DNA from: Enterobacteria phage GiZh | Length of the DNA: 64,000 bases | Sequence record: NC_054903.1 | Strand: one strand, 5' to 3' | Part shown: positions 1 to 64,000 of the stretch, piece after piece | How the letters are laid out: each line of letters starts with the position of its first letter | Position numbering within the stretch: the stretch's first letter is position 1 | Translations under genes and position numbers: made by a program | The notes under the pieces: model-generated | What the model saw: only the letters and a program-made list of their open reading frames with translations | What the model was told of the DNA's origin: nothing | Databases searched by the model: none

Positions 1-476
1 TCAAAAGGACAGAATTCTCTTCACGATTATTCCAAAGCTGCTCATAAAGACCAATACCAGAGATTTTACCATTAATGCTTTTATATTCAATGTATCCAAT
101 ATCATTTGCTTTATTTAAAGCTTTATCTAAAGAATACGTTTTACCAATACCTGCTGCGCCGGAGATAATTAATGAACGAATATTTCCATTAATAATACCA
201 TTCGTCATCATTCCCATAACATTAAATCTTTTATTAATGCGGGTTTTCATATCTTCATATGATTCTTTAACTTCTTCAACTTTTACACCATCATATGAAA
301 TATCTGATTTGTAAACCCAAACACCGCGACGTTTACCGTCAATTTCAACAAAAACTTTACCATCTCCTTGTGCATCTACCGGAGCATTATCTGGGAACCA
401 TTCGCCTAAGAGCTCAAAAGTTCCAGAGATTTCTTTACCGAAGTAGATACCCTTATTGATAGTTACAGTTTTCATT
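1..476 (-). CDS. P-loop NTPase (partial; C-terminal part lies beyond window start)
   Basis: Minus-strand ORF from ATG at 476 (MKTVTINKGIYFGK...), Walker A-like IISGAAGIGKTYSL, still open at position 1. Confidence 0.55.
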
Positions 477-499
477 TTATTCTCCAAATCCGTATCAGT

Positions 500-556
500 T
501 GATAGTTGTATAGTACCATAAAGCTTTATGCTTGTAAACCGTTTTGTGAAAAATTT
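500..556 (-). promoter_or_regulatory. early-promoter/stem-loop cassette (PeSL-like)
   Basis: Minus sense GTTTAC (forward gtaaac 535-540), about 18-nt spacer, GGTACTATAC -10-like; near-identical copy at 15758-15815. Confidence 0.5.
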
Positions 557-561
557 TTGAA

Positions 562-590
562 ATAAAAAAAAAGGGAGCCCGAAGGCTCCC
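562..590 (-). terminator. intrinsic terminator
   Basis: Hairpin GGGAGCC-CGAA-GGCTCCC (573-590) followed on the minus strand by a 9-U run. Confidence 0.7.
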
Positions 591-592
591 TA

Positions 593-1606
593 TCATTTAT
601 AATAACTTCGGTGGTTTTCAAGATAGACCTTCTCAAGGAAGTCATCCCAGAAACTCATGTCTACTGTTTTAGGCATACCGTTCTTAGAAGCTTCAGTAGA
701 TGCTGCTTCTACTTGATCGACCACATCTTCCAAAAACTCTTGAACTGTTTTAAATGGATGTTTACCCAACTTCACGTCGAGAATAAATGGAGCATCTTGA
801 AGTGGATAGACTAAGTCACCAGTTTTGTAAATTTCCAATAGTTGGAGTCCACCACGACAAGCATGACTCAAAGCTTTCCAGTCAATACCTTCATTGGCTT
901 CGGCCTTACGAGCACGTTCACCATATTCAGCATCTAATTTGTTCAGTGACTGCTTAAGCTCAATAAGAGAAAGCGTTGTCTGATATTTACGACCCAACAC
1001 AGTGTAGAACGTTTGTGGGCCTGTTTTCTCATGATTATGGAACACCCATTCACAGAATTCGTTTTCTGGAAGACGATGCTTAATATCTTCAACTTTAGTG
1101 CGACGCTGCTTAATAGAACCATCTTCTTGGTAATCAATCCACTGCTCAGGGATTTGATTAACTACTTTCAATACATCACGTAATGCAGCCAAACGAGAAC
1201 CTTTGACACCGTATTTAGAAGCTTGCTTGCGGACATATCCTAAATATGATTTCATGTTAGTCGTATAAAAACGAGAACGGTTGTCTTGAATAAACTTCCA
1301 CACATCAGGCAAATCAGATTTAACCACTAGTTCAGGTGGAGTGTGAAGCATATCTAATGCTACGGTTTCACCATCTGCTGCTAATTTAAAGAAATATTTA
1401 AGACTGTATAGTTCATGGTCAATATCATCTTTAGTGTTTTTAGATGATGTGTTGTTAGTGTTTTTACTCATATGCTCTTTAACATTTCCGATAAGAATAT
1501 CGCGAGCAGGAGGAACAAAGATTTCTTTAAAATCTACATCAGATTCTGGAGTAGAAGTTCCATAAAGATGACTACCAAAATAGCTTTTCATTACTGTTTT
1601 CATCAT
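593..1606 (-). CDS. nucleotidyltransferase-fold protein (pol-beta superfamily signature)
   Basis: 337 aa ORF; N-terminal YFGSHLYGTSTPESDVDF fits the G[GS]-x(9-13)-Dh[DE]h NTase motif; later acidic residue in VALDMLH. Confidence 0.6.
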   Translation of the reverse strand: MMKTVMKSYFGSHLYGTSTPESDVDFKEIFVPPARDILIGNVKEHMSKNTNNTSSKNTKDDIDHELYSLKYFFKLAADGETVALDMLHTPPELVVKSDLPDVWKFIQDNRSRFYTTNMKSYLGYVRKQASKYGVKGSRLAALRDVLKVVNQIPEQWIDYQEDGSIKQRRTKVEDIKHRLPENEFCEWVFHNHEKTGPQTFYTVLGRKYQTTLSLIELKQSLNKLDAEYGERARKAEANEGIDWKALSHACRGGLQLLEIYKTGDLVYPLQDAPFILDVKLGKHPFKTVQEFLEDVVDQVEAASTEASKNGMPKTVDMSFWDDFLEKVYLENHRSYYK

Positions 1607-2064
1607 TCAGCCTTATATTCAATAACAGGACATACTTTAGCTTTACGCGCTTTTAAAAATTCGACGATAACCGATTTCTTGGGTTGAATAGGAGGTAAAC
1701 CTTTATACGCCCTATCAATATTTTCTACGTGTAAAGCATAATCCTTTTTCCATTTATAATCTTTATATTTTTCACGCAAATGTGCAGGAATAACAAATGA
1801 ACCGATAATAAGTAAAACAACCAAAAGCGCAAGTATAAATGCCGATGGAAGAAGAGTCCATAAACTACCGAAAATAAGCCAACGTTGTAGGCTTTCTGCA
1901 CAAATAATTGTTAGCCCTACGAGTATAGCACATCCAAAAATAGAAACGAAAAATGTAGGAATGGCAATAGACCAAAAATATGCGCATAGTGTCTTAGGTC
2001 GTTGCCATTCATCGTTAAACAATTTGAATAATTTATAATGCCAAGAGTTTTCATTAATAATCAT
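1603..2064 (-). CDS. hypothetical membrane protein
   Basis: 153 aa ORF with hydrophobic helices; 4-nt overlap with downstream gene suggests coupling. Confidence 0.5.
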   Translation of the reverse strand: MIINENSWHYKLFKLFNDEWQRPKTLCAYFWSIAIPTFFVSIFGCAILVGLTIICAESLQRWLIFGSLWTLLPSAFILALLVVLLIIGSFVIPAHLREKYKDYKWKKDYALHVENIDRAYKGLPPIQPKKSVIVEFLKARKAKVCPVIEYKAE

Positions 2065-2066
2065 AA

Positions 2067-2588
2067 TTATCCTTTCATTGAAGGTGTAACAGTTGTTAAA
2101 TACTTAATCATAGCCTCAGCTTCTGATTTTGATAGTGAAATTTCTTCACCGTTTTGGCGAATAGAAACAAAATCTGGATGACGATCACCACCAGCTTTTA
2201 AAACACACATATAAGTATCAGCTTCGCCTTCAATATTTGAAATGATTGAAGCAGTTCCACACGAATGTGGTTTTTGATAAATCAATACAGCTTTTCTTCC
2301 ACCATTTGACTGTTCATAGGCTTTTAATACATCAAACAAATCAGTTCTTTTATCAATAGCTAAAATGTTATTTTCATCTTCAATGTTAAATCCTTCGGAT
2401 ACTTCATAAAGCGTTACCCATAAATCACCAATGTCAATAACAGCATTTACTTTTCCACGGCTTTCAAGAGTATGACAAATTTTCTTGATTTCGTCATAAC
2501 TCATTTTAATAATATCATCTCCTTGAATAAGAAAGATGTCATTTTTAAATTCAACACGAATTAAACCACTTTCACTTGAAATAAACAT
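2067..2588 (-). CDS. hypothetical protein, member of a tandem paralog family
   Basis: 173 aa ORF; C-terminus EAEAMIKYLTTVTPSM resembles that of the next ORF. Confidence 0.5.
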   Translation of the reverse strand: MFISSESGLIRVEFKNDIFLIQGDDIIKMSYDEIKKICHTLESRGKVNAVIDIGDLWVTLYEVSEGFNIEDENNILAIDKRTDLFDVLKAYEQSNGGRKAVLIYQKPHSCGTASIISNIEGEADTYMCVLKAGGDRHPDFVSIRQNGEEISLSKSEAEAMIKYLTTVTPSMKG

Positions 2589-2594
2589 ATTTCC

Positions 2595-2906
2595 TCACTT
2601 TGAAATCATAGTTGGAATGACAGAATCAAGATAAGTCTTTAGTGCAATAGCTTCGTCTTTGGTAAATGTGACAATATGTGCTCGAGAATCATCATTTTGG
2701 CGAACAAGTACGACATCGCCATCTTCATAAGAAGTCTTGACATCCAAAGTCGTAGTATAGTTTGCAGCTACTGGATTAATAATGTTAGCACCGCGATCTT
2801 TAGCCCATTGAAGTTTAGCCTTTTCGGGTGTTTCGGCTGTTTCAGATTCTAAGAATTCTTTCACCTTGGCAACGAATGTTGCCCAATTGTTGATAGAAAG
2901 ACACAT
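2595..2906 (-). CDS. hypothetical protein, tandem paralog (start placed at internal Met MCLSINNW)
   Basis: ORF 2595..2966 in track; start trimmed to avoid 56-nt overlap; C-terminus DEAIALKTYLDSVIPTM. Confidence 0.45.
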   Translation of the reverse strand: MCLSINNWATFVAKVKEFLESETAETPEKAKLQWAKDRGANIINPVAANYTTTLDVKTSYEDGDVVLVRQNDDSRAHIVTFTKDEAIALKTYLDSVIPTMISK

Positions 2907-2910
2907 AAAT

Positions 2911-3150
2911 TCAGTTTCNAATATTACCGCCGTAAAGGCCACGATAAAAACGAACTTGGAGGTCACCTGTAATATTAGTTACACCGGTAACTCCTGAGGG
3001 AGCATAAGATAAAATCGCAGCCAGTTCCATAGGAAGAATAGTAATACTATCGTCTTCCTGCGTCAGAACGTATACATTACCGCGTTTTTCGATAACTAGG
3101 TCACCGAACAAATCAGTTGTTTCAATTACAGCTTTCATATTATTTACCAA
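2911..3150 (-). CDS. hypothetical small protein, tandem paralog; contains ambiguous base
   Basis: 79 aa ORF; motif QEDDSITILPMELAAILSY resembles neighbours; N at 2920 gives one X codon. Confidence 0.4.
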   Translation of the reverse strand: MVNNMKAVIETTDLFGDLVIEKRGNVYVLTQEDDSITILPMELAAILSYAPSGVTGVTNITGDLQVRFYRGLYGGNIXN

Positions 3151-3325
3151 TTAAAGTTTCAATATAAGAATCAAGATTTACTTTAGCTTCTTCCATAAGA
3201 GTTTTGTATTTAATCTTGTTAGCATGTCCGGAGAAAGCTGATTCATCAATAATTGTTGATGTATGAACAGCTTTACTATACGTCTCAATTAATTCTCTTA
3301 ATTTAAAAGCCTGCTCACTTGTCAT
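3140..3325 (-). CDS. small helical hypothetical protein
   Basis: 61 aa ORF in track. Confidence 0.4.
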   Translation of the reverse strand: MTSEQAFKLRELIETYSKAVHTSTIIDESAFSGHANKIKYKTLMEEAKVNLDSYIETLIGK

Positions 3326-3489
3326 TACATACTCCTCTGAATCATATCAATAATGTTGTTTACCAAATTATAAGTAAACATTGGGTAATTATATTGAATC
3401 ATCACATACACAACAAACAAAACTTTCATTCTCTTCTCCTTGGCAGTTGACAAGATTACTATACCATAACCTTGCCAACTTGTAAACCA

Positions 3490-3663
3490 TTAAATGACGT
3501 TTTCAATAAAATTCTGAAGCTTTGTGTGAGCATCAACCATGATTTTCATTTCTTCTTTGGCGAAAGCTGTACCTCTTTCCCGAGCAGAATACTCATAGTC
3601 AGAAACTGCATTAGCATATTCTTCAATTAGCTTCATTAAAAACATCTGCTTTTCAGTTTTCAT
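3490..3663 (-). CDS. small helical hypothetical protein (below ORF-track cutoff)
   Basis: Hand-translated 57 aa ORF MKTEKQMFLMKLIEEYANAV..., similar in composition to neighbouring small ORFs. Confidence 0.3.
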   Translation of the reverse strand: MKTEKQMFLMKLIEEYANAVSDYEYSARERGTAFAKEEMKIMVDAHTKLQNFIENVI

Positions 3664-3847
3664 TATTCCACCTAATCATTTCAAGATATTGAACTAATTT
3701 AGCTTTAGATTTGTCCAAATCCTTTTTAGCTGCTTCTATACCGTCGTATGAATATCCTTCACAATGCTCAACTGCTAATTGGTATGAATCTATTTCAATA
3801 TCATGCGCTAATTTAATGATTTTTTCAAACTGTTCGCGTGTTAGCAT
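3653..3847 (-). CDS. small helical hypothetical protein
   Basis: 64 aa ORF in track. Confidence 0.4.
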   Translation of the reverse strand: MLTREQFEKIIKLAHDIEIDSYQLAVEHCEGYSYDGIEAAKKDLDKSKAKLVQYLEMIRWNNEN

Positions 3848-3849
3848 AA

Positions 3850-4053
3850 TTAAACTCTCGTATTATGATCGATAATTTCATCAAGAAACATATCTAACGC
3901 TTCTAAAGCATTATCAACTTTAGCTTCAAGTTCATCAATACCTTTATTTGCAATGCCTGACGAAAACCAAGCAAAGTCACTAAGTTCCTCGTCTGCTTTA
4001 CGAATTAAAGCTACCAATTCTTTAATCTTATCCGCTTGCTCTATACTAATCAT
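3850..4053 (-). CDS. small acidic hypothetical protein (start placed at MISIEQADK)
   Basis: ORF 3850..4089 in track; internal ATG at 4053 gives an ATGA overlap with upstream ORF stop. Confidence 0.4.
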   Translation of the reverse strand: MISIEQADKIKELVALIRKADEELSDFAWFSSGIANKGIDELEAKVDNALEALDMFLDEIIDHNTRV

Positions 4054-4286
4054 TATTCCACCACATATGACAGAGAGAATATTGCACACGCCATGTGAGT
4101 TGCAACTTCATCACACATATTATAACGTTTCTTAAGAAATTCTACAAGTTCTTCACTAGTAACTTCATCCATGTCGACGAAAAAATCACCATTAATGATG
4201 ACGTAGATATTTCCTTCTTGATTGAGTGCTTCAATTTTCATGATGTTCTCCTCTTTATCCGATAGTTGTATAGTATCACAGCTCAA
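4053..4286 (-). CDS. small acidic hypothetical protein
   Basis: 77 aa ORF downstream of an early-promoter-like element. Confidence 0.45.
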
Positions 4287-4305
4287 ACGGAAAGTAAACC
4301 GGTAA
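4261..4305 (-). promoter_or_regulatory. early-promoter cassette (PeSL-like)
   Basis: gatagttgtatagtatcac core plus gtaaac at 4294-4299; directly downstream of terminator 4308-4331. Confidence 0.5.
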
Positions 4306-4307
4306 AA

Positions 4308-4331
4308 TGAAAAAAGTCTCCCGAAGGAGAC
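4308..4331 (-). terminator. intrinsic terminator
   Basis: Hairpin GTCTCC-CGAA-GGAGAC plus U-run on minus strand. Confidence 0.65.
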
Positions 4332-4336
4332 TAATG

Positions 4337-4723
4337 TTATTCGAGGGAAAGAAGATACTTACTCTGGTAAAACATTCCAGTAATATCATCTATCGTGCTT
4401 TGGATGGCTGGAGGCATTTCTTTATAAATGCTGTTAGATTGGTCTAGTATGTGATCAATCATTTTAATTGTGTCGGTAGGAAGTTTACTGGCATCTGGAA
4501 TTGAAGGCGTGTATTTTCTACCAGAATACCCCAAATATTGCTCACCAAATTTATCAATCAAATCTGGCAACTCGGAGAAAATAAAATCGTATGCTTTGTG
4601 TCTAGCATAACTTTTAGTTTCAAAATGTGCAGAATGAAAATAAGCTTGTGCAGCCATTAATAAACCTAAGTATTCATCTGCCTTTGAAGGTTTTCCACTT
4701 TGTGAAAAGTCGCTGAATTTCAT
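4337..4723 (-). CDS. hypothetical protein at the T4 rI.-1 position
   Basis: 128 aa ORF immediately downstream of rI, overlapping its stop. Confidence 0.6.
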
Positions 4724-5013
4724 TCAGTCTCCAATTTAATGTTCATAATTCTAGCGTATGATTGTGCCATCTCCGCGCCTCGTTCTATACATTCAAAATC
4801 AGAAGAGCACGGGTCATTTTTATAGGTCGTTCTCATAAAACTATAGAATTGTTCAGACGATTCTACGCTTTTATTTTCAAAAAGTGTATAAACGTGCCTA
4901 ATACCAGATTCCATAAATTTATCAAAATGAGGATCGACATTCGCTTCAATCGATGGAGATAAAACAAATGACAATCCTAGCATGGCAAAAAGTGCCGTTG
5001 CTTTTAAGGCCAT
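4720..5013 (-). CDS. rI: lysis inhibition regulator rI
   Basis: 97 aa; MALKATALFAMLGLSFVLSPSIEA... matches T4 RI as recalled; N-terminal signal-anchor. Confidence 0.85.
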   Translation of the reverse strand: MALKATALFAMLGLSFVLSPSIEANVDPHFDKFMESGIRHVYTLFENKSVESSEQFYSFMRTTYKNDPCSSDFECIERGAEMAQSYARIMNIKLETE

Positions 5014-5025
5014 AAAGGCCTCCTA

Positions 5026-5238
5026 TCATTTTTGTCCTGTATTTACTTTATGCCGATGCACGGCCTTAACTTTATCAAGGTATTTTTCAAAATTTCGCAA
5101 TCTAGTATAGTCTGCCGGAGATTGGTTGAGTGATACTTCTCGACGCAAAGCTGAAATGATATTTCCAACTTCCCTACGAATTTCATCTAATTGAAGAACA
5201 GTAAGATTGCGAAGTTGCTTTTCAGTTAATTGTAGCAT
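5026..5238 (-). CDS. hypothetical protein at the T4 rI.1 position
   Basis: 70 aa ORF between tk and rI. Confidence 0.55.
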
Positions 5239-5280
5239 ATATACCCCTTTAGTTAGATAAACCTATTTATAACTTTTGCA

Positions 5281-5862
5281 CTAACCGAGCTTTTTAGTTA
5301 ATTCATTCCAATGTTTTCTGCACAAAGAAACATAAATTTCATCACCAATACAGATTTGATTACCTTCTTTAACTGGTGTTCCATCTTCCATTAATCGAGC
5401 TGTCATAATCGCTTTTTTGCCGCAATGACAAACTGCCTTTAGTTCAATAAGTTTATCTGCAATCGCTAAAAGTTCTTTAGAACCTTCAAACAATTTTCCA
5501 GCGAAATCAGTCCTTAATCCATAAGCCATAACAGGAACATTATATGTATCAACAATTCGGCTCAATTGATGCACCTGTTCAGTTTTTAAAAACTGAGCTT
5601 CATCTACAAATACGCAATGAATATCTTTTTGTGCTTCAGCCCATTTATAGAACTCGAAAATATCCATATCATCTGTAATAATATTCGCTTCCTGTTTAAT
5701 TCCAATGCGAGAAACAACTTCACAGACAGAATCGCGAGTATCAATAGCAGGCTTAAGAACTAATACACTCATTCCACGTTCTTTATAATTATGTGCAGCA
5801 GTCAAAAGAGAAGCAGATTTTCCAGCATTCATTGCTGCATAAGTAAAAATTAAACTCGCCAT
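5281..5862 (-). CDS. tk: thymidine kinase
   Basis: 193 aa; P-loop AAMNAGKSASLL; length and sequence consistent with T4 Tk. Confidence 0.9.
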   Translation of the reverse strand: MASLIFTYAAMNAGKSASLLTAAHNYKERGMSVLVLKPAIDTRDSVCEVVSRIGIKQEANIITDDMDIFEFYKWAEAQKDIHCVFVDEAQFLKTEQVHQLSRIVDTYNVPVMAYGLRTDFAGKLFEGSKELLAIADKLIELKAVCHCGKKAIMTARLMEDGTPVKEGNQICIGDEIYVSLCRKHWNELTKKLG

Positions 5863-5871
5863 ATCACCTTC

Positions 5872-6057
5872 TTAAAGCGTATTCACATAAGCTATTAATT
5901 CATTTTCTTTCTTATCAAACCGATCAGCAAATTCTTCCTGCTGTTCTGGAGATAGCGGGCCGTATTCATCATAAAAGGTGTTTGCTTCTATATGCTCATC
6001 TAGAAGTTCATGGATAAGCTCAAACAATTTATCTTTTTGTTCTTTGCTTAGACTCAC
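5872..6057 (-). CDS. small acidic hypothetical protein
   Basis: 61 aa ORF directly upstream of tk. Confidence 0.45.
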   Translation of the reverse strand: MSLSKEQKDKLFELIHELLDEHIEANTFYDEYGPLSPEQQEEFADRFDKKENELIAYVNTL

Positions 6058-6226
6058 AGTATGTCAATCCCCAAAAGTTTTAAAATGACTCGTTTCTGAT
6101 TCATAACCGCTACGATTGAATGACCGTTGGGGTCTTTTTGACCTGATCCAATTATAAATCCTTTTTGCGCAGAAAGTTCAATCAAAACATCAAGTTCACG
6201 TAATAATTGATATTTTAAATCATCAT

Positions 6227-6454
6227 TCATTTTGGTTTACCTTCTTTAACGAAATCAGGATAAGGATAAAATCCTGAATAAAATCCTTCACCTTTATGAT
6301 TGATGCATCCTTTATTAGAACAATAGCACCAATAATCGAAATCACAAGCCATTTCATCGTTGCATAAAGCAAAAACAACCGGCCACTTACACTTTTCACA
6401 GTGGGCATTTTTAAGAATACTAGTTTGGCTCATAACCATGTAACCTTTAAGCAA
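6227..6454 (-). CDS. Cys-rich small protein (possible metal-binding)
   Basis: 75 aa with 8 Cys including CEKC and CYC pairs. Confidence 0.45.
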   Translation of the reverse strand: MLKGYMVMSQTSILKNAHCEKCKWPVVFALCNDEMACDFDYWCYCSNKGCINHKGEGFYSGFYPYPDFVKEGKPK

Positions 6455-6642
6455 TATTCTTCTACATGTTGTTTACGACCTTTCTTATCAATAAAGGTAT
6501 ATTCAACGAATGTTCCAATGTAGTCTTTATCTACATCATGTGGACTATTAATTGGACATTTAGTACGGCAAATGCGTTCCCATTGACGAATAATTACTGC
6601 TTTGTTTTTAGGATCAAACGGATGCGGGTAATGTACTTTCAT
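6430..6642 (-). CDS. hypothetical protein
   Basis: 70 aa ORF in track. Confidence 0.45.
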   Translation of the reverse strand: MKVHYPHPFDPKNKAVIIRQWERICRTKCPINSPHDVDKDYIGTFVEYTFIDKKGRKQHVEEYCLKVTWL

Positions 6643-7093
6643 AATCCACCACTATTAAATCAATATCAGGAGTAAACATGTCGATTAATTTAGAAACCTT
6701 ATCCCAATCGCCGCCAGCAATACCACAACCTATGCGTGGAATGTAAATTACCGGTTTAAACAAAAGGGTTTCTGCCTGTAGATTTAATTCTATCATGCAG
6801 TTTACTAAAGCACCATAATCAAGATTAGGACCTGGTTCGTATTGCGTATACAAGTTATAACATATGCCAAAACCATTAGGTTTATGTTTAAAAACAATAG
6901 ACATATCGCCTAATTTATCACGAGAACCGTACTCAGTAGTGGTTTTATCTATTTCTAAAATTTTGGGATAGGCTCTTGCTAATTGACCCGCTACACCTGA
7001 ACCCATAGTATGAAAACAATTGCACCCGTGCGCAATAATATTACCTTGAAGAAATAGGGCGACAATATCGCCCTTGATATATTTTGCAATCAT
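6614..7093 (-). CDS. macro-domain protein (ADP-ribose binding/hydrolase fold)
   Basis: 159 aa; GDIVALFLQGNIIAHGCNCFHTMGSGVAGQLA and PRIGCGIAGGDW resemble macro-domain Gly-rich loops. Confidence 0.6.
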   Translation of the reverse strand: MIAKYIKGDIVALFLQGNIIAHGCNCFHTMGSGVAGQLARAYPKILEIDKTTTEYGSRDKLGDMSIVFKHKPNGFGICYNLYTQYEPGPNLDYGALVNCMIELNLQAETLLFKPVIYIPRIGCGIAGGDWDKVSKLIDMFTPDIDLIVVDYESTLPASV

Positions 7094-7431
7094 CTAGTAC
7101 TCAATCCTCGATTATAAGAATCTACCAAACGGTCAACCATTGAATGACAAGCGGCTTTATCTTTCTCCTCCGCAACTGAACATTCTAAGGTATTCCACTT
7201 TTTAGCATATCGTTTTAATAATGTATCGTTTTTGTATCTACTTGATTTATCTCTTTCTCCGTCTTTATATGCATATATTAATTTCTGCGCAAATTCAGCT
7301 TGGCATGCTTTATTTTTCCCGCAATAATCCGCTGCAGTACGGTTTACATACTCTCTAATTTCAGTATATGATGTATCTGCTAACGCAGAAAATGAAATTA
7401 ATCCTATACATAAAACCAAAATTTTAGTCAT
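7090..7431 (-). CDS. small secreted Cys-containing protein (T4 vs position)
   Basis: 113 aa; N-terminal signal-peptide-like MTKILVLCIGLISFSALA. Confidence 0.55.
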   Translation of the reverse strand: MTKILVLCIGLISFSALADTSYTEIREYVNRTAADYCGKNKACQAEFAQKLIYAYKDGERDKSSRYKNDTLLKRYAKKWNTLECSVAEEKDKAACHSMVDRLVDSYNRGLSTR

Positions 7432-7969
7432 TTACTATTTCCAAAAGTTTATTATTTTTAAGGTAATTAGCCTTTTCTAGGACTTCAGAAGCATATTTAG
7501 AACCTGCTTTAACATTCCATCCCGAATTATAAGAGGATATTGCTTTTCTTATATCGCCCTTATGTATATTTAACCAATAAGAAAGTTCAATGTACGCCCA
7601 GGAAGCTGAATTGGATCGTTTATTCAACATTCTTTTTATTTCAGCATCGGTCATATTATAACCAAGTTCCTTAACTCTTGCTCGCATAGTAGGCAAATAA
7701 TTTTGGAACATTCCATAAGCGTGATGCTTTGGTTTAGATTTTAAATTAACTCCGCCAGAGCTTTCTTGCCATAAAATAGCAGCCATTATATGACCTAATC
7801 CGCTCTTGTGGATATTTTTGTGTGTTTTATATTTTCCATCCTTAGAAAACTGTTCCCCGAATTGATACGCGTAACGCATGTTATCGAGTTGGACATTACT
7901 GAAAGTATGCTCGGAGCTATGTGCCATCATTGAAATGGCCAATAGACCAGCGAGTAGTGCTTTTCTCAT
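7424..7969 (-). CDS. lytic transglycosylase-like secreted protein
   Basis: 181 aa; signal peptide; AAILWQESSGG resembles the SLT catalytic ES motif. Confidence 0.55.
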   Translation of the reverse strand: MRKALLAGLLAISMMAHSSEHTFSNVQLDNMRYAYQFGEQFSKDGKYKTHKNIHKSGLGHIMAAILWQESSGGVNLKSKPKHHAYGMFQNYLPTMRARVKELGYNMTDAEIKRMLNKRSNSASWAYIELSYWLNIHKGDIRKAISSYNSGWNVKAGSKYASEVLEKANYLKNNKLLEIVND

Positions 7970-7976
7970 GCTTACC

Positions 7977-8438
7977 TCATTGAGTTTTAATTACTGCTTT
8001 AGAAGCCTTTCCTGGTAAACGACGACTGTTGATAATTGCCATCCTGCATTGAAGTGACGGGTTTTTGAACTTCTCATTAGGCTTACAAACCGTAAATCCA
8101 AGCCAAAGATTTCCATCTGTGATTTCTAAACGTCCAGGACGATATTCAACCCCATCAATAAAATCCTCGTCAATGTCAGGACGCGGAGGCATACTCAGGA
8201 ATTCATTAACTTCTAAAACATGGTCTTTTATTTTATGGAATAATTCAAAAACATATGTCTCATCAATCTCCCGTTGAATTGCACGATCAAGAAGATGCTG
8301 AGAATATTTTAGATGAAACGATGAGACCCCTGCTGCTTTTGATGCCTCACGAATCTCATTGTTAATTTGACGAAACTCCGACTCAAAATGACGACGAAGC
8401 TTATTTCGACGGATAAAAACTTCTGTGTTGATAGTCAT
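7977..8438 (-). CDS. regB: endoribonuclease RegB
   Basis: 153 aa; MTINTEVFIRRNKLRRHFESEF... matches T4 RegB as recalled. Confidence 0.85.
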   Translation of the reverse strand: MTINTEVFIRRNKLRRHFESEFRQINNEIREASKAAGVSSFHLKYSQHLLDRAIQREIDETYVFELFHKIKDHVLEVNEFLSMPPRPDIDEDFIDGVEYRPGRLEITDGNLWLGFTVCKPNEKFKNPSLQCRMAIINSRRLPGKASKAVIKTQ

Positions 8439-8457
8439 GTTATTCTCCTCTTAACTG

Positions 8458-8500
8458 ATAGAAAAATTATACCACAGTCAAGAGGAAAAGTAAACAGTTA
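8458..8500 (-). promoter_or_regulatory. early promoter upstream of regB
   Basis: Minus sense TGTTTAC, 18 nt, TATAAT (forward attata 8466-8471; gtaaac 8490-8495). Confidence 0.6.
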
Positions 8501-8818
8501 TTCTTTAAATCTAATCAATTTATTCATAGACTTTGAAACTTCTGCACGAACCTCACGTAAGTTTTTAAGCTGTTCAAGACGCTGCTCATAGTAAGCAATT
8601 TCATCTTCTTCGAGACAGTCCTGTGAATCTTCTTTAAGATAACGTGCATAGTCCTGAAAAGCTTTACGGACTACTTCCTGAAAGTCATCAAGACTTTGAA
8701 TTTTCTTAGGAGCGGCAGATACACGACGAGGTGCAGTATAATACTCATAACCAAACCCTGCACTTAATTGAGCCATTAGTATTTTTCCTCTGGTTGGAAC
8801 ACTGCACGACAAGCCCAC
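8498..8818 (-). CDS. hypothetical protein
   Basis: 106 aa ORF upstream of regB. Confidence 0.5.
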
Positions 8819-9078
8819 ATACTGGCTTCTTTGAGTTTCGTTTTAGCAATAGTTAACTGATCGAGGCTTTCAGCGTAATTCTTCGCGAGTTCATCATCTT
8901 CACAGCTATCAAATGCTTCCCAAAATTCATCGTATAAAGCATCAAAGATAAGTCCTAAACGAACTTCAGCGTCTTTAATAGCATTTACTTTACCGATTTT
9001 TTCGTCGGTATGCGGCTTATAACCTTTAATATCTTCAATCATATTTGACTTCCTCACCAGTGCATAAATCATATTCAA
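8776..9078 (-). CDS. hypothetical protein at the T4 vs.4 position (possible Acb2-like)
   Basis: 100 aa ORF; assignment by position only. Confidence 0.45.
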
Positions 9079-9256
9079 CTAAACGAATAGGTTCATGAAT
9101 GCCATATCCTTGAACAGAAATTTCTGTCGTAGGATAAATTCCATCAATATCACCCATATTCCAGGCTTCATTAAATTGCTGTTCGCCTGAATTACTAAAC
9201 CACTCGGCGAAAGCATTTAGCACATCTTTAGAACCTTCAATAATTATCTTTGCCAT
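9035..9256 (-). CDS. hypothetical protein
   Basis: 73 aa ORF in track. Confidence 0.45.
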   Translation of the reverse strand: MAKIIIEGSKDVLNAFAEWFSNSGEQQFNEAWNMGDIDGIYPTTEISVQGYGIHEPIRLVEYDLCTGEEVKYD

Positions 9257-9618
9257 TACAAACTCTCGGTGAAGGTACGAGCGATAACGTCGCGCTGCTG
9301 TTCCGGAGTCAGAGAATTAAAGCGAACTGCATAACCTGATACACGGATGGTCAGCTGCGGATATTTTTCCGGATGCTTAACTGCATCTTCCAGAGTTTCA
9401 CGACGCAGAACGTTAACGTTCAGGTGTTGACCACCTTCAATTTTAACTGTAGGCTGTGGTTCAATTTCAATTTCACGGGCATGCAAACCGTAGAAAATTT
9501 CTGGGTCTACAAAAGAGTCCTCTTTAAAGGTTTTAGAGACAATAATTCGTGCTTGAATACCATCTTCAAAATAAATAGTACCTTTATGTGTGCCTTCAAG
9601 AATTTGATATGCTTTCAT
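9256..9618 (-). CDS. autonomous glycyl-radical cofactor (GrcA/YfiD-like)
   Basis: 120 aa; C-terminal [31 protein letters not shown] is the glycyl-radical signature. Confidence 0.8.
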
Positions 9619-9624
9619 ATAACC

Positions 9625-10005
9625 TCAATTAGAAAATAAATTTATCCAAGATTGTTCTTTAATTAAAAATGGCTCAGAATCATATGCCATTAAACTTTGG
9701 GTAATTAGTCCTTTAAAAGGCCCATCAATAAATTCCATGGTAAAATATGGAATTTTATTCATTAATCTTGCATTAGGAGCAGTGCACAAAACTCTGCATC
9801 CTTTGAATACGCCTTTTTGTAATTTGTATTGCTTGGGATAAAATTCGCTTAAAATGTTATTATTTGCCAAAATTTCAAAATGATTTACCAATTTATTTTT
9901 AATAGTTTTTGGCGAAAAATAGAGATATTCGAAAAGCTGTGTGTCTGTCATCATTGCATTCCGATTACGAAAAACTGTGGACGAGTAATACCACCAATGC
10001 AACAT
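9625..10005 (-). CDS. hypothetical protein
   Basis: 126 aa ORF in track. Confidence 0.45.
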   Translation of the reverse strand: MLHWWYYSSTVFRNRNAMMTDTQLFEYLYFSPKTIKNKLVNHFEILANNNILSEFYPKQYKLQKGVFKGCRVLCTAPNARLMNKIPYFTMEFIDGPFKGLITQSLMAYDSEPFLIKEQSWINLFSN

Positions 10006-10490
10006 TTACTATTACAGCAGTAGTGTACAGTGTCAATATGGACGCTATAAATCTTATCCATATCAGGAGATTTGACAGGCTCATCAATTATATACAAAAT
10101 TCGCGAAAGCGATAAACCTCTGAACTTGCTTCCTTTATTACCGATAAAACTACGGACAGAATCGGTAAATAAACGGAATCGAATATCATCGCTAGAATAA
10201 CGAGAAAATTCTTTTTTAATGTGGCCTGCAGAAATTTTAGCGTAAGCTGAAGTATTAGAAAGAACAATAACTGTTCCACCATCATACAGCCAATTAGCGG
10301 CAAAGTTAGTTACTGCAGTTGATTTACCGGATTGACGTCCACCATCTATACGAAGTGTGCAGTACTGTTTAAGTAATTCTTCAAATGGTGGGATATAATC
10401 GTTTTTACAAATTTCTTCTACTCTAGCATCAGAATGGTGTGTAAAAGCATTCATCAGGGATAGATAAGGACCAGTTAAAAATGTTCTCAT
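9951..10490 (-). CDS. P-loop ATPase (start placed at MRTFLTGPYL)
   Basis: Walker A GGRQSGKST and Walker B-like LYIIDEP; GAGAG upstream of ATG at 10490. Confidence 0.5.
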   Translation of the reverse strand: MRTFLTGPYLSLMNAFTHHSDARVEEICKNDYIPPFEELLKQYCTLRIDGGRQSGKSTAVTNFAANWLYDGGTVIVLSNTSAYAKISAGHIKKEFSRYSSDDIRFRLFTDSVRSFIGNKGSKFRGLSLSRILYIIDEPVKSPDMDKIYSVHIDTVHYCCNSKCCIGGITRPQFFVIGMQ

Positions 10491-10631
10491 TTTATTCTCT
10501 CTAAATTTGGGCCATTCCGTGGCGCATGAATTGTCCATTTCTGTATTTACCCATTACCGCACTCAGGCTCGACCTTATCACAGGTTGGCGGGAATCCCTC
10601 ACAGAATCATGAGGTCCAGCTTGTTCCCATA

Positions 10632-11105
10632 TTATTTGAACGATTTAACGTACTGAATAGAACCTTTACTATTCACAAAGGCAATTTTACCATTTTTATT
10701 ATACATGGTAGCAGTACGTTGATAACCATAAGTTTGTTTACCAGATTGATAACCAACTAATGCGAAATTATCTTCGCCCATTTTATTCTGTTTAGCGCGA
10801 ATGCGTTCATGACCATGTGCCATAAGAACCTTAGCATCACCAGTTGCAATGGATCGACGAGTTTTTTCATCTTCAACTGTATTAACAAAGTCGTCAAATG
10901 AATCAAATTTAGCATGAGATTTATTATACAATTTTCCATCTACTGCATAATTATATCCCTGTACATCCATCTCAACTTCTGTACCATCATCCAATACAGC
11001 AGTGATTTTTTGACCTTTTTTAAATTTCAAAAGATCAGTAAAAGATTCAGCAATAATTTGAGAATTAATAGCTGCTTCAGTGATAAATTCTTGATATGTT
11101 TTCAT
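10632..11105 (-). CDS. internal-protein-like (capsid-targeting leader)
   Basis: 157 aa; N-terminus MKTYQEFITE then AAIN resembles the T4 IP leader with a gp21-type cleavage site. Confidence 0.7.
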   Translation of the reverse strand: MKTYQEFITEAAINSQIIAESFTDLLKFKKGQKITAVLDDGTEVEMDVQGYNYAVDGKLYNKSHAKFDSFDDFVNTVEDEKTRRSIATGDAKVLMAHGHERIRAKQNKMGEDNFALVGYQSGKQTYGYQRTATMYNKNGKIAFVNSKGSIQYVKSFK

Positions 11106-11114
11106 ATGTTTCCT

Positions 11115-11531
11115 TTAAATGTAAATATTTTTACCGTAATACTTATACCAATGTGGTTTCATTAAAATTTTTTCATCAAGTCGTTGTTGACTCAATTTAA
11201 TAGCTGATTTGCATGGATTATAATCATTTTTCCATTCTACTGGAATATCGCTGATGTCAGGAACTTCAGTATCTTTTATACTGAACCCGCGTTTTAAGCA
11301 TTCCGTTATAATGTCTAATTGACTCTTTCGCAAAAATTCTAACTTATCGTAAAAGAACGTAACATGACCAGAACCTAAAATAAACTCGGAAGATATTTTA
11401 AAATCTTTAACGCGCTTACCGTTTGCCACATGCTTACGAACTATACCAAAAACACGCGGCAATTCACGGTATTCTGCGATTAAATGTTGATCAGCAAGTT
11501 CAGATACTAAAGTCAAATTAATACGAGTCAT
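11115..11531 (-). CDS. denV: endonuclease V (pyrimidine-dimer DNA glycosylase)
   Basis: 138 aa; [17 protein letters not shown]...[10 protein letters not shown] close to T4 DenV. Confidence 0.9.
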
Positions 11532-11544
11532 TTTATCCCTCCAA

Positions 11545-11590
11545 TTAACTGTGAATATACTATCACAATTCTAGGAGAAAGTAAACAACT
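11545..11590 (-). promoter_or_regulatory. early promoter upstream of denV
   Basis: gtaaac near 11581-11586 and tatactatc -10-like region. Confidence 0.45.
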
Positions 11591-12121
<531 letters not shown>

Positions 12122-12562
12122 TTAAAAGAGGCTGTTCATTATTCGGTAAAGTGAAGGACCCATCACATATTGCCACTGAGTACGAGGAATAAGAGCAAAA
12201 GCATCCATCTCTGGAATCATAACACCATCTTTATTTTCAAAATAAGACTCGCAATGGCAATTTCTAAACATCTCATGCTCTACTGGAATCGTATAATAAA
12301 ACAGCTGTAAGTCTTTATTACTAGAATATTTAAATACACCTAGGTCTTCTAGAAGGTCTGGATTATAATTGCTAAAACCGGTCTCTTCTAAGCATTCTCT
12401 TCGTGCTGCATCTAGTGCGCTCAAATCAGAATTTTCTACACGGCCTTTTGGAATATCCCAACGATGTGCCATCATTCCAGGCTTACGAGAACCAGTAACC
12501 CGTCCCATGAATAAATCTTTATCTTCTGTCATAAAGATAATACCAGCTGATAATGTTTTCAT
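12122..12562 (-). CDS. nudE: Nudix hydrolase
   Basis: Nudix box GRVENSDLSALDAARRECLEETG; start at MKTLSAGIIF with ATGA overlap (track ORF extends to 12577). Confidence 0.8.
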   Translation of the reverse strand: MKTLSAGIIFMTEDKDLFMGRVTGSRKPGMMAHRWDIPKGRVENSDLSALDAARRECLEETGFSNYNPDLLEDLGVFKYSSNKDLQLFYYTIPVEHEMFRNCHCESYFENKDGVMIPEMDAFALIPRTQWQYVMGPSLYRIMNSLF

Positions 12563-13047
12563 TTTAATTTCCTGCATTCGGTGATAAAATTATTTAAATT
12601 TTGAGTGTATTTCTTTTCATCAAAAATCTTTTGCTGCCTACGTAAACGCCATGGCATTTCAATGAACACGCACCATATTCCTGATAGTACTGCTGCTGTA
12701 AAAATATTAACAAGTATAATTAAAAGAATCCAATCTTCCGTTCTGCCTACTGGACTTTCTCCAAAGAAGCAAAATACAAATGATGTCACAGGAAAACTAA
12801 TAATATACCACAGAATAACCTTCTTATCTGTGAACCAATCAGCGTTCGTTAACTTAGCACGACCATTTTGAATACACACGAATTTATCATCTGTTACAGT
12901 AGATGGCTTAACTGCTTGATATCCCATTCTAAACTCCCTAATTAATCGTTTCTTTGTATCTTCAGAACAGCCGCTCCAGTCAACTCTATCGACTGAAATG
13001 CCATCGTCCCCATCATCTAAATCATACCAGCGAGTTTTTAAAATCAT
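12559..13047 (-). CDS. hypothetical membrane protein (tandem family)
   Basis: 162 aa with TM helices; C-terminus NFITECRKLK. Confidence 0.55.
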   Translation of the reverse strand: MILKTRWYDLDDGDDGISVDRVDWSGCSEDTKKRLIREFRMGYQAVKPSTVTDDKFVCIQNGRAKLTNADWFTDKKVILWYIISFPVTSFVFCFFGESPVGRTEDWILLIILVNIFTAAVLSGIWCVFIEMPWRLRRQQKIFDEKKYTQNLNNFITECRKLK

Positions 13048-13418
13048 TTGATTTTCCTACAATCATTCACGAATTCTTTCATTGATTCATTTTCAATATA
13101 AGACATGTAGTTATTATATTCTTTTAATTGTATTTTGTAATCCTTTTTTCTTTGCCAATTTATTTTAAAATTATCATAATGAAAATATAAAATAATACCA
13201 AAGAATGAAAATAATGAAATCGCTATAGTATAATGAAGTTCACTCCAAACTTCTATTATATCTACTATACCGCTGACATTACTGCGGATGTTTAAAATAA
13301 TACAGTCAATCATTAATCCAATAAGACTACCAGCAAGAGCTGCAGCCAACGCCACAGCAAAAATTAAAAATGACTCAGAAAAAGAATATTTGTCTTTATT
13401 TAGTTTTGGCTTTTGCAT
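13044..13418 (-). CDS. hypothetical membrane protein (tandem family)
   Basis: 124 aa with TM helices; C-terminus EFVNDCRKIK. Confidence 0.55.
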   Translation of the reverse strand: MQKPKLNKDKYSFSESFLIFAVALAAALAGSLIGLMIDCIILNIRSNVSGIVDIIEVWSELHYTIAISLFSFFGIILYFHYDNFKINWQRKKDYKIQLKEYNNYMSYIENESMKEFVNDCRKIK

Positions 13419-13792
13419 CGTGATTCCTTAACAAATTTCATAATTTCGTTAAATTCATGCATATCTAATTTAAGCTGGTGTTCCTTTTTAATCTTTTTAC
13501 ACTGAGCTTTCCATTCACGTACACGTTTACGATAATGCCTTCCTTGATACCAATATCCTACCCAATTTACAGGTACCAATAAAAATGGAACTACTAATGG
13601 AAGAATTAGTGTTGCTCCAAATATTGCACCAGATTCAATATCAGTCATAACGTCTATAACTATTCCAGCAATCAACAGAATCACAAATGATACGGCTACC
13701 ACAGGACCTATTAACACATCAGTAGAAATTATCTGACGCTTTAATTCATACTTTAAGGGTTTACTTGGAAGATACATTGATGGCTTTGACAT
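13400..13792 (-). CDS. hypothetical membrane protein (tandem family)
   Basis: 130 aa with TM helices; C-terminus KFVKESRCKSQN. Confidence 0.55.
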   Translation of the reverse strand: MSKPSMYLPSKPLKYELKRQIISTDVLIGPVVAVSFVILLIAGIVIDVMTDIESGAIFGATLILPLVVPFLLVPVNWVGYWYQGRHYRKRVREWKAQCKKIKKEHQLKLDMHEFNEIMKFVKESRCKSQN

Positions 13793-14366
13793 ATTCTCTG
13801 CATTCCTTCACAAATTTTTCTAATAATAAATCGCTTTCAAAATTGGGATTTTCTACGAATTTATCAAAAAGATTATCGACAATAGTTAAGATATTCTTTT
13901 TACTAAGAATACGTTTATTTTCATGCTTCGTTTCAGAATCAACTATAAGAGTAAAGAAATATTTCTTGCCCTGAAATTTTACAGTAGTATCAATATAGAA
14001 TAAATTTGACTTTTGTAAATTACGTTTAAACCATGCATCACTTAAACTATAAACGCCAAGATAATCATAATCGTCGTTTAAATAACAGACCGTCCATTCA
14101 GGAGAAACAAAATCAGTAAATTCAACGTCAAAATCGCATGTTAATAAATGAATTGATTCAATACTGTTAATAAGTATTCCAGGACGTATTAAAGACTTTT
14201 TACCTTTATAAAATCCAGAAAGACTTTCATCAGTTTCATATGAAGAACCCCAATAATAATTACGTCCTTCTGCCATACGTTTAAGAGCATTTAATAATTG
14301 GTCTGGAACATCAACCTGTCTTTGGAACTCTTCAAACATTGAATTGAAATCACTTTGCATTTTCAT
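13761..14366 (-). CDS. hypothetical protein
   Basis: 201 aa; C-terminal EKFVKECREYV shares the junction motif of the downstream family. Confidence 0.5.
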   Translation of the reverse strand: MKMQSDFNSMFEEFQRQVDVPDQLLNALKRMAEGRNYYWGSSYETDESLSGFYKGKKSLIRPGILINSIESIHLLTCDFDVEFTDFVSPEWTVCYLNDDYDYLGVYSLSDAWFKRNLQKSNLFYIDTTVKFQGKKYFFTLIVDSETKHENKRILSKKNILTIVDNLFDKFVENPNFESDLLLEKFVKECREYVKAINVSSK

Positions 14367-14407
14367 TCCTACTTACTCCAAGTAATAGGGGCCGAAGCCC
14401 CTTATCA

Positions 14408-15001
14408 TTATTTCAGAGAATTAATGTATTCCTGAACATCGGCAGAGGTAGTTTCAACCCCAGAAATATTGCCATTAAAGGTTTCAACTCGAGCAAGAGT
14501 ATCTTCAATATCAACCTTAGTCAGTGCTGCAATTTCAACTACATCATCAGCAGTACTAATTCCGAGGGCATTCGCGGCGCGAGTTTCACGGATATATTCC
14601 AATTTAACTGCAAGTTCTTGGCGAGCATCATCTAACTCAACTACTTTCTTGGCAATTTCAATTCGCATTTCAGCATAACCATCAGCTTTAGTAGTCAACT
14701 GCTCAGCTGTTCGACGATATAGTAAACCGAGTTTAGCATGCATTGTTACATCTTGACCTTCAGAAAGAAGCTTGCGAATTTCACGCTCTTTTGATTCGGC
14801 CTGCTTATTCTTTTCGACAATAAGTTCACGAATACGCTTTTCTTCATTAATAGATTTAACAGAAGCAGTTTTTAGATCTTTAATCTTATCAAGTAGTTTT
14901 GCTGCCGCAGCAGTATACTGTTCTTCAACAGATAGATTTTTAGCCATAGCAGAACCAAGTTTAGTGCGAATAAACTCAACAATTTTCTTCAGCATGTTCA
15001 T
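14408..15001 (-). CDS. coiled-coil hypothetical protein
   Basis: 197 aa, charged heptad-like composition. Confidence 0.5.
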
Positions 15002-15039
15002 AGCATTTCCTTTAGTTAATTAAGGGTTTTATAATCCGT

Positions 15040-15075
15040 GGGAGTATTATACTCTACTCCCAAGAGTTTGTAAAC
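15040..15075 (-). promoter_or_regulatory. early promoter with inverted repeat around -10
   Basis: gtaaac 15069-15074; inverted repeat gggagta/tactccc encloses TATAAT-like loop. Confidence 0.45.
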
Positions 15076-15405
15076 TTATTCTTCGTCCAATTCATCAATA
15101 AATTTATCGATACTACTATTAATAGACTCATCGATGATTAACAAAGCATCATCTATAATATTAATATTTTCTAAAGCATCAATATAAGCTTGATTGACTA
15201 TAGACCATGCCCTTTGAAAATATGGGGCTTCATCATCAGGACTGAACCAACGTACACCTTCAAAGATACGTTTAGCATAATCCAACACCCATTGTACAGG
15301 CATGTTTTGAGAGCGTTCATTAAACTCTTCAAAGTCCTTAGATTCAAAAAGCTCTTCAGGATAATAATTTCTATTACAAAAAGCTTTACTAAAGTTACGT
15401 TTCAT
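15076..15405 (-). CDS. hypothetical protein
   Basis: 109 aa ORF with promoter-like element upstream. Confidence 0.5.
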   Translation of the reverse strand: MKRNFSKAFCNRNYYPEELFESKDFEEFNERSQNMPVQWVLDYAKRIFEGVRWFSPDDEAPYFQRAWSIVNQAYIDALENINIIDDALLIIDESINSSIDKFIDELDEE

Positions 15406-15424
15406 AATGTTCTCCTCAAAGTTA

Positions 15425-15465
15425 TAGGCTCATAATATCTCAATCATGAGCCTGTGTAAACTTAT
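15425..15465 (-). promoter_or_regulatory. early promoter with inverted repeat around -10
   Basis: gtaaac 15457-15462; inverted repeat ggctcat/atgagcc encloses aatatctcaatc. Confidence 0.4.
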
Positions 15466-15788
15466 TTCATATTATTGAAATATTCTTCAGCAATTTCATC
15501 ATTATCATGATAAACTTTAGAAGACAGTTTAACATAACTTTCAGCAGTGAACATGTTAATCACAACCTTTACAGTATACCACTGACCATCTTCATTACCC
15601 ATTACTGCGTAAGTTTCAAACAACGGATGATCAGGACCGATAACTTTAATATCATTCACTGTACGACCGAAATCTTCTGAAACACATTTCATAAAGAAGT
15701 TGAACAGCTCACCGTAATTATCCATTTCATTCTCCAAGTTATTTTCTGTATCAGTAGTTGATAGTTGTATAGTACCATGGAAGGACAA
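15462..15788 (-). CDS. hypothetical protein
   Basis: 108 aa ORF downstream of a promoter/stem-loop repeat. Confidence 0.5.
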   Translation of the reverse strand: MSFHGTIQLSTTDTENNLENEMDNYGELFNFFMKCVSEDFGRTVNDIKVIGPDHPLFETYAVMGNEDGQWYTVKVVINMFTAESYVKLSSKVYHDNDEIAEEYFNNMK

Positions 15789-15815
15789 GGATGTAAACCG
15801 TTTTGTGAAAAAATT
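15758..15815 (-). promoter_or_regulatory. early-promoter/stem-loop cassette (PeSL-like)
   Basis: tagttgatagttgtatagtaccat...gtaaaccgttttgtgaaaaa; near-identical to copy at 486-556. Confidence 0.5.
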
Positions 15816-15931
15816 TTTAAAAAGTTTTGGGGAATTCTAGGGCAGGGAGGGGAAATCAAAGGATAGGATAATATATTATAAAGGGTAGAAACTAAATGAT
15901 GTCTAGAGAGGCCTGGAAAGGCCTAGATACC

Positions 15932-15958
15932 AAAAAGCCCCAACCTTTCGGCTAGGGC
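15932..15958 (-). terminator. intrinsic terminator after IP-like gene
   Basis: Minus sense GCCCUAGCC-GAAA-GGUUGGGGC-UUUUU; near-copy of terminator at 16486. Confidence 0.65.
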
Positions 15959-15966
15959 TAAGAATG

Positions 15967-16440
15967 TTATTTGATTTGTTTAGCAGACCAAATGCGGTCT
16001 TTAATAATTTTTTGGATGTCTTCAACATATTCAAGAGAGTGAACATGTGGGTTATCTTTGAAACTATAAGCACGAGCTAGCTTTTGGCCTTCAGTTTTAA
16101 TTACTAAAAGCTCTTTAAGGATAGCTTCATATTTGGAGATAATTCCTTTAACAATATTTTTCTCTTGTGCGACTTTAGGATCTGCTTTAGGAGCAGGTTT
16201 ACCTGAAGCCTTTGCAAAAGCAGCTCCAGTAGCAACTAAACTTTTCCAGGCCATACTAACTGCATTTCCCGTAAATCCTTCCGCTTTCATATCGCGAGCA
16301 AATTGGAATCGTGACTCATCGGAAGCATCTTTATAGGAATATTTACCCGCGGCAATGGCAGCTTTTGCAACAGCTTGAATTTCAGTGCTAGATGCTTCAT
16401 TTAACACCGCTTCATTTAAAAATTGAGCATATGATTTCAT
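15967..16440 (-). CDS. internal-protein-like (capsid-targeting leader)
   Basis: 157 aa; MKSYAQFLNE then AVLNE; minus-strand TATAAATA upstream; flanked by two related terminators. Confidence 0.65.
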   Translation of the reverse strand: MKSYAQFLNEAVLNEASSTEIQAVAKAAIAAGKYSYKDASDESRFQFARDMKAEGFTGNAVSMAWKSLVATGAAFAKASGKPAPKADPKVAQEKNIVKGIISKYEAILKELLVIKTEGQKLARAYSFKDNPHVHSLEYVEDIQKIIKDRIWSAKQIK

Positions 16441-16476
16441 CTTATTTCCTGTTTTAATTTGTAGATTTAATATACT

Positions 16477-16484
16477 TATTTATA
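16477..16484 (-). promoter_or_regulatory. late promoter (TATAAATA) for IP-like gene
   Basis: Minus-strand TATAAATA 37 nt upstream of ATG at 16440. Confidence 0.55.
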
Positions 16485-16485
16485 C

Positions 16486-16513
16486 TAAAAAGCCCCAACC
16501 TTTCGGTCGGGGC
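16486..16513 (-). terminator. intrinsic terminator ending the tRNA/stable RNA cluster
   Basis: Minus sense GCCCCGACC-GAAA-GGUUGGGGC-UUUUU. Confidence 0.7.
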
Positions 16514-16559
16514 TAAGCCTTGCGGCAACCTTGTCGGGGTTCCACCTGCTAAGGCAAGT

Positions 16560-16830
16560 GTTTGTACGAAACGCCGGGATTCGAACCCGGTTATTAAGTA
16601 GTTGACGCTACTCAATATTTTTAAAAGGCCATATCTCGACCATATCCGAACGTTCCGTCAAAAACGCTACTCGGCTTACGGCAAAGATATTTCCTCGAAT
16701 CGATAATTCGGTGCGCCGTTTCTGCTGTGATGTAAGGGGGCATTAACCGATCGTAAAGATTTGTTAATGCCAGTCCTTACCCAGGGAACATCAGTCCGAC
16801 GACTTACCGGTAGCGACCCGGTTTCTTGTT
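16560..16830 (-). ncRNA. possible stable small RNA(s) downstream of tRNA-Arg (T4 rnaC/rnaD-like position)
   Basis: No ORF; tRNA-like T-arm CCGGGTTCGAATCCCGG on minus strand near 16573-16590; ends at terminator 16486-16513. Confidence 0.3.
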
Positions 16831-16906
16831 TGGTCGAGGCAGTAGGGATCGAACCTACGACCTAGGACTTAGAAGGTCCTTGCTCTTCCTTCTGAGCTAT
16901 GCCTCG
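16831..16906 (-). tRNA. tRNA-Arg (anticodon UCU)
   Basis: Hand-folded cloverleaf: acceptor CGAGGCA/TGCCTCG, loop CTTCTAA, T-arm GTAGGTTCGATCCCTAC, encoded CCA. Confidence 0.75.
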
Positions 16907-16910
16907 GATT

Positions 16911-16985
16911 TGGCGGACGTGATAGGATTCGAACCTATAACCAATCGCTTAACAGGCGATCGCTCTGCCATTGAGCTACACATCC
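16911..16985 (-). tRNA. tRNA-Asn (anticodon GUU)
   Basis: Acceptor GGATGTG/CACGTCC (one G-U), anticodon loop CTGTTAA, T-loop TTCGAAT, CCA. Confidence 0.7.
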
Positions 16986-16989
16986 AAAT

Positions 16990-17076
16990 TGGTGGGGAGT
17001 GATGGAGTCGAACCACCCGAGTCGCAATGACAATGGATTTACAGTCCACACCGCTACCTCTACGGGATAACTCCCC
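16990..17076 (-). tRNA. tRNA-Tyr (anticodon GUA), long variable arm
   Basis: Acceptor GGGGAGT/ACTCCCC, anticodon loop CTGTAAA, 87 nt, CCA. Confidence 0.7.
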
Positions 17077-17088
17077 TAATTCATAATT

Positions 17089-17163
17089 TGGTGGCCCTGG
17101 GTGGAATTGAACCACCATCTGGCGATTATGAGTCGCTTGCTTGAACCTTCCAGCTACAGGGCC
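17089..17163 (-). tRNA. tRNA with CAU anticodon (Ile2-like)
   Basis: Acceptor GGCCCTG/CAGGGCC; anticodon arm GCGACTCATAATCGC resembles tRNA-Ile(LAU); CCA. Confidence 0.7.
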
Positions 17164-17164
17164 T

Positions 17165-17240
17165 TGGTGCTGATTGACGGAATCGAACCGCCGACCTTCT
17201 CATTACAAGTGAGTTGCTCTACCTACTGAGCTAAATCAGC
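17165..17240 (-). tRNA. tRNA-Thr (anticodon UGU)
   Basis: Acceptor GCTGATT/AATCAGC, anticodon loop CTTGTAA, T-loop TTCGATT, CCA. Confidence 0.75.
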
Positions 17241-17245
17241 AAAAC

Positions 17246-17335
17246 TGGCGGAGGCGATAGGATTTGAACCTATGAGTCGCCGGAGCGACTGCCGGTTTTC
17301 AAGACCGGTGCATTAAACCACTCTGCCACGCCTCC
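17246..17335 (-). tRNA. tRNA-Ser (anticodon UGA), long variable arm
   Basis: Acceptor GGAGGCG/CGCCTCC, anticodon stem-loop CCGGT-CTTGAAA-ACCGG, 90 nt, CCA. Confidence 0.75.
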
Positions 17336-17337
17336 AG

Positions 17338-17411
17338 TCTCCATACAAGGATTTGAACCTTGGACCTCCTGATCCCAAATCAGGCGCTCTACCAAACTGA
17401 GCTACACGGAG
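17338..17411 (-). tRNA. tRNA-Pro (anticodon UGG)
   Basis: Anticodon stem-loop CCTGA-TTTGGGA-TCAGG, T-arm CAAGGTTCAAATCCTTG; CCA not encoded. Confidence 0.7.
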
Positions 17412-17421
17412 TAAATTAAAT

Positions 17422-17495
<74 letters not shown>

Positions 17496-17500
17496 AAATT

Positions 17501-17587
17501 TGGTGCGAGAAGTGGGACTCGAACCCACAAGGAAATCATTCCGCAGCATTTTAAGTGCTGTACCTTTACCAATTTGACCATTCTCGC
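17501..17587 (-). tRNA. tRNA-Leu (anticodon UAA), long variable arm
   Basis: Acceptor GCGAGAA/TTCTCGC, anticodon stem-loop CAGCA-CTTAAAA-TGCTG, 87 nt, CCA. Confidence 0.75.
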
Positions 17588-17588
17588 G

Positions 17589-17661
17589 CTGGGAATAAAG
17601 GACTCGAACCTTTGCATCCTGGAATCAAAATCCAGTGCCTTACCAACTTGGCTAATTCCCA
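17589..17661 (-). tRNA. tRNA-Gln (anticodon UUG)
   Basis: Acceptor TGGGAAT/ATTCCCA, anticodon stem-loop CTGGA-TTTTGAT-TCCAG; 1 nt from tRNA-Leu. Confidence 0.7.
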
Positions 17662-17758
17662 ATTATTAACAAAGGCTCTTAAGCAAGAACCCTTGATGAT
17701 AGAGGGTATTAATCAGTGCGATATGAGTTAATAATAACAAATAATTCTTAAAGCATAT

Positions 17759-18052
17759 TTACCATTTATGATAATACATATTTACGATGCATTCAAGACC
17801 CAAAGGATTCTTGAAAATATCATATTCAAGAGGACCTTTTTCTGTTTCAATAAAGAAATCAAAATTTACTGTATTAAATTTACGGTCTTCCTTTACTAAT
17901 TTAACTTGTGAAGATGAACGGTCAATGTAAACCTTTTCAACTTCAAAATATGTTAAAATGCCATAATCATCAATCAAGGCTTTAGCCGCGTCTTGATCAT
18001 ATTTATATCCATTTTCAATGGACGATACTTTCGCATAAAGAATCATTATCAA
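17759..18052 (-). CDS. hypothetical protein
   Basis: 97 aa ORF in track. Confidence 0.5.
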   Translation of the reverse strand: MIMILYAKVSSIENGYKYDQDAAKALIDDYGILTYFEVEKVYIDRSSSQVKLVKEDRKFNTVNFDFFIETEKGPLEYDIFKNPLGLECIVNMYYHKW

Positions 18053-18468
18053 CCTTCATCAACAATAGTATGCGTATTGGCATTTACAATTTGCCACCAA
18101 TCAAAGCGATTGGAACCATAATCTGGTTTGTTTTCATTTTCTTTGATAATGTCACGGAGTTCATCTTCAGTGGCGGCTTTCGCGATTAAATCAGCATATC
18201 CACCACGAGGATAATAATTATCACCTGCAAAAAGTAAAAAGTTTGGTTTAATGTTATTGAACTCTTCAAGAGTAATAACCTTTCCTGACGGTTGAACAAT
18301 CTCTACATATTTATATCCCAATTTTTGAGCAGCATCTACTGCTTCAAGCAAAGTATCATGAGCCCATCCAATTTGACAACCTGGCTTTTCAGATGGATTA
18401 GCCTGATAATCCGCATACACTTTGTACATTCTATTCACCTTTAGAAATTTTATCCATAACGATAGCAA
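18049..18468 (-). CDS. hypothetical protein
   Basis: 139 aa ORF; 4-nt overlap with downstream ORF. Confidence 0.5.
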   Translation of the reverse strand: MLSLWIKFLKVNRMYKVYADYQANPSEKPGCQIGWAHDTLLEAVDAAQKLGYKYVEIVQPSGKVITLEEFNNIKPNFLLFAGDNYYPRGGYADLIAKAATEDELRDIIKENENKPDYGSNRFDWWQIVNANTHTIVDEG

Positions 18469-18616
18469 TTAAACCAATTAAAAATGCTACTACAAGTGAA
18501 AACACATTTTCTGCTGTAGTCAATAATCCGCATATAAATCCAACAAACATTGAAAAACTAAAAGCAGAAGCAGAAATTGCAATAGCAACATTTCGAATTA
18601 ATTCACAACGTTTCAT
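18431..18616 (-). CDS. small membrane protein
   Basis: 61 aa hydrophobic ORF downstream of promoter/stem-loop at 18630-18680. Confidence 0.4.
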   Translation of the reverse strand: MKRCELIRNVAIAISASAFSFSMFVGFICGLLTTAENVFSLVVAFLIGLIAIVMDKISKGE

Positions 18617-18629
18617 TTTATTCTCCTCG

Positions 18630-18680
18630 GTAGTTGATAGGGTAATAGTATCACTACCCTATCTAAAAGTAAACTTATTT
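18630..18680 (-). promoter_or_regulatory. early-promoter/stem-loop cassette (PeSL-like)
   Basis: Core TAATAGTATCACTAC flanked by inverted repeat gataggg/ccctatc; gtaaac 18669-18674. Confidence 0.5.
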
Positions 18681-18908
18681 TTTACGAAAAATTGATTTAT
18701 TTTCTGCTGCCCATTTTTCAATAACTGCAGCAGGACCAGTAACAACAATTTTATCACCGTAATCTTCTGCGGCGAGTTGACCGAAATTATCTAATGCATC
18801 ACGAAGAACTCCATGAGGCATTTCACCCATTTTATCTTTCTTGCCGGTGTAAATAAACTCAACTTTTACATCAGAAGATTCAGCGATAAACTCTTTGAAA
18901 GTTTTCAT
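18675..18908 (-). CDS. internal-protein-like (capsid-targeting leader)
   Basis: Start placed at MKTFKEFIAE then SSDV (track ORF extends to 18974); about 77 aa. Confidence 0.6.
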   Translation of the reverse strand: MKTFKEFIAESSDVKVEFIYTGKKDKMGEMPHGVLRDALDNFGQLAAEDYGDKIVVTGPAAVIEKWAAENKSIFRKK

Positions 18909-18934
18909 TTTGATTTCCATTTGGTTTTGTTTTG

Positions 18935-18990
18935 ATAGAGTAATAGTATCACTACTAAAACCCTGTGTAAACAACTTTGTGAAATTATTT
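18935..18990 (-). promoter_or_regulatory. early-promoter cassette (PeSL-like)
   Basis: Same core; gtaaacaactttgtgaaattattttaaa shared with copy at 19262. Confidence 0.5.
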
Positions 18991-19242
18991 TAAATCTTCT
19001 AATCGTTTCTTCATCTTAGAACCATTTTTAGCAATTTCTCCTGCATCTGAGCATAATGCTAAAAGCGCTTTAACTTTAGTTTGGTCTCCTTTAAAAGATG
19101 AAGGATCGACTGCAGCAGCAAGTTCTTTAATACGAGAGAAAAGACGCTCAGCTTCAGCTAAAGCCATTCCAAGCTTTACTTCCATACCGTGGGAAGATTC
19201 GGTGATAGTAGTTTTTGTAGCAAACTCTTTGAAAGTTTTCAT
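18985..19242 (-). CDS. internal-protein-like (capsid-targeting leader)
   Basis: 85 aa; MKTFKEFATKTTITE then SSHG; AGGA upstream of ATG. Confidence 0.65.
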   Translation of the reverse strand: MKTFKEFATKTTITESSHGMEVKLGMALAEAERLFSRIKELAAAVDPSSFKGDQTKVKALLALCSDAGEIAKNGSKMKKRLEDLK

Positions 19243-19261
19243 TTTATTTTCCTAATTAATT

Positions 19262-20011
<750 letters not shown>

Positions 20012-20012
<1 letters not shown>

Positions 20013-20725
20013 TATAGTACCTTTAGTGTATTTTTAATTTTAGAAAAAAGTTCTTCAAGAGAACCATCGTTTGTAATTACTAAATCGCCATCACGAATTG
20101 GCAATCCAGCTTCTGTAATATGAGTATCATTGGATTTTTGACCAGGACGAACTACATGAATTACTGTAGCACCCATCTCCCTAGCCGCATCCATTTCATG
20201 ATCTTGACGAGTATCAGGAACGATATAATAATCATAACCTGAGTTAAATTTATCAAGATAATCTAAAGCAAATAATTTTACCCAATACATGCGGTCGAAG
20301 TTATTAACAATCAAATCCGTACCTAGGGCTTGCATCAGACGACGGACTGACCATTGATCTTCAATATTATTTATAACGTCAGCAATCTTATTAAATGCTA
20401 CGAAATTAACTGCGTCATCAAAAACAAACACACCTTTAATTGGGCTTTTACTATTAAGATAGCAAAATGCTTGTTCCATAATCGTAATTACTTCTAATTT
20501 AGTCAGATTTAAATTAGTCTCACGATCATAGTCAATTCCTTCAAACTCTTTACGAGTTAAGCAAGGATAGTCAGTGTTTTCTGCAAATACGCCCCATGCA
20601 TAAGCTAATGCATCTTTAATAGGACCAGCAAGTTGATATTTAACTGCAGAATAATTATTCATGATAAAATCTGCAGTAGTATCTTTTCCACTACGCTTTA
20701 CACCGCTTAAAAAGATTAGTTTCAT
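20012..20725 (-). CDS. 1: deoxynucleoside monophosphate kinase
   Basis: Start at MKLIFLSGVKRSGKDTTADF (P-loop); track ORF extends 13 codons further upstream. Confidence 0.9.
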
Positions 20726-20734
20726 GTGTTTCTC

Positions 20735-20785
20735 CTCAAATTTAATTAAGATTATAACACACAAAACTGAAGCATTAAACTTCTG
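20735..20785 (-). promoter_or_regulatory. sigma70-like promoter upstream of gene 1
   Basis: Minus sense GTTTAA, about 16 nt, TGTTATAAT extended -10. Confidence 0.4.
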
Positions 20786-21305
20786 CTATAATTTTACCAT
20801 CTTTTTCTACTTGAAAATAGGTGTAAGGAATCGTTGCAGTACATACTAAAGCCGGGTCTGAATCTTCTGTGTAGCTAAATTCTACTTCAGACAGGTCAGA
20901 AACCCAAGGCTTATAAAAATTTATTGACATCACGATTTCAGTTTTGCTATTATCTAAGATGTAAAGCGTAATGTATTCAGGACCTGTTTTTTGAGCAGTA
21001 TTTTCACCTGTAAGATAGTTGCTAGTTCCTAGCATCCATTCATACATTCCTATCCACGACTTAAGTTCTTCATCAACTATAAATCTCACAATGAGTGGAT
21101 CATACTCGAATGTAACACCTGGACGTTGTGCTCGGCCCAGTCCAAACGGCCCAGTCACGGTATCAGTAACAGGTATTCTAATTCCTGGAATAGGAACTGA
21201 CTGAGCATTTAAAGTAAAAGCAGATGTAGTATTACTATGTGGTATTGATACTACAAAGTTAGTTGTATTTGCTTGGTTAAAAATTTGTTGCAGAGCTTGC
21301 GACAT
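20775..21305 (-). CDS. 3: tail completion / sheath stabiliser protein gp3
   Basis: Start at MSQALQQIF gives 176 aa as for T4 gp3; position between genes 1 and 2. Confidence 0.75.
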   Translation of the reverse strand: MSQALQQIFNQANTTNFVVSIPHSNTTSAFTLNAQSVPIPGIRIPVTDTVTGPFGLGRAQRPGVTFEYDPLIVRFIVDEELKSWIGMYEWMLGTSNYLTGENTAQKTGPEYITLYILDNSKTEIVMSINFYKPWVSDLSEVEFSYTEDSDPALVCTATIPYTYFQVEKDGKIIAEV

Positions 21306-21411
21306 ATATTCCTCATAATGCTTTATAACTGTTGGTGGTATAATGGGTCTAAGTCCCTTCCATTCAATTCCATTTAGAACAAACAACAGAAAAGAATGGA
21401 AGATAATAGAA

Positions 21412-22236
21412 TTAGATATTTGACCAGACTTTGTTTGCAGAGAAACGTTTTCCTTTTGAAACGAACTGCTGAAGTGGCATCAACACAACGTTCGCCCAAT
21501 CTTTCGGGGCGATTTCAACAAGGCTACCCATAATATTACCAGGTATATATGCCTTAATCATTTGGTCTGCACCCCTAAATCCTTTCACTTGACTCCAATC
21601 AATTTTTAATTTCGTTTTATTAGTAATAGTAGGTGTATTTGAATATTGCTTTAAAAGCTCTTCTAGAAATTGCTGACGAGCTTTAGGTGGAATATAGTGC
21701 AAGTTTAATCCGTACATTAAATTATGCTTACCTAAACCAAGGTAAATTATCAAAGGAAATTTATCCCAGTAAGGAAGAGTTTCCTTGTGTTTAGCATCAT
21801 AAGCAAAAGCATATATTCGTCCCGGCTGCGGGCGAACAACTTTATGTCCTTTTACTTGCTTAATAGTTTCAGCAAACCACTTTCTGGTTTTATTATTAAT
21901 TGCTGCGCCTTCATTACGAATTTTATCACGCAATGTTTGCCTGAATGAATTTATCATAAGCAGTTGTCTTTCTTGCTTATTGAGTTTATTCATTGGTTTT
22001 GATTCAAGCTTTTGAATCTTTTCAGCCGTTTTAATTCCTGAAGCATATTTTGACATTGCCGAAGTAAACGTAGAGTATTTGATTCCTCTTTCTTCAGCAA
22101 ATTGTTTTCCTGTCATTCCTTTTGCTTTGGCCTTTTTATATTCAAGACCTATTTGAATCCATTTCTTTTCGTTTAATGATTGCTTAACCTTTGGAACTTG
22201 GGGAGTGCTTTCATTAATTATTTGAAAAATAGCCAT
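21412..22236 (-). CDS. 2: DNA end protector protein gp2
   Basis: 274 aa, basic; length and position match T4 gp2. Confidence 0.85.
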
Positions 22237-22688
22237 TATGCCCCCTTAAAGCCAAGAGCTCGTAATCCATCTTCTGTTAGAATTCTAAATTTTATTCCAC
22301 GCTTTTCAGCTAAAGACTGTGCTGCTTTCCATTTGTCAGTATTAACAGAATATGTATAAATTTCATTCATAAATCTTTTCTTCGCTGCGGTTGTTAGATG
22401 TGCTGGTTTAACTGGTGGTTGTGTTTCTTTTTTAGGTTTTATTTCAATAAAAAATTCTTGTCCAGAAGAATCTTTCATCCAAATATCCATGAAGTATCTA
22501 CGTTTTTTCCCTTCTGCATTACAAAAATAAGGAATTACTGCTGTTTCACTACCCCATGCAATAATTTCTGGATTTTTATCTAACCATTCAAAAAAGAATT
22601 TTTCCCAATTTGATCTATACGTAATTTTTTTAGGGTCACCTCTATACTTTGATATATTTTTAGGAACCCATTTTCCAGAATATGCCAT
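22236..22688 (-). CDS. 4: head completion protein gp4
   Basis: 150 aa; ATGA overlap with gene 2; length and position match T4 gp4. Confidence 0.85.
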
Positions 22689-22699
22689 TGGATTCTCCT

Positions 22700-22707
22700 T
22701 ATAAATA
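22700..22707 (+). promoter_or_regulatory. late promoter (TATAAATA) for gene 53
   Basis: TATAAATA 29 nt upstream of ATG at 22736. Confidence 0.65.
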
Positions 22708-22714
22708 GATAATA

Positions 22715-22722
22715 TATTTATA
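22715..22722 (-). promoter_or_regulatory. late promoter (TATAAATA) for gene 4 operon
   Basis: Minus-strand TATAAATA in the divergent region. Confidence 0.55.
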
Positions 22723-22735
22723 AACAGGAGGGCCC

Positions 22736-23326
22736 ATGCTCTTTACATTTTTTGATCCGATTGAATATGCGGCCAAAACGGTGAATAAAAACGCGCCGAC
22801 TATTCCTATGACAGATATTTTTAGAAACTATAAAGACTATTTTAAACGCGCTCTTGCGGGATACCGCTTACGTACTTATTATATTAAAGGTTCACCACGC
22901 CCGGAAGAATTAGCAAATGCTATATATGGAAATCCACAGCTGTATTGGGTTTTATTGATGTGTAATGATAATTATGATCCGTATTATGGATGGATTACTT
23001 CGCAAGAAGCTGCTTATCAAGCATCTATACAAAAATACAAAAACGTAGGTGGAGACCAAATAGTATATCATGTGAATGAAAACGGTGAAAAATTTTATAA
23101 TTTAGTATCATATGATGATAATCCATATGTTTGGTATGATAAAGGCGATAAAGCTAAAAAATATCCTCAATATGAAGGAGCGCTTGCTGCGGTCGATACG
23201 TATGAAGCTGCTGTTCTTGAAAATGAAAAACTTCGTCAAATAAAAATAATAGCAAAATCAGACATCAATTCATTTATGAACGACCTTATACGTATAATGG
23301 AGAAATCTTATGGAAATGATAAGTAA
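22736..23326 (+). CDS. 53: baseplate wedge protein gp53
   Basis: 196 aa; first plus-strand late gene after a divergent late-promoter region. Confidence 0.85.
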   Translation: MLFTFFDPIEYAAKTVNKNAPTIPMTDIFRNYKDYFKRALAGYRLRTYYIKGSPRPEELANAIYGNPQLYWVLLMCNDNYDPYYGWITSQEAAYQASIQKYKNVGGDQIVYHVNENGEKFYNLVSYDDNPYVWYDKGDKAKKYPQYEGALAAVDTYEAAVLENEKLRQIKIIAKSDINSFMNDLIRIMEKSYGNDK

Positions 23327-25037
23327 TAACCTCAATTGGTTTGTTGGTGTTGTTGAAGATAGAATGGACCCATTAAAATTAGGTCGTGTTCGTGTTCGTG
23401 TTGTTGGTCTGCATCCACCTCAAAGAGCACAAGGTGATGTAATGGGTATTCCAACTGAAAAATTACCATGGATGTCAGTTATTCAACCTATAACTTCTGC
23501 AGCAATGTCAGGAATTGGAGGCTCCGTTACTGGTCCGGTAGAAGGAACTAGAGTTTATGGTCATTTTTTAGACAAATGGAAAACTAACGGAATTGTCCTT
23601 GGCACGTATGGTGGAATAGTTCGCGAAAAACCGAATAGACTTGAAGGATTTTCTGACCCAACTGGGCAGTATCCTAGACGTTTAGGAAATGATACGAACG
23701 TATTAAACCAAGGCGGAGAAGTAGGATATGATTCGTCTTCTAATATTATCCAAGATAGCAATCTAGATACTGCGATAAATCCCGATGATAGACCGCTATC
23801 AGAAATTCCAACTGATGATAATCCAAATATGTCAATGGCTGAAATGCTTCGCCGTGATGAAGGATTAAGACTAAAAGTTTATTGGGATACTGAAGGATAT
23901 CCGACAATTGGTATTGGTCATCTTATCATGAAGCAGCCAGTTCGTGATATGACTCAAATTAATAAAGTTTTATCAAAACAAGTTGGTCGTGAAATTACCG
24001 GAAATCCAGGTTCTATTACAATGGAAGAAGCGGTAGCTTTATTTGAACGTGATTTGGCTGATATGCAACGTGACATTAAATCACATTCTAAAGTTGGCCC
24101 AGTTTGGCAAGCAGTTAATCGTTCTCGTCAAATGGCATTAGAAAATATGGCATTTCAGATGGGTGTTGGCGGTGTAGCTAAATTTAACACAATGTTAACT
24201 GCTATGTTAGCCGGAGATTGGGAAAAGGCATATAAAGCTGGTCGTGATTCATTGTGGTATCAACAAACAAAAGGCCGTGCATCCCGTGTTACCATGATTA
24301 TTCTTACGGGAAATTTAGAATCATATGGCGTTGAAGTGAAAACCCCAGCTAGGTCTCTATCAGCAATGGCTGCTACTGTAGCTAAATCTTCTGACCCTGC
24401 TGACCCTCCTATTCCAAATGACTCGAGAATTTTATTCAAAGAACCAGTTTCTTCATATAAAGGTGAATATCCTTATGTGCATACAATGGAAACTGAAAGT
24501 GGACATATTCAGGAATTTGATGATACCCCTGGGCAAGAACGATATAGATTAGTTCATCCAACTGGGACTTATGAAGAAGTATCACCGTCAGGGAGAAGAA
24601 CAAGAAAAACTGTTGATAATTTGTATGATATAACCAACGCTGATGGTAATTTTTTGGTAGCTGGCGATAAAAAGACTAACGTCGGTGGGTCAGAAATTTA
24701 TTACAACATGGATAATCGTCTCCACCAAATAGATGGAAGCAATACAATATTTGTGCGTGGCGATGAAACTAAGACGGTTGAAGGTAATGGAACTATCCTA
24801 GTTAAAGGTAATGTTACTATTGTAGTTGAAGGTAATGCTGACATTACAGTTAAAGGAGATGCTACCACTTTAGTTGAAGGAAATCAGACTAATACAGTAA
24901 ATGGAAATCTTTCTTGGAAAGTTGCTGGGACAGTTGATTGGGACGTTGGTGGTGATTGGACAGAAAAAATGGCATCTATGAGTTCTATTTCATCTGGTCA
25001 ATACACAATTGATGGATCGAGGATTGACATTGGCTAA
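23310..25037 (+). CDS. 5: baseplate hub / tail lysozyme gp5
   Basis: 575 aa; internal lysozyme domain EMLRRDEGLRLKVYWDTEGYPTIGIGHLI; C-terminal VxGxxxxx repeats. Confidence 0.95.
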   Translation: MEMISNNLNWFVGVVEDRMDPLKLGRVRVRVVGLHPPQRAQGDVMGIPTEKLPWMSVIQPITSAAMSGIGGSVTGPVEGTRVYGHFLDKWKTNGIVLGTYGGIVREKPNRLEGFSDPTGQYPRRLGNDTNVLNQGGEVGYDSSSNIIQDSNLDTAINPDDRPLSEIPTDDNPNMSMAEMLRRDEGLRLKVYWDTEGYPTIGIGHLIMKQPVRDMTQINKVLSKQVGREITGNPGSITMEEAVALFERDLADMQRDIKSHSKVGPVWQAVNRSRQMALENMAFQMGVGGVAKFNTMLTAMLAGDWEKAYKAGRDSLWYQQTKGRASRVTMIILTGNLESYGVEVKTPARSLSAMAATVAKSSDPADPPIPNDSRILFKEPVSSYKGEYPYVHTMETESGHIQEFDDTPGQERYRLVHPTGTYEEVSPSGRRTRKTVDNLYDITNADGNFLVAGDKKTNVGGSEIYYNMDNRLHQIDGSNTIFVRGDETKTVEGNGTILVKGNVTIVVEGNADITVKGDATTLVEGNQTNTVNGNLSWKVAGTVDWDVGGDWTEKMASMSSISSGQYTIDGSRIDIG

Positions 25038-25566
25038 TATACTTCCAATGAGCGCTGATTTAGGAGAATCCATGGAAGGTTCTTCTATCGACGTCACCTT
25101 TACCGCTCAATTAGAAACAGGTGAAACGTTAGTATCTATAAATATAACTAGTTACGAAGAAACTCCTGGGGTTTTAGTAGAAGAAAATCGCTTATACGGA
25201 ACGTATGAATCTGTATTTGGTTTTGGAAATGACGCGTTGAAATATCGTTTAGGTGATGAATTTAAAACTGCTGCTTCATGGGAAGAACTTCCTACTGATT
25301 CTGACACTCAGTTGTATTTGTGGAAAGCTCCTCAAAATCTCCAGAAGACATTCACTTACGAAGTAACATTAATATATGACTACCAAGAACAAAGTGAATC
25401 TGGAGGTTCTGGCAGTAATTCTAGGTCATCTTCTGATACTACTGAACCGACGGATCCTCCTGCTCCAGTAAGAAAAACTCTAGTTAAAAATTACACAAAA
25501 ACTATAGTTGGAAATTGGAGTCGTTGGGCTAATAAACTGAGAAGCTATGTATATGAGAGGCCATAA
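25009..25566 (+). CDS. hypothetical protein (T4 5.1 position)
   Basis: 185 aa ORF overlapping gp5 3' end; true start may be internal. Confidence 0.55.
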
Positions 25567-25860
25567 ATGTCAGGATTGAGTTATGATAAATGCGTTACCG
25601 CAGGTCATGAAGCGTGGCCTCCAACAGTTGTGAATGCTACACAAAGTAAAGTATTCACTGGAGGAATTGCTGTTCTCGTAGCAGGTGATCCAATTACAGA
25701 ACATACAGAAATTAAAAAGCCATATGAAACACATGGCGGAGTGACACAACCCAGAACTTCTAAGGTATATGTCACTGGAAAGAAAGCTGTTCAAATGGCT
25801 GATCCAATATCATGCGGTGATACTGTGGCTCAGGCATCATCTAAAGTATTCATTAAATAG
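25567..25860 (+). CDS. 5.4: spike-tip PAAR-like protein gp5.4
   Basis: 97 aa, position before gene 6. Confidence 0.75.
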
Positions 25861-25868
25861 GATTTAAA

Positions 25869-27851
25869 ATGGCAAATACCCCTGTAAATTATCAATTAAC
25901 AAGAACAGCAAATGCTATTCCCGAGATATTCGTCGGGGGTACGTTTGCTGAAATAAAACAAAACCTCATTGAATGGCTTAATGGCCAAAATGAATTTTTG
26001 GATTATGATTTTGAAGGCTCAAGATTAAACGTTCTGTGTGACCTTTTGGCTTATAATACGCTGTACATTCAACAGTTTGGTAATGCTGCTGTGTATGAAA
26101 GCTTTATGCGTACTGCTAACTTACGAAGTTCAGTTGTTCAAGCTGCACAAGATAACGGATATTTACCTACTTCAAAATCCGCTGCACAGACCGAAATTAT
26201 GTTAACATGCACCGACGCATTGAATAGGAATTACATTACAATTCCTCGCGGAACTCGCTTTTTAGCATATGCAAAAGATACTTCTGTTAATCCATATAAC
26301 TTCGTTTCTACCGAAGACGTTATTGCTATTCGTGATAAAAATAACCAATATTTTCCGCGTTTAAAATTGGCCCAGGGACGTATAGTAAGAACTGAAATCA
26401 TTTATGATAAATTAACACCTATTATCATTTATGACAAAAATATAGATAGAAACCAAGTTAAACTATACGTTGATGGAGCAGAATGGATTAACTGGACAAG
26501 AAAGTCAATGGTTCATGCTGGTTCTACATCAACAATTTACTACATGCGTGAAACTATTGATGGAAATACTGAGTTTTATTTTGGTGAAGGTGAGATTTCT
26601 GTTAATGCGGCAGAAGGAGCATTGACTGCTAATTATATTGGGGGTCTTAAACCTACCCAGAACTCTACGATTGTTATTGAGTACATCAGTACTAACGGCG
26701 CAGATGCGAATGGCGCAGTCGGATTTTCATATGCAGATACATTGACAAATATAACTGTCATCAACATTAATGAAAATCCAAACGATGACCCAGATTTTGT
26801 TGGGGCAGATGGCGGCGGCGATCCAGAAGATATTGAACGTATTCGCGAATTGGGTACTATTAAACGCGAAACCCAGCAACGCTGCGTAACTGCGACTGAC
26901 TATGATACATTCGTTTCAGAGAGATTTGGTTCTATTATTCAAGCAGTTCAGACGTTCACTGATTCTACTAAACCTGGTTATGCATTTATTGCTGCTAAAC
27001 CTAAATCAGGGCTATATTTAACTACTGTACAGCGCGAAGATATTAAAAATTATCTCAAAGACTATAATTTAGCTCCTATTACGCCATCAATTATTTCTCC
27101 TAATTATCTTTTTATTAAGACTAATTTAAAAGTCACATATGCTTTAAATAAGCTACAAGAATCCGAACAGTGGCTCGAAGGTCAAATAATTGATAAAATT
27201 GATCGTTATTATACCGAAGACGTAGAAATTTTTAACTCATCTTTCGCTAAATCTAAGATGTTGACATATGTAGATGATGCAGATCACTCTATCATTGGCT
27301 CATCAGCGACAATTCAAATTGTTCGTGAAGTACAAAACTTCTATAAAACGCCTGAAGCAGGTATTAAATACAATAATCAAATAAAAGATCGTTCTATGGA
27401 ATCTAATACGTTTTCATTTAATTCTGGACGAAAGGTTGTGAATCCTGATACTGGTTTAGAAGAAGATGTATTATATGACGTTCGCATAGTATCAACAGAC
27501 CGAGATTCTAAAGGAATAGGTAAAGTTATTATTGGTCCATTTGCTTCTGGCGATGTTACAGAAAATGAAAACATTCAGCCGTATACAGGCAACGATTTTA
27601 ACAAATTAGCAAATTCTGATGGACGCGACAAATACTATGTTATCGGTGAAATAAATTATCCAGCTGACATGATTTATTGGAATATCGCTAAAATTAATTT
27701 AACATCTGAAAAATTTGAAGTTCAGACTATTGAATTATATTCTGACCCAACCGATGATGTTATCTTTACTCGCGATGGTTCACTGATTGTATTTGAAAAT
27801 GACTTACGTCCACAATACTTAACTATCGATTTGGAGCCTATATCACAATGA
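25869..27851 (+). CDS. 6: baseplate wedge protein gp6
   Basis: 660 aa, matches T4 gp6 length and order. Confidence 0.9.
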   Translation: MANTPVNYQLTRTANAIPEIFVGGTFAEIKQNLIEWLNGQNEFLDYDFEGSRLNVLCDLLAYNTLYIQQFGNAAVYESFMRTANLRSSVVQAAQDNGYLPTSKSAAQTEIMLTCTDALNRNYITIPRGTRFLAYAKDTSVNPYNFVSTEDVIAIRDKNNQYFPRLKLAQGRIVRTEIIYDKLTPIIIYDKNIDRNQVKLYVDGAEWINWTRKSMVHAGSTSTIYYMRETIDGNTEFYFGEGEISVNAAEGALTANYIGGLKPTQNSTIVIEYISTNGADANGAVGFSYADTLTNITVININENPNDDPDFVGADGGGDPEDIERIRELGTIKRETQQRCVTATDYDTFVSERFGSIIQAVQTFTDSTKPGYAFIAAKPKSGLYLTTVQREDIKNYLKDYNLAPITPSIISPNYLFIKTNLKVTYALNKLQESEQWLEGQIIDKIDRYYTEDVEIFNSSFAKSKMLTYVDDADHSIIGSSATIQIVREVQNFYKTPEAGIKYNNQIKDRSMESNTFSFNSGRKVVNPDTGLEEDVLYDVRIVSTDRDSKGIGKVIIGPFASGDVTENENIQPYTGNDFNKLANSDGRDKYYVIGEINYPADMIYWNIAKINLTSEKFEVQTIELYSDPTDDVIFTRDGSLIVFENDLRPQYLTIDLEPISQ

Positions 27852-30800
27852 CAGTAAAAGCACCTTCAGTCACTAGTCTCAGAATTTCCAAGTTATCCGC
27901 AAATCAGGTGCAAGTACGCTGGGATGACGTTGGTGCTAATTTCTACTATTTTGTAGAAATCGCTGAGACAAAAACAAACTCGGGGGAAAAACTCCCGAGT
28001 AATCAATATCGTTGGATTAATTTAGGATATACTGCAAATAACAGCTTCTTTTTTGATGATGCTGATCCATTGACATCATACATTATCAGAGTAGCTACAG
28101 CTGCGCAAGATTTTGAGCAGTCTGATTGGATTTATACCGAAGAGTTTGAAACTTTTGCTACAAATGCTTATACATTTCAAAACATGATTGAAATGCAATT
28201 AGCTAATAAATTCATTCAGGAAAAATTTACTCTTAATAATTCTGATTATGTTAATTTTAATAATGACACTATAATGGCTGCATTGATGAATGAATCATTT
28301 CAATTCAGCCCATCGTATGTTGATGTTTCATCAATAAGTAATTTTATTATTGGTGAAAATGAGTATCATGAAATACAAGGTTCTATTCAGCAAGTATGTA
28401 AGGATATTAACCGAGTTTATTTGATGGAATCAGAAGGAATTCTATATCTTTTTGAGCGCTATCAACCTGTAGTTAAAGTATCCAATGATAAAGGACAAAC
28501 TTGGAAAGCTGTAAAGCTCTTCAATGACCGCGTAGGATATCCTTTATCTAAGACAGTATATTACCAATCTGCGAACACAACATACGTTCTAGGATACGAC
28601 AAGATTTTCTATGGCCGCAAATCTACTGATGTTAGATGGTCAGCCGATGATGTCAGATTTAGTTCTCAGGATATAACATTTGCTAAACTTGGCGACCAGT
28701 TACATTTAGGATTTGATGTAGAAATTTTTGCCACTTACGCGACTTTGCCAGCGAATGTATACCGCATTGCAGAAGCTATTACTTGCACCGATGATTACAT
28801 TTACGTTGTCGCCAGAGACAAAGTTAGATACATAAAAACGAGTAATGCACCTATAGATTCTGATCCATTATCTCCAACATATTCGGAAAGACTTTTTGAA
28901 CCTGATACCATGACTATAACCGGAAATCCTAAAGCAGTATGTTATAAAATGGATTCTATCGGTGATAAAGTTTTTGCTCTTATTATTGGTGAAGTTGAAA
29001 CATTAAATGCTAATCCTAGAACATCAAAAATAATTGATTCCGCTGATAAAGGAATATATGTTTTAAATCATGACGAAAAAACATGGAAAAGAGTTTTCGG
29101 TAATACCGAAGAAGAAAGAAGACGTATTCAACCCGGATATGCGAATATGTCAACTGATGGTAAATTAGTTTCTCTGTCTTCGAGTAATTTTAAATTTTTA
29201 AGTGATAACGTTGTTAATGACCCTGAAACTGCTGTAAAATACCAGTTAATCGGTGCTGTTAAATACGAATTTCCTCGCGAATGGTTAGCTGATAAACATT
29301 ATCATATGATGGCGTTTATAGCGGATGAAAAATCTGATTGGGAGACTTTTACTCCTCAACCGATGAAATACTACGCAGAACCGTTCTTTAATTGGTCTAA
29401 AAAATCTAACACTCGTTGTTGGATAAACAACTCTGATAAAGCTGTTGTAGTTTATGCAGATTTGAAATACACCAAAGTTATTGAAAATATTCCAGAAACG
29501 TCACCAGATAGATTAGTGCATGAATACTGGGATGATGGCGATTGCACTATAGTAATGCCAAATGTTAAATTCACTGGATTTAAAAAATATGCATCTGGGA
29601 TGCTTTTCTATAAAGCCTCTGGTGAAATAATTTCTTACTATGATTTTAACTATCGCGTGAGAGATACAGTAGAAATTATTTGGAAGCCAACTGAAGTATT
29701 TTTAAAAGCATTTTTACAAAACCAAGAGCATGAAACTCCTTGGTCGCCTGAAGAAGAGCGTGGATTGGCTGACCCTGATTTAAGACCATTGATTGGCACA
29801 ATGATGCCTGATTCTTATTTGTTGCAGGATTCGAATTTTGAGGCATTTTGCGAAGCATATATTCAGTATCTTTCTGATGGATATGGAACTCAGTATAACA
29901 ATTTACGAAATTTAATTCGTAACAAATATCCACGAGAAGAGCATGCATGGGAATATTTGTGGTCAGAGATATATAAAAGAAACATTTATTTAAATGCTGA
30001 TAAACGCGATGCTGTTGCGAGATTCTTTGAATCACGTAGCTATGATTTTTATTCTACTAAAGGAATTGAAGCATCATACAAGTTTCTTTTTAAAGTTCTT
30101 TATAATGAAGAAGTTGAAATTGAAATTGAATCTGGGGCTGGTACTGAATATGATATAATCGTTCAATCTGATTCTTTGACTGAAGACTTAGTAGGACAAA
30201 CGATTTATACGGCAACAGGAAGATGTAATGTTACTTATATAGAAAGAAGCTATTCTAATGGTAAATTGCAATGGACCGTAACTATTCATAATCTTTTGGG
30301 ACGATTAATTGCTGGACAAGAAGTTAAAGCAGAAAGACTCCCTAGTTTTGAAGGCGAAATTATTCGTGGGGTCAAAGGAAAGGATTTGCTTCAAAACAAT
30401 ATAGACTATATTAATAGAAGTAGATCATATTATGTAATGAAAATTAAATCCAATTTACCTTCTTCTCGTTGGAAATCTGACGTTATTCGTTTTGTTCATC
30501 CAGTAGGATTTGGATTTATAGCAATTACCCTTTTAACGATGTTTATTAATGTTGGTTTAACTCTTAAACACACAGAGACTATAATTAATAAATACAAAAA
30601 CTATAAATGGGATTCTGGATTGCCTACTGAATATGCTGATAGAGTAGCTAAATTGACTCCAACTGGTGAAATTGAGCATGATTCGGTAACAGGCGAAGCA
30701 ATTTATGAGCCTGGCCCAATGGCTGGTGTAGAATATCCTCTTCCTGATGACTATAATGCTGAAAATAACAATTCAATATTTCAAGGTCAATTGCCGTCTG

Positions 30801-30946
30801 AACGACGTAAATTAATGAGTCCTCTATTTGACGCATCTGGAACAACATTTGCGCAATTTAGAGATTTAGTTAATAAACGTCTAAAAGATAATATAGGAAA
30901 TCCAAGAGACCCTGAAAATCCAACACAGGTTAAAATAGATGAATGA
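27848..30946 (+). CDS. 7: baseplate wedge protein gp7
   Basis: 1032 aa, matches T4 gp7 length and order. Confidence 0.9.
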   Translation: MTVKAPSVTSLRISKLSANQVQVRWDDVGANFYYFVEIAETKTNSGEKLPSNQYRWINLGYTANNSFFFDDADPLTSYIIRVATAAQDFEQSDWIYTEEFETFATNAYTFQNMIEMQLANKFIQEKFTLNNSDYVNFNNDTIMAALMNESFQFSPSYVDVSSISNFIIGENEYHEIQGSIQQVCKDINRVYLMESEGILYLFERYQPVVKVSNDKGQTWKAVKLFNDRVGYPLSKTVYYQSANTTYVLGYDKIFYGRKSTDVRWSADDVRFSSQDITFAKLGDQLHLGFDVEIFATYATLPANVYRIAEAITCTDDYIYVVARDKVRYIKTSNAPIDSDPLSPTYSERLFEPDTMTITGNPKAVCYKMDSIGDKVFALIIGEVETLNANPRTSKIIDSADKGIYVLNHDEKTWKRVFGNTEEERRRIQPGYANMSTDGKLVSLSSSNFKFLSDNVVNDPETAVKYQLIGAVKYEFPREWLADKHYHMMAFIADEKSDWETFTPQPMKYYAEPFFNWSKKSNTRCWINNSDKAVVVYADLKYTKVIENIPETSPDRLVHEYWDDGDCTIVMPNVKFTGFKKYASGMLFYKASGEIISYYDFNYRVRDTVEIIWKPTEVFLKAFLQNQEHETPWSPEEERGLADPDLRPLIGTMMPDSYLLQDSNFEAFCEAYIQYLSDGYGTQYNNLRNLIRNKYPREEHAWEYLWSEIYKRNIYLNADKRDAVARFFESRSYDFYSTKGIEASYKFLFKVLYNEEVEIEIESGAGTEYDIIVQSDSLTEDLVGQTIYTATGRCNVTYIERSYSNGKLQWTVTIHNLLGRLIAGQEVKAERLPSFEGEIIRGVKGKDLLQNNIDYINRSRSYYVMKIKSNLPSSRWKSDVIRFVHPVGFGFIAITLLTMFINVGLTLKHTETIINKYKNYKWDSGLPTEYADRVAKLTPTGEIEHDSVTGEAIYEPGPMAGVEYPLPDDYNAENNNSIFQGQLPSERRKLMSPLFDASGTTFAQFRDLVNKRLKDNIGNPRDPENPTQVKIDE

Positions 30947-31943
30947 TTCAAGTGTTATCTATCGTGCGATAGTTACTTCAAAATTTAGAACAGAAAAAAT
31001 GTTGAATTTTTATAATTCAATTGGAAGTGGTCCGGATAAAAACACTATCTTTATCACATTTGGAAGATCAGAACCGTGGTCATCAAATGAAAATGAGGTG
31101 GGCTTTGCTCCACCTTATCCAACTGATTCTGTATTAGGCGTAACTGACATGTGGACGCATATGATGGGAACCGTAAAGGTTCTTCCATCTATGCTTGATG
31201 CAGTTATTCCTCGTAGAGATTGGGGAGATACTAGATATCCGGATCCATATACATTTAGAATTAACGATATTGTAGTGTGTAACTCAGCTCCTTACAATGC
31301 TACTGAATCAGGCGCAGGCTGGTTAGTATATCGCTGTTTAGATGTTCCTGACACAGGAATGTGTTCAATAGCATCTTTAACTGATAAAGATGAATGCCTT
31401 AAGTTAGGTGGAAAATGGACTCCTTCTGTTAGGTCAATGACTCCTCCTGAAGGTCGAGGAGACGCGGAAGGAACAATCGAACCAGGAGACGGATATGTTT
31501 GGGAATATCTTTTTGAGATTCCGCCTGATGTATCTATAAATAGATGCACGAATGAATATATCGTGGTTCCTTGGCCTGAGGAATTAAAAGAAGACCCGGC
31601 TAGATGGGGGTATGAAGATAATCTCACTTGGCAACAAGATGATTTTGGATTAATTTACCGTGTTAAGGCAAATACTATCCGTTTTAAAGCATATTTAGAT
31701 TCAGTTTATTTTCCAGAAGCTGCATTGCCGGGAAATAAAGGATTTAGACAAATATCAATAATCACGAATCCTCTTGAAGCTAAAGCTCATCCAAATGACC
31801 CAAATGTTAAAGCTGAAAAGGATTATTATGATCCGGAAGATTTAATGAGGCATTCGGGCGAAATGATTTATATGGAAAATAGGCCACCTATTATTATGGC
31901 AATGGATCAGACAGAAGAAATCAATATTCTGTTTACATTTTAA
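30939..31943 (+). CDS. 8: baseplate wedge protein gp8
   Basis: 334 aa, matches T4 gp8. Confidence 0.9.
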   Translation: MNDSSVIYRAIVTSKFRTEKMLNFYNSIGSGPDKNTIFITFGRSEPWSSNENEVGFAPPYPTDSVLGVTDMWTHMMGTVKVLPSMLDAVIPRRDWGDTRYPDPYTFRINDIVVCNSAPYNATESGAGWLVYRCLDVPDTGMCSIASLTDKDECLKLGGKWTPSVRSMTPPEGRGDAEGTIEPGDGYVWEYLFEIPPDVSINRCTNEYIVVPWPEELKEDPARWGYEDNLTWQQDDFGLIYRVKANTIRFKAYLDSVYFPEAALPGNKGFRQISIITNPLEAKAHPNDPNVKAEKDYYDPEDLMRHSGEMIYMENRPPIIMAMDQTEEINILFTF

Positions 31944-31948
31944 ATTAA

Positions 31949-31975
31949 GGGAGCCCATGGGCTCCCCTTTTCTTT
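31949..31975 (+). terminator. intrinsic terminator after gene 8
   Basis: Hairpin GGGAGCC-CATG-GGCTCCC followed by CTTTTCTTT. Confidence 0.65.
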
Positions 31976-31982
31976 ATAAATA
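31975..31982 (+). promoter_or_regulatory. late promoter for gene 9
   Basis: TATAAATA 25 nt upstream of ATG at 32007. Confidence 0.65.
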
Positions 31983-32006
31983 CTATAAACTCATAAGGAA
32001 ACCGCT

Positions 32007-32873
32007 ATGTTCATTCAAGAACCAAAGAAATTGATTGATACCGGCGAAATTGGTAACGCTTCTACTGGTGATATCTTATTCGACGGTGGTAATAAAATTA
32101 ATAGTGATTTTAACGCAATTTATAATGCGTTTGGCGATCAGCGTAAAATGGCAGTAGCAAATGGCACTGGAGCAGATGGTCAAATTATCCATGCTACTGG
32201 ATATTATCAAAAACACACTATCGCAGAGTATGCAACTCCAGTAAAAGTTGGCACTAGGCATGATATTGATACCTCTACTGTAGGTGTTAAAGTTATCATT
32301 GAAAGAGGCGAACTCGGCGATTGTGTTGAATTCATTAACTCTAATGGATCAATATCAGTTACTAATCCTTTGACAATTCAAGCTATTGATTCAATTAAAG
32401 GTGTTTCAGGTAATTTAGTAGTAACTAGCCCATATAGTAAAGTTACTTTACGCTGTATTTCATCTGATAATTCTACGTCGGTTTGGAATTATTCTATTGA
32501 AAGTATGTTTGGACAAAAGGAATCACCAGCTGAAGGTACATGGAATATTTCTACATCTGGATCAGTTGACATTCCATTATTTCATCGCACTGAATACAAT
32601 ATGGCTAAATTACTAGTTACATGCCAATCGGTAGATGGAAGAAAAATTAAAACAGCAGAAATAAATATTCTTGTGGATACTGTTAATTCAGAGGTCATTT
32701 CTTCTGAATATGCTGTCATGCGAGTTGGGAATGAAACCGAAGAAGACGAAATCGCTAATATTGCATTTAGTATTAAAGAAAATTACGTAACGGCGACTAT
32801 AAGTTCTTCAACTGTCGGTATGAGAGCAGCAGTTAAAGTTATCGCTACGCAGAAAATCGGGGTGGCTCAATAA
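32007..32873 (+). CDS. 9: baseplate protein gp9 (long tail fiber socket)
   Basis: 288 aa; TATAAATA late promoter 25 nt upstream. Confidence 0.9.
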   Translation: MFIQEPKKLIDTGEIGNASTGDILFDGGNKINSDFNAIYNAFGDQRKMAVANGTGADGQIIHATGYYQKHTIAEYATPVKVGTRHDIDTSTVGVKVIIERGELGDCVEFINSNGSISVTNPLTIQAIDSIKGVSGNLVVTSPYSKVTLRCISSDNSTSVWNYSIESMFGQKESPAEGTWNISTSGSVDIPLFHRTEYNMAKLLVTCQSVDGRKIKTAEINILVDTVNSEVISSEYAVMRVGNETEEDEIANIAFSIKENYVTATISSSTVGMRAAVKVIATQKIGVAQ

Positions 32874-34681
32874 TGAAACAAAATATTAATATCGGTAATG
32901 TTGTAGATGATGGTACCGGTGACTACCTGCGTAAAGGTGGTATAAAAATAAATGAAAACTTTGATGAGCTTTATTATGAACTCGGTGATGGTGATGTTCC
33001 ATATTCAGCCGGTGCCTGGAAAACTTATAATGCTTCATCAGGACAAACATTAACAGCAGAATGGGGAAAATCGTACGCTATTAATACATCTTCTGGAAGA
33101 GTGACTATAAATCTTCCAAAGGGCACAGTTAATGATTACAACAAGGTAATTAGAGCTAGAGACGTATTTGCTACGTGGAACGTCAACCCAGTTACACTAG
33201 TAGCTGCTTCCGGCGATACGATTAAAGGGTCTGCAGTACCAGTTGAAATTAATGTTCAATTCAGCGATTTAGAACTAGTGTATTGTGCCCCAGGACGTTG
33301 GGAATATGTCAAAAATAAACAAATTGACAAAATTACCAGTTCAGACATTAGTAATGTAGCTCGTAAAGAATTTTTAGTTGAAGTTCAAGGACAAACGGAC
33401 TTTTTAGATGTTTTCCGTGGAACCAGTTATAATGTAAATAACATCAGAGTAAAACATCGTGGTAACGAATTATATTACGGCGATGTGTTTAGCGAAAACA
33501 GTGATTTTGGCTCTCCAGGCGAAAATGAAGGAGAACTGGTTCCTCTTGATGGATTTAATATTCGATTAAGACAGCCTTGTAATATTGGTGACACTGTTCA
33601 AATTGAAACATTTATGGATGGTGTATCGCAGTGGAGAAGTTCATATACAAGACGTCAAATTAGATTGTTAGATTCAAAATTAACGTCAAAAACTTCTCTA
33701 GAAGGAAGTATTTACGTTACTGATTTATCAACAATGAAATCAATTCCATTTTCTGCTTTTGGATTAATTCCAGGAGAACCTATTAATCCTAACTCTCTTG
33801 AGGTTCGTTTTAATGGGATTTTGCAGGAATTGGCTGGCACAGTTGGAATGCCATTATTTCATTGTGTTGGTGCCGATTCAGACGATGAAGTAGAATGCTC
33901 TGTTTTAGGTGGAACTTGGGAACAATCTCATACCGATTATTCAGTTGAAACTGATGAAAACGGCATACCGGAAATTTTACATTTCGATAGAGTATTTGAG
34001 CATGGTGACATTATCAATATCACCTGGTTTAATAATGATTTGGGTACATTATTAACAAAAGATGAGATTATTGATGAAACTGATAATCTTTATGTATCGC
34101 AAGGACCAGGGGTAGATATTTCCGGTGATGTAAATTTAACAGACTTCGATAAAATTGGTTGGCCAAATGTAGAAGCAGTTCAATCTTATCAACGCGAATT
34201 TAATGCTGTTTCAAATATCTTTGATACGATTTATCCTATTGGAACTATATATGAAAACGCTGTTAATCCAAACAACCCTGTTACATATATGGGATTCGGC
34301 TCATGGAAATTATTTGGGCAAGGAAAAGTTTTAGTTGGATGGAATGAAGATATTTCGGATCCGAATTTTGCTCTAAATAACAACGATTTAGATTCTGGCG
34401 GAAATCCTTCGCATACTGCAGGTGGAACAGGTGGTTCTACTTCTGTTACATTGGAAAATGCTAATCTTCCTGCAACTGAAACAGATGAAGAAGTTCTAAT
34501 AGTTGATGAAAATGGATCAGTCATTGTTGGTGGGTGTCAATACGATCCAGATGAATCCGGTCCAATTTACACTAAATACCGTGAAGCTAAAGCATCTACT
34601 AACTCTACTCACACTCCGCCAACATCAATAACTAACATTCAACCATATATTACAGTTTATCGTTGGATAAGGATTGCATAA
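32873..34681 (+). CDS. 10: baseplate protein gp10
   Basis: 602 aa, matches T4 gp10. Confidence 0.9.
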
Positions 34682-35340
34682 TGAGTTTACTTAATAATAA
34701 AGCGGGAGTTATTTCCCGCTTAGCCGATTTTCTTGGTTTTAGACCTAAAGCTGGTAATATAGATGTAATGAATCGTCAATCAGTTGGGTCAGTGACAATT
34801 TCTCAATTAGCGAAAGGATTCTATGAACCAAACGTAGAATCAGCTATTAATGATGTTCATAATTTTTCTATAAAAGACATTGGTACAATTATTACTAATA
34901 AAACTGGTGTTTCTCCTGAGGGTGTTTCTCAAACTGATTATTGGGCATTTTCTGGAACTGTAACAGACGATTCTCTTCCTCCGGGTTCTCCTGTCACAGT
35001 ATTAGTATTTGGTCTTCCAGTTTCAGCAACTACTGGAATGACGGCAATTGAGTTTGTTGCAAAAGTTCGTGTTGCCCTTCAAGAAGCTATTGCGTCATTT
35101 ACTGCTATCAACTCATATAAAGACCATCCGACAGATGGTAGTAAATTAGAAGTTACTTATTTAGATAATCAAAAACATGTATTAAGCACATATTCTACAT
35201 ATGGAATAACTATTTCACAGGAAATTATTTCTGAGTCTAAACCTGGCTACGGTACATGGAATTTATTAGGCGCACAAACTGTAACTTTAGATAATCAGCA
35301 GACTCCTACAGTACTTTATCATTTTGAGAGAACAGCATGA
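34681..35340 (+). CDS. 11: baseplate protein gp11
   Basis: Start at [17 protein letters not shown] gives 219 aa as in T4 gp11 (track ORF starts 18 nt earlier). Confidence 0.9.
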
Positions 35341-36920
35341 GTAATAATACATATCAACACGTTTCTAATGAATCTCGTTATGTAAAATTTGATCCAACTG
35401 GTACAAATTTTCCGGAAGAGATTACTGATGTTCAGGCTGCTATAGCAGCCATTTCTCCTGCTGGCGTAAATGGAGTTCCTGATGCATCGTCAACAACAAA
35501 GGGAATTTTATTTCTTGCCACTGAACAGGAAGTTATAGATGGAACTAATAATACCAAAGCAGTTACACCGGCAACGTTGGCAACAAGATTATCATATCCA
35601 AATGCTACCGAAGAAGTTTATGGACTTACACGTTATTCAACAGACGATGAAGCTGTAGCTGGTGTTAATAATGAATCATCTATAACTCCGGCTAAATTTA
35701 CTACAGCAATTAATCACATTTTTGATACACGAATTTCTTCTGAAAGTTCACTTGGCGTTATTAAGTTATCATCTCTACCGCAAGCATTAGCTGGTGCAGA
35801 TGATACTACTGCAATGACTCCATTAAAAACGCAGCAGTTAGCTATTAAATTAATTGCGCAAATTGCTCCTTCTGAAACCACAGCTACCGAATCGGACCAA
35901 GGTGTTGTTCAATTAGCAACAGTAGCGCAGGTTCGTCAGGGAACTTTAAGAGAAGGTTATGCGATTTCTCCTTATACGTTTATGAATTCATCTGCTACTG
36001 AAGAATATAAAGGCGTAATTAAATTAGGAACACAGTCAGAAGTTAACTCGAATAATGCTTCTGTTGCTGTTACTGGTGCAACTCTTAATGGTCGTGGTTC
36101 TACAACGTCAATGAGAGGCGTAGTTAAATTAACTACAACTGCCGGCTCACAGAGTGGAGGTGATGCTTCGTCAGCACTAGCTTGGAATGCTGACGTTATC
36201 CATCAAAGAGGCGGTCAAACTATTAATGGAACACTCCGCATTAATAACACGCTTACAATAGCTTCAGGTGGAGCAAATATTACCGGAACAGTTAACATGA
36301 CCGGTGGTTATATTCAAGGTAAGCGTGTCGTAACACAAAATGAAATTGATAGAACTATTCCTGTCGGAGCTATTATGATGTGGGCCGCTGATAGTCTTCC
36401 TAGTGATGCTTGGCGTTTTTGCCACGGTGGAACTGTTTCAGCATCAGATTGTCCATTATATGCTTCTAGAATTGGAACAAGATACGGCGGAAGTTCATCA
36501 AATCCTGGATTACCTGATATGCGTGGTCTTTTTGTTCGCGGCTCTGGTCGTGGCTCTCACTTAACAAATCCAAATGTTAATGGTAATGACCAGTTTGGTA
36601 AGCCTAGATTAGGTGTAGGTTGTACTGGTGGATATGTTGGTGAAGTACAGAAACAACAGATGTCTTATCATAAACATGCTGGCGGATTTGGTGAGCATGA
36701 TGATTCTGGAGCATTCGGTAATACCCGTAGATCAAATTTTGTTGGTACACGTAAAGGACTTGACTGGGATAACCGTTCATACTTCACCAATGACGGATAT
36801 GAAATTGACCCGGCATCACAACGAAATTCCAAATATACATTAAATCGTCCTGAATTAATTGGAAATGAAACACGTCCATGGAACATTTCTTTAAACTACA
36901 TAATTAAGGTAAAAGAATGA
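35337..36920 (+). CDS. 12: short tail fiber gp12
   Basis: 527 aa, matches T4 gp12. Confidence 0.9.
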
Positions 36921-38380
36921 CAGATATTGTACTGAATGACTTACCATTCGTTGACGGCCCTCCTGCGGAGGGCCAGAGCCGCATTTCCTGGATTAAAAAC
37001 GGCGAAGAAATATTAGGAGCTGACACACAGTATGGAAGCGAAGGTTCAATGAATAGACCTACAGTTTCTGTACTAAGAAATGTTGAAGTTCTTGATAAAA
37101 ACATTGGAATACTTAAAACATCTTTAGAAACCGCAAATAGTGATATTAAAACCATCCAGGGCATCTTAGATGTATCTGGTGATATTGAAGCTTTAGCGCA
37201 AATAAGTATCAATAAAAAGGATATTTCTGACCTCAAAACGCTAACCAGTGAACATACAGAAATATTAAATGGAACTAATAGTACTGTTGACAACATTCTT
37301 GCTGATATTGGTCCATTTAACTCCGAGGCCAACTCTGTATACAGAACAATCAGAAATGATTTACTGTGGATAAAGCGTGAACTTGGACAATACACTGGTC
37401 AAGATATTAATGGTCTTCCTGTTGTAGGAAATCCTAGTAGTGGAATGAAGCATCGCATTATTAATAATACTGATGTCATTACTTCACAGGGAATACGTTT
37501 AAGTGAATTAGAAACAAAATTTATTGAATCTGATGTAGGTTCTTTGACCATTGAAGTTGGTAATCTTCGCGAAGAGCTTGGACCGAAACCACCGTCTTTT
37601 TCACAGACTGTTTATAGTCGTTTAAATGAAATTGACACTAAACAGACAACAGTTGAGTCTGATATTAGTGCTATTAAGACCTCAATAGGATATCCAGGAA
37701 ATAATTCGATTATTACGAGTGTTAATACAAACACTGATAATATTGCATCTATTAATTTAGAGCTAAATCAAAGTGGAGGTATTAAACAGCGTTTAACCGT
37801 TATTGAAACTTCTATTGGTTCAGATGATATTCCTTCGAGTATTAAAGGCCAAATCAAAGATAATACAACTTCAATCGAATCTTTAAATGGAATCGTCGGT
37901 GAAAACACTTCATCTGGTTTAAGAGCGAATGTTTCGTGGTTAAACCAAATTGTTGGAACTGATTCTAGCGGTGGACAACCTTCTCCTCCTGGGTCTCTTT
38001 TAAACCGAGTTTCTACAATTGAAACTTCTGTTTCAGGCTTGAATAACGATGTTCAAAACCTACAAGTAGAGATTGGTAATAACAGCACAGGAATTAAAGG
38101 GCAAGTTGTAGCGTTAAATACTTTAGTAAATGGAACTAACCCAAATGGTTCAACTGTTGAAGAACGCGGATTAACCAATTCAATAAAAGCTAACGAAACC
38201 AACATTGCATCAGTTACACAAGAAGTGAATACAGCTAAAGGCAATATATCTTCTTTACAAGGCGATGTTCAAGCTCTCCAAGAAGCAGGTTATATTCCTG
38301 AAGCTCCAAAAGATGGCCAAGCTTACGTTCGTAAAGACGGCGAATGGGTATTGCTTTCTACCTTTTTATCACCAGCATAA
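36917..38380 (+). CDS. wac: fibritin (whiskers)
   Basis: 487 aa coiled-coil; C-terminal [27 protein letters not shown] foldon. Confidence 0.95.
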
Positions 38381-38411
38381 CATGGGGCCGCAAGGCCCCA
38401 AAGGATTTTAA

Positions 38412-40113
<1,702 letters not shown>

Positions 40114-40120
40114 TAAATAT

Positions 40121-40128
40121 TATAAACT
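40121..40128 (+). promoter_or_regulatory. possible late promoter for gene 15 (one mismatch)
   Basis: TATAAACT upstream of ATG at 40155. Confidence 0.3.
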
Positions 40129-40154
40129 AATTAAAGCCCAGATTAGGAGAAATC

Positions 40155-43295
<3,141 letters not shown>

Positions 43296-43323
43296 TATTA
43301 AAGCATATTAAAGAGGATTAAAA

Positions 43324-45303
43324 ATGACTTTATTATCTCCGGGCATTGAGCTCAAAGAAACTACGGTTCAAAGCACCGTGGTTAATAACTCTACTGGTAC
43401 AGCAGCTTTGGCCGGTAAATTCCAGTGGGGTCCTGCTTTTCAAATTAAACAGGTTACAAATGAAGTAGATTTAGTTAATACTTTTGGTCAACCTACAGCT
43501 GAAACTGCTGACTATTTTATGTCTGCAATGAATTTCTTACAATACGGAAATGATTTGCGAGTTGTGCGTGCTGTCGATAGAGATACCGCTAAAAACTCAT
43601 CTCCGATTGCCGGTAATATTGAATACACTATTTCTACCCCAGGTAGTAACTACGCGGTTGGAGATAAAATCACTGTTAAGTATGTTTCAGAAGATGTTGA
43701 AACAGAAGGTAAAATTACTGAAGTAGATGCTGATGGAAAAATTAAGAAAATTAATATTCCTACCGCAAAAATTATCGCTAAAGCGAAAGAAGTCGGTGAA
43801 TACCCAGCATTAGGTTCTAACTGGACTGCGGAAATTTCTTCGTCTTCCTCTGGTTTAGCTGCAGTAATAACTCTTGGAAAAATTATTACTGATTCTGGTA
43901 TTTTATTAGCTGAAATTGAAAATGCCGAAGCTGCTATGACAGCTGTTGACTTTCAAGCAAATCTCGAAAAATATGGAATTCCAGGAGTAGTAGCTCTTTA
44001 TCCAGGCGAATTAGGCGATAAAATTGAAATTGAAATCGTATCTAAAGCTGACTATGCAAAAGGAGCTTCTGCATTACTCCCAATTTATCCAGGTGGTGGT
44101 ACTCGTGCATCTACTGCTAAAGCAGTGTTTGGATATGGACCACAAACTGATTCACAGTACGCTATTATAGTTCGTCGCAATGATGCTATTGTTCAAAGCG
44201 TTGTTCTTTCAACTAAGCGTGGTGAAAAAGATATTTACGATAGTAACATCTATATCGATGACTTTTTCGCAAAAGGCGGCTCAGAATATATTTTTGCAAC
44301 TGCACAAAACTGGCCAGAAGGCTTCTCTGGAATTTTAACTCTGTCTGGTGGATTATCATCAAATGCTGAAGTAACAGCAGGAGATTTGATGGAAGCTTGG
44401 GACTTCTTTGCTGACCGTGAATCCGTTGATGTTCAACTGTTTATTGCGGGTTCTTGTGCCGGTGAATCTTTAGAAACAGCATCTACTGTCCAAAAACACG
44501 TCGTTTCAATTGGGGATGCTCGCCAAGATTGCTTAGTATTGTGCTCACCACCACGTGAAACTGTAGTTGGAATTCCTGTAACTCGCGCTGTTGACAACTT
44601 AGTCAACTGGAGAACCGCAACAGGTTCATACACTGATAATAACTTTAATATCAGTTCAACCTATGCAGCAATTGATGGTAACTATAAGTATCAGTATGAC
44701 AAATATAATGATGTGAATCGTTGGGTTCCATTAGCAGCTGATATTGCTGGTTTATGCGCAAGAACTGATAACGTTTCTCATACTTGGATGTCTCCAGCTG
44801 GTTATAATCGTGGCCAAATTTTGAACGTTATTAAACTGGCTATTGAAACTCGCCAAGCTCAGCGCGACCGTTTATACCAAGAAGCTATTAACCCGGTAAC
44901 TGGCACAGGTGGCGATGGTTACGTATTGTATGGTGATAAAACAGCTACTTCTGTTCCTTCTCCGTTTGATCGTATTAACGTTCGTCGTCTGTTTAATATG
45001 TTGAAAACGAATATCGGACGTAGTTCAAAATATCGTTTGTTCGAATTAAACAATGCGTTTACTCGTTCATCATTCCGCACAGAAACTGCCCAGTACTTAC
45101 AGGGAATTAAAGCTCTTGGTGGAATTTATGAATATCGTGTAGTTTGCGATACAACAAATAACACTCCGTCAGTAATTGATAGAAATGAGTTTGTTGCAAC
45201 ATTCTACATTCAACCGGCGCGCAGTATAAATTATATTACTTTGAATTTCGTCGCAACTGCTACTGGTGCAGATTTCGATGAGTTAACTGGTCTTGCAGGT
45301 TAA
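43324..45303 (+). CDS. 18: tail sheath protein gp18
   Basis: 659 aa, matches T4 gp18. Confidence 0.95.
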   Translation: MTLLSPGIELKETTVQSTVVNNSTGTAALAGKFQWGPAFQIKQVTNEVDLVNTFGQPTAETADYFMSAMNFLQYGNDLRVVRAVDRDTAKNSSPIAGNIEYTISTPGSNYAVGDKITVKYVSEDVETEGKITEVDADGKIKKINIPTAKIIAKAKEVGEYPALGSNWTAEISSSSSGLAAVITLGKIITDSGILLAEIENAEAAMTAVDFQANLEKYGIPGVVALYPGELGDKIEIEIVSKADYAKGASALLPIYPGGGTRASTAKAVFGYGPQTDSQYAIIVRRNDAIVQSVVLSTKRGEKDIYDSNIYIDDFFAKGGSEYIFATAQNWPEGFSGILTLSGGLSSNAEVTAGDLMEAWDFFADRESVDVQLFIAGSCAGESLETASTVQKHVVSIGDARQDCLVLCSPPRETVVGIPVTRAVDNLVNWRTATGSYTDNNFNISSTYAAIDGNYKYQYDKYNDVNRWVPLAADIAGLCARTDNVSHTWMSPAGYNRGQILNVIKLAIETRQAQRDRLYQEAINPVTGTGGDGYVLYGDKTATSVPSPFDRINVRRLFNMLKTNIGRSSKYRLFELNNAFTRSSFRTETAQYLQGIKALGGIYEYRVVCDTTNNTPSVIDRNEFVATFYIQPARSINYITLNFVATATGADFDELTGLAG

Positions 45304-45338
45304 TACGGTGCATTCTAAAGGCCTGTTTCGGCAGGCCA

Positions 45339-45346
45339 TATAAATA
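45339..45346 (+). promoter_or_regulatory. late promoter for gene 19
   Basis: TATAAATA after hairpin GGCCTG-N-CAGGCC (45320-45337). Confidence 0.6.
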
Positions 45347-45419
45347 CACTATATCCTTAATTCTTTAATTCTATATGCCCTAGGTTAAACATAGGGATAT
45401 AAATACTACAGAGGCTAAT

Positions 45420-45911
45420 ATGTTTGTAGATGATGTAACACGAGCGTTTGAATCTGGTGATTTTGCTCGACCTAACTTATTCCAAGTAGAAATTTCTTAT
45501 CTTGGACAAAATTTTACGTTTCAATGTAAAGCCACTGCTTTACCAGCTGGTATTGTAGAAAAAATTCCAGTCGGATTTATGAACCGTAAAATTAACGTAG
45601 CAGGCGATCGTACATTCGATGACTGGACTGTTACAGTAATGAACGATGAAGCTCATGATGCTCGCCAGAAGTTCGTTGATTGGCAAAGCATTGCTGCGGG
45701 GCAAGGAAACGAAATTACTGGTGGAAAACCTGCAGAGTATAAAAAGAGCGCTATCGTTCGTCAATATGCTCGTGACGCTAAAACAGTAACAAAAGAAATT
45801 GAAATTAAAGGTCTGTGGCCTACTAACGTGGGTGAACTTCAATTAGATTGGGATTCAAACAATGAAATCCAAACCTTTGAAGTAACTCTTGCTCTCGATT
45901 ATTGGGAATAA
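45420..45911 (+). CDS. 19: tail tube protein gp19
   Basis: 163 aa, late promoter upstream. Confidence 0.95.
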   Translation: MFVDDVTRAFESGDFARPNLFQVEISYLGQNFTFQCKATALPAGIVEKIPVGFMNRKINVAGDRTFDDWTVTVMNDEAHDARQKFVDWQSIAAGQGNEITGGKPAEYKKSAIVRQYARDAKTVTKEIEIKGLWPTNVGELQLDWDSNNEIQTFEVTLALDYWE

Positions 45912-45943
45912 AATGAATGGGGAGAAATCCCCATCCTGCTTAA

Positions 45944-47568
<1,625 letters not shown>

Positions 47569-47569
<1 letters not shown>

Positions 47570-47808
47570 TGGAAGGTTTAATTGAAGCTATTAAATCAAA
47601 CGACCTCGTAGCCGCTCGTAAATTATTTGTTGAAGCCATGGCTGCAAGAACGACTGATTTAATTAAAGAAGAAAAAATCGCTATCGCTCGTAATTTCTTA
47701 ATCGAAGGTGAAGAACCTGATGACGAGGATGATGACGAAGACGAAGATAGTGATGATAAAGACGACAAAAAAGACAAAGACTCTGACGAAGACGAGGATG
47801 ATGAATAA
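47569..47808 (+). CDS. 67: prohead core protein gp67
   Basis: 79 aa with acidic tail [15 protein letters not shown]. Confidence 0.85.
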
Positions 47809-48233
47809 TGCTTCTGATCCCTGAAACTCATGAATTAGTTCTCGAGAATGTCGAAGCACTTATTCCTGAAGCACAGGGTCGCTTTGACGAATTGTCTTCT
47901 GCTTTAAATAAAGACGATATAAATACAATTGTCGAGAATATGCTTGATGATGAAACTGATTTAGCGGTTGCATTAGCTTCTATTAATGAAAATATGCCGT
48001 TAAATGAATTTATCGTTAAACATGTTTCTGCCCGTGGTGAAATTACTCGCACTAAAGATCGCAAAACCCGCGAACGTAATGCATTTCAAACTACCGGGTT
48101 GTCTAAAGCAAAACGTAGACAAATTGCTCGTAAAGCTACCAAAACGAAGATTGCCAATCCAGCAGGTCAATCTCGTGCTCAGCGTAAGCGTAAAAAAGCT
48201 CTTAAACGCCGTAAAGCATTAGGATTAAGCTAA
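47808..48233 (+). CDS. 68: prohead core protein gp68
   Basis: 141 aa, position between 67 and 21. Confidence 0.85.
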
Positions 48234-48871
48234 TGAATGAACCCCAATTACTAATTGAAACTTGGGGTCAACCTGGCGAAATTATTGATGGCGTACCAAT
48301 GCTTGAATCTCATGATGGAAAAGACTTAGGTTTAAAACCTGGTTTATACATCGAAGGAATATTCATGCAAGCGGAAGTCGTCAATAGAAATAAACGTCTT
48401 TATCCAAAACGTATATTAGAAAAAGCGGTAAAAGACTATATTAATGAGCAAGTTTTAACTAAACAAGCTCTCGGAGAATTAAATCATCCTCCACGCGCTA
48501 ATGTTGACCCGATGCAAGCCGCTATCATTATAGAAGATATGTGGTGGAAAGGAAATGACGTATACGGACGAGCTCGTGTTATTGAAGGTGACCATGGTCC
48601 TGGAGATAAATTAGCAGCTAATATTCGTGCCGGATGGATTCCAGGAGTTTCTTCTCGTGGATTAGGTTCATTGACTGACACAAATAAAGGTTATCGTATC
48701 GTAAACGAAGGATTCAAATTAACTGTAGGTGTTGATGCAGTATGGGGTCCAAGTGCTCCAGATGCATGGGTAACTCCTAAGGAAATTACCGAATCACAGA
48801 CGGCGGAAGCCGATACAAGTGCCGATGACGCCTATATGGCTCTCGCAGAGGCCATGAAAAAAGCGTTATAA
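48233..48871 (+). CDS. 21: prohead core protease gp21
   Basis: 212 aa, matches T4 gp21. Confidence 0.9.
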   Translation: MNEPQLLIETWGQPGEIIDGVPMLESHDGKDLGLKPGLYIEGIFMQAEVVNRNKRLYPKRILEKAVKDYINEQVLTKQALGELNHPPRANVDPMQAAIIIEDMWWKGNDVYGRARVIEGDHGPGDKLAANIRAGWIPGVSSRGLGSLTDTNKGYRIVNEGFKLTVGVDAVWGPSAPDAWVTPKEITESQTAEADTSADDAYMALAEAMKKAL

Positions 48872-48873
48872 AT
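48866..48873 (+). promoter_or_regulatory. late promoter for gene 22
   Basis: TATAAATA 29 nt upstream of ATG at 48902. Confidence 0.65.
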
Positions 48874-48901
48874 ATTATTATCTAAACAACAGGACTACAA
48901 A

Positions 48902-49711
48902 ATGCTTAAAGAACAACTGATTGCCGAAGCGCAGAAAATTGATGCTTCCGTTGCTCTTGATAGTATTTTCGAATCAGTTAATATTTCTCCGGAAGCAAAA
49001 GAAACTTTCGGCACTGTATTCGAAGCTACCGTCAAGCAGCACGCCGTTAAATTAGCTGAATCTCATATCGCTAAAATTGCTGAAAAAGCAGAAGAAGAAG
49101 TAGAAAAAAATAAAGAAGAAGCAGAAGAAAAAGCTGAGAAGAAAATCGCTGAGCAAGCTTCTAAATTCCTTGACCATCTTGCAAAAGAATGGCTCACTGA
49201 AAATAAATTAGCAGTAGATAAAGGCATCAAAGCCGAACTGTTTGAATCCATGCTTGGTGGATTAAAAGAGCTCTTTGTTGAACACAACGTTGTTGTTCCA
49301 GAAGAATCAGTTGATGTTGTAGCTGAAATGGAAGAAGAGCTGCAAGAACATAAAGAAGAATCAGCTCGTCTGTTCGAAGAACTCAATAAGCGTGACGCAT
49401 ATATCAATTATGTGCAGCGTGAAGTGGCATTGAGCGAAAGTACTAAAGATCTGACTGAGTCTCAAAAAGAAAAAGTCTCTGCTCTGGTCGAAGGTATGGA
49501 TTATTCAGATGCATTCTCAAGTAAATTGAGTGCAATCGTAGAAATGGTGAAGAAATCTAATAAAGATGAAAGCACTATTACTGAGAGTATAAATACTCCT
49601 GATACTGAAGCAGCCGGACTGAATTTCGTCACTGAAGCTGTAGAAGATAAATCTGCATCTGGTGCAGAAGATATTGTAAGTGTATATGCGAAAGTCGCAT
49701 CTCGTTTCTAA
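48902..49711 (+). CDS. 22: prohead core scaffold protein gp22
   Basis: 269 aa, acidic helical; late promoter at 48866. Confidence 0.9.
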   Translation: MLKEQLIAEAQKIDASVALDSIFESVNISPEAKETFGTVFEATVKQHAVKLAESHIAKIAEKAEEEVEKNKEEAEEKAEKKIAEQASKFLDHLAKEWLTENKLAVDKGIKAELFESMLGGLKELFVEHNVVVPEESVDVVAEMEEELQEHKEESARLFEELNKRDAYINYVQREVALSESTKDLTESQKEKVSALVEGMDYSDAFSSKLSAIVEMVKKSNKDESTITESINTPDTEAAGLNFVTEAVEDKSASGAEDIVSVYAKVASRF

Positions 49712-49729
49712 TTTTAAAGGTTAACACAA

Positions 49730-51295
49730 ATGACTATCAAAACTAAAGCTGAACTTTTGAACAAATGGAAGCCATTACTGGAAGGTGAAGGTTTACCGGA
49801 AATTGCTAATAGCAAACAAGCGATTATCGCTAAAATCTTTGAAAACCAGGAAAAAGATTTCCAGACAGCTCCGGAATATAAAGACGAAAAAATTGCTCAG
49901 GCATTCGGTTCTTTCTTAACAGAAGCTGAAATCGGTGGTGACCACGGTTATAATGCTACTAACATTGCTGCAGGTCAGACTTCTGGCGCGGTAACTCAGA
50001 TTGGCCCAGCTGTTATGGGTATGGTACGTCGTGCTATTCCTAACCTGATTGCTTTCGATATTTGTGGTGTTCAGCCGATGAACAGCCCGACTGGCCAGGT
50101 ATTCGCACTGCGCGCAGTATACGGTAAAGACCCAATCGCTTCCGATGCTAAAGAAGCATTCCACCCAATGTATGGTCCAGATGCAATGTTCTCTGGTCAG
50201 GGTGCTGCTAAGAAATTCCCAGCTCTGGCTGCTAGCACACAAACCACAGTAGGTGATATCTATACTCACTTCTTCCAGGAAACTGGTACTGTATATCTGC
50301 AAGCTTCTGTTCAAGTAACAATCGATGCTGGCGCGACTGATGCTGCTAAATTAGATGCTGAAATTAAGAAACAAATGGAAGCTGGTGCACTGGTAGAAAT
50401 CGCTGAAGGTATGGCTACTTCTATCGCTGAACTCCAGGAAGGTTTCAATGGTTCTACCGATAACCCATGGAATGAAATGGGCTTCCGTATCGATAAACAA
50501 GTTATCGAAGCTAAATCTCGTCAGCTGAAAGCTGCTTACTCTATCGAATTAGCACAAGACCTCCGTGCTGTTCACGGTATGGATGCTGATGCTGAACTGT
50601 CTGGTATTCTGGCTACCGAAATTATGCTGGAAATCAACCGCGAAGTTGTTGATTGGATTAACTACTCAGCGCAGGTTGGTAAATCTGGTATGACCCTGAC
50701 TCCGGGTTCTAAAGCTGGTGTATTTGACTTCCAGGACCCAATCGATATTCGTGGTGCTCGCTGGGCGGGTGAATCCTTTAAAGCTCTGTTGTTCCAGATT
50801 GACAAAGAAGCAGTTGAAATTGCTCGTCAGACCGGTCGTGGTGAAGGTAACTTCATTATCGCTTCCCGTAACGTAGTTAACGTTCTGGCTTCAGTTGATA
50901 CTGGCATTTCTTATGCTGCGCAAGGTCTGGCTACCGGCTTTAACACTGATACTACCAAGTCAGTATTTGCTGGTGTTCTGGGTGGTAAATACCGTGTATA
51001 TATCGACCAGTATGCTAAACAGGATTATTTCACTGTAGGTTATAAAGGTCCGAACGAAATGGATGCTGGTATTTACTACGCTCCATATGTAGCTCTGACT
51101 CCGCTGCGTGGTTCCGATCCGAAGAACTTCCAACCAGTAATGGGATTCAAAACTCGTTACGGTATCGGTATCAACCCATTTGCAGAATCCGCTGCTCAGG
51201 CTCCGGCTTCTCGCATCCAGAGCGGTATGCCTTCTATTCTGAATAGCCTTGGTAAAAACGCTTACTTCCGCCGTGTATATGTTAAAGGTATCTAA
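49730..51295 (+). CDS. 23: major capsid protein gp23
   Basis: 521 aa; biased codon usage typical of a highly expressed gene. Confidence 0.95.
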   Translation: MTIKTKAELLNKWKPLLEGEGLPEIANSKQAIIAKIFENQEKDFQTAPEYKDEKIAQAFGSFLTEAEIGGDHGYNATNIAAGQTSGAVTQIGPAVMGMVRRAIPNLIAFDICGVQPMNSPTGQVFALRAVYGKDPIASDAKEAFHPMYGPDAMFSGQGAAKKFPALAASTQTTVGDIYTHFFQETGTVYLQASVQVTIDAGATDAAKLDAEIKKQMEAGALVEIAEGMATSIAELQEGFNGSTDNPWNEMGFRIDKQVIEAKSRQLKAAYSIELAQDLRAVHGMDADAELSGILATEIMLEINREVVDWINYSAQVGKSGMTLTPGSKAGVFDFQDPIDIRGARWAGESFKALLFQIDKEAVEIARQTGRGEGNFIIASRNVVNVLASVDTGISYAAQGLATGFNTDTTKSVFAGVLGGKYRVYIDQYAKQDYFTVGYKGPNEMDAGIYYAPYVALTPLRGSDPKNFQPVMGFKTRYGIGINPFAESAAQAPASRIQSGMPSILNSLGKNAYFRRVYVKGI

Positions 51296-51310
51296 TCTTT
51301 GACGATTTAA

Positions 51311-51339
51311 GGGACCTTCGGGTCCCTTTAGTTGTTTTT
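51311..51339 (+). terminator. intrinsic terminator after gene 23
   Basis: Hairpin GGGACC-TTCG-GGTCCC followed by TTTAGTTGTTTTT. Confidence 0.7.
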
Positions 51340-51343
51340 ATGG

Positions 51344-51351
51344 TATAAATA
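51344..51351 (+). promoter_or_regulatory. late promoter for gene 24
   Basis: TATAAATA 28 nt upstream of ATG at 51379, just after the gene 23 terminator. Confidence 0.65.
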
Positions 51352-51378
51352 AATCATATAAACCAAAAGGAAAGCGCA

Positions 51379-52662
51379 ATGGCTAAAATCAACGAACTTC
51401 TGCGCGAATCAACCACAACGAATAGCAACTCAATCGGTCGCCCAAATCTCGTTGCTTTGACTCGCGCTACCACTAAATTAATATATTCTGACATTGTAGC
51501 AACGCAAAGAACTAATCAACCTGTTGCTGCTTTTTACGGTATCAAATACCTTAACCCAGATAACGAATTTACATTTAAAACTGGTGCTACTTACGCTGGC
51601 GAAGCTGGATACGTAGACCGAGAACAAATCACAGAATTAACAGAAGAGTCTAAATTAACTCTCAATAAAGGCGATTTATTCAAATATAATAATATCGTTT
51701 ATAAAGTATTAGAAGATACACCATTTGCTGATATTGAAGAAAGCGACTTAGAGTTAGCTCTTCAGATTGCAATCGTTCTTTTAAAGGTTCGTCTATTTTC
51801 TGATGCAGCATCAACAAGCAAATTTGAAAGCTCTGATAGCGAAATTGCAGATGCTAGATTCCAGATTAATAAATGGCAAACCGCCGTTAAATCTCGTAAA
51901 CTTAAAACTGGTATCACAGTTGAATTAGCACAAGATTTAGAAGCAAATGGATTCGATGCTCCTAATTTCTTGGAAGATTTGCTTGCAACTGAAATGGCAG
52001 ATGAAATCAATAAAGATATTCTGCAGTCTTTGATTACAGTATCAAAACGTTATAAAGTTACAGGAATTACTGATACTGGATTCATTGATTTGAGTTATGC
52101 ATCTGCACCTGAAGCTGGTCGTTCATTATACCGAATGGTATGTGAAATGGTTTCACATATCCAAAAAGAATCAACTTATACAGCAACGTTTTGTGTTGCT
52201 TCAGCTCGTGCCGCTGCGATTCTTGCTGCATCAGGTTGGTTAAAACATAAACCAGAAGATGATAAATATCTTTCACAAAATGCCTATGGGTTCTTAGCTA
52301 ATGGTTTACCGCTTTATTGCGATACTAACAGCCCATTAGATTATGTAATCGTTGGCGTAGTAGAAAATATCGGTGAAAAAGAAATTGTTGGATCAATTTT
52401 CTATGCTCCGTATACAGAAGGTCTCGACTTAGATGACCCTGAACATGTTGGTGCATTTAAAGTTGTGGTTGATCCAGAAAGCTTACAACCGTCTATCGGT
52501 TTATTAGTTAGATATGCTTTATCAGCAAATCCTTATACCGTAGCAAAAGATGAAAAAGAAGCAAGAATAATTGACGGTGGAGACATGGATAAAATGGCGG
52601 GTCGTTCAGATTTGTCTGTTTTATTAGGTGTTAAATTACCAAAAATTATTATTGATGAATAA
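51379..52662 (+). CDS. 24: capsid vertex protein gp24
   Basis: 427 aa, paralogous in fold to gp23; late promoter at 51344. Confidence 0.95.
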   Translation: MAKINELLRESTTTNSNSIGRPNLVALTRATTKLIYSDIVATQRTNQPVAAFYGIKYLNPDNEFTFKTGATYAGEAGYVDREQITELTEESKLTLNKGDLFKYNNIVYKVLEDTPFADIEESDLELALQIAIVLLKVRLFSDAASTSKFESSDSEIADARFQINKWQTAVKSRKLKTGITVELAQDLEANGFDAPNFLEDLLATEMADEINKDILQSLITVSKRYKVTGITDTGFIDLSYASAPEAGRSLYRMVCEMVSHIQKESTYTATFCVASARAAAILAASGWLKHKPEDDKYLSQNAYGFLANGLPLYCDTNSPLDYVIVGVVENIGEKEIVGSIFYAPYTEGLDLDDPEHVGAFKVVVDPESLQPSIGLLVRYALSANPYTVAKDEKEARIIDGGDMDKMAGRSDLSVLLGVKLPKIIIDE

Positions 52663-52690
52663 AACAAAGGGACCGAAAGGTCCCTTTTTA
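52661..52690. terminator. bidirectional terminator between gene 24 and rnlB
   Basis: Hairpin GGGACC-GAAA-GGTCCC flanked by A-run on one side and T-run on the other. Confidence 0.7.
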
Positions 52691-52691
52691 T

Positions 52692-53699
52692 TTAGCTCAC
52701 CAACTCAATCCAAGCTGGACGAAGTACATCTTGTACCATTTTAACTAATTCCTTTTTAATCAAAGAAGGATTATCTGCTTGAGTTAGAGTAATACCTTCA
52801 CGAGAAGTTTCTTCCAAAATATCTTGAACAGTTAGCCCCATCACCTTTCCAAAATCCTTTGGACCAATTTCGCCAATTTTAGAAATAACGTTATTTACGC
52901 GGTTTAGTGTAACGTAACAAGCTAAAATTCCAACCAATTTGTTATCAGCTTCTGATAGCTCAACTTTAGCTTTAATAGGCTTATCAGACTTTTTCTTTTC
53001 ACTAAATTTAGAGTTCTTGCATTTAATCGCTACACGAGCACCGTTTGGCAGCCATTTAGGGAAACAAGGCTTCAGAACATAACCTTCTGCAGTATTATCA
53101 CCAATAACATTAGCATCAAATACACAATTATTTGCTTCGACAAGGTCTTCCGATGCCGTAACGTTATAAGCGGCTAAGACGGAATCAAGGTCGTTTGGAA
53201 TCATGATAAGAGCATCAAATGTTCCACGTCCAAGCATTGGTGCCATTTTAAAACCAAACGTATTACAGAAATCTTGCATTTCGTAATCACTCATGTAATA
53301 AGTATCACCGCTTTCCGTGTTTATGATGATATCGAATACATAGAAATCTTTTTCACCGTAGTCAACACCTTTCTGAATTCCACCACCAGCGAATTCACCA
53401 AAGACTTGATATGTCACCGGCACTGAAGTTGAAATACTGTCCATGACTTCTTGAACGCCTTTAATAGCTTTATCATACTTTTTGAGTACTATTTCATAGC
53501 CATAAAAATCTTCTGCTGGAAGAATAGGGCCAGTACGTTTAGCGCAAGTTACTTTATCACGCTCAATAATCAATGAGAAATTTGTACCATGAATCTTTTC
53601 ACGAGCTACCCACTCCCCACCAGTCAATCCCAAGCTATAAAGTTTTTCAATAAATTTAGAGTTATAATGATTTTCAAGACTGCTATACTTTTTAAACAT
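52692..53699 (-). CDS. rnlB: RNA ligase 2
   Basis: 335 aa; ligase motif I EKIHGTN; matches T4 Rnl2 as recalled. Confidence 0.9.
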
Positions 53700-53708
53700 A
53701 ATTAATCC

Positions 53709-53987
53709 TCAAAATGTAATTTCTAACCAATCACCATCACGCTGATCACTATTAACTTTAAAGCTGAATCCTTCTTTTCTCAGCCAATCACCAATTTCTT
53801 CAGTAATCAATTTATCGCGAGCAGTACAATAATAACTAAAATATGTTTTACCTTGTTCAGCTGCTTTATTAGCAAGTTCTGAAAAATCTTTAATAAAACA
53901 CTCTAACTTAAACTGTTTACTTTTTAATGCTTTTTCGCGTAATTGATTAGCAAAAGATTCATTTTCATAAAGATCATACTGTTCCAT
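53709..53987 (-). CDS. hypothetical protein (T4 24.2 position)
   Basis: 92 aa ORF. Confidence 0.55.
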   Translation of the reverse strand: MEQYDLYENESFANQLREKALKSKQFKLECFIKDFSELANKAAEQGKTYFSYYCTARDKLITEEIGDWLRKEGFSFKVNSDQRDGDWLEITF

Positions 53988-54189
53988 TTTTCACCTTTTT
54001 ATTGATATGTCTTTTTCTATAGACAACTTTTTCTCGAGTTTCAAATTTATTCTTAGCAGTCATAGCTCGAGCCCATAATACAGCCACTTCTTTCGCCTGT
54101 AAGTTTAATTCACGAGCAATTTCAATGAATGACTTTCCAGACTCATGAAGAGTAAACACCACAACCTCAGTTCTCATAATCAATCTCAT
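53974..54189 (-). CDS. small putative HTH DNA-binding protein (T4 24.3 position)
   Basis: 71 aa; HTH-like SGKSFIEIARELNLQAKEV. Confidence 0.5.
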   Translation of the reverse strand: MRLIMRTEVVVFTLHESGKSFIEIARELNLQAKEVAVLWARAMTAKNKFETREKVVYRKRHINKKVKNGTV

Positions 54190-54246
54190 GTTATCGAGTT
54201 GGTGCCATTATATACATCATTTTCTGATTGTGTTTTGTGTGCTTTC

Positions 54247-54272
54247 AAAATGAAGAAAGGGGCCGAAGCCCC
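54247..54272 (-). terminator. intrinsic terminator after hoc
   Basis: Hairpin GGGGC-TTCG-GCCCC then U-rich tract on minus strand. Confidence 0.6.
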
Positions 54273-54278
54273 TTATGA

Positions 54279-55409
54279 TTATGGATAGGTATAGATGATA
54301 CCAGTTTCTAAAGCAGTTTTATGAATGATGTATCCATTACGTGATTCTTGAACATCAACTTCTGGATAGTCTTTCATCATCTTCTGAAGAGTGTAACGAT
54401 GCAGGTAGTATTTACTATCTGGGTCTTCAGTTTTCCAATCTTTACCTTCTTCAGTCATTTTTTGAATTTCATCCATAACCCACCAACCGCACCAGATGTA
54501 AGCTGAGCTACGGTGTGGAAGAGGATGAACATAAGGTAATTCACCTTCTGGTTCTGGAGCAACTTTATCAGTTACCTGAACTTGACCTTCTGCCGTAATA
54601 GTTTTGCTATCATAATCAGCAGCAGTAACAGTTGCAGTAACTTCAATAGTTTGACTTCCAATAGATGAGGTATCAACGGTATATACATTAGTTGACCCTT
54701 CTACAGGAGAAGAATCTTTCTTCCATGAATACGCAATTTGCGCTTCTTCTGGAGCATCAGTGACATTAGCAGTAAATGTAGCCGAAGCATCTTGTTGAAC
54801 GTTAATAGAAGGAGGAGTCAATGTAACCTGTGGATTCATTGTCTTCTTATTAACTGTCAATGATACTTCATTAGAAGTAACTTCCTTTGTATCATAATCT
54901 GTCGCGGTTACTTGAGCTACACACTTAATTGTTTTAACTCCGCTTGTGTCAGGAGTGTAATTGAATGTAGCGTCAGTTGCTTCGCTTACAGGAGAACCGT
55001 CAACGTGCCATTGATACGTAGCAGATGCACCTGGCGGCTGTGAATCTAAGGCAGCGGTAAATTGAACGGCTGTTCCGATTACTCCCTCCGGAGGACTAGC
55101 AGGAGTTACGGCTAATGTAGTTGTCTGTGTTTTATTTTGAACCGTGATAGTTGTAGTAGTTTCTGCTGTTTCAGGTTCAGATTCTGCAACTTGATTGGTT
55201 GCAACGACTTTAATAGTCTTTTGACCGGCAGGTCCTTTTAGTACATAACTAAAAGTTGCTGACGTTTCTTCCTGCGGAGCGTCGTCTACAGTCCAAGCAT
55301 ATGTAATAGGTCCATCTCCAGTTTGACCACTGGGTGTAGCAGTAAACTGCTGAGTCTGATCTATAACTCCAGTAGGTGTTTTAGGAGTTATATCAACTGT
55401 AAAAGCCAT
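54279..55409 (-). CDS. hoc: highly immunogenic outer capsid protein Hoc
   Basis: 376 aa, Thr/Val-rich Ig-like repeats, conserved C-terminal capsid-binding region. Confidence 0.9.
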   Translation of the reverse strand: MAFTVDITPKTPTGVIDQTQQFTATPSGQTGDGPITYAWTVDDAPQEETSATFSYVLKGPAGQKTIKVVATNQVAESEPETAETTTTITVQNKTQTTTLAVTPASPPEGVIGTAVQFTAALDSQPPGASATYQWHVDGSPVSEATDATFNYTPDTSGVKTIKCVAQVTATDYDTKEVTSNEVSLTVNKKTMNPQVTLTPPSINVQQDASATFTANVTDAPEEAQIAYSWKKDSSPVEGSTNVYTVDTSSIGSQTIEVTATVTAADYDSKTITAEGQVQVTDKVAPEPEGELPYVHPLPHRSSAYIWCGWWVMDEIQKMTEEGKDWKTEDPDSKYYLHRYTLQKMMKDYPEVDVQESRNGYIIHKTALETGIIYTYP

Positions 55410-55418
55410 AAGTTATCC

Positions 55419-56099
55419 TTATTTTAATGTTACGAAAGAAGAATTACGTGTTTCACGAATTAAAACTGATCCGTCACGATTAATGTAGTAAATTAAGCTA
55501 AATAAAGTTTGGTGCGCCGACGCGTGTTCAAAACTAGTTGGGTGAGATTTCCAATCCGGAGTTTCAGCAATCCACTGGTAAATCCACCAAGGAACAGTGC
55601 AGAATCCTGGATTTTTTCCAATCAGCTGAAGATTCGGACTAAAGTTTTCCGGAAGAGTAAATACAGACGGCTTTTCAGATTCAATAATCTCAGCTACAGC
55701 CTGCTCGAATTTTTCTTCAACAAAAGGAGTATCTTCAATCAAAACATCGGTATTTTCAGGAATTTTATCCGTTTCTACTACTTCAATTTTAATGTCAGAT
55801 TTAACCGGAGAATCAATCAGAAGTGCTGCTTCTGGATTGACTTCTTCATCGTCATATTTTAATCCGTCTGCAGCATCAGCAGCATCAATTAAGTCTTTAA
55901 TAGATAACCCATCAGTCTCTGGCATAGGTTCACTAGCGAGCTTCTGGAGGGCTTCTTCAATATCATTAACGATATTATCAAAAGATTTATTCTTTTTGAC
56001 CTTTATACCAAACTGTTCAGCATATTCAGCTAATTTAGCTTTAGCTTCTTTATTATCATCAAGAGCCTTCAGCTCTGCAATATAATCTTTATCTATCAT
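55419..56099 (-). CDS. inh: inhibitor of prohead protease
   Basis: 226 aa, position between hoc and uvsW. Confidence 0.8.
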   Translation of the reverse strand: MIDKDYIAELKALDDNKEAKAKLAEYAEQFGIKVKKNKSFDNIVNDIEEALQKLASEPMPETDGLSIKDLIDAADAADGLKYDDEEVNPEAALLIDSPVKSDIKIEVVETDKIPENTDVLIEDTPFVEEKFEQAVAEIIESEKPSVFTLPENFSPNLQLIGKNPGFCTVPWWIYQWIAETPDWKSHPTSFEHASAHQTLFSLIYYINRDGSVLIRETRNSSFVTLK

Positions 56100-56112
56100 A
56101 ATATTTCCTCAG

Positions 56113-56120
56113 TATAAATA
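56113..56120 (+). promoter_or_regulatory. late promoter for uvsW
   Basis: TATAAATA 30 nt upstream of ATG at 56150. Confidence 0.6.
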
Positions 56121-56149
56121 TAGATATATTTATTACATGGTATTTAGAC

Positions 56150-57661
56150 ATGACTGACATTAAAGTACATTTTTATGATTTTAGTCACGTGAGAATTGAT
56201 TGTGAAGAAAGTACATTTCATGAACTCCGTGATTTCTTTAGCTTTGAAGCTGATGGGTATCGTTTTAATCCGAAGTACAAATATGGTCATTGGGATGGAC
56301 GAATCCGTCTTTTAGATTATAATCGTCTTCTTCCATTCGGCTTAGTCGGGCAAATTAAAAAGTTCTGCGATAACTTTGGCTATAAAGCCTGGATTGACCC
56401 ACAGATTAACGAAAAAGAAGAATTATCAAGAAAAGATTTTGATGAATGGCTTTCTAAATTAGAAATCTATTCAGGAAATAAAAGAATTGAACCGCATTGG
56501 TATCAAAAAGATGCAGTGTTCGAAGGATTAGTTAATCGTCGTAGAATTCTTAATCTTCCAACATCCGCAGGTAAATCTTTAATTCAAGCTTTGCTCGCTC
56601 GGTATTATTTGGAAAATTATGAAGGTAAAATTCTTATCATTGTTCCAACAACTGCTCTGACAACTCAGATGGCTGATGACTTTGTTGACTATCGTTTATT
56701 CAGTCATGCAATGATAAAGAAAATTGGTGGTGGAGCATCAAAAGATGATAAATATAAAAATGATGCGCCAGTTGTTGTTGGTACATGGCAAACTGTAGTA
56801 AAACAGCCAAAAGAATGGTTCTCACAGTTTGGAATGATGATGAATGATGAATGCCATCTTGCCACAGGAAAAAGTATTTCATCTATCATATCAGGTTTAA
56901 ATAACTGCATGTTCAAATTCGGTTTGTCCGGTTCATTACGTGATGGCAAAGCCAATATCATGCAGTATGTTGGAATGTTTGGTGAAATATTTAAGCCAGT
57001 AACGACTTCTAAGTTAATGGAAGATGGACAAGTAACTGAGCTAAAAATTAATAGTATTTTTCTTCGCTATCCCGATGAGTTCACTACTAAATTAAAGGGA
57101 AAAACTTATCAAGAAGAAATAAAAATTATTACTGGGCTTAGTAAAAGAAATAAATGGATCGCTAAATTAGCTATTAAGCTTGCGCAAAAAGATGAAAACG
57201 CTTTTGTCATGTTTAAACATGTATCACATGGTAAAGCTATTTTCGATTTAATTAAAAATGAATACGATAAAGTTTATTACGTATCAGGGGAAGTTGATAC
57301 CGAAACCCGCAATATAATGAAAACCTTAGCTGAAAATGGTAAAGGAATAATTATAGTAGCTAGTTATGGTGTATTTTCTACTGGTATTTCAGTTAAAAAT
57401 CTGCATCACGTTGTTTTAGCGCACGGCGTTAAATCAAAAATTATTGTATTACAAACAATCGGTCGTGTATTACGTAAGCATGGTTCTAAAACAATCGCAA
57501 CTGTCTGGGACCTCATAGATGATTGTGGCGTTAAGCCAAAATCTGCTAATACGAAAAAGAAATATGTTCATTTGAACTATCTTTTAAAACACGGCATTGA
57601 TCGTATTCAGCGCTACGCAGATGAAAAATTCAATTACGTAATGAAAACAGTTAATTTATAA
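56150..57661 (+). CDS. uvsW: DNA helicase UvsW
   Basis: 503 aa; Walker A TSAGKS, DExH MNDECH, helicase motif VI QTIGRVLR. Confidence 0.9.
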   Translation: MTDIKVHFYDFSHVRIDCEESTFHELRDFFSFEADGYRFNPKYKYGHWDGRIRLLDYNRLLPFGLVGQIKKFCDNFGYKAWIDPQINEKEELSRKDFDEWLSKLEIYSGNKRIEPHWYQKDAVFEGLVNRRRILNLPTSAGKSLIQALLARYYLENYEGKILIIVPTTALTTQMADDFVDYRLFSHAMIKKIGGGASKDDKYKNDAPVVVGTWQTVVKQPKEWFSQFGMMMNDECHLATGKSISSIISGLNNCMFKFGLSGSLRDGKANIMQYVGMFGEIFKPVTTSKLMEDGQVTELKINSIFLRYPDEFTTKLKGKTYQEEIKIITGLSKRNKWIAKLAIKLAQKDENAFVMFKHVSHGKAIFDLIKNEYDKVYYVSGEVDTETRNIMKTLAENGKGIIIVASYGVFSTGISVKNLHHVVLAHGVKSKIIVLQTIGRVLRKHGSKTIATVWDLIDDCGVKPKSANTKKKYVHLNYLLKHGIDRIQRYADEKFNYVMKTVNL

Positions 57662-57674
57662 GGGCTTCGGCCCT

Positions 57675-57917
57675 TTGGAGAAAAAGATGTTACTAGAATT
57701 TAAACAATTTCTTTATGAAGCTTCTATTGATGAATTTATGGGTAAAATTGCCTCTTGTCAAACATTAGAAGGTTTAGAAGAACTTGAAGCTTATTATAAG
57801 AAAAGAGTCAAAGAAACTGAATTAAAAGATACTGATGACATCTCTGTGAGAGATGCTTTGGCAGGAAAAAGAGCTGAATTAGAAGATTCAGACGATGAAG
57901 TAGAAGAAAGCTTTTAA
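57675..57917 (+). CDS. uvsW.1: UvsW.1 small protein
   Basis: 80 aa ORF immediately after uvsW. Confidence 0.75.
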   Translation: MEKKMLLEFKQFLYEASIDEFMGKIASCQTLEGLEELEAYYKKRVKETELKDTDDISVRDALAGKRAELEDSDDEVEESF

Positions 57918-57972
57918 ATTAAAAAAGGCCCAACCAAAAAGGAAGGGCCAAAACTATAGACTAAAGGTCACA

Positions 57973-58140
57973 CTATAGCAAAAGTTGTGTTTCATTTAAT
58001 TGTTCTTCCGAACTTTCTGAAACTGGTAGTTCTTTAATGTAATTATAGCAAGGCCCAGGATGTACAGGACCTTTGTCTGTTTCAACAACCAATGCAGAAT
58101 CGATTGGAGTTTTACAGACAACGCAAATCTTATCTGACAT
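57973..58140 (-). CDS. small Cys-containing protein (uvsY.-2 position)
   Basis: Hand-translated 55 aa ORF MSDKICVVCKTPIDSALVVETDKGPVHPGPC...; below track cutoff. Confidence 0.4.
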   Translation of the reverse strand: MSDKICVVCKTPIDSALVVETDKGPVHPGPCYNYIKELPVSESSEEQLNETQLLL

Positions 58141-58168
58141 GATTGTCTCCTCTGAATTATATATCTAT

Positions 58169-58393
58169 TTATACAACTCTCATATGCATATCAATGCCCA
58201 TATCTTTAGAATAAAAATATTCATCAAGATATCCAGCAAATTTTCCTTTAATATAAAGGACATCTTCACCACACGGGTGGTCGGCCAGGATACGAATATC
58301 CTGACGCTTAAGATTATGCTTTTTCATTAAGAATTGAATCTCAGTTTCAAATTCTTCTTCATAATTAAAAGCATCATCAATGCTATATCTCAT
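58169..58393 (-). CDS. hypothetical protein (uvsY.-1 position)
   Basis: 74 aa; ATGA overlap with uvsY stop. Confidence 0.6.
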   Translation of the reverse strand: MRYSIDDAFNYEEEFETEIQFLMKKHNLKRQDIRILADHPCGEDVLYIKGKFAGYLDEYFYSKDMGIDMHMRVV

Positions 58394-58806
58394 TATTTTC
58401 CAGCCTCAAATGCTCGCATGTCTTGAATATGCTTAATAGCAAATCCGCGTGATTTAATAGCATCAAGAGCTCCGCTACAGAAATCCAATAAAATCCCCCA
58501 ATACTGTAACGAGGTATCAACCTTTAAAACATCCTTATCAGCTGATAGAACTGTTTTCATTTCTGATTTCTCGTAACGATCCATACTAAATTCATCACCA
58601 TCTCCTCGTCCCGAGTAGTAGTCTAATTTAGCTTTAAGAGCAACTTTTTTCTGTGCATCAATTCTAAGCATTTCCTTTTTAATACTTGAATGCTTATTGA
58701 GCCATTTACTATATAACATCACATTATTAGCTGCTTCATACTGCAATTTAGTCGAATCTATAAACACATCTTTCTTCAATTCTTCTTGAAGATCTTCTAA
58801 TCTCAT
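58393..58806 (-). CDS. uvsY: recombination mediator UvsY
   Basis: 137 aa; MRLEDLQEELKKDVFIDSTKLQYEAANNVML... matches T4 UvsY. Confidence 0.95.
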   Translation of the reverse strand: MRLEDLQEELKKDVFIDSTKLQYEAANNVMLYSKWLNKHSSIKKEMLRIDAQKKVALKAKLDYYSGRGDGDEFSMDRYEKSEMKTVLSADKDVLKVDTSLQYWGILLDFCSGALDAIKSRGFAIKHIQDMRAFEAGK

Positions 58807-58840
58807 ATTGTTCTCTATTCAATTGTTATTGGATGGACTT

Positions 58841-58866
58841 AGATTCATTATACCACGTTTTAACGT
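58841..58866 (-). promoter_or_regulatory. MotA-dependent middle promoter upstream of uvsY
   Basis: Minus sense TGCTTCA (MotA-box-like) 13 nt upstream of TGGTATAAT. Confidence 0.55.
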
Positions 58867-58872
58867 GAAGCA

Positions 58873-59271
58873 TTATACTCTATTACTGGAAGCCAGTTGC
58901 AGTTTTATCTGCTCAATATCATCGGGGTTATCGATGACCGAAAAGCGTATTTCTACTATCAGAGTATAATCATCATAAACGGGTATCACATTAACTGCTA
59001 ATTTATCAATACGTGGCTCATAGTTTCTTACTGCGCTTTCGATATTGCGCTCAACTGTGTCAGCAGTAAGAGGAGTCATATTTTCAAAAAGTTGGTCTGA
59101 TAAATCACATCCAAATTCAGGGTCAAACGGTCTTGAACCTTTTCTTGTTGTAATAATTCCCAAAAGACTGTTTTTAATTGACCTTAATCCAAGCGATCTG
59201 GAAACGTCTTTGTTCCAATCCATTTTCATTTCCGGGTCAATGTCAGAATAAAGCTTATTAATATTTGACAT
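58873..59271 (-). CDS. 25: baseplate wedge protein gp25
   Basis: 132 aa, matches T4 gp25. Confidence 0.9.
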   Translation of the reverse strand: MSNINKLYSDIDPEMKMDWNKDVSRSLGLRSIKNSLLGIITTRKGSRPFDPEFGCDLSDQLFENMTPLTADTVERNIESAVRNYEPRIDKLAVNVIPVYDDYTLIVEIRFSVIDNPDDIEQIKLQLASSNRV

Positions 59272-59897
59272 TATAGTAACTCAAAGAACTCTTTGAGGCC
59301 TCTTATTACGTGAGCATGGGTTTTTCCACACTCTGGACACTTAATTGGAACAGCCAAATAAACAGTAGGCTTTAAAAGCATATCTTTTATAGCTACAATA
59401 TCTGACTCTGTGATGATAGAATATAAATCTTCCAGTTCCTTTTCGTTTAAGTCTTCAACTGGAATGCTTTCCCCGTTAGCATGAATCGTTTCTATACATG
59501 ATACTATCATGTGGGCTATATTTTTATCATCAAAAATTTTAGGGTATCGGAATTTAATTTTAATGTCACCCAGTATATACCAGAGGTCTTCTGGTGCATC
59601 TATTTGTGTATGTAATAGATTTATATGGGTTGGTATTTCAGTTCCACAGGTGCACTTCCAGGAGTTTTCGTGATTAACTTCACCGAGAGAATGTGCCCAT
59701 AAATGAATCAACAATAGTTCTGATTCTTGGCGGTTTAAATCTTTTGCATTTGTGCAGTCTTTGATTAGCTTTTTAACAATTACTTCTACGGAACCATTAT
59801 TTTTGGCAGTAATAAGTTCTAGATATTCTTTAAGCGTGAATGCGCGACAATTGATTATTTTAGAACCAACTCTCACATCAAATTTGTATTCATACAT
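59271..59897 (-). CDS. 26: baseplate hub protein gp26
   Basis: 208 aa; divergent from gene 51. Confidence 0.85.
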
Positions 59898-59918
59898 ATT
59901 TAGCTCCTTTATTTATCA

Positions 59919-59926
59919 TATTTATA
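59919..59926 (-). promoter_or_regulatory. late promoter for genes 26/25
   Basis: Minus-strand TATAAATA overlapping the plus-strand copy in ATATTTATAAATA. Confidence 0.5.
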
Positions 59927-59930
59927 AATA
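59923..59930 (+). promoter_or_regulatory. late promoter for gene 51
   Basis: TATAAATA 18 nt upstream of ATG at 59948. Confidence 0.6.
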
Positions 59931-59947
59931 GAATAAAAGGAGCATCT

Positions 59948-60697
59948 ATGGCAAACATTATTCGTTGTAAATTACCAGATGGTGTTCATCGTTTTAAACC
60001 ATTTACGGTAGAAGATTATCGAGATTTTTTGTTAGTTCGAAACGATATAGAACATCGGTCACCACAAGAACAAAAAGAAATAATTACTGATTTAATTGAT
60101 GATTATTTTGGAGACTATCCGAAGACTTGGCAACCATTTATATTTTTGCAGGTATTTGTAGGGTCAATAGGTAAAACTAAAGTACCGGTCACATTTGTAT
60201 GTCCAAAATGTAAAAAAGAAAAGACAGTTCCATTTGAAATATATCAAAAAGAATTAAAGGAACCTGTTTTTGATGTAGCTAATGTTAAAATTAAATTAAA
60301 GTTTCCTTCTGAGTTTTATGAAAATAAAGCAAAGATGATTACTGAAAATATTCATTCTGTTCAAGTAGATGAAATATGGTATGATTGGAAGGAAATTAGT
60401 GAATCAAGCCAAATAGAACTTGTTGATGCCATCGAGATAGAAACATTAGAAAAAATTCTCGATGCAATGAATCCTATTAATTTAACTCTACATATGTCAT
60501 GCTGTAATAAGTACATTAAAAAATACACTGATATAGTAGACGTGTTTAAGCTATTAGTTAACCCAGATGAGATATTTACTTTTTATCAAATTAATCACAC
60601 ACTCGTAAAAAGTAATTATAGCTTAAATTCAATAATGAAAATGATTCCTGCTGAGCGCGGATTCGTATTAAAACTGATTGAGAAGGATAAACAATAA
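59948..60697 (+). CDS. 51: baseplate hub assembly protein gp51
   Basis: 249 aa; late promoter at 59923. Confidence 0.85.
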
Positions 60698-61872
60698 TGA
60701 GTATGTTGCAACGCCCCGGATATCCAAATCTCAGCGTTAAATTATTTGATAGCTACGACGCTTGGAGTAATAATAGATTTGTTGAATTAGCTGCTACTAT
60801 TACTACATTAACTATGCGGGATTCTCTTTATGGCCGAAATGAAGGAATGCTACAGTTTTATGATTCTAAAAACATCCATACAAAAATGGATGGAAATGAA
60901 ATAATTCAGATTTCTGTAGCTAATGCAAACGATATTAATAATGTTAAAACACGAATTTATGGATGTAAGCATTTTTCCGTGTCAGTAGATTCAAAAGGCG
61001 ATAACATCATTGCTATTGAATTGGGAACTATTCATTCTATAGAAAATCTTAAATTTGGTAGACCATTTTTCCCTGATGCAGGTGAATCTATAAAAGAAAT
61101 GCTTGGTGTCATTTATCAAGATCGCACATTATTAACTCCAGCAATAAATGCTATAAATGCTTATGTTCCTGATATTCCATGGACTAGCACATTTGAAAAC
61201 TATTTGTCATATGTAAGAGAAGTTGCTCTAGCTGTAGGAAGCGACAAATTTGTATTTGTATGGCAAGACATCATGGGAGTTAACATGATGGACTATGATA
61301 TGATGATAAATCAAGAACCATACCCAATGATTGTCGGTGAGCCATCTTTAATAGGTCAATTTGTCCAAGAATTAAAATATCCATTAGCATATGATTTCGT
61401 TTGGTTGACTAAATCGAATCCTCACAAACGTGACCCAATGAAAAATGCTACTATCTATGCTCATTCATTTTTAGATTCTTCACTGCCAATGATTACTACA
61501 GGAAAGGGCGAAAACTCTATTGTGGTGTCAAGGTCAGGTGCTTATTCTGAAATGACTTATAGGAATGGATATGAAGAAGCTATTCGTCTTCAAACTATGG
61601 CACAATATGACGGCTATGCTAAATGTTCTACTGTCGGTAATTTTAACTTGACTCCTGGTGTTAAAATTATTTTTAATGATAGTAAAAACCAATTTAAAAC
61701 AGAATTTTACGTTGATGAAGTTATCCATGAATTATCAAATAATAATTCAGTAACTCATCTATATATGTTCACTAATGCAACGAAACTGGAAACAATAGAC
61801 CCAGTTAAGGTTAAAAATGAATTTAAATCTGATACTACCACTGAAGAAAGTAGTTCTTCCAATAAGCAATAA
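60697..61872 (+). CDS. 27: baseplate hub protein gp27
   Basis: 391 aa, matches T4 gp27. Confidence 0.9.
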
Positions 61873-62350
61873 AGAAGTTTCTATTCCTAAAATGGGTCTT
61901 AAACATTATAACATTTTAAAAGATGTTAAAGGTCCTGATGAAAATTTAAAACTTCTTATTGATTCTATTTGTCCGAATTTGTCACCAGCAGAAGTTGATT
62001 TCGTTTCTATTCATTTATTGGAATTTAATGGAAAGATTAAATCTCGTAAAGAAATAGATGGTTATACTTATGACATTAATGATGTTTATGTATGCCAAAG
62101 ATTAGAATTTCAATACCAAGGAAATACATTTTATTTTAGACCTCCTGGAAAATTTGAACAATTTTTAACGGTGAGCGATATGTTATCTAAATGCTTGCTT
62201 AAGGTCAACGATGAAGTTAAAGAAATTAATTTTCTTGAGATGCCAGCATTCGTTTTAAAATGGGCAAATGATATTTTTACAACTTTAGCAATTCCTGGCC
62301 CTAATGGTCCAATAACTGGAATTGGCAATATTATTGGATTATTTGAATGA
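61817..62350 (+). CDS. 28: baseplate hub protein gp28
   Basis: 177 aa; overlaps gene 27 3' end. Confidence 0.85.
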
Positions 62351-64000
62351 AAAAGCCACAAGAAATGCAAACGATGCGTAGAAAAGTTATTTCAGATAAT
62401 AAACCAACACAGGAAGCGGCTAAATCCGCTTCCAACACTTTATCTGGACTTAATGATATATCTACGAAATTGGATGATGCTCAAGCTGCTTCTGAATTAA
62501 TAGCTCAAACTGTCGAAGAAAAATCGAATGAAATAGTTGGAGCAATTGGTAACGTAGAAAGCGCAGTGAGTGATACTACTGCTGGTTCTGAGTTAATTGC
62601 TGAAACTGTCGAAATTGGCAACAATATTAATAAAGAAATCGGTGAATCACTCGGAAGCAAATTAGATAAATTAACAAGTTTACTAGAGCAAAAAATCCAG
62701 ACAGCTGGAATTCAACAAACAGGAACTAGTTTAGCTACGGTTGAAAGCGCTATTCCCGTTAAAGTCGTTGAGGATGATACTGCTGAATCTGTGGGTCCTT
62801 TATTACCAGCTCCTGAAGCAGTTAATAATGATCCTGACGCTGATTTTTTCCCTACCCCTCAGCCAGTTGAGCCAAAGCAAGAATCACCAGAAGAAAAACA
62901 GAAAAAAGAAGCATTTAACTTAAAATTATCTCAAGCTTTAGATAAATTAACAAAGACAGTTGATTTTGGATTTAAGAAATCCATTTCAATTACTGATAAA
63001 ATATCAAGCATGCTATTTAAGTATACCGTCAGTGCTGCTATTGAAGCTGCTAAAATGACTGCAATGATATTGGCTGTTGTTGTTGGAATAGACCTGTTGA
63101 TGGTTCATTTTAAATACTGGTCAGATAAATTTTCAAAAGCCTGGGATTTATTTAATACTGACTTTACTAAATTCTCTAGCGAAACCGGAACATGGGGTCC
63201 TTTATTACAGAGCATCTTTGATTCTATTGATAAAATTAAACAACTTTGGGAAGCGGGAGATTGGGGTGGATTGACAGCAGCTATTGTTGAAGGACTCGGA
63301 AGTGTTCTTTTTAATTTAGGTGAACTTATTCAATTAGGTATGGCTAAATTATCTGCAGCAATTCTTCGAGTCATTCCTGGTATGAAGGATACTGCTGATG
63401 AAGTAGAAGGAAGAGCATTAGAAAATTTCCAAAATTCTACTGGAGCATCTCTCAATAAAGAAGACCAGGAAAAAGTTGCAAATTATCAAGATAAACGAAT
63501 GAATGGAGACCTTGGTCCGATAGCAAAAGGATTAGATAAAATTGCTAATTGGAAAACTCGTGCATCTAATTGGATTCGTGGGGTTGATAATAAAGAAGCA
63601 CTAACTACCGACGAAGAACGCGCAGCAGAAGAAGAAAAATTAAAGCAACTTTCACCTGAAGAAAGAAAAAATGCTTTAATGAAGGCTAATGAAGCCCGTG
63701 CCGCAATGATTCGCTTTGAAAAATATGCTGATTCAGCTGATATGAGTAAAGACTCAACGGTTAAATCTGTTGAATCTGCCTATGAAGACCTTAAAAAACG
63801 GATGGATGACCCGGATTTAAATAATTCACCGGCGGTTAAAAAAAAANTTGCTGCTAGATTTTNTTAAAANTNATGCTACTTATCAAAAGCTCAAGAAGAA
63901 NCAGCCTAATGCCAAANCTGAAANTTCTGCTAAAACGCCAGAAGCAAAANAAANCCAGGGAATAGAAAAAAAAAAAGCACAGCAAGCTCCTGTTCAACAA
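62347..64000 (+). CDS. 29: tail tube length determinant gp29 (partial; 3' end beyond window)
   Basis: ORF open to window end; track stops at 63867 only because of ambiguous bases. Confidence 0.85.

Follow-up and report, generated by a model that had tools for sequence, protein, structure and literature searches.

Predicted RlaP-family nucleotidyltransferase NrdC.11 and its neighbour NrdC.10, a predicted AAA+ ATPase, in the T4-like phage GiZh

The nrdC.11 locus of phage GiZh

The 64,000-nucleotide stretch of the Enterobacteria phage GiZh genome analysed here (the window; sequence record NC_054903.1) opens with a series of minus-strand features. An open reading frame of at most 337 codons at 593-1606 is followed, in the direction of transcription, by an intrinsic terminator (563-591), a promoter-like site (510-538) and the 5' 475 nucleotides of a second gene (1-475), which runs off the window edge. 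The window represents a segment of a Tequatrovirus (T4-like) genome, because the best megablast matches of its positions 1-2600 among 50,697 phage records are Kha5h, RB14, T6, AR1 and similar phages. Altogether 756 records match this region. Enterobacteria phage Kha5h is the closest, with 99.3% identity over the full length, and RB14, SHBML-50-1, wV7, AR1 and T6 show about 97-98% DNA identity.

In RB14, T6, AR1 and Kha5h, the two matching genes are labelled nrdC.11 and nrdC.10. The minus-strand transcription order in RB14 is RB32ORF097c (similar to mobD.1), RB32ORF096c ("replaces mobD"), nrdC.11 ("nucleotidyltransferase") and nrdC.10 (hypothetical). Kha5h exhibits the same order, with an annotated rho-independent terminator between nrdC.11 and nrdC.10. 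In T4, nrdC.11 occupies the same place between the mobD-region genes and nrdC.10. The sole contrast is that an RB32ORF096c-type membrane protein takes the position of mobD in GiZh, which is not a biological difference. Among the neighbours examined in positions 1-2588 of the window, there is no RNA ligase or kinase gene.

The product of the 593-1606 reading frame has 97.9-100% identity with the NrdC.11 proteins of RB14, Kha5h and SHBML-50-1 and 98% with the T2 cluster representative, and more than 400 phage records carry the protein at 97-99% identity. Judged by sequence, its T4 orthologue is NrdC.11, a 38.9-kDa product of the nrdC-mobD region. Translation probably starts at the second ATG (1603), yielding the 336-residue protein that is annotated in near-identical phages. 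Tequatrovirus records often annotate NrdC.11 as "nucleotidyltransferase" or "RNA repair pathway DNA polymerase beta family protein", and the label "RNA repair pathway DNA polymerase beta" appears in some recent phage records. The gene is located in the T4 early-gene region and is non-essential in T4-like phages. The nrdC.11-mobD.3 segment is among those found removable in a genome-reduction study of T4 (PMC9825161), and a 159,752-bp T4 record retains only NrdC.11 residues 299-337.

NrdC.11 and the RlaP family

An earlier note on this DNA, made from the letters alone, had proposed a pol-beta-type nucleotidyltransferase (NTase) on the strength of a GS-x10-DVD signature in this reading frame. Profile searches bear this assignment out. 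The Pfam family PF10127 ("RlaP, RNA repair pathway DNA polymerase beta family") matches NrdC.11 residues 7-135 with 43.9 bits against a curated gathering score of 23 (E = 3.1e-11), and the PHROGs profile phrog_388 "nucleotidyltransferase" matches with E = 7e-138. PF10127 is also matched by all of 40 diverse NrdC.11 homologues. An exhaustive HMMER scan of 1.84 billion cluster representatives returned 3,506 clusters at E ≤ 1e-3, 834 of them at E ≤ 1e-30; the family is therefore large. NCBIfam gives no match for NrdC.11, for NrdC.10 or for a canonical RlaP. No sequence relative of NrdC.11 was found in the PDB with either the single sequence or the 40-sequence profile, in a copy that evidently did not contain the PfRlaP structure. 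With CCA-adding enzymes, poly(A) polymerases, CD-NTases and OAS, NrdC.11 shares only the generic motif of the Pol-beta NTase superfamily, and no family-level sequence match to any of these was obtained with Pfam or PADLOC.

The N-terminus of the protein, FGSHLYGTSTPESDVDF, contains the predicted NTase catalytic signature: G11-S12, ten residues, then D23-V24-D25 (1532-1576, minus strand). We aligned 40 cluster representatives of 33-54% identity, in which G11, S12, D23, D25 and D63 (1418-1420, minus strand) are invariant. Because these five positions are invariant, we regard GS-x10-DVD as a conserved catalytic signature and not a chance occurrence. Comparison by hhalign of NrdC.11 residues 4-95 with canonical full-length RlaPs gives 88% probability (E = 3e-6) and places the GS, DxD and third-Asp positions in register. 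D63 aligns with the corresponding Asp of canonical RlaP and would be the third catalytic carboxylate, by analogy with PfRlaP, for which three conserved aspartates have been described (PMC12776372).

The similarity to the family model is limited to the N-terminal ~130 residues. The match covers profile positions 23-142 of 249, leaving the C-terminal 107 positions unmatched, and the C-terminal ~200 residues of NrdC.11 (~136-337) do not align with canonical RlaP (hhalign probability 0.5%). This half instead carries a clade-specific motif, DWKALSHACR (D242-R251; 854-883, minus strand), with the general form DWKAxSHAxR. K244, H248 and R251 are invariant in the 40-sequence alignment, of which at least 90% of the members also share D242, W243, A245 and A249. 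The crystal structure of PfRlaP shows a C-terminal helical domain that shapes the substrate cleft (PMC12776372). The AF2 model that we obtained for NrdC.11, from an 18-sequence alignment of 78-98% identity, has a pLDDT of 50.5 and a disordered NTase core and is unusable. The K-x3-H-x2-R pattern of the NrdC.11 clade is spaced similarly to K-x3-Y-x2-R, which is a resemblance only. Taken by its profile matches, NrdC.11 is classified as a divergent member of the RlaP family of Pol-beta-fold nucleotidyltransferases.

The name RlaP was given to PF10127 NTases by Burroughs & Aravind (2016), as they sit in RNA-ligase operons (PMC12776372). Two Pseudomonas RlaPs from cluster 1a of a sequence similarity network (SSN) attach one or two NMPs to the 3'-OH ends of RNA, prefer Mn2+ and do not act on DNA or protein (PMC12776372). 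Their preferred substrate is a mimic of broken tRNA, and they partly rescue the aminoacylation of a tRNA that lacks one anticodon-loop nucleotide (PMC12776372). RlaP has been proposed as an antidote to "smart" ribotoxins such as RloC (PMC12776372), a nuclease that excises the wobble nucleotide (PMC2610378); for jumbo phages, this prediction is also found in PMC7824862. The study of the Pseudomonas enzymes names T4 NrdC.11 as an RlaP, in SSN cluster 5 (Carruthers, Fatma & Huang, bioRxiv preprint, December 2025; PMC12776372). As early as 2006, a comparative paper reported a match of nrdC.11 to the nucleotidyltransferase COG3541 and a weak one of nrdC.10 to AAA ATPases.

NrdC.11 and the RlaPs of Pseudomonas fluorescens and P. 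aeruginosa thus belong to one Pfam family, with NrdC.11 above the curated cut-off, and have the GS/DxD/third-Asp catalytic core in common. They differ in sequence cluster (5 as opposed to 1a) and in length, NrdC.11 being about 70-80 residues longer. The K-x3-H-x2-R motif and the non-aligning C-terminal half distinguish the NrdC.11 clade from canonical RlaP, so that the clade departs from the assayed RlaPs in its whole C-terminal half.

RNA-repair neighbours of NrdC.11 relatives and a possible role in tRNA repair

Searching a set of prokaryotic genomes, one for each species, with the motif of the clade yielded 80 bacterial and archaeal loci with full-length NrdC.11-type proteins of 30-54% identity. 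We clustered the neighbouring reading frames and annotated the clusters with Pfam; antisense reading frames that had clustered as "conserved neighbours" were dropped as overlaps (shadow ORFs) of the query genes. An RNA-repair gene (RtcB, Pnkp, Hen1 or canonical RlaP) neighbours the NrdC.11-type gene in 29 of the 80 loci, and in the remaining 51 no gene recognised as an RNA-repair gene lies within 6 kb. In 23 loci the next gene downstream encodes a canonical full-length RlaP (PF10127, E = 4e-73). RtcB is present in eight, Hen1 in four and a Pnkp of the kinase-phosphatase-ligase type in three. Some of these operons are tightly packed with repair enzymes, in the order RtcB, NrdC.11-type, RlaP (L153), Hen1, Pnkp, NrdC.11-type, RlaP (L158) or RtcB, NrdC.11-type, RlaP, Hen1 (L115).

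The relatives of NrdC.11 hence sit, like RlaPs, in RtcB and Pnkp/Hen1 operons, and a function of the clade on RNA ends is supported because the clade is embedded in RNA-repair operons. The earlier note had also suggested that the enzyme might modify a nucleic-acid end. This part of its proposal fits, at the level of family biochemistry only, the addition of one or two NMPs to an RNA 3'-OH (PMC12776372). The tandem arrangement with canonical RlaP suggests that neither protein makes the other redundant and that their activities may differ.

T4-type phages encode Pnkp and RNA ligases elsewhere in the genome. We propose that the phage polynucleotide kinase/phosphatase (Pnkp) would first heal the ends of a broken RNA, giving a 3'-OH. 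The two-metal Pol-beta site of NrdC.11 (D23, D25, D63) could then extend this 3'-OH by one or a few untemplated nucleotides, and a phage 5'-phosphate RNA ligase (Rnl1 or Rnl2) would seal the product. The probable target would be a tRNA 5' half from which a host anticodon nuclease, for example RloC, has removed one or more nucleotides. Our data show the identity and family of NrdC.11, its catalytic residues, the genomic associations and the lack of linkage to nrdC.10; the substrate, the role in tRNA repair, the order and timing of the steps and the biological target are all inferred. Our preferred explanation as a whole, that NrdC.11 is an RlaP-type NTase that refills broken tRNA and NrdC.10 a separate ATPase, has in our estimate a probability of about 0.6.

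The main alternative, which we consider rather unlikely, is that NrdC.11 works as an NTase on RNA 3' ends but has another target, acting in the repair of tRNA 3'-CCA ends or in the tailing of host or phage RNA to steer decay. Characterised RlaPs label rRNA-, tRNA- and fragment-sized RNAs with little NTP specificity (PMC12776372), the C-terminal half with DWKAxSHAxR that is peculiar to the clade could change substrate choice, and the pairing with canonical RlaP in 23 loci argues for a non-identical job. The tight RtcB and Pnkp/Hen1 operons, on the other hand, point to the repair of breaks and not to tailing.

The clade, with its own C-terminal half and its frequent tandem position beside canonical RlaP in bacteria, may possibly form a functionally distinct RlaP subtype; we put this forward tentatively. 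Its C-terminal half might confer a specific task, for instance restoring the wobble nucleotide removed by RloC-type nucleases. If so, NrdC.11 would complete the classic T4 tRNA-repair pathway of Pnkp and Rnl1 as its missing third enzyme. For RlaPs in general such a proposal is already in the literature, and only this clade-specific twist would be new. NrdC.11 itself is already known, because it is a named T4 ORF, a nucleotidyltransferase in RefSeq and an RlaP in Pfam and is discussed in the 2025 preprint. As a discovery it therefore matters little, and its residual value is practical: T4-like phages offer a tractable system for testing RlaP-type enzymes against nucleotide-excising anticodon nucleases.

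It is improbable that NrdC.11 instead nucleotidylylates an acceptor other than RNA (a protein, a small molecule or a DNA end), in the manner of MNT/HEPN-type or antibiotic NTases. Such a reading draws on the fact that only the minimal NTase core is demonstrably common to NrdC.11 and RlaP and that no fold is assigned to the C-terminal 200 residues of NrdC.11. Against it, the Pseudomonas RlaPs left DNA and protein unmodified when tested, the bacterial neighbours are RNA-repair enzymes, and the conserved neighbour clusters include no HEPN or toxin partner.

NrdC.10 and the linkage of the two genes

The second gene begins with an ATG at 475-473 on the minus strand, preceded by a GGAG ribosome site, and encodes within the window residues 1-158 of a 322-residue protein; these span the N-terminal beta-domain and the first part of the predicted AAA+ ATPase domain. 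The earlier note had placed the partial gene at 1-476, a span whose translation contains 27 stops. Its Walker A motif, GAAGIGKT (G106-T113), is indeed present at 137-160 (minus strand), and G107, G110, G112 and K113 (alignment numbering) are invariant. The fragment matches phrog_1250 (PHROGs, E = 2e-66). We retrieved the complete gene as its RB14 orthologue, the 322-residue NrdC.10, which is 98.8% identical to T4 NrdC.10; beyond the window edge, the full-length RB14 protein has its Walker B motif (LLIDDVDV), and other invariant motifs are present as well.

The Pfam AAA matches of NrdC.10 are all weak and below threshold (AAA_14, E = 5.8e-5). An AF2 model of P0122, a protein 88% identical to the NrdC.10 orthologue, has a pLDDT of 88 and shows an N-terminal beta-domain of ~60 residues, an AAA+ core and a helical lid. 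Fold searches returned AAA+ ATPases only, in agreement with the P-loop NTPase of the earlier note; no close solved relative was found. On the basis of Walker A, Walker B and the modelled alpha/beta core with helical lid, NrdC.10 is predicted to be an AAA+ ATPase. Both genes of the pair thus correspond to named T4 ORFs. The earlier note had allowed that they might match T4 proteins of known, unrelated function; the match to named nrdC-mobD-region ORFs holds, but neither is an experimentally characterised T4 protein.

The earlier note had also put the two genes on one transcript, which the intergenic region makes doubtful. Downstream of nrdC.11, a terminator scan identified an intrinsic terminator, GGGAGCC-TTCG-GGCTCCC followed by T9, whose hairpin (591-572, coding strand) has a folding energy of -16.8 kcal/mol (z = -3.75) that is equalled in 0 of 200 shuffles. 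It is annotated in Kha5h as well and kept in the closest relatives. Between this terminator and nrdC.10 lies a promoter-like site with an extended TG, TTTACA-17-TACTAT, which matches the consensus at 9 of 12 positions and resembles the sigma-70/T4-early type. Evidence for this promoter is weak, because such sites are not above shuffled expectation in the region.

We consider it highly improbable that NrdC.11 and NrdC.10 form a co-transcribed two-gene module that acts jointly on a nucleotide or a nucleic-acid end. The genes are adjacent and co-oriented in GiZh, and in 39 of 79 viral NrdC.10 loci, NrdC.11 is encoded no more than 5 kb upstream. Early transcription in T4 often reads through terminators, which could allow some co-transcription. 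Besides the strong terminator and the promoter-like site, however, the wider distribution of the genes opposes such a module. The 39 linked loci all belong to closer T4-like and Acinetobacter T4-like phages, and in 35 of them the genes are separated by 300-2289 bp with one to five reading frames. The remaining viral NrdC.10 loci have no NTase in their flanks (tblastn and HMM searches within 5 kb).

The genes are unlinked in two phages outside the close T4 relatives. KVP40 has nrdC.11 at 88.9-90.0 kb (PMC3468402) and, ~62 kb away, its NrdC.10 homologue at about 151-152 kb; the positions in Aeromonas phage 44RR2.8t are 46.5 kb for NrdC.11 and roughly 158-159 kb for NrdC.10. Across the 50,697 phage records, NrdC.11 is found in 1503 and NrdC.10 in 1310, and the counts diverge by genus, with 285 against 149 records for Klebsiella and 55 against 121 for Vibrio. 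No NrdC.10-like reading frame occurs near the 80 bacterial NrdC.11-type genes. NrdC.10 itself is conserved widely, among T4-like phages and in some jumbo phages. Distant homologues of it occupy a DNA-metabolism neighbourhood: some lie between UvsX-like and UvsY-like genes and a DNA helicase gene, others between genes for RNR and topoisomerase II.

The adjacency of nrdC.11 and nrdC.10 reflects conserved gene order in Tevenvirinae-type genomes and not a two-component system, and NrdC.10 is best explained as a separate, probably separately promoted AAA+ ATPase. The earlier note is thereby partly supported: the observation was real, with small corrections of coordinates and strand, and its NTase fold and nucleic-acid end were right, while the pairing and the signalling kinship found no support.

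That NrdC.11 synthesises a signalling nucleotide, as a CD-NTase-, cGAS- or OAS-like enzyme, or acts as a decoy of such signalling, is scarcely credible: beyond the generic GS...DxD Pol-beta signature that favours it, no CD-NTase, SMODS or OAS family matches at E ≤ 0.1 in Pfam, the only other NTase match (NTP_transf_2, E = 0.096) falls below its cut-off, PADLOC, CBASS cyclases included, has no match at E ≤ 0.1 for NrdC.11 and none for NrdC.10, the family-specific match of NrdC.11 is to RlaP, and the bacterial context is one of RNA repair and not of effector genes.

Tandem RlaP-family genes in bacteria

Among the 80 bacterial and archaeal loci with full-length NrdC.11-type nucleotidyltransferase genes (L082-L161), 23 encode a canonical RlaP, matching PF10127 over its full length, directly 3' of the NrdC.11-type gene. 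The stop and start codons of the two genes often overlap, and the second RlaP is much shorter than the NrdC.11-type enzyme. Examples of this tandem arrangement are found at L153 (2956-4895), L158 (5992-7802) and L134 (6004-7777). The encoding of two subtypes in tandem suggests that their activities are non-redundant or cooperative. T4-like phages carry the NrdC.11 type alone in this window.

Genomic context of NrdC.10 and NrdC.11 in phages

Distant homologues of the AAA+ ATPase NrdC.10 (27-39% identity) occur at viral loci L055-L081 (for example L060, L064 and L067), in a conserved block that also encodes a UvsX-like recombinase, a UvsY-like mediator and a UvsW-like DNA helicase. In phage KVP40, the NrdC.10 homologue is flanked by genes for the small subunit of ribonucleotide reductase (RNR) and topoisomerase II. 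These neighbours hint at a role of NrdC.10 in DNA replication or recombination.

The interval between nrdC.11 and nrdC.10 is a variable insertion site, occupied in most T4-like genera by 1-5 additional ORFs spanning 300-2289 bp (seen at viral loci L004, L006, L008 and L010-L042). In the T4-like phage RB14, a seg-like endonuclease gene lies immediately downstream of nrdC.10. Where T4 has the homing-endonuclease gene mobD, upstream of nrdC.11, this phage instead has a gene encoding a predicted 153-residue membrane protein of the RB32ORF096c type (1603-2064, minus strand; phrog_944, "replaces mobD"), which adjoins a T4_y05I-type putative transcription factor gene (2067-2588, minus strand; PF24449 and PF24448).

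Many GenBank records name NrdC.11 and NrdC.10 orthologues "thioredoxin", a label evidently carried over from the nrdC gene name, while others call them "putative HNH homing endonuclease". Both designations, together with the labels on several small mobD.x ORFs, are annotation errors.

tRNA genes and sequence quality

Ten tRNA genes are clustered on the minus strand at 16831-17661 (Arg, Asn, Tyr, Met/Ile-CAT, Thr, Ser, Pro, Gly, Leu and Gln). T4 itself has eight tRNA genes and is not known to have any for Asn or Tyr.

Ten positions of the window are ambiguous (N), a matter of sequence quality, not biology. One, at 2919, falls inside ORFs at 2595-3150 and gives an X in their translations; the other nine are grouped near the 3' end (63847-63954).

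Follow-up and report, generated by a model that had tools for sequence, protein, structure and literature searches.

The window analysed here is a 64,000-nt stretch of the Enterobacteria phage GiZh record (NC_054903.1), a T4-like (Tequatrovirus) phage, and covers the nrdC.11–tk region with its genes on the minus strand. To positions 2067 to 3150 we assign mobD.1 (2595..3138, minus strand; a y05I family gene of 180 codons plus stop once the N at position 2919 is dropped) and, 6 nt beyond its stop codon on the same strand, the start of a 173-aa tandem paralogue (2067..2588, minus strand; RB32ORF097c, called 'MobD.1-1' in Kha5h). A GAGG ribosome-binding site precedes the ATG of the 173-aa gene by 5 nt. 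Immediately upstream of mobD.1 lies a 61-aa DUF7438 gene (3140..3325, minus strand), the stop codon of which falls 1 nt before the mobD.1 ATG. The gene immediately downstream of the 173-aa paralogue encodes a 153-aa predicted membrane protein (RB32ORF096c; 1603..2064, minus strand; phrog_944 'membrane protein', 7e-50) and, like the paralogue itself, is missing in T4.

The best site in a scan for promoters of the Sigma-70 / T4-early type (3458..3486, minus strand; TTTACA-17-TATAGT with an extended TG, 10/12) precedes the mobD.2 ATG by about 22 nt. It corresponds in position to the T4 early promoter Pe57954 (PMC6024815), just upstream of mobD.2 at 57,932, and likely starts the transcription unit that contains both paralogues. 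An intrinsic-terminator-like hairpin followed by a T-run after nrdC.11 (572..591, minus strand), also detected by scanning, probably ends this mobD.2-to-nrdC.11 unit; Kha5h and OE5505 have a terminator annotated at the same position. The early unit would then comprise, in order, the promoter, mobD.2, the 61-aa gene, mobD.1, the 173-aa gene, the membrane protein gene, nrdC.11 and the terminator. A genome-reduced T4 that lacks the nrdC.11-mobD.3 segment is viable (PMC9825161), and we infer that both paralogues are early, accessory genes, dispensable in the laboratory.

The first-pass annotation had read the interval as three tandem paralogous genes of 173, about 103 and 79 aa. The corresponding minus-strand ORFs are present (2067..2588, 2595..2966 and 2911..3150), and the peptide segments quoted from them are found there. 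The second ORF encodes 123 aa, or 103 aa from an internal Met; the third encodes 79 aa from a TTG, or 75 aa from the ATG at 3138. These two overlap by 56 nt (2911-2966), as had been noted, and the ambiguous base, placed earlier at 2920, is at 2919 (2919..2919, a single position with no strand), inside the overlap; it lies in the smallest ORF as stated but in the 123-aa ORF as well. The apparent pair of overlapping ORFs arises because this N, a surplus base without a counterpart in close relatives, breaks the mobD.1 frame: any base in place of the N breaks the frame within two codons, and its deletion fuses the two small ORFs into a single 543-nt ORF. Choosing an internal start, the remedy adopted earlier for the overlap, is the wrong fix, as both ORFs belong to one gene and represent the N-terminal 73 and C-terminal 107 codons of mobD.1.

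Comparison with other phages points to the same structure. In the alignment, Kha5h and RB18 are both gapped opposite the N, and all flanking bases are identical. Kha5h is 99.7% identical to GiZh in this region, and positions 2860-3000 are identical to the intact Kha5h gene apart from the N. With the N removed, the mobD.1 product is identical to that of the Kha5h ORF and 100% identical to that of an ORF of Salmonella phage Jbel; the equivalent ORF in RB18 is annotated MobD.1 (YP_010066981). A continuous mobD.1 reading frame is found in 720 of 731 phage records (at least 80% coverage at a single matching place; tblastn), with partial coverage in the other 11. Programmed frameshifting in mobD.1 was rejected because the relatives have no frameshift at this site.

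From these alignments the N at 2919 is most likely a base-calling or assembly artefact, as the first-pass annotation had suspected. The record has low-quality stretches, since nine further Ns fall at 63847-63954, a visibly poor part of the sequence. It is improbable that the N marks a real +1 insertion that has made mobD.1 a fresh pseudogene in the GiZh isolate, its function covered by the 173-aa paralogue. In favour of such a loss, mobD.1 is dispensable in T4 (PMC9825161) and adjoins its paralogue, and truncated or deleted versions of the gene do occur in nature (e.g. P0055, P0034 and the 11 records with partial coverage); but base-calling or assembly errors typically leave an ambiguous call at just the surplus position, as here, the additional Ns show that the record has poor sequence elsewhere, and the identity of the restored protein to the Kha5h product and of the compared stretch leaves no secondary mutations. 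Three separate genes with a shared motif near each C terminus can be dismissed: the ORFs exist as listed, and a few database entries are split or short (e.g. the 102-aa and 43-aa proteins of Yersinia phage fPS-90), but the two small ORFs are collinear in a single alignment with the N and C halves of the 173-aa protein, are the two halves of one Pfam architecture, are split exactly at an inserted N that is absent from relatives and that falls within a single predicted folding unit (unit 2, residues 52-99), and are continuous in the 720 records counted above. The interval thus almost certainly holds two genes, not three. The N should be treated as a sequence error; otherwise an annotator will call two bogus genes at this place or none. 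In the Kha5h record the mobD.1 ORF is intact, yet no CDS is annotated there.

The tandem paralogy proposed earlier is real for the two genes. BLASTP aligns the 173-aa protein with restored MobD.1 collinearly in one alignment (residues 8-171 against 12-177) at 29% identity over 165 residues (E=2e-9). The alignment crosses the N site, so that the two small ORFs, listed before as separate paralogues, align as parts of one protein. Both products match the two Pfam domains of the T4 y05I-like family far above the gathering scores (24.9 bits for PF24449, 27 bits for PF24448): for PF24449 (T4_y05I_N), 4e-33 and 114.4 bits for the 173-aa protein and 1.6e-31 and 109.3 bits for restored MobD.1; for PF24448 (T4_y05I_C), 1.6e-23 and 83.3 bits and 2.8e-17 and 63.3 bits, respectively. 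The two domains lie in one frame in the 173-aa gene as written, and in mobD.1 only after the N is removed. Both proteins also match phrog_1502 end to end at about 1e-66 (8.9e-67 for MobD.1). On these similarities mobD.1 and the 173-aa gene are tandem paralogues that arose by gene duplication, and both are members of the family defined by PF24449 and PF24448. We put the probability that this anatomy and the family assignment are both correct at about 0.9.

The genes and their family are already known, and the pointer of the first-pass annotation to the mobD region of T-even phages led to the right place, the mobD.1 locus. The two-domain architecture of T4 MobD.1 (Y05I_BPT4; NP_049711) is common to both GiZh genes. 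The 173-aa protein is 92-99% identical to RB32ORF097c and Kha5h 'MobD.1-1', the paralogue known from T6, RB32, RB27 and about 430 records, which occupies the same slot between mobD.1 and the 153-aa membrane protein gene; with no material difference, the GiZh gene is another copy of a known hypothetical gene. At 80% identity or above it is present in about 432 phage records, and in Kha5h it is annotated 'similar to mobD.1; MobD.1-1'. The family is small, with 29 representatives in an exhaustive representative search. NCBIfam and PADLOC gave no matches, and we found no functional study of, or experiment on, any mobD.1/y05I family member in the literature. A Foldseek search against BFVD returned family members only and was uninformative on function. 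A C-domain profile match in nine stretches of a 1572-aa repeat protein (P0062) was judged to be a chance match summed over repeats.

AlphaFold2 models suggest that each protein is built from three units, each with about four strands and then a helix; the first two make up the N domain and unit 3 the C domain. MobD.1 unit 1 (residues 2-43; 3010..3135, minus strand) and unit 2 (residues 52-99; 2841..2985, minus strand, including the N at 2919) are each predicted to have four strands and a helix. Unit 3, which corresponds to T4_y05I_C (residues 108-178; 2604..2816, minus strand), has five predicted strands and a long helix. In the 173-aa paralogue the N-terminal domain (PF24449; 2304..2585, minus strand) is modelled as two strand-strand-strand-strand-helix units (E2-5 E8-14 E18-22 E25-29 H31-43 E49-53 E56-60 E67-70 E75-78 H81-96), with a pLDDT of 91.3 and a pTM of 0.81; Pfam delimits its C-terminal domain (PF24448) to 2076..2285 on the minus strand. 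The MobD.1 model has a pLDDT of 77.5, with moderate values in the C domain (56-80).

The motif that had been noticed three times in the interval is real and has two sources, the gene duplication and an internal repeat inside each protein. It occurs as QEDDSITILPMELAAILSY in unit 1 and QNDDSRAHIVTFTKDEAIALKTYL in unit 3 of MobD.1, and as SKSEAEAMIKYL in the C-terminal domain of the paralogue; in the 79-aa piece it therefore belongs to the first of the three MobD.1 repeat units and is not C-terminal, as had been thought. The likeness of QEDDSITILPMELAAILSY to QNDDSRAHIVTFTKDEAIALKTYL identifies an intra-protein repeat: unit 1 aligns with unit 3 over strands as well as helix, with an hhalign score of 26.9 (P=2e-5), against 8.7±1.8 for column shuffles (maximum 16; 0/200 reach the score) and 6.7 for the reversed control. 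Unit 2 has no sequence similarity detectable by hhalign to units 1 and 3 (P about 0.1). The best-conserved part between the paralogues is unit 3, and a C-terminal helix K-x-E-A-x-A-x-x-x-Y-L is common to both genes. Proteins that consist of the C unit alone (69-87 aa) occur in other T4-like phages, as would be expected of a unit that needs a pairing partner, and a natural hybrid gene that joins the N part of mobD.1 to the C part of 097c shows that C units are interchangeable.

The modelled order of elements raises the question of a PC4-like fold. A type I PC4-like domain is defined as strand-strand-strand-strand-helix, a linker and the same again, and a type II domain as a single such unit that dimerises (PMC7549692); the secondary-structure order predicted in two independent AlphaFold models fits these definitions. 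In domains of this fold the repeats exchange their helices, each of which lies against the sheet of the other repeat. Foldseek searches of the PDB with full-length and N-domain models gave nothing below E=0.01, and the N-domain TM-scores did not exceed 0.51. Among the weak matches are 5fgo (Pur-alpha repeat III; E=0.077, probability 1.0, TMt 0.66) and 2gia (MRP1/2; probability 0.54). The best PDB matches of the N-domain model are the Whirly-like two-repeat proteins 2NVN and 2IT9, both cyanobacterial (probabilities 0.97 and 0.90; for 2nvn E=0.029 and TMq 0.47), and the SsgB-like 3CM1 (TMq 0.51, rmsd 3.8 Å). All are single-chain domains of about 100-125 residues; the E-values are 0.03-0.24 and the identities 5-10%. 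We take 2nvn, 2it9 and 3cm1 to belong to the PC4/Whirly fold class, following SCOP and the SsgB structure paper. SsgB has been described as having a 'whirly shape' (PMC8061694). Matches to sliding clamps, Ctf4 and PH domains were dismissed (TM 0.1-0.3).

Sequence searches found no such relationship. PurA, Whirly and PC4 gave no Pfam match even at E up to 10, with whole proteins or single units, which is weak counter-evidence because, according to the review of PC4-like proteins, members usually lack mutual sequence similarity. A PDB sequence-profile search with the family alignment gave chance-level matches only (CsoS1D and AcrIIC5, E about 0.3). The sole recurring Pfam match of single units, itself weak, is to DUF7189 and covers the portion of units 1 and 3 made up of strand 3, strand 4 and the helix.

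We give the PC4-like fold, on the evidence of the models, about an even chance. It is possible, though clearly less likely than that, that the resemblance is coincidental, the proteins having a new small alpha/beta fold in which the likeness of units 1 and 3 is a local hairpin-plus-helix motif only. All Foldseek E-values are at or above 0.01, many unrelated folds (PH domains and sliding clamps) are among the matches, and unit 2 lacks sequence similarity to units 1 or 3; against coincidence, the elements follow one another exactly as in the type I definition, the highest-probability matches come from one fold class, and the similarity between units 1 and 3 spans strands as well as the helix.

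If the fold is PC4-like, the closest parallel would be Pur-alpha (PDB 3K44/5FGP/5FGO). This PC4-like protein contains a type I as well as a type II domain: repeats I and II of a chain pair with each other, and repeat III pairs with that of a second chain. According to a 2020 review, it is the only protein known to combine an intramolecular two-repeat domain with a dimerising repeat. The phage proteins resemble it in their three consecutive predicted strand-strand-strand-strand-helix units, the first two in one domain and the third separate, in sequence similarity that is detectable between some repeats only, and in having single-repeat relatives that stand alone (bacterial Pur-alpha on the one hand, phage C-unit proteins of 70-87 aa on the other). 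They differ in that there is no sequence or profile relationship and the structural match is weak (E=0.077), in being acidic, not basic, and in the five predicted strands of unit 3. By analogy with Pur-alpha, the two repeats of the N domain would form a pseudo-dimer within the chain, and the C unit would serve for homo- or heterodimerisation. On the same analogy the paralogues could conceivably form heterodimers through repeat III, and pairing of C units would allow MobD.1/MobD.1, 097c/097c or mixed dimers. For a family known by its Pfam name but not from experiment, a possible PUR-like three-repeat fold is a definite hypothesis to begin with.

The N-terminal part of mobD.1 is variable among T-even phages. 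Over the hypervariable segment 2730..3135 (minus strand), which holds the first ~135 codons of mobD.1, blastn finds no nucleotide match in T4 or OE5505, although the flanking DNA is about 96% identical; even T4 shares the DNA of 2570-2729, at 88%. In T4, mobD.1 has the same location as in GiZh, with mobD.2 to one side and nrdC.11 towards the other, and the same early-gene orientation, but the allele differs: the identity of the proteins is about 47-50% in the first 135 residues. By tblastn, MobD.1 is at least 90% identical in 72 records, 60-80% identical in 152 and less than 60% identical in 507.

Throughout the family the full-length proteins are acidic: their net charges are -9 to -22 and their pI values 4.2-4.8. 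Because of this acidity and the sharply different N-domain alleles of mobD.1, we consider binding of a host or phage macromolecule the most likely role, and tentatively suggest that it is a protein-binding one; the proteins would form dimers and serve in host takeover or counter-defence. A role as a classical DNA-binding transcription factor seems less likely. It is rather doubtful that they are true PC4/PUR-like ssDNA/RNA binders or transcription factors, whose sheet surfaces would bind nucleic acid and so modulate early transcription, replication or mRNA fate. That reading draws on the predicted topology (two strand-strand-strand-strand-helix units plus a third), on the weak structural matches to Pur-alpha, MRP1/2 and 2it9/2nvn, on the general nucleic-acid binding of the PC4-like fold class (PMC7549692), on the Pfam label 'putative transcription factor' and on the basic unit 3 of the T4 allele (pI 8.85). 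Set against it are the acidity of the whole proteins, the absence of a significant sequence or structure match to any nucleic-acid binder in Pfam, PDB profile and Foldseek searches, and SsgB itself, one of the best structural matches, which works by protein-protein contact (FtsZ recruitment; PMC8061694). Taking fold and role together, y05I/MobD.1 may speculatively be pictured as a phage PC4-like protein of Pur-alpha architecture that has become acidic and adapted to bind a host or defence factor, possibly by mimicking nucleic acid. If so, an arms race would have left its record in the sharp divergence of the N-domain alleles, the conservation of the C unit, the tandem gene copies and the naturally occurring hybrids.

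The locus is a small example of early-region plasticity in T-even phages, seen here in the duplication of an accessory gene, an N-domain cassette that differs between alleles, recombination of the paralogues to give a hybrid and, in T4, the replacement of one copy by mobD. GiZh has the second copy and T4 does not. The T4 gene order is nrdC.11-mobD-mobD.1, and of the 173-aa gene T4 retains, beside mobD, the ribosome-binding site and six initial codons (ATGTTTATTTCAAGTGGA), a six-codon stub which indicates that T4 lost this copy to insertion of the mobD homing endonuclease.

The three ORFs that the first-pass annotation had read as tandem paralogues are all present in the window, at 2067..2588 (173 aa), 2595..2966 (123 aa; a start at an internal Met gives 103 aa) and 2911..3150 (79 aa, TTG start), with the 56-nt overlap described there between the second and the third. 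The ambiguous base, placed at 2920 in that annotation, is at 2919. In an aligned 141-nt stretch around this position, the window reads AATATT-N-GAAAC where both Kha5h and RB18 read AATATTGAAAC, and all remaining bases are equal in the three phages; by this alignment the N is one extra base. Any base substituted for the N leads to a stop within two codons. Deletion of the N gives a 543-nt ORF of 180 codons (2595..3138, minus strand), with a product identical to that of an uninterrupted Kha5h ORF and 100% identical to that of an ORF of Salmonella phage Jbel; the equivalent ORF in RB18 is annotated as MobD.1. A tblastn search found mobD.1 in 731 phage records, in 720 of which at least 80% of the protein was covered at one matching place. 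Since the N is extra and the relatives carry a single intact ORF, the 79-aa and 103/123-aa ORFs are the two ends of one gene; comparison with relatives thus yields the single continuous ORF that had been named as evidence against separate genes.

A genuine +1 mutation of mobD.1 in the GiZh isolate would produce the same split. The ambiguous call stands exactly at the extra position, no other change accompanies it and the record contains further Ns, so that an artefact is much more likely, in line with the frameshift or assembly error already suspected; Kha5h and RB18 have no frameshift at this site. The nine further Ns lie within ~110 nt (63847-63954) beside long A-runs, in a poor-quality stretch at the window end where any ORFs are probably also split by artefact. 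The intact 180-aa ORF of Kha5h (3196-3738) has no CDS annotation and instead bears implausible misc_features (one a 'cos site' likened to siphovirus ends, another a 'repressor-binding site OL1'). RefSeq wrongly gives T4 mobD.4 and the mobD.1 of several T4-like phages the name 'molybdopterin-guanine dinucleotide biosynthesis protein MobD', mixing up phage 'mob' (mobile endonuclease) names with those of the bacterial Mob proteins for the molybdenum cofactor.

The locus holds two tandem paralogues of the y05I family; the proposed paralogy and shared motif stand, and the third member was a product of the inserted N. The 173-aa protein and restored MobD.1 are collinear over nearly their full length (residues 8-171 and 12-177, 29% identity, E=2e-9), and the alignment passes unbroken through the N site. 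Both match Pfam T4_y05I_N (4e-33 for the 173-aa protein, 1.6e-31 for MobD.1) and T4_y05I_C (1.6e-23 and 2.8e-17), and both give end-to-end matches to phrog_1502. Neither the genes nor the family are new to the record: the paralogues are annotated in many relatives, and Kha5h has the 173-aa one entered as 'similar to mobD.1; MobD.1-1'. The motif segments QNDDSRAHIVTFTKDEAIALKTYL (MobD.1) and SKSEAEAMIKYL (173-aa protein) occupy equivalent positions in unit 3, the last of three strand-plus-helix units. QEDDSITILPMELAAILSY, from unit 1 of MobD.1, forms with QNDDSRAHIVTFTKDEAIALKTYL what profile comparison identifies as an internal repeat. A 17-sequence family alignment was split into the three units and the profiles compared: unit 1 and unit 3 matched with a score of 26.9 (P=2e-5, probability 77-80%), strands and helix both aligned, against 8.7±1.8 (maximum 16) for 200 column shuffles and 6.7 for the reversed control. 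Unit 2 had no sequence similarity to units 1 or 3 in this comparison (P about 0.1).

The window is from a T4-like phage (Tequatrovirus), and 1900-3400 is 99.7% identical to Kha5h and ~98% identical to RB18 and others. The neighbouring minus-strand genes nrdC.11 (593..1606), rI (4720..5013) and tk (5281..5862) place the paralogues within the nrdC.11–mobD.x early region, bearing out the first-pass annotation's pointer to mobD. The top promoter-like site of the first 6.2 kb (TTTACA-17-TATAGT with TG, 3486..3458, minus strand) lies ~22 nt before the mobD.2 ATG and appears to match in position the T4 early promoter Pe57954, directly upstream of mobD.2 at 57,932 (PMC6024815). Hairpins resembling terminators were located at 4332..4315 and 591..572. 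A likely transcription unit, tightly packed and on the minus strand, comprises mobD.2 (3325..3429), a 61-aa DUF7438 gene (3140..3325), mobD.1, the 173-aa gene, a predicted 153-aa membrane protein gene (1603..2064) and nrdC.11. The nrdC.11-mobD.3 segment is missing from viable genome-reduced T4 mutants (PMC9825161); mobD.1 is therefore dispensable in the laboratory. The last gene of the unit, nrdC.11, matches Pfam RlaP (E=3e-11), an 'RNA repair pathway DNA polymerase beta family' nucleotidyltransferase. The region around mobD.1 also contains a swarm of helical DUF7438 mini-paralogues, five minus-strand genes of 57-67 aa (Pfam, E 1e-15 to 3e-19): the 61-aa gene, mobD.2a (3490..3663), mobD.3 (3653..3847), mobD.4 (3850..4053) and tk.1 (5872..6057). 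PHROG 4859 and RefSeq tag the 61-aa gene 'helicase loader', a label without support in the present analysis.

The 173-aa gene is well conserved: about 432 records, those of T6, RB32 and RB27 among them, carry it at 80% identity or more. In T4 the gene order is nrdC.11-mobD-mobD.1, and both the 173-aa gene and the membrane-protein gene are missing. Right after the mobD.1 stop, the 173-aa gene survives in T4 as its RBS and six opening codons (TGAGGAAATATGTTTATTTCAAGTGGA; ~4710-4783 of our T4 segment, 2570-2594 of the window), past which T4 diverges into the mobD insert. This footprint shows that in the T4 lineage the second paralogue was displaced by endonuclease insertion, with the mobD homing-endonuclease gene replacing both the 173-aa and the membrane-protein genes. 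MobD.1 itself falls into discrete alleles (tblastn: at least 90% identity in 72 records, 60-80% in 152 and below 60% in 507). The window is ~96% identical to OE5505 DNA up to 2729 and again from 3136, with no nucleotide alignment to OE5505 in between (2730-3135, which spans the first ~135 codons of mobD.1). The part shared with T4 is limited to 2570-2729 (88%). Similarity to both phages thus breaks off sharply inside mobD.1 (codon ~136) and returns at or beyond its start, and 2730..3135 has the look of an allelic cassette, for which the 731 phage records give at least four identity classes.

Two metagenome proteins have rearranged structures. P0045 (179 aa) joins ~125 N-terminal residues of a T4-type MobD.1 to ~50 C-terminal residues of the 173-aa protein and is a recombinant between the tandem paralogues. 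It is encoded on three contigs (L004 4001-4540, L005 4001-4540 and L006 1306-1845) as the sole y05I gene in the slot occupied by mobD.1 and the 173-aa gene. An 88-aa 'Phage_tudor' gene, absent from the window, comes before it. In P0055 (210 aa), the first ~50 codons of a T4-type mobD.1 run in frame into the C-terminal part of nrdC.11, a natural deletion that has taken out the remaining mobD.1 codons along with the genes for the 173-aa and membrane proteins.

The AlphaFold2 model of MobD.1, run on the 98% identical P0001 (pLDDT 77.5), has three units of strands followed by a helix: unit 1 (strands 2-5, 14-19, 22-27 and 30-34, helix 36-43), unit 2 (strands 52-57, 60-64, 71-74 and 79-82, helix 85-99) and unit 3 (strands 108-112, 116-120, 128-136, 140-149 and 152-158, helix 160-178). 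The N domain (units 1 and 2) of the window's 173-aa protein, modelled alone (pLDDT 91.3, pTM 0.81), gave four strands, helix, four strands, helix, the same unit topology as in the definition of the PC4-like fold, in which type I has two strand-helix units in one chain and type II is one unit dimerising with swapped helices (Janowski and Niessing, PMC7549692). Pur-alpha, the sole protein reported with both types (Janowski and Niessing, PMC7549692), would be paralleled by the predicted y05I layout of a two-unit N domain and a one-unit C domain. Foldseek gave no structural match at E<0.01, and the weak matches were to Pur-alpha repeat III (5fgo, E=0.077, prob 1.0, TMt 0.66), MRP1/2 (2gia), 2nvn and 2it9 (E=0.03-0.05, prob 0.97 and 0.90) and SsgB-like 3cm1 (TMq 0.51, rmsd 3.8 Å). 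We take 2nvn, 2it9 and 3cm1 to belong to the Whirly/PC4 fold class (SCOP; SsgB structure paper). PMC8061694 speaks of a 'whirly' shape only. Weak as they are, the matches seem to point to one fold class. Pfam and PDB searches gave no sequence link to PurA, Whirly or PC4, and we treat a PC4-like fold as a lead with about even odds.

A literature search found no experimental work on any y05I family member, and the paralogues had no match in NCBIfam or PADLOC. Each of these two early-region proteins is modelled with three sheet-plus-helix units, of which units 1 and 3 are related in sequence. The two N-domain units would pair within one chain and the C unit with that of a second chain, so that the paralogues would form homo- or heterodimers (compare Pur-alpha and Pur-beta). 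Because of the acidity of the family, its allelic N domains and its dispensability, we tentatively prefer a dimeric binder of a host or phage macromolecule, for example a takeover or counter-defence factor, as a better fit than a DNA-binding regulator. Nucleic-acid binding, or a transcription-factor role, is what the Pfam label points to; we hold a nucleic-acid binder to be nearly as likely, though the marked acidity of the family (pI 4.2-4.8, net charge -9 to -22; the one basic part is unit 3 of the T4 allele) speaks against it. A bolder reading, with a probability of about 0.3, joins fold and acidic binder: a Pur-alpha-like PC4-type architecture of three repeats may have been repurposed as such a binder while subject to diversifying pressure.

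Searched exhaustively with the family profile, a set of 1.8 billion representative proteins yielded only 29 family representatives, among them the distant full-length members P0049, P0051 and P0069. Many of the 29 are stand-alone C-unit proteins of 69-87 aa, found in T4-like phages of Salmonella, Klebsiella, Serratia and Erwinia (tblastn; BFVD names); a lone unit fits a module that requires a partner, i.e. a dimer. The C-domain profile also matched nine stretches of a 1572-aa metagenome repeat protein, P0062 (E=1.4e-7; repeats CDSIVTTVLTVNPAY…HISICEGESYKGHT), probably a chance match summed over repeats.

Follow-up and report, generated by a model that had tools for sequence, protein, structure and literature searches.

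Five of the six small ORFs analysed on the minus strand of the window (64,000 nucleotides of Enterobacteria phage GiZh, NC_054903.1) are, judged by sequence profiles, true paralogues of one phage-specific family, Pfam PF24219 (DUF7438). The family itself is not new, as it has already been curated in Pfam (PF24219) and in PHROGs 653, 4859 and 2758; in T4 its members are MobD.2a, MobD.3, MobD.4, Tk.1 and Tk.2. The outcome is mainly a tidying-up, in which a catalogued family is found to be real, one ORF is excluded from it, and two widespread database labels are left unsupported. As for what these proteins do, we tentatively favour, as the best joint explanation, that they are helical hairpins acting as stoichiometric binders and exchanged as cassettes between phages.

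Family membership in the mobD and tk region

The window belongs to a Tequatrovirus and presents 99.4% identity to Shigella phage Sf22 in the region tested. The set of small ORFs spans the region of T4 mobD.2–mobD.5 and tk.1/tk.2, and all six ORFs reported by the first-pass annotation are present on the minus strand where it had placed them; they are named o1 to o6 in coordinate order (Table 1). Some of the starts deserve a comment. The ORF 4053-4286 begins at a TTG without a Shine-Dalgarno sequence, while the ATG at 4241 is preceded by AAAGAGGAGAAC and gives a product of the length of T4 MobD.5; this ATG is more likely than the TTG at 4286 to be the real start of o5. For o4, a GTG at 4089 was considered and rejected, the ATG at 4053 being the correct start. 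The protein of o6 has no internal Met, and therefore the GTG at 6057 is its only possible start. Next to o1 there is also a small ORF whose product is near-identical to T4 MobD.2.

Table 1. Features of the mobD and tk region of the GiZh window, with family assignments made by profile
Feature	Coordinates	Strand	Length (aa)	Net charge	pI	Description
o1	3140..3325	(-)	61	-1	6.06	DUF7438 paralogue; subfamily phrog_4859
MobD.2-like ORF	3325..3429	(-)	34			Hydrophobic; outside DUF7438; annotated in Sf22
Early promoter (predicted)	3458..3486	(-)				TTTACA-17-TATAGT, extended -10 TG
o2	3490..3663	(-)	57	-2	5.27	DUF7438 paralogue; phrog_2758
o3	3653..3847	(-)	64	-4	5.02	DUF7438 paralogue; phrog_653; T4 MobD.3 orthologue
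o4	3850..4053	(-)	67	-9	4.27	DUF7438 paralogue; phrog_653; T4 MobD.4 orthologue
o5	4053..4241 (first-pass annotation: 4053-4286)	(-)	62	-8	4.28	MobD.5 homologue; phrog_3024 only
Terminator hairpin and early-promoter-like site	4270..4332	(-)				Upstream of the o5-o4-o3-o2 operon
o6	5872..6057	(-)	61	-10	4.34	DUF7438 paralogue; phrog_653; T4 tk.2 position

The first-pass annotation had grouped the six ORFs in a single family, and this grouping holds for o1–o4 and o6 and fails for o5. In the Pfam scan the five members matched DUF7438 with 57.8 (o1), 59.8 (o2), 66.5 (o3), 57.0 (o4) and 69.5 bits (o6), the gathering score being 25 bits, with E-values from 1e-15 to 3e-19 and matches that cover profile positions 1-57 or nearly so. 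Among the PHROGs, o1 matched phrog_4859 (8e-39), with cross-matches to phrog_653 and phrog_2758, and o2 matched phrog_2758 (3e-35); independent PHROG profiles cross-match family members with E from 7e-6 to 1.4e-3. Pairwise hhalign comparisons among the narrow subfamily profiles were weak (P-values 6e-5 to 0.7), too weak to decide alone, and for this reason we used instead a leave-one-subfamily-out test, in which the profile is built without the subfamily of the ORF under evaluation and the score is compared with 2000 composition-matched shuffles. The five members obtained 20.8-35.8 bits (34.1 for o1, 20.8 for o2 and 35.8 for o4), the best of the shuffles reached at most 13.2, and neighbouring small helical proteins taken as controls gave about 0-2 bits. 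That the likeness is purely compositional, a product of short, helical, Glu/Lys/Leu-rich ORFs with no genuine family behind them, could be argued from the weak hhalign values and from some Smith-Waterman pairs that score no better than shuffles (e.g. o2 against o3, o4 and o6), but this explanation is refuted for the five ORFs by the leave-one-out test, the Pfam matches and PHROG cross-matches run full length with the conserved positions in register on the hairpin core, and it holds only for ORF 4053-4286.

This outlier, o5, is unrelated to DUF7438 and has a different fold. It presented no DUF7438 match in Pfam, an hhalign probability of 0.2% and about 1 bit in the leave-one-out test, and it carries none of the shared family motifs. 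AlphaFold2 gives it three strands and two helices (pLDDT 90), and a fold search with this model gave no match. Two other candidates that looked family-like by eye, rI.1 (5026-5238) and the ORF 6054-6230, were rejected with scores of about 0-2 bits, and when the family HMMs were run on every ORF of the 64-kb window, in six frames, no members beyond the five appeared. At the DNA level no similarity between the paralogues was found except for the ribosome-binding site and start motif GGTGGAATAATGA at o2 and o4; in the absence of DNA-level repeats, the duplications are therefore old.

Two labels carried by these proteins in the databases were also evaluated. Phrog_4859 and RefSeq name the o1 type "helicase loader". 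The helicase loader of T4, gp59, has about 217 aa; o1 has only 61 aa, and no helicase-loader domain was present among its Pfam matches at E up to 1. On the basis of length and of the Pfam scan we rejected a gp59-type identity, and the label seems to have been carried over by mistaken annotation transfer. In RefSeq, the MobD.4- and MobD.5-type proteins are labelled [quoted passage not shown]. This identity was rejected as well for o4 and o5, which are 62-67 aa long and showed no match to the MobA nucleotidyltransferase or to the MobB P-loop in Pfam and NCBIfam; the label appears to mix up T4 mobD, a mobile endonuclease gene, with the bacterial mob genes.

A predicted hairpin core with divergent surfaces

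The proteins had been described as acidic and helical, with two shared sequence patterns. Of the five family members only o3, o4 and o6 are strongly acidic (net charge -4 to -10), o1 and o2 being nearly neutral. The helical description stands for o1, whose AlphaFold2 model is an antiparallel two-helix hairpin (H3-25 and H31-60, pLDDT 87.9), and by homology for the other four members, but not for o5. For o2, o3, o4 and o6 we infer the same hairpin from homology and from the in-register conservation of the heptad core. With respect to the patterns, E-x-Y-x-x-A-V occurs in o1 and o2 alone, with a D-x-Y version in o3, and near the C-terminus L-x-x-[YF]-[LIV] is found in the five ORFs; o5 lacks both. 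An N-terminal S/T-x-E-Q...[LI]-x-x-L-[IV] is common to the five as well.

Hydrophobic residues occupy the same column in four or more of the five paralogues at, in o1 numbering, L9, L12, I13, Y16, A19, I26, Y40, M44, L51, Y54, I55 and L58, in addition to the start Met, and these columns are mostly 3-4 residues apart. Beyond this hydrophobic heptad core and the N-terminal S/T-x-E-Q cap the paralogues have little in common: column identity averages 0.89 within a paralogue, against a between-paralogue agreement of 0.44, and the surface positions are conserved inside each paralogue and divergent across paralogues. Fold searches in PDB and BFVD retrieved only generic hairpins and family members, the latter including proteins of phages MX01 and VR25 (TM about 0.86 to o1 in BFVD), and the search of solved structures by sequence gave no significant match. 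The two-helix hairpin is, in itself, a generic fold.

Early operons, selection and variation among phages

The family genes sit in early operons, that is, in translationally coupled strings behind predicted early promoters. The coupling proposed for several of these ORFs was borne out: o5 and o4 overlap in TAATG, the gap between o4 and o3 is 2 nt, and o3 and o2 overlap by 11 nt. Furthermore, the MobD.2-like ORF and o1 overlap in TAATG, and the ORF 6054-6230 and o6 in GTGA. The promoter at 3486-3458 was the top site in the promoter scan (10/12 matches plus the extended -10) and would feed the MobD.2-like ORF, o1 and the MobD.1-like gene; by alignment coordinate transfer it maps to the T4 early promoter Pe57954, as named in PMC6024815. 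Upstream of the o5-o4-o3-o2 operon, the scan found a terminator hairpin (4332-4315), followed by a promoter-like site (GTTTAC 4299-4294 and TGaTACTAT ending at 4270; 8/12 plus the extended -10) that was read by eye and lies below the scan threshold. Together, both elements resemble a PeSL cassette, a concept taken from PMC4122927.

The proposal that these are small early proteins is supported by assay data that are those of T4, whose orthologues are early at the RNA level and have been detected as proteins (PMC9697503). An early RNA class and a measured protein time course are available there for MobD.3, MobD.4, Tk.1 and Tk.2 (supplementary files 4 and 6); MobD.3 and MobD.4 are early both as RNA and as protein, and Tk.2 is early as RNA but middle as protein. 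With the promoter at 3486-3458 and the early RNA of the T4 orthologues, the members fit the early-gene class of T4, a class defined by sigma-70 early promoters and by RNA that appears early in infection. Regarding selection, dN/dS between orthologues ranged from 0 to 0.5 for every paralogue, with comparisons that showed zero nonsynonymous changes at pS 0.08-0.13. For o3 the value against T4 MobD.3, at 98% identity, was 0.05; for o4 it was 0.26 against T4, with zero nonsynonymous changes at pS 0.13 against Bas44; and for o6 it was 0.22-0.47. On the dN/dS values and the T4 RNA and protein data, the five family ORFs are real genes. In laboratory E. coli, CRISPRi-ART knockdown of each T4 member was scored "Not Fit", i.e. 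with no fitness effect (PMC11879866, supplementary file 15), and the T4 members are individually dispensable in that host.

Annotated proteins of Sf22, Bas44 and other phages of the genus Tequatrovirus share 98-100% identity with the five of GiZh. GiZh and T4 carry family members at the same two genomic positions and differ in their content: T4 has no o1-type copy; o2 is intact in GiZh, whereas the T4 copy, mobD.2a, is frameshifted and split into two frames; and beside tk there is one copy in GiZh (o6) instead of the Tk.1 and Tk.2 pair. Both o1 and o6 lie inside segments replaced relative to T4, with the breakpoints at gene borders. The o6 protein corresponds to the RB68-type allele at the tk.2 position and is 53% identical to T4 Tk.2; tblastn retrieved the o6 type from 726 phage records, which fall into two allele classes. 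The two alleles of this position are very divergent, about 55% identical, in phages that share an adjacent mobD-tk segment with about 97% identity. Among the seven T4-type phages compared (GiZh included), the copy number varied from 3 to 5 with differing sets of members, and tk, rI and the mobD.1 homologue were present at all the loci compared. In Tequatrovirus, Mosigvirus and Gaprivervirus alike, the family is found beside tk and beside mobD.1, and each paralogue is conserved across genera with 34-80% amino-acid identity. In an exhaustive profile search of 1.84 billion proteins, no more than 25 clusters (50% identity) were retrieved. All the named members and loci examined are of phages, and some members were located on unrelated phage contigs, where neighbours of the tk, rI and mobD.1 type were not called nearby.

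Possible functions of the hairpins

In the explanation that we tentatively prefer, the small hairpin would bury its hydrophobic stripe, either against a second hairpin, in a Rop-like four-helix bundle, or against a target helix that it clamps. Each paralogue would probably bind a host protein of its own in a stoichiometric manner, be it a takeover target or a component of an anti-phage defence, and the paralogues would be swapped as cassettes between related phages. A mechanism of charge mimicry shared by all of them is excluded, since o1 and o2 are nearly neutral. It is possible, and rather more doubtful, that DUF7438 constitutes a diversifying inhibitor toolkit based on the helical hairpin, in which homo- or heterodimer bundles with variant surfaces would neutralise different host factors, e.g. 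variants of a housekeeping enzyme or of a defence system, and the alleles would be swapped to match the hosts; under this toolkit reading, an arms race would have left its marks in the strong divergence between the two tk.2-position alleles and in the variation in copy number.

The hairpins could instead serve phage proteins, as adaptors or regulators of the thymidine kinase, of the RI lysis-inhibition proteins or of the MobD.1/y05I-like putative transcription factor, or as phage-internal heterodimers. Tight translational coupling, common for interacting partners, and the conservation of the two positions by tk and mobD.1 in three genera are in agreement with this idea. We consider it unlikely, given that tk, rI and the mobD.1 homologue are never missing from the T4-type loci compared, in which the paralogues differ in number and identity, that T4 is fully viable without o1 and with a frameshifted remnant of o2, and that members exist on unrelated phage contigs without such neighbours being called nearby.

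Quite unlikely, in our opinion, is that the hyperplastic region carries these genes as evolutionary passengers, duplicated and shuffled by recombination at promoter-terminator cassettes and with little or no present fitness value. Such a view would account for the knockdowns without effect in T4, for the tolerance of T4 to the mobD.2a frameshift, for the cassette-like replacement relative to T4 and for the PeSL-like element upstream. Against it stand the dN/dS values and the comparisons with zero nonsynonymous changes, the conservation of the paralogues across genera, the production of the proteins in T4, and the retention of the o6 type alone in so many phage records.

A role as nucleic-acid binders, in which Rop-like four-helix-bundle dimers would recognise e.g. 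pairs of RNA hairpins and adjust how stable early mRNAs are or how well they are translated, seems very improbable to us. The best PDB match of o1 was ColE1 Rop (TM-score 0.84, rmsd 1.5 Å, nearly equal length), and regB and other early functions directed at RNA are encoded nearby. Rop/Rom is a 63-aa helical hairpin whose dimer is a four-helix bundle that binds RNA, and DUF7438 resembles it in size and predicted fold; nevertheless, there is no sequence relationship between them and most DUF7438 members are acidic. The Foldseek match to Rop was not significant (E 0.83), as was the case for all other PDB entries (E at least 0.8), and the Pfam scan, with matches of E up to 1 allowed, did not list Rop. 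In addition, three of the five members are strongly acidic, a property ill-suited to nucleic-acid binding, and no basic surface residue is conserved across paralogues.

Returning to the binding of host proteins, and to the idea of the first-pass annotation that these may be host-takeover factors directed at host enzymes, the literature searched gave neither a binding partner nor a toxicity result nor a phenotype for the members of the family; full-text searches for mobD.3, mobD.4, mobD.2a and DUF7438, as well as for guessed UniProt-style protein names, gave no match. PADLOC gave no matches, as expected, and NCBIfam no meaningful one. In the HIDEN-SEQ text consulted, the genes named as hits with the defence systems and the clinical isolates of that study are other ones (bioRxiv 10.1101/2025.11.20.689424), and an effect of a member could be hidden there by paralogue redundancy or by hosts outside those tested. 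One gene of that kind, the anti-Druantia bas37_0203, was considered as a member and rejected, as gene order (NrdC.1 being bas37_0196) places it in the nrdC.5-nrdC.8 region. If a target were found, it would provide a function for five "dark-matter" genes of T4 and for hundreds of orthologues in therapeutic T-even phages, as well as a clean case of paralogue diversification on a minimal scaffold.

Several small T4 proteins offer a comparison for the binding of host proteins. Among the ORFans of T4, orphan genes without known homologues, 55.1 binds FolD and UvrA, 55.2 binds topoisomerase I and 39.2 binds GroEL (PMC4396842). According to the preprint mentioned before (bioRxiv 10.1101/2025.11.20.689424), Tk.4 is AdfM, an anti-DarTG2 protein, and NrdC.1, encoded farther along the same variable early region, is anti-Septu. 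In GiZh, the tk.1-tk.4 gene string contains, immediately upstream of o6, a homologue of Tk.4 (6614-7093). The DUF7438 genes are similar to all of these, being small early accessory genes that lie in variable (hyperplastic) regions, that the phage can do without in laboratory strains and that T4-like phages conserve. They differ in that no homology relates them to those genes, and in that DUF7438 is multi-copy whereas the others are annotated as single in T4.

Family membership, ORF boundaries and labels

From the raw sequence, the first-pass annotation had described six small ORFs (o1 to o6, listed in the table) as one family of acidic helical proteins, several of them translationally coupled, and this was largely correct. 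All six ORFs were found in place; one of them lies outside the family, and the family itself was known beforehand, curated in Pfam as DUF7438 and also covered by PHROGs. ORFs o1, o2, o3, o4 and o6 matched Pfam PF24219 (DUF7438) over their full length, scoring 57-70 bits where the cutoff is 25, and the independent profiles phrog_4859, phrog_2758 and phrog_653 cross-hit at E = 7e-6 to 1.4e-3. Since the Pfam match could be circular, each protein was also compared with a profile made from family members <38% identical to it. In this leave-out test the five paralogues scored 20.8-35.8 bits, against <=13.2 for the best of 2000 composition-matched shuffles and ~0-2 bits for three small proteins encoded nearby (o5, rI.1 and ORF 6054-6230), which establishes relatedness beyond composition for these five ORFs. 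Pairwise tests between paralogues were weaker, as expected at 60 aa and 20-30% identity. The 64-kb window holds no further DUF7438 member, and its family proteins are 98-100% identical to deposited ones.

The remaining ORF, o5, was rejected as a member (hhalign probability 0.2%, different fold model) and matches phrog_3024 only. AlphaFold2 confidently predicts three strands plus two helices for it (pLDDT 90), a fold with no significant match in the PDB. Only 10 clusters among 5.8 billion proteins make up its very narrow family. First placed at 4053-4286, o5 almost certainly starts at the ATG at 4241, behind AAAGAGGAGAAC, which gives 62 aa, the same as T4 MobD.5.

With net charges from -1 to -10, the description as acidic fits o4, o5, o6 and, moderately, o3, but not o1 or o2. 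Translational coupling was borne out by the junction sequences. The starts of o2 (3647-3672) and o4 (4037-4062) carry on the coding strand an identical 13-nt ribosome-binding/start motif, GGTGGAATAATGA, the sole DNA-level repeat linking paralogues.

Two database labels lack support from domain evidence: 'helicase loader' for the o1 type (phrog_4859 and RefSeq), and 'molybdopterin-guanine dinucleotide biosynthesis protein MobD' for MobD.4- and MobD.5-type proteins (RefSeq), which looks like a mix-up with the T4 gene name mobD. Flagging both, correcting membership and starts, and the evidence on expression and selection are useful by-products of the analysis.

Gene order, promoters and mosaicism

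Judging by its sequence, the phage is a Tequatrovirus: over 2900-6300 it shares 99.4% identity with Shigella phage Sf22, and matches to this region occur in 582 phage records. Gene order was assigned by comparison with T4 and the Sf22 annotation.

Features of the region in order of transcription (all on the minus strand)
Feature	Position	Net charge	PHROGs	Start or junction
ORF 6054-6230	6054-6230
o6	5872-6057	-10	phrog_653	GTG at 6057, sole possibility; GTGA junction
tk	5281-5862
rI.1
rI
rI.-1	4337-4723
Terminator hairpin	4332-4315
o5 (MobD.5-like)	4053-4241	-8	phrog_3024
o4 (MobD.4)	3850-4053	-9	phrog_653	ATG at 4053; TAATG with o5
o3 (MobD.3)	3653-3847	-4	phrog_653	2-nt gap after o4
o2 (MobD.2a-like)	3490-3663	-2	phrog_2758	11-nt overlap with o3
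Early promoter	3486-3458
MobD.2-like ORF (34 aa)	3325-3429
o1	3140-3325	-1	phrog_4859	TAATG with MobD.2-like ORF
MobD.1-like gene

The early promoter was the top site in the promoter scan and, by coordinate transfer, occupies the position of T4 early promoter Pe57954 (PMC6024815). Upstream of o5 (4270-4332, minus), the terminator hairpin AGTCTCC-TTCG-GGAGACT and its T-run directly precede a weaker early-promoter-like site. By analogy, this arrangement resembles the PeSL cassettes, proposed mediators of such gene shuffling (PMC4122927).

Compared with T4, 3322-5862 is 96.7% identical, and the flanks 1615-3321 (holding o1) and 5863-6428 (holding o6) are replaced by largely unrelated sequence. 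The breakpoints fall exactly at gene borders, 3322 being the o1 start and MobD.2-like stop and 5862 the tk start. At the tk.2 position, 726 records present two allele classes ~55% identical to one another. The window, Sf22 and phage Bas44 carry five copies each; T4 has five of another set, without o1, with o2 frameshifted and with both Tk.1 and Tk.2. Three copies are present in the loci of Gaprivervirus and Mosigvirus.

Among 1.84 billion representative proteins, exhaustive profile searching picked out only 25 DUF7438 clusters; a word-indexed search gave 115 clusters at 90% identity. All named members belong to Straboviridae, subfamily Tevenvirinae (Tequatrovirus, Mosigvirus, Gaprivervirus and phage MX01). 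Two further members, from metagenomes, are surrounded by small genes in unrelated phage contigs, outside T4-like phages: a 129-aa protein of two copies fused in tandem (L004, 4821-5210), on a contig also encoding a DUF5906 protein, and a 70-aa copy (L005, 6001-6213) on a contig with DNA polymerase A, N6/N4 methyltransferase and integrase.

Other observations concern the neighbourhood. An ambiguous base at 2919, one base extra relative to Sf22, breaks the MobD.1/y05I-like gene (2595-3138, minus; Pfam T4_y05I_N and T4_y05I_C, putative transcription factor) into two ORFs that overlap; an error of sequencing or assembly is the likeliest cause, rather than a true frameshift. Nine more ambiguous bases cluster at 63847-63954, near the window end, suggesting low-quality sequence there. 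A Cys-rich 75-aa ORF (6227-6454, minus; CEKCKW...C...C..C.C....C), overlapped by a 61-aa ORF in a different frame, resembles a small zinc-binding protein. Just upstream of o6, at 6614-7093 (minus), lies a homologue of T4 Tk.4, a protein that carries a macro-domain (A1pp) annotation in both Sf22 and T4.

Predicted fold, selection and expression

In the AlphaFold2 model, o1 folds as two antiparallel helices (H3-25 and H31-60) that form a hairpin (pLDDT 87.9). Positions hydrophobic in at least four of the five paralogues (o1 numbering 9, 12, 13, 16, 19, 26 and 40, 44, 51, 54, 55, 58) run, on the predicted structure, along both helices as an a/d heptad stripe. Beyond this stripe the paralogues share no more than E4-Q5 at the N-terminal cap and the motif L-x-x-[YF]-[LIV]. 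Mean column identity is 0.89 within one paralogue, against an agreement of 0.44 between paralogues: the scaffold is probably common to all, and the conserved surface is particular to each.

Orthologue dN/dS was 0-0.5 (0.05 for o3 against T4), and comparison with Bas44 gave zero nonsynonymous changes in o4 (pS 0.13) and o1 (pS 0.08). In T4, MobD.3 and MobD.4 belong to the early-RNA and early-protein classes, Tk.1 and Tk.2 to the early-RNA and middle-protein classes, and no protein class is given for MobD.2a (PMC9697503 supplements). The T4 mobD.2a gene (L001, the T4 locus, 5997-6178), annotated with 38 aa, covers just the N-terminal half of a DUF7438 gene of the o2 type, whose C-terminal half runs on in another frame; this copy is therefore frameshifted, consistent with the absence of detected protein.

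Possible function and precedents

Neither a phenotype nor a partner for DUF7438 proteins was found in the literature searched; mobD.2a, mobD.3, mobD.4, tk.1 and tk.2 were all "Not Fit" (no fitness effect) in CRISPRi-ART (PMC11879866 supplementary file 15), and structural searches with the hairpin gave nothing beyond generic hairpins. For these reasons the mechanism is one that we infer. The hydrophobic stripe would be buried when the hairpins dimerise or clamp a target helix, and each paralogue would bind a separate host protein, for host takeover or counter-defence, a proposal we hold tentatively. That the hairpins are instead adaptors of phage proteins is unlikely; slightly less likely still, the genes would be near-neutral passengers, which the purifying selection contradicts. 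Rop was the top structural match (TM 0.84, E-value 0.8), and Rop-like nucleic-acid binding is improbable, being contradicted by the charge. A family resemblance due to composition, refuted for five ORFs, is hardly credible.

The proposed binding of host proteins has neighbours and precedents in T4. In the accessible part of the 2025 HIDEN-SEQ preprint, whose text there does not name DUF7438 genes, T4 tk.4 is identified as AdfM, an anti-DarTG2 factor, and nrdC.1, further along the same variable region, is assigned an anti-Septu role (bioRxiv 10.1101/2025.11.20.689424). The precedents are T4 55.1, 55.2 and 39.2, ORFans that bind host proteins (PMC4396842).

Follow-up and report, generated by a model that had tools for sequence, protein, structure and literature searches.

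We found that a 159-codon gene in the window (by which we mean the whole 64,000-nucleotide stretch of DNA that was analysed) quite probably encodes Tk.4 (AdfM) of the Tevenvirinae, a stand-alone ALC1/TARG1-like ADP-ribosyl glycohydrolase whose likeliest role is to remove DarT2-attached ADP-ribose from single-stranded phage DNA. The open reading frame is complete from ATG to stop:

6614..7093, minus strand: tk.4/adfM coding sequence, a single macrodomain of the JS98/SP18-type allele, assigned from the open reading frame, the Pfam Macro match and the position of T4 tk.4.

The window is a Tequatrovirus genome: the 4 kb surrounding the gene shares 99.3% identity with Shigella phage A2, where the gene is labelled "macro domain containing protein", and exceeds 98% identity with hundreds of Tequatrovirus genomes. 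At the same position, between vs and tk.3, T4 carries tk.4, annotated as "phosphatase; contains A1pp phosphatase motif". The gene order (rI-rI.1-tk-...-tk.3-tk.4-vs-vs.1-regB) is that of T4, and the vs-tk.4-tk arrangement is kept in five genera (Dhakavirus, Kanagawavirus, Jiaodavirus, Marfavirus and Gaprivervirus). The window protein aligns with T4 Tk.4 over its full length without gaps (57% identity, E=4e-69); the two share the single-domain architecture, loop 1 and the residues N25 and Q84, and differ in that the window protein is longer by four C-terminal residues. By position, homology and retained active-site residues, the gene is the ortholog of T4 tk.4/adfM. Because this is a long-annotated T4 gene, the macrodomain call is not new: the A1pp assignment of tk.4 orthologs was in print by 2006 (PMC1524935). 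The identity of the gene and the anti-DarTG2 idea are thus both already known, the former annotated for about twenty years and the latter published in 2025. The tk.4-type macrodomain is also a very common phage gene. A tblastn search of 50,697 phage records found homologs in 2,767 of them, an exhaustive profile search returned 18,401 cluster representatives at E≤1e-3, and 41% of myoviruses have macro domains according to a published survey.

The earlier note had proposed a macrodomain on the strength of two Gly-rich loops, and profile, fold and motif evidence all bear this out. The protein matched Pfam Macro PF01661 with E=6.1e-8 and PHROG 335 with E=1.2e-70, well beyond what chance would give. 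The Pfam match scored 33.1 bits, where the gathering cut-off is 22, and spans positions 2-117 of the 118 in the profile. The nearest solved structures by sequence were BT1257 (2AFC/2FG1), yeast Poa1p, SCO6735, the DarG macrodomain and TARG1; a family profile built from 52 homologs and run against PDB sequences recovered BT1257 at E=3.6e-20, TARG1 at 2.8e-17, SCO6735 at 1.3e-15, Poa1p at 2.7e-15 and DarG at 1.4e-11. An AlphaFold2 model, computed from the homolog alignment minus the T4 row (pLDDT 94.2, pTM 0.89), predicts a three-layer alpha/beta/alpha fold with a mixed central sheet. When this predicted model was compared with the PDB by Foldseek, all top matches were macrodomains (probability 1.00, TM 0.72-0.82), the best being TARG1, BT1257, Poa1p, DarG and SCO6735; human TARG1/OARD1 (PDB 4J5R) was the best structural match, with a TM of 0.81. 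Both Gly-rich loops are present, residues 18-39 and 121-130 corresponding to ADP-ribose-binding loops 1 and 2, and the signature positions N25, G31-S-G33 and G122-C-G124-I-A-G-G vary hardly or not at all. Since the closest relatives in both sequence and structure (TARG1, DarG, SCO6735, BT1257 and Poa1p) all belong to the ALC1/TARG1-like class, we conclude that the window protein is a macrodomain of this class.

Two more specific labels were rejected. The top NCBIfam match was DarG (NF048014), but at 27.1 bits against a cut-off of 250 and over the macro region only (positions 3-142 of 338), and the sole PADLOC match was likewise DarG (E=6.7e-7 over 13-144 of 329). The C-terminal DarT-binding domain and an adjacent darT are both absent, the 159-residue protein being a single domain whose gene is flanked by vs and tk.3; it is thus not a true DarG antitoxin. 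Nor is it a MacroD/YmdB O-acetyl-ADP-ribose deacetylase, the equivalog model scoring 15.8 bits against a cut-off of 291.

The same score bears on the second suggestion of the earlier note, that the protein degrades (or sequesters) immune signals, either the gcADPR of Thoeris or the O-acetyl-ADP-ribose of sirtuin defences. Macrodomains can process soluble ADP-ribose derivatives, a survey suggests that those of phages may mostly target small molecules, and several sources automatically name homologs "O-acetyl-ADP-ribose deacetylase". Besides falling far below the MacroD/YmdB cut-off, however, the protein has no catalytic Asp of the MacroD type following its GxG loop (the position is A35, which is invariant), and its best structural relatives are of the TARG1-like class rather than MacroD. 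We therefore consider a signal-directed role very improbable.

The similarity to Poa1p raises a further alternative, namely an ADP-ribose-1''-phosphate phosphatase that would clear by-products of the KptA/Tpt1 RNA 2'-phosphotransferase during phage RNA repair. RefSeq and PHROG both use the label "phosphatase", Poa1p was among the best matches (profile E=2.7e-15; Foldseek 6e-9), and the H-x-C-N-C motif is common to Poa1p. However, the label stems from the old SMART domain name A1pp and not from an assay, and many macrodomains show A1pp phosphatase as a weak side activity. The Tk.4 family is about as similar to Poa1p as to TARG1, BT1257 or SCO6735, these three scoring equal to or above Poa1p, and the knockout phenotype reported for T4 is specific to DarTG2. 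Together, these points leave the phosphatase reading improbable, and the glycohydrolase assignment is the one that we pursue below.

The active site of Tk.4 comprises the following elements:

6977..7042, minus strand: strand β2 and loop 1 (NIIAHGCNCFHTMGSGVAGQLA, residues 18-39), with invariant H22, G23 and N25 and the G31-x-G33 phosphate/distal-ribose loop.
7019..7021, minus strand: Asn25, invariant in 257 of 257 family members.
6842..6856, minus strand: N-L-Y-T-Q motif with Gln84, placed by profile alignment to TARG1 and BT1257.
6704..6739, minus strand: loop 2 (PRIGCGIAGGDW, (PR)IGCGIAGGDW, residues 119-130), diphosphate-binding, placed by motif and alignment.

Conservation within the Tk.4 family is close to complete at the polar positions (Q84 and Y82 in 259/259, N80 in 258/259, N25 in 257/257), and the family signature can be written HGCNC…MGxG / NxY[TS]Q / PxIGxGxAGGxW. 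In the profile alignment Gln84 occupies the column of the catalytic lysine of TARG1 (K84) and of the BT1257 Gln; the corresponding residue is DarG's catalytic lysine K80, and Q85 in SCO6735. This equivalence rests on the profile alignment together with a published structural alignment (PMC9411070); when SCO6735 was compared by phmmer with a C-terminal fragment, loop 2 alone aligned and not the surroundings of Q84. None of the 259 family members has the TARG1/DarG catalytic lysine, all carrying Gln84 instead. The Asp125 of the TARG1 Lys/Asp dyad is also missing: Ala126 stands in its column, which holds Ala or Gly across the family, so that the K84/D125 dyad of TARG1 contrasts with Q84/A126 in the window protein. 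This Asp is absent from DarG and SCO6735 as well (PMC9411070). Asn25 has counterparts in SCO6735 (N27) and in the AdfM of phage PhiKZ (N23), both needed for the activity of those enzymes. Finally, loop 2 is nearly identical to those of SCO6735 (PRIGCGLAGGTW) and BT1257 (PRIGCGLAGGKW), and unlike those of TARG1 (GCGLDRLQW) or DarG (GVGNGGLDW).

SCO6735 (PDB 5E3B) and BT1257 thus share with the window protein the ALC1/TARG1-like class, the Gln in place of Lys, the conserved Asn and the PRIGCG[IL]AGGxW loop. They differ in being cellular rather than phage proteins, with only about 25% identity to it, and BT1257 has about 6 more residues in the loop that follows the Gln; a longer mobile loop is reported for SCO6735 (PMC9411070). 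SCO6735 is without the Lys/Asp residues; it cleaves thymidine-linked ADP-ribose off single-stranded DNA and guards cells against DarT, and either Q85A or N27S abolishes its activity (PMC9411070). From the alignments, T-even Tk.4 most likely uses the same lysine-independent, SCO6735-type mechanism.

We propose the following course of events. The substrate would be the ADP-ribose that host DarT2 puts on the N3 of thymidine in single-stranded phage DNA, at TNTC motifs. Because the Asn25/Gln84 pair and the PRIGCGxAGGxW loop are those of the SCO6735/BT1257 subgroup, a catalytic scheme like that of SCO6735 is probable: Asn25 would hold Gln84, which would position the distal ribose, and a backbone-held water would then attack. 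Removal of ADP-ribose would allow replication to continue and cancel the abortive DarTG2 defence. Since SCO6735 is also reported to inhibit DarT through direct interaction, a non-catalytic contribution is possible for Tk.4, too. Hydrolysis of thymidine-ADP-ribosylated DNA has been demonstrated in two relatives, SCO6735 (PMC9411070) and the Lys-type AdfM of PhiKZ (PMC13309987).

Genetic evidence for this role comes from the T4 ortholog. A preprint (bioRxiv 10.1101/2025.11.20.689424) reports a genome-wide transposon screen in which, of all T4 genes, tk.4 alone was needed on hosts expressing DarTG2, and a clean tk.4 knockout that made T4 DarTG2-sensitive; the gene was accordingly renamed adfM, for anti-DarT factor Macrodomain. 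This is the knockout on DarTG hosts that the earlier note had suggested, with a positive outcome, and the proposed action against ADP-ribosyltransferase defences is thereby supported for the T4 ortholog. This agrees with an earlier study, in which T4 and T2 without adfA and adfN are reported to be still DarTG2-resistant (PMC11825919). The preprint's DarTG2 evidence is genetic and concerns the T4 allele (bioRxiv 10.1101/2025.11.20.689424); by analogy, we infer that the 57%-identical window allele acts as T4 Tk.4 does.

A wider role must also be weighed, in which Tk.4 is a broad eraser whose main targets are not DNA but uracil in RNA, or Glu/Asp-linked proteins modified by other host ADP-ribosyltransferases, with DarT2 reversal as one role of several. 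TARG1-like macrodomains are promiscuous, which counts against a single-substrate reading: uracil-linked ADP-ribose on single-stranded RNA is cleaved by TARG1, DarG and SCO6735 (PMC13036486), and SCO6735 also cleaves Glu-linked protein ADP-ribose and de-modifies PARP1 (PMC9411070). The size of the family (18,401 representatives; 2,767 phage records) likewise seems wider than the known distribution of DarTG2 requires. On the other hand, tk.4 was found in the DarTG2 screen and, in the available text of the preprint, is mentioned for no other system tested. We know of no bacterial defence in these hosts that uses a uracil-RNA ADP-ribosyltransferase. Furthermore, T-even phages with tk.4 remain sensitive to CmdTAC, which places ADP-ribose on adenine in mRNA, and T4 with tk.4 depends on adfN against DarTG1, which modifies guanine (PMC11825919; bioRxiv 10.1101/2025.11.20.689424). 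Because neither of these marks is erased in T4, Tk.4 is not a universal eraser. We conclude that a mainly non-DNA role is unlikely, though less so than the other alternatives considered here, and that DarT2 reversal remains the preferred reading.

Reversal of the phage's own marks is the least credible explanation. T-even phages carry three ADP-ribosyltransferases (Alt, ModA and ModB) besides the Tk.4 eraser, and Tk.4 could in principle undo their modification of host proteins or RNA. However, tk.4 adjoins no ADP-ribosyltransferase gene at its locus, and the T4 knockout is reported to be viable with a DarTG2-specific defect. The chemistry also argues against it: Alt and ModA/B modify arginine, a linkage cleaved by ARH-type enzymes, and macrodomains are not known to cleave arginine-linked ADP-ribose, so reversal of Arg-specific marks is unlikely.

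Its proposed removal of DarT2 marks as an orphan eraser places Tk.4 beside several known systems, and comparison with them indicates that the name AdfM covers two lineages. The name was given independently twice, to PhiKZ gp104 (PMC13309987) and to T4 Tk.4 (bioRxiv 10.1101/2025.11.20.689424). PhiKZ gp104 is reported to remove DarT2-installed ADP-ribose from DNA in vitro, with activity reduced by N23A (Cell Rep 2026, PMC13309987). It follows the same logic as Tk.4, that of an orphan antitoxin-like eraser carried on a phage, and together with DarG (PDB 5M3I, 5M31, 7OMU) it shares with Tk.4 the fold, the class and the proposed substrate, thymidine-ADP-ribosylated single-stranded DNA. Unlike Tk.4, both DarG and PhiKZ AdfM have the catalytic Lys (FPTK motif), and DarG further differs in its C-terminal DarT-binding domain and adjacent darT gene. 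PhiKZ AdfM matches DarG at E=9e-25, and is only about 20% identical to the Tk.4 family. Its Lys-type assignment was taken from this DarG alignment; the hmmalign row of gp104 on the Tk.4 profile, in which the PTK lysine fell two columns off, was dropped. PhiKZ gp104 is therefore Lys-type and DarG-like, and T4 Tk.4 is Gln-type and SCO6735/BT1257-like. TARG1, which resembles Tk.4 in class, also cleaves thymidine-ADP-ribosylated DNA. AdfN (T4 30.3, a NADAR protein) and AdfA (T4 61.2) are, like Tk.4, anti-DarT factors of T-even phages, and AdfN is again an orphan antitoxin-like eraser; these proteins have an unrelated fold, and AdfN works on guanine-linked ADP-ribose (DarTG1), not on the thymidine-linked form.

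The tk.4 gene is tightly packed among its neighbours, and its 5' part contains a hairpin:

7090..7093, minus strand: ATGA overlap of the vs stop and the tk.4 start, from the sequence.
6614..6642, minus strand: 29-nt overlap of the tk.4 3' end and the tk.3 start, from the sequence.
7056..7074, minus strand: 8-bp GC-rich hairpin in tk.4 codons 7-13, at +20..+38 of the coding sequence (A of ATG as +1), AGGGCGAT-ATT-GTCGCCCT, about -13 kcal/mol.
8466..8494, minus strand: sigma-70-like promoter match upstream of regB, TTTACT-17-TATAAT with TG, a consensus match only.

Directly upstream of tk.4 lie vs.1 (7424..7969), which encodes an SLT lytic transglycosylase-like protein 100% identical to that of T4, and vs (7090..7431); stop and start codons overlap in all three genes. 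The T4 preprint describes vs as conditionally essential in minimal medium (bioRxiv 10.1101/2025.11.20.689424). Given the ATGA overlap, vs and tk.4 may be translationally coupled. The overlap with tk.3 is also 29 nt in SP18 but only 4 nt in T4. The promoter match is a weak candidate for the start of a regB-vs.1-vs-tk.4 transcript, weak because sigma-70-like sites in this region are no more frequent than in shuffled sequence.

The window, T4, SP18 (Gaprivervirus) and UGJNEcP4 (Dhakavirus) all have the same hairpin stem despite differing flanking codons. The Vequintavirus SYGMH1 carries compensatory changes (GGGAGAT/ATCTCCC; Val->Ile, Ala->Ser) in a hairpin at these codons, and PEi20, ValerieMcCarty02 and Marfa have none. 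Several database records contain a truncated tk.4, with a 130-aa coding sequence that begins at Met30 and the hairpin labelled as a terminator; Yersinia phage fPS-90 (NC_055723, 601..1071) is one example, and cluster P0002 another. This shorter coding sequence is probably an annotation error, as it removes the N-terminal strands and the catalytic Asn25. A mis-called start in the window was ruled out: the whole family conserves residues 1-29, among them the invariant H22 and N25, and the full-length start is therefore correct.

The window gene belongs to one of two diverged alleles of tk.4 that are found in otherwise similar genomes. Its neighbours are nearly identical to those of T4 (rI 99%, rI.1 100%, tk 99.5%, tk.3 96%, vs 97%, vs.1 100%, regB 99%), and the divergence is confined to one segment:

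6609..7064, no strand assigned: divergent allelic cassette, with DNA identity to T4 of 0.40-0.82 inside and 0.92-1.00 in the flanks.

In contrast, the window protein and the Tk.4 of Shigella phage SP18 share 95% identity (90% in their DNA). SP18 is a Gaprivervirus, and the genes around its tk.4 reach only 42-74% identity to those of the window. An SP18-like tk.4 amid T4-like neighbours indicates that the allele moved between genera as a gene-sized cassette. By megablast, 329 phage records, including RB3 and PP01, contain the window-type allele at a coverage of at least 80%; T4, T2, T6, RB32 and others match it over the first ~150 nt only, at 80-88%. The T4-type allele, including a sub-type at about 81% identity, is present at the same coverage in 377 records, and all of the classical T-evens T4, T2 and T6 carry it.

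When the alleles were compared by secondary-structure segments, the differences were concentrated in the β3-β4 hairpin (6 of 19 residues identical), α5 (3 of 11) and β6 (2 of 11), while loop 1 was identical at all 8 positions from 25 to 32 and T83-Q84 was kept. The segments conserved between the window and T4 alleles are thus those assigned from the alignments to the active site. Overall, 43% of residues differ, including 4 of 11 in loop 2, which reads GCGIAGGD in the window allele, the family consensus, and GAGIGKGN in T4. The T4 loop is unusual in this respect: only 5 of 259 family members have Lys at position 127.

The block of small open reading frames from tk to tk.3 (5872..6454) is also mosaic, and T4 tk.1 is absent from it. 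The product of 5872..6057 is 79% identical to SP18 tk.2 versus 52% to T4 tk.2; that of 6227..6439/6454 resembles SP18 gp111 (67% identity) and lacks a counterpart in T4; 6054..6230 has a counterpart in neither phage.

With at least two deeply diverged alleles (57% amino acid identity) at similar frequency on near-identical Tequatrovirus backbones, we tentatively suggest, while regarding it as doubtful, that tk.4/adfM is a hotspot at which alleles are exchanged. If selection rather than drift maintains them, one possibility is that the alleles are specific for different DarT2 variants, for instance by binding the toxin directly as SCO6735 does; another would be escape from a host factor by which AdfM is sensed or inhibited. 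The conserved hairpin at +20..+38 could, in addition, regulate the expression of tk.4.

As a discovery these results matter little, but they may be of some use to those working on AdfM. Many database records truncate or misname tk.4, as a "phosphatase", a 130-aa coding sequence or a "terminator". The available text of the cited papers discusses neither the allele mosaicism nor the Gln-type active site. The second allele is present in roughly half of the sequenced T4-like phages, and cross-genus exchange of this kind is the pattern expected of an arms-race gene. Finally, the T4-type AdfM is a Gln-type, SCO6735-like enzyme and not a DarG-like, Lys-type one; what is deduced about mechanism from DarG or PhiKZ AdfM may therefore not hold for the T-even protein.

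Follow-up and report, generated by a model that had tools for sequence, protein, structure and literature searches.

Oxygen-cleaved pyruvate formate-lyase (PFL) can be restored by small stand-alone proteins. Wagner et al. (2001, Knappe group; BBRC 285:456) are reported to have found that Escherichia coli YfiD and phage T4 Y06I are two such spare parts of ~14 kDa (PMC8683613). PFL-AE puts a radical on YfiD or Y06I, which complexes cleaved PFL (Andorfer et al. 2021, PMC8683613), and these two proteins are the only validated spare parts, with evidence for PFL repair alone (PMC8683613). Residues 61-127 of YfiD reproduce the fold of PFL residues 693-759, while residues 1-60 are dispensable for catalysis but give an approximately fourfold gain in radical installation and in binding to cleaved PFL (PMC8683613). 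Radical transfer runs from G102 of GrcA to C419 of PflB (PMC12338860, also the source of the G102 and G734 assignments). The phage gene, vs.6, was found conserved in all T4-like genomes compared by Nolan et al. (2006), who noted its Gly_radical match and already speculated on a role in nucleotide metabolism (PMC1524935). Both the gene (T4 vs.6/Y06I) and its biochemistry, published in 2001, are therefore known, and the analysis below concerns its counterpart in Enterobacteria phage GiZh (NC_054903.1), within a window of 64,000 nt.

Results

A GrcA-type protein in the regB-denV region

The vs.6 gene of GiZh is an ATG-to-TAA open reading frame of 120 codons plus stop on the minus strand (9256-9618), lying between the stop of vs.7 and the start of vs.5 and not part of a large enzyme. 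It is the orthologue of T4 vs.6/Y06I (NP_049730; NC_000866 63557-63919), which has the same length and the same neighbours and is identical at 354 of 363 nt and 119 of 120 residues; the sole amino-acid change among the nine nucleotide differences is at residue 73, a histidine in T4 and, in GiZh, an arginine that is also the E. coli GrcA residue.

Family searches consistently placed the protein with GrcA. Vs.6 matched Pfam Gly_radical (PF01228; E=2.8e-18), NCBIfam TIGR04365 (GrcA) over residues 20-120 (E=3.7e-45), and the E. coli YfiD/GrcA structure 6OWR over residues 22-120 (E=8.6e-42), and PHROG phrog_1209, labeled "unknown function" in PHROGs, covered its full length (1.2e-62). Residues 61-120 match E. 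coli GrcA 68-127 at every position, and identity to PflB 697-759 is ~80% over 63 residues (E=5e-26); in a Foldseek search with the AF2 model of Vs.6, YfiD and PFL ranked at the top. Across an alignment of 37 phage and bacterial homologues, the glycine of the RVSGY motif and 40 further positions were invariant. The corresponding codon in GiZh is GGT at 9334-9336 on the minus strand (acc on the plus strand) and encodes Gly95, the predicted radical-bearing residue, equivalent to GrcA G102 and PflB G734. The first-pass annotation had proposed a GrcA/YfiD-like autonomous glycyl-radical cofactor from a C-terminal peptide, Vs.6 residues 90-120, that it took to be essentially the GrcA glycyl-radical domain. 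The match to this family is far beyond chance, and alignment with E. coli GrcA bears the proposal out: the whole glycyl-radical domain aligned, so that the objection of a motif without a full domain falls, and the similarity continues into the N-terminal half.

Relative to its closest relatives, Vs.6 combines a conserved radical domain with a divergent N-terminus. E. coli GrcA (YfiD; 6OWR, TIGR04365) is likewise a stand-alone protein of ~14 kDa with the RVSGY glycine, the same C-terminal 60 residues, and an N-terminal half that is homologous and predicted to have its beta-strands in the same order. However, Vs.6 is seven residues shorter, its N-terminal half has strongly diverged and is without similarity at the DNA level, and its gene lies in an AT-rich phage operon rather than in the ung-grcA locus. 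The C-terminal domain of PflB (693-759; PDB 2PFL, 1H16), also among the top Foldseek matches, is the PFL piece that Vs.6 mimics and would replace, yet PflB is a 759-residue enzyme, whereas Vs.6 lacks the catalytic barrel and Cys418/Cys419. The short GrcA2 and GrcA3 proteins (NF008341, NF038360; 78-80 aa) share the glycyl-radical domain, scoring 93-107 bits over Vs.6 residues 60-120, but lack the N-terminal half found in Vs.6 and GrcA. Finally, the C-terminus of the anaerobic ribonucleotide reductase NrdD (T4 Gly580) has a glycyl radical in the same R-x-x-G-Y context and the same oxygen sensitivity; unlike Vs.6, it carries a cysteine-rich element before the glycine and has its own activase, NrdG, with no detectable sequence similarity between the two. 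Vs.6 thus displays the features of a GrcA-type protein: its chain stands alone, the PFL-type radical domain is complete, the radical glycine is conserved, and the N-terminal half is homologous to that of GrcA. Its TIGR04365 score (153.3 bits) falls under the equivalog cut-off of 170 because the N-terminal half has diverged, and RefSeq nonetheless names the T4 and phiD1 proteins GrcA. Judging from these sequence comparisons, Vs.6 is best called a phage subfamily (PHROG 1209) of the GrcA family. Very probably, this orthologue of T4 vs.6/Y06I is an autonomous glycyl-radical cofactor that restores oxygen-cleaved host PFL; by analogy with the T4 protein one residue apart, GiZh Vs.6 would be activated by PflA and rescue the cleaved enzyme.

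The neighbours of vs.6 (regB, vs.3, vs.4, vs.5, vs.7, vs.8, and denV) are arranged as in T4 and phiD1, which agrees with its initial placement in the early region. A Shine-Dalgarno-like GAGG (9623-9626, minus strand) precedes the ATG of vs.6 by 4 nt and overlaps the vs.7 stop codon, and the stop codon of vs.6 shares bases with the start of vs.5 (TAATG). Since a promoter and terminator scan around vs.6 gave no excess over shuffled expectation, the gene probably shares a transcript with its upstream neighbours vs.8 and vs.7 and its downstream neighbours vs.5, vs.4, and vs.3.

Several other genes of the window were also noted. The gene after vs.6 (9035-9256, minus strand) has 73 codons, as in phiD1 (222 bp), and no Pfam match; it overlaps the start of vs.4, whereas T4 vs.5 is 177 bp long and leaves a gap before vs.4. 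The vs.4 homologue itself (8776-9042, minus strand), two genes downstream of vs.6, matches Pfam Acb2_Tad1_hairpin (9.4e-20), the family of anti-CBASS/anti-Thoeris cyclic-nucleotide sponges. On the other side, the vs.8 homologue (9951-10538, minus strand) has a Walker-A-like GGRQSGKST and a sub-threshold match to AAA_14, and its actual start codon is probably further downstream than the first ATG (the gene is 540 bp in phiD1). T4 has no gene between vs.8 and denV, but GiZh carries a 157-aa open reading frame there (10632-11105, minus strand) that matches DUF7412 over its full length (5.7e-96) and bears the annotation "internal virion protein" in phiD1. A cluster of ten tRNA genes (Arg, Asn, Tyr, Met, Thr, Ser, Pro, Gly, Leu, and Gln) is found at 16831-17661 on the minus strand.

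A diverged but homologous N-terminal half

The 5' half of vs.6 (9441-9618, minus strand; gene nt 1-178, i.e., codons 1-59 and part of codon 60) encodes a diverged GrcA N-terminal domain and is phage-like in composition, with a GC content of 34% and a GC3 of 0.20. It has no DNA similarity to E. coli grcA (65 of 178 nt identical in an ungapped comparison, about chance level). Nevertheless, in the 37-sequence alignment, Q5, R24, K29, and D34 and their spacing are common to phage and bacterial proteins, and the dN/dS of this half among phages is 0.13-0.2. AF2 predicts a small beta domain of four to five strands for the N-terminal halves of both Vs.6 (pLDDT 87-89) and E. coli GrcA (80-89 over the two proteins), with the same strand order. 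This prediction is unlike the picture from an NMR study, which describes YfiD residues 1-60 as disordered.

Two other views of this half were considered and dropped. A chimera with an unrelated phage N-terminus is at odds with the full-length search and the alignment, both of which reveal homology to the bacterial GrcA N-terminal half; a search with the 60 N-terminal residues of Vs.6 alone retrieved six near-identical fragments only and was uninformative. A folded phage N-terminus opposed to a disordered host one was likewise abandoned, because AF2 also folds this half of E. coli GrcA confidently into that beta domain and no phage-specific difference in folding can therefore be claimed. KOW-like Foldseek matches were weak (E ~0.2) and not significant.

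Phages often encode mimics that hijack host complexes, and Vs.6 could in principle act as a decoy or modulator, competing with host GrcA or intact PFL for PflA or blocking cleaved PFL and so redirecting host pyruvate metabolism: the half that is far from host GrcA is the one that in YfiD governs binding to cleaved PFL and activation efficiency. We give this only a slim chance, since Y06I was reported to restore rather than block PFL activity (PMC8683613), and since the radical glycine and all PFL-contacting residues of Vs.6 are intact and strictly conserved, with dN=0 in the 3' tract.

An E. coli-like DNA tract in the 3' half

The 3' half of the gene appears to have a different DNA-level history from the 5' half. 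When vs.6 was compared with 5,426 complete E. coli genomes, only nt 179-363 matched, namely to grcA at 96.8%. This segment (9256-9440, minus strand) encodes the glycyl-radical domain, residues 61-120, which docks into PFL, and has a GC content of 48% and a GC3 of 0.43. In an end-anchored comparison with E. coli grcA, 179 of 185 nt and 54 of 60 codons were identical, and the core of the tract (9272-9440; gene nt 179-347) contained a single mismatch. The switch in identity at gene nt 179 is sharp (179/185 vs. 65/178; Fisher p=9e-39). Tract dS relative to E. coli was 0.15 for GiZh, with dN=0, and 0.07 for T4, against reference dS values of 0.36 between E. coli and Citrobacter amalonaticus and ~1.0 between E. 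coli and Salmonella. Conservation of the protein can be ruled out as the cause of the tract, since Enterobacterales whose 61-residue sequence is identical or almost identical, the best non-Escherichia grcA included, reach at most 166/185.

This host identity is confined to close relatives of T4. Six T4-group relatives from IMG/VR matched E. coli grcA at 178-182 of 185 positions, one lineage among them diverging by ~10% in the 5' half, while other T4-like genera matched at 149-160/185, with dS of 1.2-2.0. Against 80 bacterial grcA genes, those of Jiaodavirus, Karamvirus, Slopekvirus, Pseudotevenvirus, T5-like phages, and Aeromonas phages reached 128-160/185 at most, and phages of the Pasteurellaceae type also lacked a host-identical tract when compared with 80 enterobacterial and Pasteurellaceae grcA genes. 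From this pattern, we infer that the tract arose by host-to-phage gene conversion restricted to the T4 group. An old phage GrcA lineage would have had its 3' half overwritten by E. coli grcA through homologous recombination, so that the docking domain would be an exact host copy while the 5' half would be the old phage-specific version of GrcA. The tract starts at the expected onset of DNA homology between the two genes, a few codons into the structured docking domain. The searchable literature yielded no report of this DNA-level tract, although it may have been noticed earlier.

At its other end, the tract stops near the stop codon, where most phages have GAGAGT..TAA and E. coli has GAAAGCCTGTAA. 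The differences between GiZh vs.6 and E. coli grcA cluster in the last 17 nt of the gene (9256-9272, minus strand; TTCACCGAGAGTTTGTAA vs. TTTACTGAAAGCCTGTAA), and several phage states in this segment equal those of distant T4-like genera. The GAGAG closely precedes the ATG of vs.5, which shares bases with the vs.6 stop, and may have been retained as the vs.5 ribosome-binding site. In T4, the last 17 nt differ slightly from those of GiZh, suggesting that its E. coli-like tract ends elsewhere, and tract ends vary slightly among close relatives in general. This variation hints at more than one conversion event, yet a single ancestral event is possible: tract distances are similar between phages (1-8 differences) and between phages and E. 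coli (3-7), numbers too small to separate single from recurrent conversion.

Distribution across phages

At the DNA level, a megablast search with vs.6 retrieved 755 phage records, mostly Tequatrovirus, with Yersinia phage phiD1 as the best match (99.2%); the best matches were annotated as autonomous glycyl radical cofactor or pyruvate formate-lyase. At the protein level, tblastn retrieved 1,587 phage records, which included T4-like phages of Klebsiella, Enterobacter, Citrobacter, Cronobacter, and Aeromonas, T5-like Demerecviridae, and Eneladusvirus jumbo phages.

The near-pure E. coli DNA of the 3' half could suggest that vs.6 is a functionless passenger, a fragment of grcA left by an accidental recombination with the host. 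The conservation data effectively refute this reading, to which we assign a practically negligible probability. An intact, full-length open reading frame is conserved in these 1,587 records, across Straboviridae, Demerecviridae, and jumbo phages, and most phage homologues are without an E. coli-like tract. In addition, the 5' half has a dN/dS of 0.13-0.2 and the 3' half has dN=0, and the 2006 comparison of T4-like genomes already counted vs.6 with the ORFs conserved in every one of them (PMC1524935).

Two groups of IMG/VR contigs stood apart from these phage homologues. "Viral" contigs with a full-length bacterial PflB (760 aa) or a Yersinia-like GrcA of bacterial type (L159-L169, L119) are probably prophage flanks or host contamination rather than phages carrying a spare part. 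Contigs of 130-150 kb (L109-L114, L121) encode GrcA homologues with a longer N-terminus (MKAIQIIDDFSNKRDVHYGDLSGSIWLIE...) that form a distinct phage subgroup; their 3' DNA is nearest to Haemophilus/Pasteurellaceae grcA (150-154/185), which suggests Pasteurellaceae phages carrying the same spare part.

Relationship to the anaerobic ribonucleotide reductase

The first-pass annotation had further suggested that the phage carries a repair module for anaerobic dNTP synthesis, acting on its own NrdD. Such a direct spare part would replace the C-terminal piece of NrdD lost at Gly580 and could be activated by NrdG. NrdD is indeed a glycyl-radical enzyme, with its radical at Gly580 in T4, and oxygen is reported to cleave it at this glycine. 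Homologues of vs.6 also lie in or beside nrdD-nrdG in Aeromonas phages (PX29, L138, L170) and in Eneladusvirus jumbo phages, and spare parts for other glycyl-radical enzymes are conceivable (PMC8683613). The sequences nevertheless argue against direct repair. BLASTP of Vs.6 against the last 149 residues of T4 NrdD found nothing (E=20), so that this part of the suggestion did not survive alignment with the NrdD C-terminus. In these 149 residues, the radical glycine lies in RRTCGYLG, with RTCGYLG following a four-cysteine cluster (CFTCGS...CSICGE), whereas Vs.6 has the PFL-type GGQHLNVNV..., contains no cysteines at all, and lacks both the NrdD-type RxCGY and the preceding cluster. Residues 61-120 are instead those of host GrcA and ~80% those of PflB, homologues inside nrd clusters are also PFL-type in sequence, and PFL is the sole demonstrated target (PMC8683613). 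Direct repair of NrdD by Vs.6 is thus very improbable, and what is left of the suggestion is a possible indirect link through formate.

Genomic context provides some support for such a link, in a minority of lineages. In Aeromonas phage PX29, the genes run nrdD-nrdG-vs.6-nrdC-nrdH, and vs.6 shares 23 nt with nrdG; in jumbo phage fHe-Yen9-04 they run nrdD-x-vs.6-x-x-nrdG. Across IMG/VR, a homologue was found within 5 kb of nrdD or nrdG at 5 of 80 loci (three jumbo and two Aeromonas-type phages). Elsewhere the genes are apart: none of nrdD, nrdG, nrdC, and nrdH was found in the 64,000-nt window of GiZh, T4 nrdD/nrdG are 17 kb from vs.6, and in T5-like and Biquartavirus phages (L089, L172) the vs.6 homologue lies among tRNA genes rather than nrd genes, so that the synteny argument holds for a minority of lineages only. 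NrdD itself is encoded in 2,925 phage records and was present in all spot-checked lineages with Vs.6 (PKO111, T5-like SCF, fHe-Yen9-04, and PX29).

Formate would connect the two enzymes. It is the reductant of the class III ribonucleotide reductases characterized so far, for which the E. coli enzyme is cited, and a formate-binding site has been proposed in T4 NrdD (PMC4493059). Since PFL makes formate, formate reduces class III enzymes, and vs.6 is syntenic with nrd genes in other phages, the link between Vs.6 and NrdD may be indirect. That Vs.6 serves NrdD by way of a working host PFL is plausible, and it is the most economical reading.

Discussion

By the mechanism reported for Y06I and E. 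coli YfiD/GrcA, the restoration of host PFL by Vs.6 would proceed in a few steps. Oxygen would cleave PFL at its radical glycine, G734, and Vs.6 would bind the cleaved enzyme, with residues 61-120 replacing the lost C-terminus of PFL. The host activase PflA would install a new radical on G95 of Vs.6. During infection under low or fluctuating oxygen, this repair might keep host fermentation running, and the formate supply thus kept up could serve as the reductant for the phage class III ribonucleotide reductase NrdD. No in vivo phenotype of a vs.6 mutant was found in the searchable literature, and the benefit of the gene to the phage is thus presumed.

We tentatively put forward a more specific role for this gene, which we regard as possible rather than probable. 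The value of Vs.6 may lie in supplying NrdD with formate through the upkeep of PFL when oxygen fluctuates, as an auxiliary metabolic gene coupled to nrdD/nrdG, and, in the T4 group, with a docking domain that has been matched to the host by conversion with grcA, possibly repeatedly. Such a coupled role would account for the position of vs.6 within the nrd cluster of Aeromonas and jumbo phages.

As a textbook-adjacent phage auxiliary metabolic gene, vs.6 in itself adds nothing new, and the host-identical tract and the synteny with nrd clusters are modest additions to a known gene. The E. coli-identical tract points to T-even phages still being able to swap short stretches of homologous DNA with the host chromosome even though they degrade it, and the limits of the tract coincide with those of DNA homology and of the structured docking domain. 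If true, conversion with grcA would represent a rare DNA-level transfer from host to T-even phage. The recurrent placement of vs.6 homologues at nrdD-nrdG, together with formate as the reductant of NrdD, would offer a concrete, testable reason for so many large enterobacterial phages to keep a PFL repair part.
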